A stretch of DNA of 62,281 bases, counting the filler, from Collodictyon triciliatum (Eukaryota): the NCBI GenBank assembly GCA_043381765.1. It is 9 parts of 9 records of this genome, joined end to end, with 100 filler letters (N's around TTAATTAATTAA, not from the genome) between each part and the next. Parts side by side here need not be neighbours in the genome. Positions count along the whole stretch, not along the records: positions 14,860 to 22,192 come from JBHJMP010003951.1; 8 more parts are not named here. One strand, written 5' to 3'. Under the pieces are notes generated by a model. The model was not told where the DNA came from. It searched no databases and was given only the letters and a program-made list of their open reading frames with translations. Below, piece by piece: positions 1-62,281 of this stretch. The position numbers and the translations under genes were made by a program. The stretch's first letter is position 1; each line of letters begins with the position of its first letter.

Positions 1-329
1 CAAGAAAACAAGAAAACAAGAAAACAAGAAAACAAGAAAACAAGAAAACAAGAAAACAAGAAAACAAGAAAACAAGAAAACAAGAAAACAAGAAAAAAAG
101 AAAACAAGAAAACAAGAAAACAAGAGAAAAAGAAAACAAGAAAACAAGAAAACAAGAAAACAGGAAAAAAAGAAAAAAAGAAAAAAAGAAAAAAGAAAGA
201 GAAAAACAAGAAATGAAAAATAGAAACCAGAAAACAAGAAAACAAGAAACCAGAAAACAAGAAAACAAGAAAACAAGAAAAAATGAAAAAAGAGGAAATG
301 AAAATGAGAGAAATGAAAAATAGAAGAAA
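1..329. repeat. (CAAGAAAA)n-type microsatellite inside an INTS6 intron
   Basis: Tandem 8-mer, degenerating rightwards. On the minus strand it follows the donor GGACAG|GTTT at 331/330. Confidence 0.9.
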
Positions 330-330
330 C

Positions 331-3300
331 CTGTCCCTTATCTCGTGCGTAAGGGTTACCAAATCCGGGACGCATGGCTGATATGTATTCATCTGGCTCC
401 ATCGTGGCATCTCTCAAATACTATCAAAGTTAAATAATACTTTCCATTGAGGAAACCGTAAAAAGCTTCATCTATTCAATAACTAATAATGTTCCTTTAA
501 AGCCTTTCATAGGATGATAATCATATGAATAATGAATACGATTTGAATGATAATTTACAGATTGTTTTTTCATCTTTTCTTCGTAACGGCCCATTTCACT
601 GATAGGAACAGAGAACCGGTTATCGCCTTTTGAGTATAAATTTATTTTTATTAGTGGGCATTATCAGCCGGAAATTATAACAGCATATTTGGTTTTGTGT
701 AATGCGGTACCATCATCTCTTTTCTCGATTCCACTCATTACTCGCCTCATAAGAGATATCTGCTGGAGGAGCTCAGCTCGGGGAATCTCATACGGATCTT
801 TGTAAAGGCGTTGACTAAATGAACCCTGCCAAAAATAGTCACGAGAAAGCCAAAAATTGCATTCAATAAGCTTCGACTCAAAAAAATCGTATTGTGTTTA
901 CTGTGATAAAGTGGTTTGAGAATACTGTTTGGAGTCGAGGTTTGCTATCGTCTCCAGAAGAATCTAATTTTGTAAACATTTTAGACACGAACTTGGGCAT
1001 CTGAAATAGTGTAAAAAGAGTGTAAAAAAGTGTAAAAAAGTGTAAAAAAGTGTAAAAAAAGTGTGTAAACAGAAAGAAAAGAAAATATCCATATTTAAAT
1101 TTCGAATATGTTCAGATAATTGGTACCTTCCAATTTTCCTCTGAATTTGTAATTCGTTATTTAATTAATATGTTAGTGGCTTATGAATGAAATAATGGGA
1201 TTATAAGCGCCAAATGATTGGGCAAAGAATTATAAAAAAAATTGGTATGCATTACATTTTCAGAAATGACCGGAATCCGTTTTCAGCCGTTATGAATTGC
1301 GAAGGCTATTAGTTTTTTTAAAAAAATAAAGTAATTGACACATACAACTACTGTTTTTTTTTTCGCTTTATTAATTAAAAAAACAAGCACAGTTTAAAAT
1401 CAATACTTGCAAAATTCATCCCAGACAAAATACTACGCATGAATAACCGGTACAAATGTATTACTATTGGAGGAGGCTTTGGAGTGGTTTGCATGTCGTG
1501 CAGTGATGATTGATGCTGAATTTTCTTCAAATGGGTTTGCCACGGTCCACTGAAGTCGACTACGCGAAGTTGCATGGGGCAGCCAAGTTTTCGAAAGACT
1601 GGATTTTTATTTATTTTATTTGTCACTTTTTTTTTTCCAAAAAACAACACGTCTACATTTTTAGGTCTTCATGTGTAAATTTTGTGGGATTATTAAATTC
1701 TTGTGGCAAAACTTTCATTTAAGGAAAAATATGAGATGGAATTTGATACATACGATTCTGAAGATAGTGAAAATAGTACGGAGGGCAGAACGCTTGATAT
1801 TTTTCAATTTCGATGCGGAATTCTTCAGGCGGTGTTTTTTTCAGATAGCTCCCAAATTTTTCTGACCCGATACAACCACATATTTGATATGTTTTATATG
1901 TAAGGAAAAGTCCAATCATATATTTTTCTATATTTGTTGGTGTAACAAGATTAAGTTAGGTAGGGAAATACCTAAAATCGCTAGAAGTCGAGTATAATTA
2001 TAAGGGAGAACGTGTAGCACTGCATTTGTTCTCTTTGCATTCATTCGGATATACCCAAATGATCGATCTATCATGTCTCTGTGGGGAATTTGAAGGGGCG
2101 CAAAAACCTAAACGTTTTATCAAGTTTTTTTTTATACAAGACCTATTTTGAGTGTGAAAATTAGCTGTGAATCACAAATTACATGGACTACCCACCTGCC
2201 AGCACTGGTCATCTTCACTATTTTTCAAAGCGCAAAGAATGCAAGGGTGGTCTAAAGTTTGATAGTATTTTAATCTTTTTTGTTTTTTTGAAGAAAGGAG
2301 TGTACCTATCAAAAATCTAAACTCCAATCATAATCGTATGATGCACGTTAAGTTTAGGAATATTTCATACTTGTGTCGTGCGACGTTGGACACGCCTCGA
2401 TTTCGTATCGGTCACACGCAAGCATTTCGATGTTATGAAGAGGAGGTTTCCCATCGGGGAGGACTTTTATGGATGGTTGAGATGCTCGCCTTGGCTTGGA
2501 TATAATTTAATTTAAGAATGGTTCGTCATCGTTTAACATGGAAAGTTACATCGATTCAACTGAGTCAAATGCGTTATGCATCCCAAAATATAATGTGGTG
2601 AATGTCTGTTGACACTATTCATTGATTTTAATTTTCATAAAGAATGAAAATTTTATTTCCTTGGAATATCATACGAGAATATTGAATGTGCGATCCGGTA
2701 CGAACGTTTCTGGGATTGGCCAGTGGTATGCTTGCGGTGGAACCGCCATTATTCTGTGCATGCAGCTGAAAATTGAAAAAAAAATGAAAAATGCTTCCAA
2801 TATAGAAAATGGCCTGTTGAAAAGAAAATAAAATCGCCAAAAATCGAAACTATTGTATAAGTTGTGCCTCTTTTTTTTGTAAAACCTTCTATCTGTCGGA
2901 GATTTAACATTTGGTGCAGAATGTATTTCGAAGTTGACAACGACACTGGGGTTCATGCTCTTCGCCAAACGGTCTACACAAATCCCGATTTCTCGAATAG
3001 CATCTTTATATGGTTCTTTGCCTGCCTCCTTACCAAGACCAACAACCTGGCACCATCCTTAAATGCATTTTTATATGAATTTCAGAGTGAACTTGGTCTA
3101 TCCATCGGAAATAAGATTAAAAAAAGGGTTAAATTTTCATCGATAGATTTGAGAAGTGAGTCCATTTCCGGAGATATTTAAGAAAAGCAAGCGTTCTATA
3201 AGGAAAAAGAGACATTCGTCGTTCGAACATATTGGTTATACAAGAAAGAAACCTCCAGTTTTTTCACATAACGCGGATAGGAAGGAAGCCTGGGCCTGTT

Positions 3301-4500
3301 GCATGTATATAAAAGGTTGTTCATTTTCCCCTTCGATTTCCCAGCAAGATAGTATTTGTGGACGCATGACATAGTCTTTATATAGTGACAAATACAGGTA
3401 TTTCGTAGTCTCGTGGGCTGGTGATATTGTGCTTGAGTATTATTCCGATGACTTTTTGGTCCCACCGAAATCCTTCATCATAGGCTGCAGAATCTGGGAG
3501 CATGGAGCGAATTATAGCCGTCTAAAATATCAGGTCGGATTTCATAAATGTACATTTCGAATAGAATGGTGAAAATCGAATGATATGCGGTGTGAGATGA
3601 AGGTTTCACTCATAGTGAAATAAAATCCGTCTTGTTTGGTGCCAATAATAATAATAATAATAATAAAAATAAAAATCAAAATCAAAATCAAAATGAAGAT
3701 GAAAATAGAAATAATATTAGGCTATTTTATATGCTAGTGATTCAAATAAAAAATCGTCCTAATGCATTACACGGTCTTGTGGATTTACTAACGAAGCGAT
3801 ATCACCACCATCTGTTATCACAATAACGTAGCTTGGCTCCAAACGATTTGGGCATCGACCCTTGAATGATTGGATTAATTTTCAGGCATGTGTTTTCTTT
3901 TTATATTTGATTTATTAATATGTGTAAAAATCATGAATTCTCGCTTTCTGTAATACGATATGCAATCTGCTTCAATTTCTTCAATAGAAAAATGAAATAT
4001 TGCATACATAGCCAAATGTTTCGATGTCTGAAAAGACTATTTTGATTCAGCAAGTCTAGAGCAACGGTGACGGCTTTTCTTACATTCGACATGTGGCTTC
4101 AAGTAAAAGAGAGTATATATTTTTTATGAGAAAATAACTTAATAAATTATATATGACATGTAGAGATAAATTAATCGATTAATATGTGGCAAGCGATGTA
4201 TGCTTTGTGAAAAAAAAGGTATACCATGCTGTTAAATTAGCAAGTGTGGACAAAAAATTCCCGAGTTATCTTTGAACTTCACAAATAGATGAATTCATAA
4301 TTTTAAGTTGCTCATTTATTGTAAACTATCAAGCCAGTTTCATAACAAAAAGATAAATAGTATATATTGTTAAAGACTCATATAATCGTGCTTCATTAAT
4401 CAAAAGCGAAAAGCGAAAAAAACCAGAAATTCAAATGATTCATGATCGAAGAAAAGAAAGAAAACCTTAACTGCCCCGGTCCGTCTCAAAGGCAACCAGA
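331..4500 (-). CDS. INTS6: Integrator complex subunit 6 homologue, multi-exon, both ends unresolved
   Basis: Hand-spliced minus-strand exons follow INTS6 motifs in order: ALDLLNQN (~4050), GRCPNRLEPSYVIVITDGG (3768-3862), EGFRWDQK (~3460), LCEKTGG (~3260), SVVVNFE and HWPIPETFVPD (2690-2960), DRYEIE (~2400), FGYIR..LHVLPYNY (~2000-2060), CPPYY (~1780), YEIPRAELL (~780), SVPISEMGRYEE (~600), GFGNPY (~355). The 5' exons contain apparent indels. Confidence 0.88.
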
Positions 4501-5031
4501 AAACATTAATGTAGAAAAATAGACATAATGGAGTTAATTACTGATATTACCAATTAATTAACGACCCCAGACAGAAAATATAGAAATGAAAAATGAAAAA
4601 TGAAAAATGAAATACGAGGATACAAAATTGGGTCAATGCGAAAGATGGAAAAGTAAAGAACTGTGAGTATCAGGTCACCAAGTGAATATTTATTGCATAT
4701 TAATAGGTATATCTATATCCCATTAGAAACCAAAATGATTAAAGCTGCATTAAAAATAGAAATAAATATATATTCCACATCAGAAGTTTTCTCAGAATAC
4801 TATTTTATTCATGCCATATAAGTATCAGGCCAAGGTATATATCCCAACAGACAAACATCCACTCCGCCTGATGACATATTTAACGGCAACAAATGAACTC
4901 ATAGAAAACATGAACAAAAGAAAACAACCTTAAAAAAACTAAAAAAACAAGAAAAGAAAAATATGTTAATTCTTTCATCACTGTAGTTACACACACATTT
5001 ATTTAGCCCGCACTTTGTGGCAGATTCGACC

Positions 5032-6479
5032 ATGTGCGAGCGAGTAACACGCTCAAAAGTGCACAACTCGGCAGCCGATCATGAGGAAGGCACGTCGTAC
5101 ATGCATTCAGTCTCGCAGCCACTGATTTACCGAAGTTGGGGCCGGTTGGAGAGCTTCCCACCAGAAGTCTTGCGAATGGACTATTTGGAGAAGTTGGTAG
5201 TCGCAAACAGTCGAATTTCCCATTTGCCTGCTGACATATCGGTGCTGACCGAGCTCTCACATTTGGACGTCTCGAACAATCTTTTGCTTTCCATCCCAGC
5301 AAAGATTTCAAGATTGAAGAGACTCAAGTTTATGGACCTGTCTAGTAACAGGCTCAGCAAACTGGTTTCTGCGATATCAGCCTTGACAGGATTGATTCAT
5401 ATGGACCTCTCGTGTAATAACCTATCTTCGTTGCCTGTCGCCATGGGAAGACTGTCAAGGCTGGCATATTTAGACTTATCTAACAATTACAAAAAGGATC
5501 GTTCCAGAGTATATGTCAGCTACAAATCCATGGTAAAACAAGGGGCTGAGAAGAATAGGTTTTCATCCATTGCCTCAGTGATATGCGAGTTGAAAAGCCT
5601 CCAACACCTGGACTTGGCATGTAATGCCGTATCTTTGGTGCCTCAACACATATCTGCACTAACCGCTATAAGTTTCCTCTGTTTATCAAGCAATGCTGTG
5701 TCTCAACTACCTCACCATATTTCGGCGCTTAAGAGTCTGAAAATTCTCAAGATAGACCGCAATTGCATATCTATTTTGCCTAGTGAAATATCAGTGCTGA
5801 ATCGAATGACGAACTTGGATATTTCTGGGAATGGATTATCCCTTCTACCAAAAGGAATACACGCGCTATCAAACCTGGTTCAAATGAGTATGGACTTTTG
5901 CCCTGTAAGTAGATTACTCTCAAAAATACTCATTATATTATTGTATTGAACATGGGGCGTATCAAATCATAATTTTATGACGGTTCAAATCAATTTAGGT
6001 CATCCCTCAAGGTATGCCACTCGTAACAAATCTGAATATTTTCATTAACCAGTATTCAAGACACTATCAAATAAGGCTACCAGAAACATTACAAGACCTC
6101 AAGGATATCAAAATTCATGGAGATAGATCTATTCTTCCCTTCCTTGATTACTACCAGTGTATAAGAGCTTTTGAAGAACTGAGCTCTGTAGTAAAAATTG
6201 CAGATTCTATGAAGGAATTTAAATCGGTGGACTTATCGTACAACAAAGTAATATCCTTTAGGAGTAATGGTTAAAAGATGAACATGCTGTTTAGTTATCA
6301 TCTCACGATACATCTTTTAAATTGTTTTCAATAGTTAACTTTCTTGCCAGATTCCTTTAAGCTGTTGACAAAGTTGGTCAAGCTTTGCTTATCAAACAAT
6401 CAGGTTCATTCATACACAATGAAAAAGGAGTGGTACATCATACTATAAACTTTTCTACAAAGACCTTAATCTCTAAAGA

Positions 6480-6541
<62 letters not shown>

Positions 6542-6784
6542 AGTTCAAGAAAATTCCCATGTGCCTGTTTCACGTGCCTAGTATCGAAATACTAGATGTT
6601 TCTGAAAATCAGATTATTACGGTTTTTTTAAAATCTTATTCTTTAATGCTATAAACACCATCGGATTTTTTCTCCCAATTTCCTTTGATGTCTACGAGAT
6701 TAGATGTTTCAGCTTTGGTTCAATAGCCAAGACCATCATTATTGATTTCACAACTACTTTGGCATCCAAAAATGCCCATAGATG
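5032..6784 (+). CDS. Leucine-rich repeat protein, multi-exon, 3' end uncertain
   Basis: Repeated LxxLDLSxNxLxxLP units. Exons approx. 5032-5904, 5999-6248, 6335-6403, 6544-6621, with GT-AG introns that keep the LRR frame. Confidence 0.85.
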
Positions 6785-7247
6785 AACCCCGTTGCGTCAG
6801 ATGAACCACAAAAAGATGTCACACCCGTGAGCAGTTCGAAGAGGCATACAAGCCGATTGAAAAGAAAAAGTATAGCTTAACGACAGGTTGCAGTATATCT
6901 TGGTGGAATCCAGACAAGAAGTGCCAAGAAAAAAGTGGTTTGGCTCGAGAGCACCACGTTACAGAATAAACAACAAGCAAATGTCACCTGGCATTTGGAA
7001 CGCAACCATAATATTTCGTTAAAAAAAAAATACAAATATTGATGAAAGATGAAGTGAATTGTGAAAACGCGTATATCATTGTTACTGTTGTTATTTAAAT
7101 GAATAACGCCCGGCACTCGACTCTCCCAAACAGCTTTGCGAAGATTAAAAAAAAAAAAAAAAAAAAGTGCAAGGTGCGTCCAACAGATTCCCTATTCAGA
7201 AAATGAGAGCATTGTAATTTTTTTTTAAAATACCTGTTTGTTTTTTT

Positions 7248-7317
<70 letters not shown>

Positions 7318-7332
7318 TTTTTTTCTTTTTTT

Positions 7333-7432
7333 NNNNNNNNNNNNNNNNNNNNNNNNNNNNNNNNNNNNNNNNNNNNTTAATTAATTAANNNNNNNNNNNN
7401 NNNNNNNNNNNNNNNNNNNNNNNNNNNNNNNN
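7333..7432. other. Artificial contig spacer
   Basis: N44-TTAATTAATTAA-N44, which gives stops in all six frames. Confidence 0.98.
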
Positions 7433-7727
7433 TAAAAAGAAAACAAAAAGAAAACAAAAAGAAAACAAAAAGAAAACAAAAAGAAAACAAAAAGAAAATA
7501 AAAAGAAAATAAAAAGAAAATAAAAAGAAAACAAAAAGAAAACAAAAAGAAAACAAAAAGAAAACAAAAAGAAAACAAAAAGAAAACAAAAAGAAAACAA
7601 AAAGAAAACAACAAGATAACAAAAAGAAAACAAAAGAATACTCTCACCTGGATATTCTAACCAAACATAGGAACAATTGGTTTTTATGTATTTATTTTAT
7701 TGTTTATCTATTTACCTGCAAACGTAG

Positions 7728-10700
7728 AACACCGCACTCATGGACAGAGCAAGTTTCGAAAAGTACGTTAGGATGGTCTTCCTTGTCGAAACAAAACTTA
7801 CAGAGGAGTTTGGAGAGGGACTAACCCCGGATCTGGGAAAGCCTGGGTGGAAGTTACCTAATTCGAAAACTCACCTCACAAGTTTGCTCCAGGGAGTCTG
7901 GGAGATCCGCCTTTCCTTGACAGCTTGGGCAAAAGAGACTCAACGACAACATGTGCCCACGGTATGACGCTTATTCTTACTCCAAAGTCTTCCTAATAGT
8001 CCTGTATAGAACCATATCACATCGGGCAACCCATAATTCGTCTCCTCCTCTATACGCTTTTTACTCGCAAAGGTATCCATGAAAAAGTACCTAAGCTCTT
8101 CTTATGCTCTATTCCTCCTTATATCATCTATGCCGGTTTTTTTAAGTTGAAATATTATTCACCATTTACCGCGAGAATATCAGCGTCATTATCTTTTTCT
8201 AGATTACTTTTTATGATTTCTTTCGACTATTAGAAGCTAACACAAAAAAACCAAAATAAATAAATAAATAAAAAACAAAAAAAAACCGAAAGATTAATGT
8301 TGCCTGTAGTTATTTATAAAATCTATGCAGGAAGCACGGGAAGAGTTCATAACCAGGACCGAGAATTTGATAGAAAGGCTCATGGTTGACAATGATTTAT
8401 TTAAGAATTCTCAATAAAAACGAAAAGCTTGATATTTTCGAATTTTCAATTTATCGTTTACAATTTCTTATTCGCCAGATTTTTAAAAGTTTTTCTGAGT
8501 CGTTTGACTCAGCTAAAGGATCTTCGTCTGAGGTTTTTTTTTTTGTTAAATGAATAACATTGTCAAAATTCTTGAAATTGGGGTAAAAACCAATTATTAT
8601 TCATGTCGCAAATAATTCTTGACCAAAAATTGAAACTTTTCCATACCCTACGGAATATCATTTCCTTTTAAAAATCATGATAAAAATTCGAACCTCTTTG
8701 TAGCAAAAAGATTTTGGCCAATTAATTCTTACTATCAAAACGGTACCATTTTCAATCCCATTCCAACATCTGCTCCTTAATAAATACACAAGACATTCCT
8801 TGTATTTTGTGTCCTTTTGAATAAGATAACATACTAGATTGAAGGCCAACAAATCCGATTTAAAGTTGCCAGCAATGATGTTACCGTCAAAGATGTAATG
8901 CAATCGATAGAAGGATTGGGAATCCCATATCATATGCAAACTCTAGTCTTCAAAGGCATGAGTTTAAAGCCCAATTCGACCTTAAAGGATAATGGAGTAA
9001 ATGTATGAGTAAGATACTTGCAAACTTTCCAAACTTACTACCAATAATTTTTTTTACTGAGCCGTGCCCTCCTCATGTCATTGTCACCTCTATCAGGAGG
9101 ATAGCATACTTCTGCTAGTTATTGAAAAGAGAAACCCACGAAATTCTGCGGACCCACTAACAAGAGAAAAAGGAGGAATGGTGATCAATGTAGAAAGTAA
9201 AGTGTTTCTGTGCTCTAACGTCGATATCACGATACGTGAATCGTACTTAAAAATGTATAATTCATGAATAAAACTCATGACGCGTTCCAATAGAATTTAC
9301 TGGAATTATTTCAAACAGGTATTTCCGATTTTAAAGAAGTGTTAGAGCAGGCAGGAAGCAAACTAGTGGTTGTGTTCTGGTATTCACCTAGAGTTTGGGA
9401 GTGTGCTCTCTGGCTTGATCCCTATCGCTTATTGGCAGAGTATTATAACAGTTGGTGTTTCGTCAGATTTTGATGTTTTTTTTTTTGGAAAAAAACCTGA
9501 ACATAACCTCTCGTGGTTACAGATACTCTCTTCCTCTTGGTAAACACGGAAAAAAGTGCATCTGCACGTGACTTAACTTCAGAGGCGAATGTCACTAAAA
9601 TTCCACTTGTCAAGGCGTACAGAAACACAGAGTTGATTGAAGTATTGGATGAGCCAATGCCTCTCGAATTAGAAAAGTTTATTGTTCGCCATGGAGGATT
9701 GGTATTCTTTGGATACATCCATCTTAAGAAAAATCATATATTTCAATCATGAATGGCCCACTATGAATTTGCTCACATAATTCGTTTTTACAGTTCATCT
9801 CCCCATCTGCAGAGGCTTCCCACAGGTCAACCTAAAGTTATCTATGTTAAAATTTCTGCAGAGCATAAAATATTCTTATATATACCAGTATATCCGTTTG
9901 AATTGTGTTACTATCGTGTGCGCCAACAAAATATTCGCCCGCAAAAATTATAGTGTGAACATCGATAAGTTTGCCCGTCATATCTCCACCATACAAGAAA
10001 ATACTACTCCCGAAGTTTTCCTGGATGTGATGAAGCTCTTTCAAAAATTCGTGAACAATAGTATGATGCCTATCTTTCGAAATATAGATGACTGTTTCCC
10101 GACTAAAATGTTACCCTTTTTTCTTTCTTAAAAAAACAAATAAAAAACGCGTGCAATTTATAGTTATTGTAAACCCGAACGACATGGAAAAAAGAGAGTT
10201 GAAGGAATCGAATCCAGCTGTTAAAAGGAGATTATTGTAATTGAATTTATCATATCCTATCCTTGAGGAGCAAGAAGTATACCTAATAAACCATGCTTTA
10301 TAGACTAACATTTAATAAAATAACAGGGCACACAAGGGCGGTCTCGAAGCGATGTTAGAACTGGGTTGTTCCAGGGTGAGAAGAGACGGAGAGACATACA
10401 TATGTATGCAAACAATTCCACCACAGCTTCCGAGGTGATTATCTTAATAATTTTCTTAAAAATTGTCGGGAAATATTTCGGTGATTAATTAATCTCCAAA
10501 ACAATAATCACCATCACTATCACCATCACTATCACCATCACCATCACCATCACCATCACCATCACCATCACCATCACTATCACTAAACGAGCTTGATTAA
10601 CTAAGGATAAAGATTATGTTGGACGGTTCGGTGACTCGCATTGAAGGAAAGCCATTTATTACGCCAAATCCAGAGCCATCACGCTCGCTAGGTCCAAGAT

Positions 10701-11283
10701 TTGGTGAAAACTACACCACCGAGGAGCCTGGCTACGACTCAAACTGAGAGAACTGAGCACACCTGGTTACTGTCCTTTCCATAGGCCTTGCTGGTGATGA
10801 CAACTTCGGCATCTGCTGTCATTTCCATCTCCACACCATTCTCTACAAAAGAAAATCCACAAAAAAAAAATAAAATAAAATAACGATAATAAAATGAAAC
10901 GCACGACGCATCTTTCGTCACAAAAGTGGGTAAAACAGTTTCGAAAAATTGCGCTTTTTCGAGTGCAACTTTTACCTCAAGCTCACCCATAAAAATAGTC
11001 AGCGAAATTATGGAATGTGAGATCTGAATAAAAATATGTCGCCTTGCATTAGCTGGGAGAAAGGAAAGACACATATCCACTTTTGAAGGATTACTTCCAA
11101 GGTGGGAAATATAATGTTTCTGATTAATGTTGCATCCACACGTCATAATTAAACATAAAACCAAACATAAAACCAAACATAAAATAAGAAAAAGAAAAAG
11201 AAAAAAGAATGGACTATTGCGCACCCCCCCCCCCCCCCCCCCCCCACCACCCCCCTTNNNNNNNNNNAAAAAAAAAAAAAAAA

Positions 11284-11323
<40 letters not shown>

Positions 11324-11842
11324 ATTTCCGCCCCCCCCCCCCCCCCCCCCAGCCACTTTGTCATTTAATTGGTCATCATAGTTCCAAAAATAATAATAAT
11401 ATCGTATATCCAACTTTTTTTTTTCCATTACATAATCGTGCCTTTTTGTACAGGAGAGCCATCCAAATCGTACAGTTTGTTGAAAGTCTTGAAGCTATCT
11501 CCAGATTCGCTGGAGAGGCTGAAGAAAATTCTCAAGGAACCGGGAATACATGAGCATCTCAAGCCTAGTAGCTCATCACCATCCACCCTAGAACCTGTTC
11601 GTAGCAATTTTACATTTTTATGATGACTTGAAAACTAGAACACGTAAAAAAAAAATAAAAAAAATTAGAGGGAATATTATTTTCGCTGATGCCTGGTGGA
11701 ATCTTCAATTTTACAGGGATCAATCGATGTCCACTCAGCAAACATGATTCTCTACATTATTCTTACACTCCACACTGAAATTCTTGAGGACGAAGATGTT
11801 CGGATGGCTGTGAAAGAATCGCTGGCCTCTGTGGATGAATAA
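7728..11842 (+). CDS. Multi-exon protein with ubiquitin-like, thioredoxin-like and PUB domains and a probable C-terminal UIM; 5' end missing
   Basis: UBL: LILTIKT/IEGQQIRF..GIPYHMQTLVFKGMSLKPNSTLKDNGV (8704-9002). Trx fold: EQAGSKLVVVFWYSP..EC and ANVTKIPLVKAY (9319-9701). PUB: IVNPNDMEKRELKESNPAVKRRLL/AHKGGLEAMLELG (10163-10433). UIM-like: EDEDVRMAVKESL before TAA at 11840-11842. Linkage of the last two exons is uncertain because the 10606 exon also reads to a TGA at ~10747. Confidence 0.7.
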
Positions 11843-12539
11843 AAGTTGAATTCTCCCCCCGTCCTCTTGTTGTGTGGGAAGGTGTTTTTGAAAGCTTTTT
11901 TTAAAAAATAATAATAAAATACTATTATTGATTTTGTTCTTCGCTTGTCCATTACAAACCATCTTTAGCTATCACCTGAAAGAAAAGTAAAAAAAAAAAA
12001 AATAAACAGATGAGAAACCGATAAATCACCCGGGCACGAAATACTGGAAAATCGCGGAGGGAAGGATTCAATCCGAGATTTAGACTGAGCCAGCAACACC
12101 CTTTCCAGAATAAATCCACAAAAAGAATAATTCTTTGAATTTCATCATATATTTTCTACGAATATTCTTCACATTTTAACAATTAAAGATAAATGTTTGT
12201 ACAATCCTCCAGCACAAGGATTCTCAAGCCTCGAGCCAAAACCACCATTCAGAGAACAGAACAGAGGCTATAAATTCTGATCACCCGCCTATAATGCGAT
12301 GAATCCTATTGCACGAAAGACCGCACAGAACGAGGCAGCGGCCATTGAGAAGCGGGCTTGCTGTGATCTTCGTGGCCTCTTTCAACTTCCGCGCGATGAA
12401 AGGGCCAATAAAGAGAGCGATAAAAAGAAAAAAAAGGAAGAATGAGTTAAATATATATATACGTAACAAGTTGGCTCTGATCCTCGCAAAGTCATCCCTA
12501 GCGAGCCTCAACCCCCACTCACTCATTTTCTTGTTCTCG

Positions 12540-12706
12540 ATATTCTCGTTATTCTCATTATCCTCATTATTCTCATTATTCTCATTATTCTCATTATTCT
12601 CATTATTCTCATTATTCTCATTATTCTCATTATTCTCATTATTCTCATTATTCTCATTATTCTCATTATTCTCATTATTCTCACTATTCTCATTATCCTC
12701 ATTATT

Positions 12707-12755
<49 letters not shown>
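12540..12755. repeat. (TTATTCTCA)n followed by (TTA)n microsatellite
   Basis: Direct reading. Confidence 0.95.
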
Positions 12756-12756
<1 letters not shown>

Positions 12757-12996
12757 ATTTCGTGACCCAGATGCTTAAGCTCTTTCCAGAATACGATGCA
12801 GTCGTTCTTCATACGTCCATATTTTTGTATATCGTTTGTTGAGATAAAACTTCTTTTTCATTTTTTTTTCATCTTTTACTTATTTTTATCTCAATATATA
12901 TTCGACCCATATCTAGAGAATCAAGTTTAAGGGAATTCCCAATCCTTAATTTTTTTCTCCCTCATTTTGATTTCCCAGACTCTCGAGGACGCCACA

Positions 12997-14759
12997 ATGC
13001 AACAAAATCGAGGTTACACCTCGCCAAACCAACAGGTGCCTGTGCAATCAACACAAGTCTTAGCCAACGCGCGAGCTATTCGAAATGCATGCTACATATT
13101 CTGGAAAAAAGCTCTAACCACCACCAAAGGTGATCCCCTGGAGTGGAAGATGGTTGCCCTTCGATATGTCCTTCTCTCCTTCGATATTGAGAGAAAAGCA
13201 GCAATCCCAGCCTATGAAAGCACAATCCAGTCATGGAAGTCTGATATCCAAGGAGAACTGAAGAAGGCTTATGACTACCTAAACGCTGGCTGGCTTGGAT
13301 ATATACAAAGTGATGCTCCATGTAAAACCGCATGTACCAAGTCCCTTGAGATTGCGTTAAAGGGGTTCCACATCATTGAAGACGATTTCGTGCTAATGGA
13401 GCTGACAAGGAGGATTAAACTTGCTGAGGCAACTACAGCTAATATGAATATCTGGAGCACCATGGAGATATGTTTGTCCCAGTTTCCAACTTGGTCCAAC
13501 TTTACATATGAGGCTGGATTGAAGTATTTTGTTGACTTACTGAATCCCCCTGGCACCGTTTACGATGGTCACCAAGTTGCCTCCAAATATTTACAATACT
13601 CTGAAATTCCACAGGGCTATCAATCGCAACAAGTGATGCATCTCTTTCAAAAGCCCCCTCCGTCATACGTGCGACAAACGCAATGTCTTTTGTATTCATT
13701 TGATTTGAATGATTTACGACGTTCTGAGGCGTACATCAGAGACTTGCTCAAAAAGCTATCCACCATTTCTCACCCAAATTTGAATGAGTTGCAAGGATAT
13801 GCATCAGATTTTCATGGTACAAAAGCCTTTATTGCATTTGGCCACCTCTCTTACTCAATTCGTGATTGTCTGAATATAACAGGATTCCCAGAAAATCGAC
13901 ATCAAATAGCAATAGCTGTGGTCGCGGGTATTTCTTTTCTCCTCTCTGCTGACCCGCCCATAATCCCGTTCTTTTTGACTACTTCCAACATATTCCTCGA
14001 TGAAAAATGGACCGCAAAAATCACAGGATATATCCCACAGGAGTTTTCGGCTTGTGCCAGTCGAGCACTTTTTGACGGAAACGAATTCAAAAAATCTGAG
14101 ATGAATGTATGGATACCTCCAGAATTTATCATAACGAAGGTATACAACGAAAAATGCGTCATATATGCTCTAGGTGTTGTTTTGGCTGAGATAAAATCTG
14201 GGCCGGTGTGGCCAAACGAGCATGGGGTTTCAATATATGAAAGAGTCATCACTAGGAATACCAAACCCATGAATTCGACATCTGGCCCATTGAACTCAAT
14301 AATCCAGCTCTGCCTTGATTCTGAGCCCACTAGACGACCTACCATCCGAGACATTGATGACTTTTTTGCCAATAGAAAATCTCCACCACTGGCCCCAACT
14401 GGAGGGAATCACTCAGAAAATCAAAGGTTGCCAAATGTCGACGAAGTAAAGCACCGCACTGGAGTTGCAGGCGAAGCACATGGTGGAATCCCCGAGCAAG
14501 GACAAGCCTCTGGAGTTTCAAGTGAGGAACAAATTGCCAGATTTACACCACTGAAAGATATTCCAGAAGCTTTGAAAAAAAAGAGAAATATACACCCGTT
14601 TGTGAAGCCTTCAGTGACATATATTAAAAGCCAAATGGTGGCTTTGTATGCATTTGATATCCCTTCTAACATTACTGAAAAGATGATAGAAGCTGACCTC
14701 AGCAAACTATCCAGATTAACCCACCCAAATTTGGTGAACATCCATGGTGTTTCTTGGGA
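12997..14759 (+). CDS. Intronless tandem kinase-fold protein (TKL-like pseudokinase plus the start of a second kinase domain), cut by the contig end
   Basis: HPNLNELQGY, PPIIPFFLTTSNIFLD (HRD absent), AKITGY (DFG absent), WIPPE, VIYALGVVLAEI, CLDSEPTRRPT. A second domain begins VALY..LSRLTHPNLVNIHGV. Confidence 0.85.
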
Positions 14760-14859
14760 NNNNNNNNNNNNNNNNNNNNNNNNNNNNNNNNNNNNNNNNN
14801 NNNTTAATTAATTAANNNNNNNNNNNNNNNNNNNNNNNNNNNNNNNNNNNNNNNNNNNN
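14760..14859. other. Artificial contig spacer
   Basis: N44-TTAATTAATTAA-N44. Confidence 0.98.
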
Positions 14860-15822
14860 GACAAAGCGGCCAGGGAGGGCGATGGAAGACTCGACCGGAC
14901 TGTTCTGTGCATCCTTGTCCGAGATAGATGCAGCATGGGTCTGGTAGAGGCACGAGACGGTGTTGCAGCTGTCCTTGAGGGCGCTGTCAAAGAGGAAGAA
15001 GGAGACTACATAAACGCTCTTGGAGAGGTTGATGTGAAGCTTCTTGAGGACGGGATCCGCCTTGGAGATGTGGTAGATGGATGCTATCTGGAAGAGCCTG
15101 TCTCTGGACGACTGGACGTCCACAATATGTCTCTCCTGCAGGGCCACACCGTCTGCCCGCTGCAGCTGAATCTCCCACAGGTTCCAGCTGTGCCCTTTGC
15201 AGTTGTCCAGGGCGGTATACGGGACAGGGCACTTGACCAGATGCGCGGCTGCTGCGTGGTGTGTGCCGTTTGTAAAGACAGAGACACTGTGGCTTCGGTT
15301 CCGCTTGCGCGAGACAAGCAGCCTGCGCTTCCACTCGCATCGCCACGGCTGCATCGGCCCGGCGGCGGCATCGGCCAGTGGGAACCACACATGGCGCCGC
15401 TGCGAGCAATGCGCCACACACGAAGGCGCAAAGCCCTCAAACGGCGTGCGGTCTTGCAGGCTACTGAAGCCAAACTGCAGCGCATCATCCGGTGCGATGG
15501 CAATGGTCCCGTCATCTGGCTGGACAAGCCGCAGCGGCTGCTGGCTGCCGCCCACGAAGGCTGGATGGTGCGCAAAGATACCATCTTGGGTGCCCTTGCG
15601 ACGGTCTTTGTCTCTGTGGGTTTGTGGAGGTACCTGGCCCGAGGGAGACGGCGCATCCCCAAAGACCGGCTCTGGCTGCGCAATCTGGAAGCTCGGTCGA
15701 AGTAGCTGCGTGGCGAAGTAGCCGATGGATATCACGTACAGTAGGAATACAGCATGTGTGAGTCGGCCTCGACACAGCCGTTGCGTCCATGGCAGAAGCA
15801 GGCGCCGTACATCGCCGTCCAT
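14860..15822 (-). CDS. Type II membrane protein of unknown function (paralogue of 37525-38354), 3' truncated
   Basis: MDGDVRR start, one N-terminal TM (AVFLLYVISIGYFATQLL), a Pro-rich stem, then a Cys-patterned domain shared with the 37525 ORF. Confidence 0.75.
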
Positions 15823-16558
15823 TTGGGAAGGAAGCTCAGGCTTGGTGGTGGCGAAGTGCCCGGAATCGATGAGGTCTTTGTGCGGGGTTTTCTTTTCTCT
15901 TGCTTTTCCTTCTCCCTTTTCCTGCCTTATCTTTTCTTTTCTCTGGGAAGGGAAAATAAGAAGATAAATTTGATGTTGCTGTGGGTTTACGGGAGATGGC
16001 AGCAAGGAAAGGTTGCGTCTTCTGCCTCCCAAACGAATCCGGCTGTATCTTTTCCTCCCAGGCTTTCGGCCTGCATGTTAAAATAGGGGGTGTTTTTTTT
16101 TTTAAAATATATACATATAAAATAAAAAAAATCAAACACCGCTTGGACTATTCTTCTTGCTTTTCGTATAAAGTTTTTTTTTCTCCTCGGACAAGAAAAG
16201 AAAATAAATATGTAAAAAAGTAAATGGGAGACTAAAATTAAATATCGGTTTTTGATTTAGGAGGAGTGAATGGAATATAGTTGAGCTATATTGCTGTTTT
16301 TTTGTTTTTTTTTGTTTTTTTTTTGTTTTTTTTTTGTTTTTTTGTTTTTTTAAGAAGGAAATAAGCTTTCCGGAAGCGACTTTGGGGTGGTCGCGGGATT
16401 GAGTTTGGGGCAGAGCACATCCCCGCGTTGAGAGCGTTTCTTATATGTCTTCCGTTTCTTATTATCGTTGCGCTATATTCCAGTTCTCTGCAAAGTATGT
16501 CCCACAATGCCCAAAGCAATATCTCTTGTGCGCATGCACCGCACAATCCATGGGAAAT

Positions 16559-16580
16559 AATAATCATAATAATCATAATC

Positions 16581-16677
<97 letters not shown>
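16559..16677. repeat. (AAT)n microsatellite
   Basis: Direct reading. Confidence 0.95.
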
Positions 16678-16679
<2 letters not shown>

Positions 16680-16984
16680 GCTGATAGCCAACAGGTTGAA
16701 AAAATAAATGTAGTGCAAGCGGGAATGCAAAGTGTGCTGTGAGAGAAACAATCAGAAAAGCAAGTTTGCAGCTTTAGTCCAAAATTGGTGTTTGGATACA
16801 TCAGGGCATGTGGTTGTCTGCAGCAGTCATCCCATGTCGGATGCATCTCCGGTTTGCCTTGTGACTCACGCGCTTTGCAGATCGGTGAATTATTCATTCC
16901 TGCATCTACTTGTGGGCTATCATCCTTCTACCTCTCTGCCCTCTCTCTGTCTTGTCTTTTTCTTCTATTTTCTCTTCATTTGTT

Positions 16985-17170
16985 AGCTAGAAGGGATGTA
17001 AAATCTTTCGATTGGCAAACTTCGTCCACTAGTATCCAAGGTCTCATCACTTTTTTCACAAAGATTGTGTAGTGGTGAAGTCTGCCAGGAAAGACCCAAC
17101 ACTTCTTGTTTTTTAGAGGAAGGTGTATGTTTTTTTTTTTGAAGGATTAAGAGAACTTTCTTGAGTATAT
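16985..17170 (-). ncRNA. Candidate Fanzor omegaRNA scaffold region (positional prediction only)
   Basis: Lies at and just downstream of the 3' end of the Fanzor ORF, where TnpB/Fanzor guide scaffolds are encoded. No fold was verified. Confidence 0.3.
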
Positions 17171-19000
17171 TTTTAGCGCTGTTAAAGTCCTTTGTCAAGA
17201 ATACACGTTGTTTGCTTTCTGAGCGGTTGCATTCTTTACATATGAGACATCTATACAACTATTTTGTATTTCCTTTCGGTGGCATGTATTCCAGTTCTTT
17301 TTCGCAGTTGCAACACATCTTGGAGGTTCTAAATTCACCTACACTAACTTTTCAAAACGTTTGGATAGTATTTTTCGTAATCCTCTTCCGATGGTTGGCT
17401 TAAAATGGTTTCATCTGAAATTTTCTGCTCCAGTCTCCATACGCCAGAGCAAAATCCTTGCCAAATGTCTTTTCGATTCGGTCCGTAAACAATGGTTCAC
17501 TGATATTTGTATTAACATACTGTCTCTATATCATCTTTCGAAAAGTTACGTGTTCATAAAATCTGGAAAGTTCTGTCTGGTATCCTGGTTTCATAGTTAC
17601 ATATTCTCGAAATTTTTCATAATCGACGGTGCATGAATTATGTTCACTCAGCTCTGTCTCTAAATCGATGAAAGATACTCTTGATGTCTCAAACTGCTGA
17701 TTCTCTTCAAAAGTCATGAGACCAAAAGAAACAGCACTTTGTTAAATCTGTTGTCATGCATATCCCTGAAGTATTATACTTTTCTTTTTTGTCGTAAGAG
17801 TATTTTGTGATTTTTAAGAGGTTTGCTATCATGCCTTCTTTGGTGTGCCGTGTAACGTAATTTCTTACCTGCCTCGTCCACCTTGTAAACCAAATTAAAC
17901 TTGTCTGCGTCCACTCAATCATTTTTTGTCGCTGATAAAGATAAATGCTCTGTTGAAAGTTCATCTGTAAAAATATGTTCTTGGTATTTCGATTAAATTG
18001 GAATTTTGAAATTGAAATGCCTTTCTTTTCAAACAATAATGACACCACCAAGCCGTCTGTTTGTATCATGTATTTAAAATCGCAGTCTCTTTGATGAAAG
18101 ACCCTATTATTCATTTCAAAGAACTTATCCCATAGTTTCTCTATGCATCCTGATATATTTTTCATTAATGATGTTTTCCAGATGATACTAATAAATCTAT
18201 CAAACTTGCAGTATCTAGAGTAATATGACATGGTATATTGGTAGTTCTTATAGAGATTGGTTGAAAAAGTTTGGCTCTAATGTCCTCAAAAATGCGATTC
18301 ATGTAAATCAGACATGGAATTAACTTATTTGGATTGACTTTGACGTCATATTCGATACCTTTTACAATATTGCCGGTAATGATATGATTCAAATGCATTT
18401 TAGTCCATTCTTTATATTGTTCCGGTATTTCGAGCTTCTTGGAGATGTCTTTTTTTTTAACTTTTGTAACTTTGCCTTTTGAATAGCTTCCGTAATATTC
18501 TCATCTTTAGGAACTGTTCGGTTTATAAAGCGCAGTAACCTCTTTACAAAATGCTCCTTAATATTTTTATGATAAGCTGCTAGCATTTGCTTCGCCAAGT
18601 ACGGTAATACATGAGACAGTCCAACAAACGGAAAGCGCTCTTCTCGGGACAAAAGGAATAGAAAATCATTGAGATAAAAGTCATCATGTCATTTCTCACA
18701 TATCTGGTCTTTTTTTTTTTTTTTAATCTTGCGGGTGTATCTTGTGAAACTATTCCGACTGTTTTTTAAGCGTACAAAAAAATTTTCAACGATTGTTAGG
18801 AGTTGTTGTGATTTCAATACGTAACATCTTGCAAACAGATAAGTGTTGGTAACCAAATTATAACACAATAAAACCGTATCGTTGATTTTTTCATAGTCAT
18901 CCACATTCTTTACAATCGGCTTTAGAGATGTTTTCACATTTAGATAGTCTGGTTCTACAGACTTTAGATTCCCAAACTCAAGACGCTTTCTTTTCTTCAT
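17100..19000 (-). pseudogene. Decayed Fanzor1 (eukaryotic TnpB-family RuvC nuclease)
   Basis: Fragments in order: VKTSLK; NIKEHFVKRLLRFIN; YDVKVNP..KLFQPISIR..IPCHITLDT; MIQTDG; RuvC-I-like VDADKFNLVY..LRYTAHQRR (~17840-17914); ELSEHNSCTVDYEKF..FYEHVTFRK; AYGDWS (~17430-17445); RuvC-II GEFRTSKMCCNC (~17305-17340); CKEC; RuvC-III KDFNSAKNI (~17168-17194). Multiple stops and frameshifts, no introns. Confidence 0.88.
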
Positions 19001-19100
19001 CTGAAAGTCTTTGTTTTACTTTTTCCTTTAGAAAACTGAGTTTTCAATTATTTTTTTTTTATTCACGACAGACTTAGCTGTTGGCGCCCGTGCCAACAAA

Positions 19101-19545
19101 TTTTTTTTCAACCACCAAGCAAGTATTCCGAGGTAAAGAGAGAAAAGTGATGGCGAGTGTGCCATCAGGGGAGTATGGAGATAGAGGAATAGAGGGAGAG
19201 AGAAAAGAGGAATAGGAAATGAAGTAAAGACCCTGGGGCTTGATAAGAGGCCCAGGGATTCCTTTCAGGATAGGACTTATGGTGAAGTCCTTGGAGGAGG
19301 GAAGGTAGCGGGCTTGATTATGTTTAGAGGGGAGTGGAAGAGGATGGGAATACTACTTTGGTGGCGCAAGGTGTTGAAAGGGTGGTGGACAGGAGAAGTT
19401 CGCATGGAGTTAGAAAGGCACTAGGTCGAGAGCAAAGACAACTTCTCTGCATAGTTTACGCACTTCCTTCCAAACCGCAGAGCGGTCTTTAGAGTATGTT
19501 TGTTGCATTTGGGATGTCTCCCAAGTGCTGATAATGACCTGAGTT
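19101..19545 (-). mobile_element. Probable 3' end of a non-LTR retrotransposon
   Basis: Short ORF tail, pyrimidine-rich UTR-like stretch and an A8 tail (T run 19101-19108). No diagnostic protein motif. Confidence 0.35.
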
Positions 19546-19892
19546 TTCAATTTTAATAAACTTTAGTCGATCAGTCAATTTCATAAAATAAAACAACTGC
19601 ACAAAATTAACTTCGTAAAATTAAGCATCCACCGAGACTCTCAAAATATGCGGATTGTGGTAAACAAACACACAAAGTTTTTTTTATAAGTGATTTGAGA
19701 CAAAATCCTGAGAGGCGATTCGGCGAGTTCAAAAGGACAGCCGTATAGCGATTGCGACTGAAAGTCAACATATCGGCCCCAAACAACATGATCACCGCCG
19801 CAAGTGAGGATAGTATGCTTTTTTAAAATGCATGTTTGGTGGCAGGTTTATGGGGTGGGTTCTGTCTGGGCCAAGGCAAGGGTTTGTTTGTA

Positions 19893-20740
19893 ATTTTTGA
19901 TTTTTTTCTTCCTTTATTCGATTCAAAGTGTAGCATGGTTATGCCATACAAAGGGGCGGGATGGGTGCGCGTGGGAGAGAGCAAACGTGAGTAGAAGACA
20001 CTACCGTGGAGAGAGTAGCACTGGAAAGAAATCTGTGATAGCAAGTTGTTCAGGTAAGCGACCCAACTGGTTGATTGGCTGCGTGGGTAGCAGGGGTTGG
20101 ATATGCTGTGGGAGATATCGCACGACACATTCCCACATCTCTCTTCGCTTGCGGTCAGAGTAGCGAAGAATGCGGCCGTGTTTCAGCAGGCTGTTCAGGA
20201 AGCTGTATTGCACGAGGCTTTCCAGCCTGGCTACATTGATTTCTCGTTCGGGTGAATCATTAGAGCGAGATAATGCGCGCACACTCCATAGGGACCACAG
20301 CATATGTCCCCTTGTGACTGTCCAGAGTATTCTAGAGTCGTGGGTCATTCGGTATCGTGCGCCAAATAGGATGTCAGACGCGCTGAGTCGGCTGGGAGCA
20401 TAATCAAGGTCATAGAGCATCTTGTGGGTAGATTCTGTCACTTTTTGAGCAAGAGAGCATTTCATAAATGTGTGTTTTGTTAGAGTCATCTCCACCATGG
20501 CACATGGTGCATTCTGGATAGGTCGTTGCTGCATGGACTACACGCGCGCACCTATCCACAGCTCTCTGGTTGAGATATTGAGCGTTAGGGCGTGGTGTTT
20601 CGGGAGTAGCTGACATATGCGGGCTTGCTTCCAGCTTTTGACTATCGGCGGGTCTATAATGCTTATAGTTTCGGCCCAACGACTTATTTTCTCCGTTTTT
20701 ACTTGGAGTGGAGGTGTGGGGTTTGTAAGAAATACAACGT
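19893..20740 (-). mobile_element. 5'-truncated L1/Tx1-like LINE (ORF2 C-terminus and 3' UTR)
   Basis: zf-RVT-like SWKQARICQLLPKH..LWIGAR. CCHC knuckle CTMC..H.FMKC split by a frameshift. LWSLWSVR, stop at 20001, then AATAAA (~19913-19918) and an A-rich tail. Confidence 0.75.
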
Positions 20741-21563
20741 GAAGAATAAATTTGTATCATGAAATAGATTTTCATAAAAACTGATCTTTTTCAGGGTATT
20801 TTTGTGAAAACTGATGATTATCCTGCAGAAAAAAATTAAATGAAACAATATTCAACCGGAAAAATGAATGTAAAATATGACGTCGCAAAAGCCATCCTCA
20901 TCAGAATTTGTGACGTGACTATTTATATTTCATGGGCCTTCATAGAGAATGGCTTTTTTCGTGTGACATAGGGTCTTGACGGATATTTTTGCTTCAAGCT
21001 TTCCACTTCGAATAATCCTTTTATATCGCACTACCGAGGCAAAATAGGATAATGAAAGCGATGGAAGTATAATTACGAGACCAGATTGAGTTTACCATCA
21101 ATAAAATTGTGGCCCGTGATAGTGGCTCCAAGAAATTTGCACAGAAAAGCGAACAGGAGAGAGGCACTGTGATGATGCAAAGGATGGGCAGCTCTATTCG
21201 GTTTTCAAGTTTGGGTCATAAGGCTCCCTTTTATTTTATTTTTTGTATTTGTATCTGTATCTGTATTTGTATCCCACACAACAAATTGTCTTTTTATAAA
21301 AAAAAATAAATTAAAAATAAGCGATGTACTTTGTAGTTTATCATGTGGGAAGCCGCCTCATGTTGTGCAAATTGAAATGAATTTAAGTACTCGATTACTA
21401 TGAATTACATATTTAACCAATAATCTACTTTTTCGGTCATGTTTTCGTCAACAGAAAAAAATGATTGTTTGTGATGGATGTTGTTTTCCGGATTCGTCGT
21501 CTGCATGTGGAAAATATAGTAGTATATCCGATATTCTCCGACTGCGGGTCGATGGTTGTATGA

Positions 21564-22192
<629 letters not shown>

Positions 22193-22292
22193 NNNNNNNN
22201 NNNNNNNNNNNNNNNNNNNNNNNNNNNNNNNNNNNNTTAATTAATTAANNNNNNNNNNNNNNNNNNNNNNNNNNNNNNNNNNNNNNNNNNNN
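22193..22292. other. Artificial contig spacer
   Basis: N44-TTAATTAATTAA-N44. Confidence 0.98.
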
Positions 22293-22925
22293 TTTTTTGT
22301 TTTTTTGTTTTTTTGTTTTTTTGTTTTTTTGTTTTTTTTGTTTTTTTTGTTTTGTGTTTTATGTTTTCTAATATTTCTGAATCACACCAAATGCAATAAA
22401 ACGTGGCATAAAGGCGAGAGGAAAAATGATCATTGATTCCGGAAGAATGAGCAGTGCAGTGACCGTGCTTCACACTTCGTGAGCTTCTCGACGTTGCGTT
22501 GTTGGACGCACTTATTTTTCCGATCAAATGATTTGGTTTTATGTGTGTTTATGTGTGTTTATGTGTGTTTATGCGTGTTTATGTGTGTTTATGTGTGTTT
22601 ATGTGTGTTTATGTGTGTTTATGTGTGTTTATGTGTGTTTATGTGTGTTTATGTGTGTTTTGTGCGTTGTGTGAATCAATACAGTGTTTTTGGTCAGTGT
22701 AACTTTCGTTATGGCACATATAATATTGCTGATATATCTGTAATATATGTTATTTATATTACAAAATTAGATTTGCTTCTCGTCTCTTGTAAAAAAACTA
22801 ACATATCTATATATTCCAGATTTATATTCGGAGAATGTCTGGGTTTCAGTGTTTTCGTCTTTTGGCAAGAATCTCAAATGCGGATCACAATCAACCCCGG
22901 TTCGTTTGTCTCGCCTTTGGAAACG

Positions 22926-25826
22926 ATGGACTGCTCTGACGCAAACACGCCACCCAGCAATTACCAACAGGAAGGAGCAAAGAGAACAAGACTGAATCCC
23001 GAAGACACAGTCGACCAAACAAGCTTCTCTGCAGAGACAATGGACGAGACCGTAGATCTAGTGGAGCACGCCAGGAACACATTAACGCTTACTTATGAAA
23101 GAGACAGGGAGGTTGAGGACTTGATCGATCAGGTTGCTTTTTGCCACAACAATTCCCTGCATTTATATGCCTTTAGTTACTGTTGTCCCTTTATTTTTTA
23201 ATTGTTGCATATATTGATATCATGCGCTCTTTCTGTTTTGTTTTGTTTTGTTTTGTTTTGTTTTGTTTTGTTTTGTTTTGTTTTTGTTTTTGTTTGTTTC
23301 ATATTGGAGGATTACCGTTTCGAAACACAGAACCACACATATGCATTCTAGCGTTCCTTCATCGACGCTATAAATCTATACTTGATTTGATTAATTGTAG
23401 AAGTAGTCCTACAATTTTTATGAAAAAAATAGTAATCCAATTAACTGGAACACTATCAGAAAAAAGAAAAGGAAACCAAACCTACATGCTGCCACACTTT
23501 TGTATATCATTTTCATATCATTCGAGAATACGGGACATTGATTACGTAGCGAACACAGCTGAATAACTCATCCGTTCTGCATAGCTGTACGACTACGGGA
23601 GTCAGATAGATGAGCTAATTGTCGACAAGTGTGCTGTAATCAGCACAACTCCTGACACTTTTCTGCAAGAGGCTCAGAACCAAGTATTTACATTTTTTTT
23701 TAAAAAAAAATCAGTAAAATGAAAACATACTGATATAAATGTTTCGAGTTTTCGCAATTTGTAAAGAATGTTCATCACAAGAGTGGGAATTAAAGTTTGT
23801 TTTTTAAAACAAAAAGCTGGGCTATGATACTTTTGAGTACACCTCAAACCTTACTTTTATCTTGATACTCACCCTTGCCCAGCTGAAAACAGGCCTTGCT
23901 GTGATAAAAAAGGAAACATCGCAAGATGAGGGGGGCTGTGGTCTGATTACCACGAAATACCATCACTTATTTGGTATTTACAGAAGGCTCAAGGAGACAC
24001 AATCCTTACCGTTATCGATTGTGTTTATTTCACAATTTACTTCACTGCTCAACTTACCAAGACCCAAGTGCGGAAGCTCGCTCTATGTGACCTCTGACTT
24101 ACCGACAGCGATTGACAAAGAATTGCTGTCCAAACACCCCGTCATGATATCTGCAGGATACATGCCCATTCCCTTCCACCGCGAATATATTTGGGGTCCT
24201 TCCTTCCGCGAACAAATGTTTGGTTACAGGAGTCTTCTTCAATTGTCCAATCCCCGAGGCCTGTGCATTCACCCAAAAACGCGAAATATTTATGTTGCAG
24301 ATTACGAGAATGATCGTGTTGTGGTTTATACCCCTCAATTTCAATTCCTTTTTTCATTCGGTTTGAAAGAGTGGAGTACGGTCGATATGAGATACCCAAG
24401 CAGTATCAACTTCACCTCAGACGGCAATCATGTCGTAATTACGGAGAAAATGACAAATCGTATTCGGTGGTTTAATCTTCAAGGAGACGTCAAGCGCACC
24501 TTGAGAATTGTAGGCTCGAAACCTGGAGAACTCAGAAATCCCAACAGTGCCGTTGTGGACAAGGACGGCAACATTTTTGTGGCAGACACAGACAACAGAA
24601 GAATACAAAAGTTTTCAGCAAACGGGGATTACATCAGCCATTTTGGAAACAGCATCGATGGGCATGAGCCTACACGTTATTCAAGTCTCTCAATCTCTAT
24701 GAGTGGAGAATATCTGTTTTCCATCTCGATAGATTCAAATCAGTTAGTCGTATTTGACTTGGATGGCATATTTCGACAGTCATATACAATCGAGAAGGCA
24801 TCCAACTTTTCGTTTGTGAGTTGTATCCTTGATAACCAATTTTTGGTCTCTTATCCCGAGTCACGATGTGTAATTGTCTACTCAAATCAAGGAGACGTGG
24901 TCTCGCGCTTAAACAAGATTGTCATAGGGGGAATTTCTATTCCAGATGAGAATACTATAATCTATACGAATGCCACACATTTGCAGAGAGAGCCTCTGGC
25001 TTCATTTCTGCAAGGAAATCAAGATTTTGCCCAGCATCGTTTCACGGTCAATGGTGGAAATGAAGCAGAGCAACACACTCCTGAAGGTATTTGTGTCCAC
25101 CCAGGCTCTGGTTGCATCTATGTTTCGATGCCAAGCTTTCACAAGGTTCAAATATATTCTCCAGATTATAGCTACATCGGAGCTATTGGAGAGGGCGATA
25201 TGCATCCAGTTCCACTTTCTGAACCTGCGGATATTATCATTTCGCCCTCGGGTGACAGAATTGCGATTGTAGATACCAATCCGCCGCGAGTGGTAATCCT
25301 CACGGGCCACCACAGACACCTGGCAACCGTCACGCTTCCTCAAATGGCTCAATACGGACCAAACGAATCCATTTCAGCCTGCTTTGATATCACAGGTTTT
25401 CTGTTTGTCAGCCACACAAACGCGGTGGACATACTAAAGTATGACAGTGAAGGTAATACCGTAGGGACAATTCCGCTTCGCCAAATTACAGGCCATGTCA
25501 GTATTTCCCACATGACGTGCATATCTAGAAATGAGCTTCTGGTCGCAAGTGGTCCACTATCGTCGATACTTTCGATTCACACGGAAAAATGCATTCTCAC
25601 AAAAACATCAAATATTGTCGTCCATTCAGATACCATATTCATCGGGCGAGGACCGAATGGAGGAATCATCCTGTGTGACCAACACGCAAACTCCTTTTCC
25701 CTCTACCTGCCCGATACATATAATCCACTTTTCTTACGCGCAGCCGCCCCCACAAAGTTTGCCTTGGACTCGAAGGGTAGGATACTCGCATTGTCTGCTA
25801 ATTCGTCGGCTGTGACGATCTTTTGA
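22926..25826 (+). CDS. NHL-repeat beta-propeller protein with a helical N-terminus
   Basis: Exons 22926 (or 22878)-23132, 23585-23683, 23883-25826. NHL motifs LSNPRGLCI..IYVADYENDRVVV, LRNPNSAVVDKDGNIFVADTDNRRIQKF and HTPEGICV, apparently forming two propellers. Confidence 0.85.
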
Positions 25827-26359
25827 TTGCAAAAGAAACAAAATTCGTCCAATACCGCCATGATTGTGTCCAATGTGACAACCACAATCTATAAATTCCT
25901 AACCCCACAACTTGACCCCACCTTCTATTCGACGCATATTATGCTACTAATCCTTGATAGTATCAACCACGAAGTTGATTACAAACTTGCGTCTCGGATT
26001 TCGATTACGCCCAATCCTAACCCAAGTCAATTGTGTTACCACGAGGATTACCTTTCTCATGTCTTGCTTTCCTGAATTTATACTCGTCGTGGGATTAAGT
26101 CTACCCCTTAGAGAGATGTAAATCAGTGACGAAATACAGAATTATATAAGAATTTGCATATTAACCACGTATTTTCATTACAAACATTTTACTTCCAGAA
26201 TCAATATCGTTTCATTCACTGAGGATTGAGCTACTTTATTCTCTTATCTTCTAATATCACAAAAATCAATTTTAATCTTGCAAAAAAAAAAAAAAAAAGG
26301 TAGCCTTTGTGTTATGAAAATTGGTCTGTTTATAAAAAAGAAATGTCAATGTTACATGT

Positions 26360-27089
26360 ATAAAGAATCTCAGCGAACAAAATAAGAGGCAGATGGTGCG
26401 TGACTCCCCACTCTTCACTGCCAGAGTCAGACGAGAATGAACCGCTGCTACCTGAAGAGATTGGCAAAACCAACATCCAAAACTTCTACGCCGATGTGTG
26501 GAAGAAACGAGACTTTGACCGTGCAACCCTCGAGCGGGTAACAAACAACTGCTCTGTGGCGAACAAAAGGGAGGCAGAATCTATGGTCAAAGACATGGAT
26601 GACAGTGAATTGTGGAGCGCAATCAAGTCCATGCCGAAGCGCAAAGCACCAGGCCCTGACCGCCTACCTAGTGAAGCGTATGCCAACTTCTTCCAAGTCA
26701 TCAAGGCATCCCACCTGGGACTCCTAAACAGCCTGATTGCAGATGCAGACAACATCCCGGATGGCTTTACAAAAGCAATGGTGCGCCTAATCCCAAAGAA
26801 AGAGGATGCAACTGACCTCAGAGACTGGCGCCCGATATCTCTGCTCAACAACGACTACAAGATATTTGCCACAATCCTAAGAAACCGAATCTCTGATATC
26901 GCTGACAGGCTCATATCAAAGGAGCAAATAGGATTCATGCGTGGCAGGAACATCGACACAAACATATGGCTCGTGAACAAGGAATACATGGAATATCAAG
27001 TCTCCAAAGACCCACGCATCATGATATTCTACGACCTTGAAAAAGCATATGACTATGTGAACCATGAAGCCATAGAAATCATGGAATAG
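26360..27089 (+). mobile_element. L1/Tx1-clade reverse transcriptase fragment
   Basis: KAPGPDRL, LIPKK..LRDWRPISLLNNDYKI, EQIGFMRGRNI, DLEKAYDYVNH. Breaks off before the catalytic YADD. Confidence 0.92.
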
Positions 27090-28160
27090 AAGAAGTTCTG
27101 CTTATAAATACTAAGGCATTAATACTCGTTAATTAACCTATCGCTAAGATAACACTGTGTCAACCATCAGTTTTTTTTTTTTAAAAAAAAAATAATAGGA
27201 GTTAAAAAACCACCAGACCGCTTTCTCTTCCATCCCCGCCTTTCCATCCAAATATTCAGTTCTAGACTGTACAAGACACACAACACAGGCTCAATGCTCT
27301 CACAAAACCTCTTTCTCGTGGGCCACTTCGATTCAGACAACCCTAAGAGATTGACTTTTTAAACAGATGACGGAAAGAACCTTCGAAAGAACCATGAATC
27401 ATACAGCAATTCTGTCTCACACCAATCCAGGTCACAAAGGCACAAGATATTCTTTCGTAAGCAAGTCACCCTGTCCTCCCTTTAATATGCGTACAGGACA
27501 CAGCACAATTCTTGAGAACGTAGACATAAGCGCATATCACTATAATATCCACATTTGTATATATCTAATATTAGCAGACTCATAGCAATCGATGGCGATA
27601 TTTAACCCTCGGCGCTAACAGGCGTCTTCTGTGTACGTTTGGCATAATAACTTAACACCAGGAAACAAAAGTTGCGGAATCTTCTATTGCACCCAGCTAC
27701 CAACGCCTGGAGCGACCAGAAGACTTGCTGAACAGCGAACGGCAGCAGAACTTTCTTGGCAAAGCTCCGAGAAAAAGGCTCAATAAGAAGAAAGGTTGCG
27801 GACACACACTCGCCTCAGAACAAAACAAAAGGACGAACAACACAACCGCATTTATTATGTGTGGTGATTTGTGGCAGACTTTCCTGTAATTTTAGCATCA
27901 GAGATTAAATTCATGGTAAATGTCATGTATTTGGCTTAAACAAGAGGTGGCTTGATTCACCCACAACGCTCTTTTCTTCTTATCCCATCCAGCGCTTTTC
28001 TGTGTGTTTGGATAAATTGCTCCCACGTGACCTTGTTTCGAACACTTCTATATCATAATTTTTCATTCTGCGACAATTATACCTGACAAACAACTTGACT
28101 GACTCACACACCCACAGTCTCCAACTCACTCAGGTTGCTCTCGCCTCATCCCTTCTTGCC

Positions 28161-28881
28161 ATGTCCACCCCACATGCGCGTATGGGAGAGCTGAAGAGAC
28201 TCGAGCCTGACTATTATCCAAACGGCAGGCTTGACAAAATCCAGAACTGTACAACTTTGAATCTTCGGCGCCGAGGTTTGTCGCACCTACCGAGTGCTGT
28301 CTTCGAGTTGACAAGGCTTGCTCAATTGCTACTGAACAACAACCAGTTGCCATCTCTGCCATCGGCAATATCGCGGCTGAGAGGTCTGACATGGCTGGAT
28401 GTTTCTGCAAATCTATTGACAGTCGTTCCTCAAGAGATATCGCACCTAGAGAACCTTGAGTGGGTCGATGTTTCTGACAACCATCTGTGCTCGCTGCCGC
28501 CACAAATATCGCGGTTGACGAGTCTCACAGCCCTGTATGCTAGTGGAAACAGGCTCTCATCACTCCCAGTTGGATTGTCGTACGCATGGAATCTTGCTGC
28601 GCTTCGTGTTTATAACAATCAGGTATTTTTATTGGAGTTTTATTTTTCTCAAAGTGTGTCTTGAATAACGTAAAAACGAACAGATAGAAGAGCTCCCGCT
28701 TCACATCACAGTACTTACAAACCTGAGGCAGTTGTGGATTGAGCATCAAGGAAATCTCACCATAAAACGCGCCCCTCGAGATATCACAAATCTTCCATGC
28801 TGGACTAACGCGGAGAGGCCTTGGTTAGGGATGACTATGAGCTTTTCTGACTCCTTGAGCCAGTTAGAGCTTTACGACTAG
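28161..28881 (+). CDS. Small leucine-rich repeat protein, two exons
   Basis: Exon 28161-28622 (LRRs ending VYNNQ|GT), then exon 28684-28881 (IEELPLHITVLTNLRQL..TAG). Confidence 0.85.
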
Positions 28882-29528
28882 TGGTAAACTAACTTTCAAG
28901 AAATAAAATGGGTCACCGAAGTCATATCCAATCATATCTCCAATAAATAATGATTCTAATAATCGCACCAATGCACCAGCTGTTTTATTGATTTCTTTTT
29001 ATTTTTTATACAAAGAAATGCCAAAATTCACGCCTGAGACCCTCAATTAAATTAACATAAGTAGATATTATGTTTGGTTGTTTAAATTGCAACAATCTAA
29101 CTATATGATTAGCACCAGCCTATTGTCCTGCCCCATCGTGCTAAACAAATTCTAGCACCCGCCAGCGACCCGTCGATGAGCGTGATTAATTCCTAACTCT
29201 CAATAAATCAGATGTTGGCACTTATTACAAAAGAGTCTTAGATCCATTTTAGTTTCAAAAGGCGGCAAGCATGAAAGAGCTGTTGTTGTATTTCTGGCTT
29301 TCAGGTTGCCCTCTTGCAATATTGCATCTCGTTCGCGCGAGTAGCATCAAACGATACAGTTGCGGTCTGTGGTAGGTAGCGAACATGTTGGGTAACATGC
29401 AAACCATTTTCGGGTCATTCCCGCGCTGACACATTCATTAATACAATTACAATTTGGGTTATCAAAATCAAAAGTTCGCATCTGAGCGAGGAATGTCCAA
29501 AGCATTTAAAAAATGATAAAAAAAAAAA

Positions 29529-29614
<86 letters not shown>

Positions 29615-29714
29615 NNNNNNNNNNNNNNNNNNNNNNNNNNNNNNNNNNNNNNNNNNNNTTAATTAATTAANNNNNNNNNNNNNNNNNNNNNNNNNNNNNN
29701 NNNNNNNNNNNNNN
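29615..29714. other. Artificial contig spacer
   Basis: N44-TTAATTAATTAA-N44. Confidence 0.98.
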
Positions 29715-29973
29715 TTCTTTTTTTGTTCTTTTTTTGTTCTTTTTTTGTTCTTTTTTTGTTCTTTTTTTGTTCTTTTTTTGTTCTTTTTTTTCCTTTTTTT
29801 TAACTGGCTTCTTGTGCGTACCACACACAGCCCCACGGTTTATTACTAGCCATTCGCCTGCATGATTCACAATCTGTCGTGTGTTTCATTTACCTCCTGC
29901 TTTTTCTATTCACTTTTTTTTCTCTTTTTTTTTATCTTAAGATACAAGAGGACGTGTGTTTTTCTCGATTCCA

Positions 29974-32714
29974 ATGGCGGAGCATCCTACCCACCTTGTG
30001 GTGGTCCTTCATGGTTTGATGGGATTCCCTGGTAATGTCGAGTACCTTGCACAGCAACTGCGAGCTGCCTTGGGGGAAAAAGGCGTGGTCGTACGGTTCC
30101 CCATACCCATTCTCTTTGTCATCTCCCTCTGAAGCGCATATACCCTCTCTGTGTTCTTATTTATTTATTATTCATTTTTTGCTTTTATTTTTAATTCTGC
30201 ATACATTCGCTTCATCTAATCCCCTGCAATATGCGCAGCTTGTTCCAGACTGTAATTCCTACTTCCAATCGCTTGACGGCATCGATGCGGGCGGCCAACG
30301 CGCATATTATGAGGTCTTAGAGGGAAAAAAATATAAAGTCACTTCTTTTTTTTGACCGCTTTACTAGTTTTAGAGTTGGGACTCATGATATACACTCTTT
30401 AATTCAAAATTAAAAGAGTTGAATGAATAAATCTTCGTGTATATCTATATTTTCTAATTAAATGAAAATTAAAAAGACGGCTGATCAATTCACTAATGAT
30501 GCAGATTCGCCGCGCTTTATCCGATAATCCAACTATCACTGAATTTTCAATTATAGGTAATCATGATAATAAAACGAAGCTGCCTGTCGATTGCCTTATT
30601 ACGCTTTTTTTTTTTATTTTTACTCTTTCCTTCAATTTTGCAAGATGGAACGTTTTGACCATGGTTCGATAGCCTTTATTAACATCATCTATGGTTATGG
30701 TTGTGAGAGCTATTGGCTATCAAATCTGAAAATCATTTCGACTACTTAAATACTCATTTGATAAATATCTCATCATTAATATTTATTTGTATCTTTTCAT
30801 ACAGGTTATAGTCTTGGAGGTCTCTACTCTCGATATGTAATAGGCATCATGCTTGAACAAGGCGTCTTTGAAAAGATTACGCCAATGGTTACTTTATTTT
30901 CCTATTTTCCTTCATAGTTGCCCTTTTTCATTTATAACACTAAACAAATATCCAAAGATTAATCTTGATCTTAAAAAAATACAGCTTCGTCCCAATATAT
31001 GATTTCCTTTCCTGTCATATGTAGCATGAGAATCTTAAACTCTCATTTCCATTGGTTTACCTTTGTTTGATAAGATACACATATACCTCAGAACTTTGCA
31101 ACTTTTGCCACTCCTCACCTGGGTTCTAGAAGCTCCCCTGACACATACTTTGAAGGCTTTTGGAACTGGGTTGTTCGTAAAACAACTTCCATCACTGGTA
31201 ACTGTTGACATTGTTTTTTCGTCTTTTTTATGGAAAGAGCTTTATCGGCAGACGATAAATCTATTTTAAACAAAATGGTGAATACACTCAAAAAAAAAAA
31301 AAAAAAGGAACGCAGCTACTGATGGAAGATCGCACCATTGGAAATTATCCACTGCTCTTTGGGATGTCTCTCAAAGGTTTATCATTCTCCCTTTCATAGC
31401 ACTTACAACAACAAACTCTGAATCACATCTCTACGAAAATAGGTTCGTCTTTTTACCAAGCTTTGGTCTCTTTCCAAAACATATCCCTCTACGCAAACGT
31501 TCAAGCGGACAGGACCGTTCCATACGAAACATCTGCGATAGCATTTACAAACCCATTTAGTTCGAGGTTTGGTATAGCTCAAACGAGACCCAGCGATTCT
31601 TTTTTTTTCTTATTACTTGAATTTCTTTCATTTACTTTCCAATCATTTCGCTTTTTACTTTTCATTTCACACCAAGACAGACCCCCTTTTTTTTTTCGTG
31701 TCATCTTCAATACAGGTACTCGACTTTGGTTAATCCCCCAAACCCCCAGAAATATCCCCATGTCATATCGGTTCAATTTGGTGCCAAGAAGGGAGCATCT
31801 GACACTCAATCATCTGCCTTGAAGACAATATCTGTAACCAGCAGAACTGCACACATTGCGTTCACCCCCAGTGTAATTTCTAACAACCTATTTGCGCTAT
31901 ATATAATTTTCTCCGCAGCAAAACACCATATGTGCCGCTTTTAAGTATTTGCTGACGAGTGGCTATTTCACCAACTAGCACGAAGACAGTGCATCCTCAA
32001 GAACCCAAGGTCCATACCAAGCCCAGGCTTCGGAATACACTCCCCAGGATGATTTCCGGGTAATATATACACATTTGATTCATGGACAATTCCATCTGCA
32101 CTTTTACTCTTCAACTTGCAATCCTCCACGTTTGCTGGTCGAACAGGATGGTAGAAAAAAAGACCTACCATTCTGCACTTTATTTTCTTTGATATCAACG
32201 ATACCAATGTTTCGTTTCCTTTGTATACATACTTCCTTCCAACTTGAGCAAGATGAGTTTTGGCCTTGACAGTTTTCGCTTCTTAAAAGTGTGCAAATTA
32301 ATGCCCTCCCCGAACCAAATATATAGGGAATGACAACCATTATGGTGAACAATTTGAACGAACTGTGTTGGAAGAAGGTCTAGCTTACTACGGATTATTA
32401 TTTTATTTATTTATTTTTGACATCGAAATGATATCTATGATGTGCTTGTGAAACACGATTAGGGGATTTATTTCCCGCCGCTATAAGCGTACATTTCTCG
32501 AGCTTTCGGGCCCAATTATCTTATTCTCTTATTTATAACTGTATCTTTTACGGTAATGTCTTTGATTCAAAAGGTTAATTGCCGTTTGCCCTTACCCCAC
32601 TCACACGGTCATATCGTCGTTCGTCGCCCATGGGCCAACTTTTCAGGAAGAGATGTGGTAGCCTACTTCATCGACCATTTTGAAAAGAGCCCGGACATAG
32701 TCCTTTCGATGTAA
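29974..32714 (+). CDS. DUF676 / putative serine esterase (alpha/beta hydrolase), multi-exon
   Basis: HLVVVLHGLMG; SLDGIDAGGQR; nucleophile elbow GYSLGGLYSRY; FATFATPHLG; LYANVQADRTVPYETSAI; HSHGHIVVRR..G.DVV; TAA at 32712-32714. Confidence 0.9.
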
Positions 32715-33149
32715 TTACACTACATCGGACTGATTTCTATGACACAATCAAAATCCAACAACAGCATCGACGAAGACATAAACATATTTCGATCCTCTCC
32801 GAGGCATCTCGCAAGAAAACGGTATGCGAAAGGGATGAAGAGGGCAAGAAAAAAACAAAAGATATCATAAATGTGGAATTTATAATATATATACAAAATA
32901 AAACCTAAAAATAGCTACAAACAATAAATAATATCAATATTCAATCAATATATAGATAATATATGTAGATGATGAAGGACATACCTTATGCGCCACCCTT
33001 GCACCTATTCCTTGTGCCAACCAGTTTCTATTATCCTTTCAAAGAAACAGAAAATTTGTATGGACGAAGAATATCTGTTTTTGTCTAATTCAATGATACC
33101 TTAAACAAAATAGTCTATATTTGTATTATACCATTGAATTATTTCAAAA

Positions 33150-33560
33150 AAGCTGCAGTGGTGCGGAAAATTCTTTCCCTCTAGGCACAGTTCGGCTAAT
33201 GGCACGAGCGCTTGTCTGTGGAGGAATTTTGAGCGGAAAAGTGGTGGGGTGGTATCGATGCCACCGGGAGTTGGGTGCAGGGACAAGAATTATAAGGGAC
33301 AGGCGATGTAACTGCCCCGATGTTTGTAGTTTGCCCTGTTGATCGACGTGAGATTCTGTTGTACTATCAAGCACAGTGAATGTCTTGAATTTCGGGCGGT
33401 CGGACCAGCGTTGAATTGTTACACGTAGCACATGGCTTGATCCACCATTTCTGTCCTCACCCAAATATTTGAGTCTGTACATAACAGGCCCATATCAATA
33501 TTCTTCCTCTAGTCCTTCCTCTTATGCTCTAAACTTTAACCGCTTAAGTTTCCTCTCTAC
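33150..33560 (-). mobile_element. Possible highly decayed LINE RT C-terminal relic
   Basis: LKYLG motif followed, in another frame, by SYIA..L.LHPTPGGI, which resembles the thumb-region P..GGLG. Interrupted by stops. Confidence 0.35.
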
Positions 33561-34046
33561 AACTCTTTCCCTGGGCATTCAGGTTTAAAACATGCTGAGC
33601 TGGCTCACGGTGAGATCGGAGCGGTCTTTTGTTTTTGCTGATTCTCTTTCCTCGGTATATATAACACCTTCCAGCCAGCTTCTTACAGCGACCACCACAT
33701 AATATAGCAAAAAGAATGAAAAATCAACTTAAAATACAAAAGACTGTCGGAATCTAATAGAAGGTCTACTGAAACGTCTTGAAGTGAAGAAATAACACTG
33801 ATAATATGAGGAGGAAAGATCTGTGTTTTCTTGCCAGCTCACCAACACACAATATTCCATAGAAAAAAACATAGCACGGAAACCTTTTGAGTATCCTCTA
33901 TTTCTATATCGATCTTGCGACTTCTGTCCTTCTGCATCGCCTTTGCGCCCCCTTGGTCCGATCTTGACAAAAAAAAAGCATGTCTATTTTTCTGTTCTAA
34001 TAAAAGCTGTAAACCAGCACTCCTACTTCCCTTATACAGAAGCAGC

Positions 34047-35373
<1,327 letters not shown>

Positions 35374-35688
35374 ATCTTCCTTGTGTGAACTACATTCCCA
35401 ATCACTGATGCCTCCGTCATAAATCAACTACATATTTTAAGGTTTGATTGGATTTCCCTCCCATGTCGATTTCCCAATCCTCCTGCTCAATTCCCTTACC
35501 TCTTGTGTCTGCTTGGGAAAGTTGCTTAAGAGGAGCTCTGAAATACTTACAGAATGAGATATTGTCTGAGTGGCTTGTGCTAATGACCGAACTCACTATC
35601 TAGGAGATGTAGAGCATGCCAAGACAACCGCACAACGACCACACGTCTTCCCTTCGTCTCCTCTTTAAAAGAATGCTCAATCACCACA

Positions 35689-36429
35689 TCAAGTATTTCC
35701 TCGAACCCTGTCCGCGATACACGGCCATATTTTTTTTCTCATCTCTTTCCCCCTTATAAACACAAGCAAGAAAAGAGCCATGCGGGTAGTGTCTTGGATC
35801 TGTTCTCGAAAAGACCCGCGACTGTTGCAATCATCCCTCATGTTAACCATTTCTCGTGTTGAGCGGTAGAAGTGGCTCTGTCCGAGCAGATCGCGGGTGA
35901 TGAAGGCCAAAGAGAGTCTCGCTGGATCATCTCTGGCCGCCGCATTTGCCTGCCAAGCAGCGCTCTCGTATGCGCGGAGGCTGCCTCGAACTGTCTTATT
36001 TCGGAACGAAGCTTCCAAATCTGGACTGAGGCGAATTGATGGCGGCGCTATTGCACAAGCGATTACAAATTTGGGGAAACTGAGATAATGCCTTCCCGCA
36101 AGGGCAATATTTCTATCTGTGGAATAAAAAACTCCAGATAACACTCTCCATTTCAAGATAGCGCTCAAGTGTTCTGTGAGAAATCTCGACAAACTAAAAA
36201 CAAAAAATGGGCGCGAGGGAATTACCAATAAAATGGCTCCGAGTTTGAACATATTTAAGCAAACGCAACCATCCGTTCTCAACACGTAAAACCCCACCAA
36301 GCACTCAGGAAATGATTTCGTAGCGCTCCTTTGATCCCGCGGCTGGTAATTGTATTTTTCCGCATACGAAAACCCAGCTTGTTGCGCTGCGGCCTGGCTA
36401 TAACCAAGGGATGCAATCGGAGCTATATG
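35689..36429 (-). CDS. Orphan open frame (~245 codons), convergent with Rab11
   Basis: Long stop-free frame of coding-like composition. No recognised motif and no early ATG. Confidence 0.3.
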   Translation of the reverse strand, partial: HIAPIASLGYSQAAAQQAGFSYAEKYNYQPRDQRSATKSFPECLVGFYVLRTDGCVCLNMFKLGAILLVIPSRPFFVFSLSRFLTEHLSAILKWRVLSGVFYSTDRNIALAGRHYLSFPKFVIACAIAPPSIRLSPDLEASFRNKTVRGSLRAYESAAWQANAAARDDPARLSLAFITRDLLGQSHFYRSTREMVNMRDDCNSRGSFREQIQDTTRMALFLLVFIRGKEMRKKIWPCIADRVRGNT

Positions 36430-36569
36430 TCACTCAATCCCTATTCCTATTATCTTTTTTTTTTTTAATCATTTAATTATTCATTATCGATTTCCTTGTA
36501 TTCTGGTTGTATGTACTTTCGTGTTGGGCGCATATCCCACGCAGACAAACACACCGCAATCACGCCTGA

Positions 36570-37035
36570 ATGACTCTATATTTGAACATTCTTCAGAAAC
36601 CAGAAAAAGAGATGGAGCCGCCAAAGAGCCCAAGCAAGCAAGGCGTTTATGGTGGAGCGTTTAACAGGATTATCTCTCCAAACATCCCAGCGCCACAGCC
36701 TGTTGGCCAAAGCAGCTCTGCTTTGTTGACGCAACAGCCCCATGGTCACCCCATCGAAGCTGTTCTCAACATGCCTGAAGGCGCAGAAGAAGATCATGGC
36801 GAGAATCTGCAAGCAAACCCTTTCAACCAAAGAGGACGCGGACGCGGCCGTGGTTTCTTTCAAGAACAAGGAAGAGGACGTGGACGCGGGCGTGGAATCG
36901 ATCAAGAGTTTGGTCGTGATAATGACGCCGAATCTGACAGTACACGCGGGCGTGAAAGAGGGAGAGGACGTGGACGCGGGCGTGGAATCGATCAGGAGTT
37001 TGGCCATGATAATGACGCCGAATCTGACAGTACAC
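36570..37035 (+). CDS. N-terminus of a low-complexity RG-rich protein with a ~90-bp internal repeat, truncated
   Basis: GRGRGRGRGIDQEFG(R/H)DNDAESDST occurs twice at near DNA identity. Confidence 0.55.
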
Positions 37036-37135
37036 NNNNNNNNNNNNNNNNNNNNNNNNNNNNNNNNNNNNNNNNNNNNTTAATTAATTAANNNNNNNNN
37101 NNNNNNNNNNNNNNNNNNNNNNNNNNNNNNNNNNN
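37036..37135. other. Artificial contig spacer
   Basis: N44-TTAATTAATTAA-N44. Confidence 0.98.
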
Positions 37136-37410
37136 CCCCAAAAAAAAAAAAAAAAAAAGAGTTAATAGCTACTGATATCAAAGTGTGTATAATTGCCAAA
37201 GGTATGGGTATAAGATTTATTTCATTCATATTTTTATACATGGTCAACATGATGACTCCTTTTCTTTTCCACCTCATCCACTTCTTTGTTGAGAGACTTA
37301 AAATTGTCCCTAATTAAATTATAATGCGAACCTTTACTAGCACGTTCAATTAATATCCTATTAATAGACAAACTCATATCAAATACACGAGGTTTCCTCT
37401 CTCTCTCCCT

Positions 37411-37501
<91 letters not shown>

Positions 37502-37524
37502 ATTGATTGAAATGAACCCTTTAG

Positions 37525-38354
37525 ATGGCAATTCAGCATTCATCGACCCAGAAAATCATCATTTCCCTGTTTTTTGTGGTTATACTTGCCACCATAGTGA
37601 AGATATTTATCTTTTCCCAAACGGAGCACATAACAGCTGCCCAGCCCACGATCCGTCCAGCCCTGAATTTGAAAACCCCAGCACCCAAAAAAGCCTCTTT
37701 GAATGAAGGATCTGAAGAAAACCACCATATTGCTGCGGATGCTCAGAAGCGCGGAGGCTCCACAACAAAGCAGACAAAAAAGAAAGCCAAGCTTTTTTCA
37801 AAGAAACCTGGAGTCCTTGCCAAACCCTCTGCAAAGCTGCATAGCGTCGTTCCCAAGGAAAATGGCCACCACAAGCAGCCAGAAAGACCATTAAAAAACG
37901 AAAACAGGAAAAAGGAAAGGGACAGAAAGACAGAAGCTGGGTCGACCGGGAAGCCATTGCATCTGATCACAGAGTCAAAGTATCATGTTGGCTCTCTCAT
38001 CCCTATCGATCCCACAAAAGTGGCCGATAAGAAAAATCTTTCAAAGAAATTCAATGAGCGTTTGGCTCTTTATAAATCTCCGACAACATGTGTGTTCTCT
38101 TGTCAAGGTAGAAAATCAGTTGAGTTTCAACTTCCTACTGGATTCCCATGCAAGGAGCCATTGATTTGTGATTTCAGTCAGTATGCTGTTTTGCTGTTGG
38201 AGTATGAGAAACTAATTTACATGAATCTTACGCAAAACGGAACATGCTTGAGCAATACACGTGCATCATGTAAGTTTCCATACAGCCATGACTGCTTTGG
38301 AAGTAGCTGGAATGAATGGGATGTCAGTCTTAAATATAAGGAAACCCCAAAATC
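37525..38354 (+). CDS. Type II membrane protein, exon 1 (paralogue of 14860-15822)
   Basis: N-terminal TM IIISLFFVVILATIVKIFIF, Lys-rich stem, shared Cys domain, GTAAGT donor at 38355. The continuation is lost in the gap 38417-38573. Confidence 0.75.
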
Positions 38355-38593
38355 GTAAGTAAAATTGCCACATTCCAAGAGACATGTATTGTCATGCTAG
38401 TATTAGCATGACAATANNNNNNNNNNNNNNNNNNNNNNNNNNNNNNNNNNNNNNNNNNNNNNNNNNNNNNNNNNNNNNNNNNNNNNNNNNNNNNNNNNNN
38501 NNNNNNNNNNNNNNNNNNNNNNNNNNNNNNNNNNNNNNNNNNNNNNNNNNNNNNNNNNNNNNNNNNNNNNNNNTTTTTTTTAAATATTTCTAG

Positions 38594-41500
38594 CGTCCAA
38601 GTTAGATGCACGCTTGTCAATATTCTACGAAAAATCGACCTTCCACAAGATTTGTCATGCATTTCACGTCGTCGTCGGGTTTCAATACATCGGCTATATT
38701 TTGTCAGACGTAATATCAAGCATATTGCGTGAGACGCTGCGCATCGATGTGAGTTTGGTCGGTGACCCATGATGGATTGGGTCCACATTTAATGATAGGA
38801 CTGAAGAAAATAAAGTCAAATATTGTATGCATCACTTAACTTAACGCACTTTTTGATGCTAGATTGTAAGAAATCGCCCGGCAGACGAGCAAGAAGAAAT
38901 AGGAATGAAAGTTATATTTTCGGTGAAAATGATAATTGATGTTATTATTACAAAGTTCCCTGACCTTCCCATGTAAGTTCTCCCCCTTATAACATTCAGC
39001 TATTTTTCTTGCAATTTTTTCTAAAAATTATGTGACCTTCTTAAACTGAATAACCATCGATCATTTTGCGCATGAAGAATATACCGTGGTGCTATCAAGG
39101 TGTTGGATGAAGTCTTTGCCAAGTATTTTAATGAATATCGATTGGTAAGAACTAACGTGTTACAATGCCTTGTCCTCAGTAGTAGAAAAACTCAGTAATT
39201 TACATTTTTGTTAAGGATGCCAGTATGTACTTTCTTCTGGCCTCCTTTACTATGCAACCCATCATCAAGCCTCAGACATACGGCCTTTATCCATGTAATT
39301 CTTCTCGAATCTTATGGTTGTGTCATAAGGTCATCATTCATTATCCACCATAAAAAACAAAACAATAGAAATAAAAATAACTTTCACTTTCCGCAGTTCC
39401 TCCTACAAACTCGAATATGGACATACTCGCGACTGTATGCAAAATCGTACAGAACGTTTCCCTTCGTAATAATCCACTTCCTTGCCTACGCTAGGCTTCA
39501 GACTATATATATTACGTGCACATGTTTGTTTTCCAAAAAAAAAAAAAAGTAAAGAAAGAAAGAAGTCTGATATATTTACATCGTTTTAATCGAAGTACCA
39601 CCTTCACATTTCTTTATGGAAGGTCGCGAGTTCAGTTCTGGACCCTACGAAAAATACAACGGACTCATAATGTAACCCCGCGGCCTCATTATTTTTTGAA
39701 CCGTTCACTTTAACCCCTATTTCCTATTCGATTACTGCACAAGTCATCATAACAATTTTAAACTTACTTCATAACAGTGACTGCTACCGCATCTTTATGG
39801 ACTTCTGTGTCAAAGCACATGTTTAAATTATTTTCATTTAACTTATCCCTTTATCATGATACAGACGCGACATTGTAATTAAATTTCCTTCAATTAGAAT
39901 TATCCTATACCACCAGCCCGAGCAAAGGATGATACCAAATATGAGAAAATATTGAATGAATCCCGTCTCGTGACATTTTTGTCTATTCTTCAAGAGCACG
40001 TTGTTCGGCTGGTGAAGGTGGGATATCAACACACTACTATTATCACTTTTATCTCACAATTTTCCACAGTCCCCTTTTATAATTTGGAAAACTGCACCTA
40101 ATAAACGACTTATGAAGTATATAGGACAAACCGAATTTTATTACATTCTTTGTAGGTTTCACCACACACAATATTCTACATAAAAAAGCTGATTTCGTGC
40201 AAGCTCCTTGTCCTTCCAAGGTTGGTGAAACAGACAACCTGTTTGTATCTCACCATTCTTTCTATCCCAACCAAAAAGTCATGAAATCACTCTTTCTAAG
40301 CGTGATTGTCACTTGAACTCTAAAGGGAAACACTAACGGCACTCGAAGCTGCATCATCAAGCAAATCACCCGACCTTACGGACCACGCAGGTTGAATTAC
40401 CAATCGGGATTATTCACAGAAGAAATCTATGCTCATCGTTCTATGCAAACTTTTCTCTTTATATGCCCCTCTTTTTTTGTCCCTTCTTTTGGCGATAAGC
40501 ATTTCTATTACGTTTGCAGTTCTTCAGTCGTTAATCGTCCAAATGCGCCGGCCAGGATATGGTAATTTTGGAGATTAAGCGAAGCGGACGAAATTCGTTT
40601 CCTTTATTCTCCTATATTTTAACACAACCCTGCTTATGATATTCCATTTCATTTTATTTTTTGCGCAATCCTAACATCCATTTGGACAGGGATCATGCTG
40701 TCTGAGAGAGTTGTCAAGAGTTCATTGATTTTCAACAGCAAACAAGAAAAGTGCTTCTGTGGTAATAAAAACAATACCAATGCGTAGTTAATCAAAATGA
40801 ATACCTATTTTGTCCACAGAATAAGAGTCGTAGTTTTGGTGACCTTTCTGCTGATATTTGCGCTCATTTGAATCGTTTTTTTTTTTTTAAAAAATAGGAT
40901 CAGAAGCTGTGGATTGGCTGATAGTCAATACAAGAGAGTTTGATATGCTTCCAAAACGTGAAAGGAGACCAAAAGCTGTGGAGTTGGGGTAACTATACCT
41001 CAAATTGACGAATTCCGTTGAGCATTCTTTTGCTAACTCGTTCATTGAATCCTTGCGATTTTTTTAAATGGCGCACTAGCCACATACTTGAAACATGGTC
41101 AACAAACCTTACAAAAAATAAAATATAACAACATACAAAAATTGAAATACAAAGAATGAAATACAAAGAATGAAATACAAAGAATGAAATACAAAGAATG
41201 AAATACAAAGAATGAAATACAAAGAATGAAATACAAAGAATGACATACAAAGAATGACATACAAAGAATGACATACAAAGAATGACATACAAAGAATGAC
41301 ATACAAAGAATGACATACAAAGAATGAAATACAAAGAATGAAATACAAAGAATGAAATACAAAGAATGAAATACAAACACTAATATAAAAACAGGAACAG
41401 ACTTCTAAAATGTAGAGTTTTTATTGGCATAAGTTCATCGAATACATTCAAGGATTCGGATGCTCTATACAAATTCTCGGTGAATACATCAGGATTATTC

Positions 41501-58500: not shown

Positions 58501-59420
58501 ATAATTCCAAATTCGTATTGTTTTGTCGCTACCTCCTGATACGATTTTAGTTTTATCTGGGCTCAAACTAACGCTATTAACAGAACTTGTGTGACCTGAA
58601 ACTGTCAAAATCAAGCTGAAATCAGGAAAATTCCACATTTTAATAAATGCGTCTTCACTTGCAGAGAGAAATTTTGTTCCATCTGACACAATTGAAAAAC
58701 CGTTAATTGTAGCAAAATGTTCTGTATAAATGTGAATTGTCACTCCATTTGAATAATTCCAAATTCTTATTGTATTATCGTTGCTTCCAGAAATAATTTT
58801 TGAAGTATCTGGAGAAATGACAACTGTTTTGACGATTCCAGTATGTCCGCTGAATGTTCTTATCAAAGCTCCATCTGATATGCTGGTAAGTTTGATTGTT
58901 TTGTCGCTACTTCCAGAGACGATTTTCGTTCCATCTTGCGTGACGGAAATGCAATTTACTGAATCTGTATGTGCTTGAATATTTTGAACTACTGTTCCGT
59001 CGTTGATATTCCACACCTTAATTATTTTATCAGCACTTCCAGACACAATTTTTGAGCTATCAGGGGTCAAAGCTACACTGTTAACGATTCCAGTATGTCC
59101 GCTGAATGTTCTTATCAAAGCTCCATCTGATATGCTGGTAATTTTGATTGTTTTGTCGCTGCTTCCAGAGATGATTTTCGTTCCATCTTGCGTGATAGAA
59201 ATGCAATTTACGGAATCTGTGTGCACTTGAATATTTTGAACCATTCTTCCATCATCAATACTCCACACTTTGATTGTCTTGTCCACACTTCCGGAGACAA
59301 TTTTTGAACTGTCCGGGTTCACTGCCACTGCCTGTAAAACATCTGTATGCCCAGTTAATGAGCGAACTAAATCTCCATTATTCAAGTTCCAGATTCTTAT
59401 GATATTGTCTGAGTGCCCAG
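52580..59420 (-). CDS. Large intronless WD40 + Cys-rich (GCC2/GCC3, ephrin-receptor-like) + multi-TM protein, interrupted at 55304-55506; 5' end missing
   Basis: At least 13 WD40 repeats (GH..V..V...PD..KIVSGS.D.TI.IW), dozens of CxxCPxGT[FY]N units, and a C-terminal membrane domain (HYQVLSYL, YLKADMSIMC, FLVDGY..YWEVV). Two in-frame stops and one frameshift fall within one repeat unit. Confidence 0.85.
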
Positions 59421-59520
59421 NNNNNNNNNNNNNNNNNNNNNNNNNNNNNNNNNNNNNNNNNNNNTTAATTAATTAANNNNNNNNNNNNNNNNNNNNNNNN
59501 NNNNNNNNNNNNNNNNNNNN
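59421..59520. other. Artificial contig spacer
   Basis: N44-TTAATTAATTAA-N44. Confidence 0.98.
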
Positions 59521-59570
59521 AGAAAAAAAAAAGAAAAAAGAGGTTTCAAATGAATAGTATATTTCAAAAG

Positions 59571-59655
<85 letters not shown>

Positions 59656-59705
59656 AACAACAACAACAACAAAAAACTACGTGGCTTTAAAAAAGTAACG
59701 AGAAC

Positions 59706-59756
59706 CTTATTCATGACTTCAGGGTTTGCTTCCAAAGGCAACCAAGTCTTGACCAT
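59706..59756 (-). CDS. Exon 1 of a ubiquitin C-terminal hydrolase (peptidase C12, UCH-L3/Yuh1 type)
   Basis: MVKTWLPLEANPEVMNK followed by a GT donor. The intron contains (GTT)n and runs into the spacer. Confidence 0.88.
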
Positions 59757-60036
59757 TTCTACTCAACTGCCCTGTCTTAAAGCGGGGTTCTGGTGCGACA
59801 GGAAAGCGGTTGACAAGAGAAAGAAAAAAGCAAGCGAGGCACGGTGCAGAAGCAACGAGTTACTTCAAACTTTTTGGGTGGGACGTTACTCAACGAAACC
59901 ACTCTTCATAGCTCGTGATTGTGACACATGCGCAGGGTTCTGATTCGATCACCAGCCATCTCGATCTTCTGGCAGCTCCCGTCGCAGGGCGAACTGCCAA
60001 ATTATAATGCTGTGGGAGGAATGGAAAAATAATATC

Positions 60037-60118
60037 CGACACTGACAGGATTTGAACCTGTGCGGGCAGAGCCCAACAGATTTCTAGTCTGTCGCCTTAA
60101 CCGCTCGGCCACAGTGTC
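60037..60118 (-). tRNA. tRNA-Ser(AGA)
   Basis: GACACTGTGGCCGAGCGGTTAAGGCG-ACAGA CTAGAAA TCTGT-TGGGCTCTGCCCG-CACAGGTTCAAATCCTGT-CAGTGTCG: cloverleaf, long variable arm, T5 terminator at 60025-60029. Confidence 0.96.
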
Positions 60119-60829
60119 TTCATGTCGCAACGGGGGCAAGTAGTAATATACCATACATATTCTGAGAAACACACGAGTGAATTATACATTTTTTTTATTC
60201 TTCCTTTCAGTTTTGTGCAGGATGGTGGAGATGTTGGCTTTGGTTCGCTAGCCATTGTTTGCATGGATACTACACGAATGGATTATACATATACTCTTTT
60301 TTTTTTAAAAAAAAAAAAAATCTAATTAAAATTTATATCCGGTCAGATGGAATTAATTATTTACTGTGCACCACTTAACTCTTGGTCGTTAAAGACGAGA
60401 TCGTACAAGCAAAAGGCCCTCCATATCCCTCCAAAATCTTGGCCTCCACCCTATGTAATCGGTATCTACCCATTACCTCAACTTAGAGGTAGATTGGGAA
60501 GGGAGAGGCTGCATGTCTTAAACAATCTGTCTTTGGTGCCATTTAGCTCGTGCGGATTGGGTGGATGTGGCCGCCATCGGGTCTACAGCCACAGGTACAT
60601 CTGTTTGTGCCGTCTTCCTACAAACTTGTCACGTTCTCACACTTTTGCTTCTCTGTTGTTATAGCTTGTACTTTAAGTTTATCGCTCATCTTAAAATGTT
60701 TAGTCTGTTGGCGTGTGGGCTGCTGTGGCATGAGAATGAGAATTTTCAATAAATTCCAGAAATAGCTTTAATGATGTCAACATCCCAGAGAGATATGTCA
60801 TTCAGCAAATGTAATAAATACATGGCGGC

Positions 60830-61920
60830 ACCGACCAGCTCCATAAACCACGATTCAGTCAATAGATATGTCTCTTCTCAGAGCGCACTAATCTTTCGCC
60901 TTTTACTAAAGATTACCGTGGGAAGAGACAGTTTGTCTATAAGCCAATTTTTGTAGCCTGCAACAAACAGGCTTCCATAACATAGAAAGAAAATACCATT
61001 CATGGGCGATGCAAACGTTGCCCCGGTGAATATTGCCATTACAGGTAAACTGAGGTAGTCCTGGGAGGTTTGCGTCTCAGGGTTGTCCTTCAGGGAGTGC
61101 AAATTCCAAACTGGACAACCGATTTGCGATTATTTGTATGTATTCTCTCATCATTCGACTTAATTTCGATGCTGGGTGTTCTGAATACTGCATCTGTAGC
61201 TTCTATCATCACCATTTTTTTTTTGGATATACGCACATGATTTGTCAGCTTTGCCTAGGTTGTGTCTCATGCCCGGGGCTTTTCTTGGTGACACTACCGT
61301 CCCAGGAGATGATGTATGGTGGCACCGCTGTTTTTTTGCATGATGTTTCTTGGCGAGGTCTTTGAATCGAATAAAGGGAAAAAAAATAAGGTAGGGTTGC
61401 GTTACTGTAAGTCTATTGATGAAAAAGCTGTGAATCTGGTCGGGTCCAGTCGCTTTCCAGTCAGGTAGGGCTCATATCACTCCCATCCACGTTTCCTCTG
61501 TAACTCCACGAATCCCTCTTAATTGCTTATGGAAGTCCTGTGGGTCGCCCCGGTCTGATTTTCTTCCAGAGCCTCTACATAGCTTTTCCCAAAAACTCGA
61601 GGACTTTGTCTTCTCTGTTCTCCATCTCTGAGGCCACAAAGTTTTGCGCCTTGAGGTAATGTAGAACCTGGGTCTGTATGTCTCGAATATTTAGTTTTCT
61701 TTCAAAAATTCCCATATCTTGTTCGAGCTTTCAATGCGGCTTTGGAACTTTGCTATTCTTTCCTCATATCGGCCTCTTTTGCTTCGGGGGCCTTTGTTTG
61801 CTGTCAGTTTTCTACCTTCCACCCATGCAATATTTTTGATCTTTTGCTAGTGTTTATTGCCAATTCTTTGGTACCTGCTTTTAGGTCTAGGATGAGATGG
61901 TGTCCAGCAGATTTTGGTCA
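60830..61920 (-). mobile_element. Decayed, internally deleted RLE-type (R4/Dong-like) non-LTR retrotransposon
   Basis: N.IFETYRPRFY, KVLEF(W)EKL, LPDWKATGPDQIHSFFINRL (~61405-61472), then almost immediately RLE-like IISWDGSV (~61290-61313), QIGCP and LPVMAIFTGA. Many stops and frameshifts; boundaries approximate. Confidence 0.65.
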
Positions 61921-62000
61921 CGCTGACGCGCACAGAAAGAAGCCAAGAGAGCCAAGAAAAAAATATACATGTTGGACATACGCAGCGTCAAAAAGCATAC

Positions 62001-62082
62001 CGACACTGACAGGATTTGAACCTGTGCGGGCAGAACCCAACAGATTTCTAGTCTGTCGCCTTAACCGCTCGGCCACAGTGTC
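62001..62082 (-). tRNA. tRNA-Ser(AGA), second copy
   Basis: Identical to 60037-60118 except one variable-arm base (GGGTTCTGCCC). T5 terminator at 61990-61994. Confidence 0.96.
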
Positions 62083-62110
62083 TTCTAGATTCGATTTGGA
62101 AAATTAAAGA

Positions 62111-62281
62111 TTATAATAGCTCATTGTAGGTTATAATAGCTCATTGTAGGTTATAATAGCTCATTGTAGGTTATAATAGCTCATTGTAGGTTATAATAAC
62201 TCATTGTAGGTTATAATAACTCATTGTAGGTTATAATAACTCATTGTAGGTTATAGTAACTCATTGATGGTTATAGTAACT
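62111..62281. repeat. 20-mer minisatellite (TTATAATA[G/A]CTCATTGTAGG)n
   Basis: About 8.5 units to the window end, with variants appearing in blocks. Confidence 0.95.

What the first reader, a model, noticed from the sequence alone, without database searches (positions are those of the whole stretch)
16985..19075. Near full-length fossil Fanzor1 RNA-guided nuclease locus
Seen: six small minus-strand ORFs plus intervening frames join into one ~600-aa protein, with all three RuvC motif regions, GDW and a CxxC..CxxC zinc finger in the right order. Established: this motif order defines Fanzor1/TnpB-derived nucleases. Inference: the C-terminus (CKECNRSESKQRVFLTKDFNSAKNI) recalls giant-virus-type Fanzor1s. 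No transposase lies beside it, so it looks like a non-autonomous element of an uncharacterised family, possibly with intact copies elsewhere in this genome.
Basis: partly seen in the sequence, partly recalled or inferred. Interest (0 to 1): 0.75.

Follow-up and report, generated by a model that had tools for sequence, protein, structure and literature searches.

The report
Dead Fanzor1 transposon nuclease gene copy
This stretch is a decayed, non-functional copy of a Fanzor1 gene (a transposon-borne RNA-guided DNA cutter of eukaryotes and giant viruses), one of many copies of a repeat family, so it is a real but ordinary genomic fossil.

Summary
On the minus strand, 19000..16986 reads as one protein of about 636 positions in eight frame segments, with 7 frameshifts and 4 in-frame stops. 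It matches an intact 648-aa metagenome protein, P0003, over residues 1-632 at 56.6% identity.

A profile of 21 intact relatives matches the three solved Fanzor1 proteins over their full length: Parasitella 5e-85, Spizellomyces 2e-84, Guillardia 1.6e-63. No chain named Fanzor2 or TnpB reached E<=1. All motifs are present in the right order.

Intact relatives are common on giant-virus contigs. There they sit in elements of about 2.4 kb with terminal inverted repeats and a conserved, covarying 3' guide-RNA scaffold.

The window shows no viral neighbourhood and no transposase. Contigs from public runs show a multi-copy family at 80-99% likeness. This copy carries a nested retroposon-like insert at 19048-19538 and abuts another repeat at 19902. 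Its terminal repeats are not recognisable, and the guide-RNA scaffold gives only a weak match.

Verdict: a dead member of a known kind. Interest is low to moderate.

The parts
16950..19901 (-). Recognisable remnant of the Fanzor1-bearing element. Both ends are approximate, and the span includes one nested insert.
   Evidence: Sibling contigs cover from the bin 16938-17071 up to about 19898. There is no cover in 16268-16937. A loose end lies at 16952, and loose ends of another repeat lie at 19901-19904. Without the insert the span is about 2.45 kb, close to the 2.33-2.44 kb of most viral relatives.
16986..19000 (-). Fanzor1 pseudogene: eight frame segments, 7 frameshifts, 4 in-frame stops. Homology to intact relatives ends near 17100.
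   Evidence: tblastn, profile hmmsearch, frame map and 56.6% identity to P0003, stop coordinates.
18983..18997 (-). N-terminal basic KKRKR motif, which looks like a nuclear localisation signal.
   Evidence: Sequence. N-terminal NLS motifs are common in Fanzors (Jiang et al. 2023, PMC10530073, passages read). The resemblance to the NLS consensus is recalled, not tested.
17903..17914 (-). RuvC-I motif. The catalytic Asp is kept (17911-17909), but DPG has decayed to DAD and is preceded by a TGA stop at 17917-17915.
   Evidence: D364 and P365 are invariant in 21 of 21 relatives.
17430..17438 (-). GDW motif.
   Evidence: G521 is invariant and W523 nearly invariant in A1.
17351..17404 (-). Short frame island (FKPTIGRGLRKILSKRFE) bounded by two single-base frameshifts.
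   Evidence: tblastn HSP 17407-17351 at 84% identity and profile positions 506-528. Sibling contigs differ by single-base indels at 17349 and 17407.
17319..17339 (-). RuvC-II motif GEFRTSK. The Glu at 17336-17334 lies six residues before the first zinc-finger Cys.
   Evidence: E555 is invariant. The shifted-glutamate criterion is from Yoon et al. 2023.
17229..17315 (-). Zinc finger CxxC ... CxxC (CCNC 17315-17304, CKEC 17240-17229), interrupted by a TAG stop at 17261-17259.
   Evidence: C562, C565, C587 and C590 are nearly invariant.
17166..17192 (-). RuvC-III motif KDFNSAKNI, with the Asp at 17189-17187.
   Evidence: R603, D604 and N610 are invariant in A1. The window has K in place of R.
16968..17092 (-). 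Possible remnant of the guide-RNA (reRNA/omegaRNA) scaffold. Only the first two stems are seen. The terminal stem and right inverted repeat are not recognisable.
   Evidence: Covariance models built from viral relatives: R1 gives 8.1 bits, E 0.78 in 5 kb. R2 gives 13.3 bits, E 2.2 in the whole window, rank 2 of 15. This is not significant on its own. The strand and position are the expected ones.
19048..19538 (-). Nested retroposon-like insert in the 5' leader. It has an A-rich 3' tail and is flanked by the 12-nt direct repeat TTGAAAACTCAG (19550-19539 and 19047-19036).
   Evidence: Sequence. Sibling contigs join 19037 to 19541-19707 and so lack it (table 5).
19541..19901 (-). Rest of the 5' leader of the element. 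Together with 19001-19037 it is about 395 nt.
   Evidence: Sibling cover 19546-19898 (record 24). Viral relatives have a leader of about 400-450 nt between the left repeat and the ATG.

Best explanation
This is a dead copy of a non-autonomous DNA transposon whose only gene is a Fanzor1 RNA-guided endonuclease. It sits in the genome of an unidentified eukaryote and belongs to a multi-copy repeat family.

What an active element does is inferred from characterised Fanzor1s and from the intact viral relatives studied here. The element expresses a nuclear protein of about 640 aa with REC, WED, a split RuvC and a zinc finger. From its 3' end it also makes a structured RNA. The last stem of that RNA pairs an internal segment with the right terminal inverted repeat, and the RNA runs on into the flanking DNA, which serves as the guide. 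The ribonucleoprotein cuts matching DNA next to a short motif, which is thought to help the transposon persist. Movement itself needs a transposase supplied in trans.

What is shown for this copy: the reading frame is broken 11 times, the DPG motif has decayed, a retroposon has landed in the leader, another repeat abuts the left side, the terminal repeats are unrecognisable, and the RNA scaffold is at best half preserved. It can therefore neither make the nuclease nor move.

The family's nearest intact relatives are metagenome proteins and genes on giant-virus contigs. That fits exchange of such elements between giant viruses and their eukaryotic hosts, but this is an inference.
For: Homology and family:
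- P0003 residues 1-632 map to 19000..17100, E 5e-77 and 5e-74.
- 885 proteins at E<=1e-3 and 213 at E<=1e-10.
- profile against solved structures gives 9cf0 at 5e-85, 8gkh at 2e-84 (profile 3-609) and 9cer at 1.6e-63.
- the single fragment hits 8gkh at 4.5e-5.

Decay:
- 7 frameshifts, 4 stops, DPG changed to DAD.
- the terminal branch of the window copy is 0.53, against 0.26 for its intact sister P0003.

Multi-copy family:
- 544, 222, 23 and 22 contigs were laid from four runs at 80-99% likeness.
- Siblings skip 19038-19540.
- Siblings carry single-base indels at the edges of the frame island.

No viral context: tblastx of the whole window against 80 viral loci matches only 17000-19000, apart from a few weak hits.

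No transposase.

Architecture of intact relatives:
- Intact ORFs of 595-661 aa (most 617-640) in most of the 80 loci.
- Inverted repeats of about 18-35 nt beginning T(T)ACACC, with element sizes of mostly 2.33-2.44 kb, in 34 loci.
- A 3' RNA with 25 predicted pairs, 13 of them with compensatory changes.
- That RNA was found at the ORF 3' end in 42 of 42 further loci.
- 1-2 copies per viral record.

Literature:
- Viral Fanzor1s in simple non-autonomous TIR elements, with the reRNA at the right end (Yoon et al. preprint, passages).
- Fz1 in protists and giant viruses (Saito et al., passages).
Against: - No terminal inverted repeat or target-site duplication was found for the window copy, so its ends rest on the cover of sibling contigs alone.
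- The RNA-scaffold match is at chance level when judged by score alone.
- Pfam's TnpB-type model is matched only below its cut-off, and P0003 itself matches no Pfam family at E<=0.01.
- The whole genome is not held, so copy number, intact siblings and host identity are unknown.
- The contigs laid come from metagenomes and from two coded organisms. They are not proven to come from the same species.
- Three of the frameshifts lie in or next to A or T runs. In principle these could be assembly errors.
Confidence: 0.93

Rival explanations
1. The gene is actually intact. On this view the breaks are introns, a variant genetic code, programmed frameshifts or assembly errors.
For: Three of the seven frame changes lie in or beside homopolymer runs: A9 at about 18455, the A-rich run at about 17790, and T5 at about 17975. 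All four stops are TGA or TAG, none TAA.
Against: - Homology continues directly across every break, with at most a few bases lost, so there is no room for introns.
- No genetic code removes frameshifts.
- Two different stop codons are used.
- The conserved DPG motif reads DAD.
- The leader holds a 491-nt insert that siblings lack.
- Neighbouring ORFs of 672, 926 and 1322 aa are open in the same assembly, so assembly quality is good.
- Siblings differ by indels exactly at two of the breaks.
Confidence: 0.03
2. The fossil is part of an endogenised giant-virus genome fragment rather than a cellular transposon copy.
For: The closest DNA-level context available for relatives is on giant-virus contigs. 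One viral sequence, L001, falls in the same 8-row clade as the window copy at 99% support.
Against: - tblastx of all 62 kb against 80 viral loci (851 kb) finds only the Fanzor region, plus a few weak hits at 1.5, 22.5, 39-41 and 52-53 kb.
- The neighbours are LRR, kinase, ubiquitin, NHL, Ras and WD40 genes and a LINE-type RT.
- Sibling cover stops at the edges of the element, as expected for an independent repeat of about 2.4 kb.
- The viral loci held are only about 6 kb of flank each, so this test is limited.
Confidence: 0.04
3. The protein is dead, but the locus still serves as a 'ghost' guide-RNA locus used in trans by intact sibling nucleases.
For: Ghost loci with RNA but no protein are described for Spizellomyces (Saito et al., passage). 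A weak scaffold-like match lies at the expected place and strand, 17092-16968.
Against: The match is 8-13 bits (E 0.78-2.2). About 64-66 model positions, including the terminal stem that closes on the right inverted repeat, are missing. No RNA run was shown to hold the stretch.
Confidence: 0.06
4. It is a Fanzor2 or a prokaryotic-type TnpB rather than a Fanzor1.
For: The weak Pfam match is to the TnpB/Cas12f-type zinc-ribbon model PF07282.
Against: The family profile matches only chains named Fanzor1, over their full length including the N-terminal half. The next hit, LaTranC, has E 0.1. Relatives are about 620-650 aa long, and no IS607-type serine recombinase lies nearby.
Confidence: 0.02

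Closest known systems
Fanzor1 nucleases with solved structures: Spizellomyces punctatus Fz1 (8gkh), Parasitella parasitica Fz1 (9cf0), Guillardia theta Fz1 (9cer)
   Same: Full-length sequence homology of the family profile, at E 2e-84, 5e-85 and 1.6e-63. The order of motifs is the same: RuvC-I (DPG), GDW-type motif, RuvC-II Glu just before the zinc finger, then RuvC-III. The length is similar.
   Different: The window copy is a pseudogene. The intact relatives share only modest identity with the solved proteins. The relatives studied here carry a distinct inverted repeat, T(T)ACACC...ATTTAAAACGCC. Assignment to a Fanzor1 subfamily (a-d) was not possible without named reference sequences.
Spodoptera frugiperda ascovirus Fanzor1 element (Yoon et al. 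2023 preprint, passages read)
   Same: A simple non-autonomous element on a large DNA virus that encodes only a Fanzor1 of about 600 aa. It has short inverted repeats, and its reRNA ends at the right end, with the repeat forming part of the last stem. The viral relatives of the window copy show the same plan.
   Different: It is a different lineage of viruses and hosts. The TTAN target duplication reported for that element was not examined here. The window copy lies in a cellular genome and is decayed.
Prokaryotic TnpB (IS200/IS605, IS607) and Fanzor2
   Same: Split RuvC with a zinc ribbon, and a guide RNA encoded at the 3' end of the element.
   Different: No chain so named reached E<=1 with the family profile. 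The protein is larger, has the Fanzor-type DPG motif and shifted Glu, and has no TnpA beside it.

Membership tests
Fanzor (TnpB-derived eukaryotic or viral RuvC nucleases) | Split RuvC triad D...E...D in order, with a CxxC...CxxC zinc finger between RuvC-II and RuvC-III | tested here: met
   Asp 17911-17909, Glu 17336-17334, CCNC 17315-17304, CKEC 17240-17229, Asp 17189-17187. The same columns are invariant or nearly so in 21 relatives.
Fanzor (TnpB-derived eukaryotic or viral RuvC nucleases) | DPG motif in RuvC-I (Yoon et al. 2023) | tested here: inconclusive
   D and P are invariant, and G nearly so, in the 21 intact relatives. The window copy keeps the Asp but reads DAD, as expected of a decayed copy.
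Fanzor (TnpB-derived eukaryotic or viral RuvC nucleases) | C-terminally shifted RuvC-II glutamate six residues before the zinc finger (Yoon et al. 2023) | tested here: met
   E-FRTSKM-C in the window. E555 and C562 occupy these positions in the relatives.
Fanzor1 | Full-length homology to characterised Fanzor1 proteins, including the enlarged N-terminal REC half, with a length of about 600 aa or more | tested here: met
   The profile of relatives aligns to SpuFz1 over profile positions 3-609 at 2e-84 and to Parasitella Fz1 from position 11 at 5e-85. The window read-through is 636 positions. The REC2 fold itself was not modelled.
Fanzor1 | Carried by a eukaryotic-type (non-IS607) transposon with terminal inverted repeats | tested here: inconclusive
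   Met in 34 viral relatives. For the window copy no inverted repeat or target duplication was found. No serine recombinase or other transposase lies nearby.
Fanzor1 | Structured guide RNA (reRNA, omegaRNA or fRNA) encoded at the 3' end and running through the right end | tested here: inconclusive
   In relatives: 25 pairs, 13 with compensatory changes, and 42 of 42 further loci hit. In the window: only 8.1 and 13.3 bits at the expected place.
Fanzor1 | RNA-guided double-strand DNA cleavage | not testable with these tools
   This needs biochemistry on an intact relative. The window copy cannot encode the protein.
Endogenous giant-virus element | Neighbouring genes of giant-virus origin | tested here: not met
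   tblastx of the window against 80 viral loci matches only the Fanzor region, apart from a few weak hits. Pfam finds cellular-type neighbours.

The most novel reading that the evidence does not exclude
The fossil may mark a young, still active, high-copy Fanzor1 transposon family that is shared between a free-living freshwater or soil eukaryote and giant viruses. On this reading, intact sibling copies supply a compact (about 640 aa) RNA-guided nuclease and many guide loci, and giant viruses act as the shuttle between hosts.
Probability: 0.2. Interest if true: 0.5.

Novelty: new member of a known kind. Interest (0 to 1): 0.25.

Why it matters
On its own the locus is a dead transposon gene, and it matters little for the biology of its host.

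Its value is as a pointer. It shows that a Fanzor1 family abundant on giant-virus metagenome contigs also multiplied in a cellular genome. That adds a case to the proposed virus-host traffic of RNA-guided nucleases.

The intact relatives found on the way have defined inverted repeats and a well-supported guide-RNA structure. They could be mined as compact genome-editing enzymes.

For genome annotation, the region should be masked as a DNA-transposon remnant with nested retroposon insertions. It should not be called as six small genes.

Tried and rejected
- Single ORF fragments against Pfam gave only chance-level hits.
- The own genome is not held, so siblings, consensus ends, target duplication and TAM could not be derived.
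With P0003 alone it gave one distant locus, L081.
- The cluster look-up gave no names or organisms for 10 relatives.
- Pfam family PF26935, which is precomputed on all nine relatives, is not in the local library, so its name is unknown to me.
- The search for a viral-type inverted repeat in the window gave 2 matches with 3 mismatches elsewhere, against 1.99 expected.
- A local alignment of the two presumed ends gave 9 nt only.
- The inverted pair 16694-16711 / 19096-19113 (18 nt, 83%, A/T-rich) was rejected as the element's ends. It does not fit the sibling cover or the viral architecture.
- The search for a target duplication of the repeat that starts at 19902 found only the query itself.
- Rfam gave two chance-level hits in 16400-20600. 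No tRNA was found in 16000-23000.
- No RNA holder was listed for the stretch. No run holds half of its words or more. The kind of run X4 ('RNA?') is a guess, so nothing can be said on expression.
- Parts of 16000-16937 had no contig cover.
- The maximum-likelihood tree with the default method did not finish in 288 s, so FastTree was used instead.
- Host identity was not determined.
Full report
**What is there**

The window looks like eukaryotic DNA. GC is about 37% and there are microsatellites. It holds long open frames for LRR, kinase, ubiquitin, NHL, Ras and WD40/Ephrin-receptor-like proteins, and a LINE-type reverse transcriptase. No whole genome is held for it.

On the minus strand between 19000 and 16986, the three frames together read as one protein. 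A read-through of the last 252 codons with X at the four stops (P0002) was searched against 5.8 billion proteins. It found nine longer relatives, the best being P0003 (648 aa, E 1.2e-65, 57% identity). A full phmmer scan of 1.84 billion representatives found 885 proteins at E<=1e-3 and 213 at E<=1e-10, many of 590-700 aa.

**Mapping the breaks**

tblastn of P0003 against the whole window covers its residues 1-632 between 19000 and 17100, in alternating frames and nowhere else. A profile of 21 intact relatives (A1) covers profile positions 1-609 of 626.

The frame map has eight segments:
- 19000-18455
- 18452-18180
- 18177-17977
- 17974-17783
- 17781-17743
- 17741-17409
- 17404-17351
- 17348-17100, with the frame running on to a stop at 16988-16986

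That makes seven frameshifts. There are also four in-frame stops: TGA 18691-18689, TGA 17917-17915, TAG 17528-17526 and TAG 17261-17259.

Read through with X at each break, the 636 positions are 56.6% identical to P0003 end to end and 39.7% identical to the closest viral ORF. Homology continues directly across each break, so the breaks are not introns. Two different stop codons and seven frameshifts cannot be removed by any genetic code. Neighbouring frames of 672 to 1322 codons are open in the same assembly, which argues against poor assembly as the cause.

**Motifs**

- an N-terminal KKRKR
- the WED-type TDG
- RuvC-I, with the Asp kept but DPG decayed to DAD
- GDW
- RuvC-II GEFRTSK, with the Glu six residues before the first Cys
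- CCNC and CKEC
- RuvC-III KDFNSAKNI

The corresponding columns are invariant or nearly so in the 21 relatives.

**What family**

Pfam gives only a sub-threshold match to the TnpB/Cas12f zinc-ribbon model: 15.7 bits against a cut-off of 26.3. P0003 itself has no Pfam match at E<=0.01.

The solved-structure sequences decide the matter. The single fragment already hits Spizellomyces Fanzor1 (4.5e-5) and Parasitella Fanzor1 (1.5e-4). The family profile hits Parasitella Fz1 at 5e-85, SpuFz1 at 2e-84 over profile positions 3-609, and Guillardia Fz1 at 1.6e-63. The next hit has E 0.1, and no chain named Fanzor2 or TnpB appears.

The DPG motif and the glutamate placed six residues before the zinc finger are the Fanzor signatures named by Yoon et al. 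(preprint, passages read). Saito et al. state that Fz1 occurs in fungi, protists, arthropods, plants and giant viruses (passages read). Jiang et al. describe four Fanzor1 families, frequent N-terminal nuclear localisation signals, and association with many transposon types (passages read).

**Relatives on giant-virus contigs**

In the viral contig collection, 346 of 585 candidate stretches encode a relative. The best 80 loci include many contigs named GVMAG and contigs of up to 230 kb. Most carry intact ORFs, mostly of 617-640 aa. Three large records hold one or two copies each.

In a FastTree phylogeny of 144 rows, the window copy pairs with P0003 (support 100). Both lie in an 8-row clade (support 99) with P0004-P0007, P0012 and the viral ORF of L001. 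The bulk of the viral ORFs (67 rows) form a separate clade. The window's terminal branch is 0.53, twice that of P0003 at 0.26, as expected for neutral decay. The tree has no named references and only midpoint rooting, so it shows neighbourhood, not direction of transfer.

**How intact elements are built**

In the viral loci the flanks are conserved from about 450 nt upstream of the ATG to about 90 nt past the stop. Thirty-five loci have an exact inverted seed of at least 12 nt. In 34 of them it belongs to an inverted repeat of about 18-35 nt that begins T(T)ACACC and continues ATTTAAAACGCC. Element sizes are mostly 2.33-2.44 kb. The number of loci examined was not printed.

The last 145-165 nt of the element fold into a conserved structure with 25 predicted pairs. 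Thirteen of these pairs show compensatory changes:
- a nested stem
- a hairpin
- a long-range stem that pairs an internal TTTACAC with the terminal GGTGTAA of the right repeat

A covariance model of this RNA finds it at the ORF's 3' end in 42 of 42 further loci. These include the divergent L001 and L002 (41 bits) and a 21%-identical metagenome relative, L081 (40 bits). Many of the 42 are close kin of the training set.

This is the plan reported for the ascovirus Fanzor1 element: a non-autonomous TIR element, with an reRNA whose last stem contains the repeat and whose guide lies beyond the right end.

**The window copy in context**

tblastx of all 62 kb against the 80 viral loci matches only 17000-19000, apart from a few weak hits. 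Forty-seven of the 63 ORFs of at least 75 aa between 9 and 27.5 kb show no transposase domain. The only hit is the reverse transcriptase at 26364-27086. The 16 ORFs left out lie in microsatellites, or in or over the NHL gene that was scanned.

No public run holds half of the stretch's words or more. Contigs from four runs, laid at 80% likeness or more, show a repeat family. The counts were 544, 222, 23 and 22 contigs. In X4 the likeness classes were 22 at 99% or more, 149 at 95-99%, 212 at 90-95% and 161 below 90%.

Cover begins in the bin 16938-17071, with a loose end at 16952, and runs to about 19898. Nothing lies on 16268-16937. Sibling contigs join 19037 directly to 19541-19707.

The sequence shows why. 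The segment 19048-19538 ends in an A-rich tail and is flanked by the 12-nt direct repeat TTGAAAACTCAG. It is a retroposon-like insertion into the element's 5' leader. Without it the leader is about 395 nt and the element about 2.45 kb, close to the viral elements.

At 19902 a different, very abundant repeat begins. Its depth reaches 2337 in X4, loose ends lie at 19901-19904, and its A-rich end is at 19912-19901. It either truncates the element or was its insertion site.

Sibling contigs also carry single-base indels at 17349 and 17407, the two edges of the short frame island. At least those two breaks are therefore private to this copy or its subfamily.

No inverted repeat or target duplication could be found for this copy.

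The RNA models give only 8.1 bits (E 0.78 in 5 kb) and 13.3 bits (E 2.2 in the whole window, rank 2 of 15) at 17092-16968 on the minus strand. This covers the first two stems and lacks the terminal one. The place and strand are exactly those expected, which makes a remnant plausible. The score alone does not show it.

**Verdict**

This is a near full-length but thoroughly dead Fanzor1 gene in the remnant of a non-autonomous element of about 2.4 kb. It is one of many copies and has later retroposon insertions. Its nearest intact kin are on metagenome and giant-virus contigs.

It is a new member of a known kind. Whether intact siblings exist, what the host is, where the exact ends lie, and whether the family is already catalogued all remain open.

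Noticed in passing
window 19048-19538 (minus strand): A retroposon-like insert of 491 nt with an A-rich 3' tail and a perfect 12-nt target duplication (TTGAAAACTCAG at 19550-19539 and 19047-19036). Part of it (19224-19540) recurs in contigs of two runs with the same foreign flank. No tRNA or Rfam match was found.
   Followed up: partly
window 19902 to at least 20540 (minus strand): A very abundant repeat (summed contig depth 2337 in run X4 for 19886-20000) that ends in an A-rich stretch at 19912-19901. It contains a 178-codon open frame, 20004-20537, with no Pfam match. In other contigs it is joined to internal Fanzor sequence (joints 18553->19902 and 18679<->19934).
   Followed up: partly
L003-L080 (viral contigs), about 450 nt upstream to about 90 nt downstream of the Fanzor1 ORF: Giant-virus Fanzor1 elements, mostly 2.33-2.44 kb, with T(T)ACACC...ATTTAAAACGCC inverted repeats. 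They carry a covarying three-stem 3' RNA whose last stem pairs with the right repeat. Whether this family and its RNA are already described was not checked beyond three papers.
   Followed up: partly
proteins P0003, P0007, P0012, P0019, P0022, P0033: Their longest contigs are only 2.1-3.6 kb, about the size of one element. This is what assemblers produce for multi-copy repeats.
   Followed up: no
window 7333-7432, 14760-14859, 22193-22292, 29615-29714, 37036-37135, 44583-44682, 52005-52104, 59421-59520: Paired runs of 44 N separated by 12 bases recur about every 7.4 kb. They cut through several open frames and look like masking, not assembly gaps.
   Followed up: no
window 16556-16677 and 16297-16351: An (AAT)n microsatellite of about 41 units and a T-rich 10-11-nt tandem array lie just downstream of the fossil.
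   Followed up: no
window 26364-27086 (+): Fragment of a reverse transcriptase (Pfam RVT_1, 1.6e-14), probably from a LINE-type retrotransposon.
   Followed up: no
window 52580-59472 (-): Two very long intron-free frames (926 and 1322 codons) that combine WD40 propellers with up to 18 Ephrin-receptor-like cysteine repeats and a multi-pass membrane tail.
   Followed up: no
window about 22500 and about 41000: Weak tblastx matches to flanks of the viral loci L079 and L006 (27-29% identity, 55-62 bits).
   Followed up: no
window 50030-50125 (+): Top hit of RNA model R2 in the whole window (16.7 bits, E 0.52). It lacks most of the model and is taken as chance.
   Followed up: no
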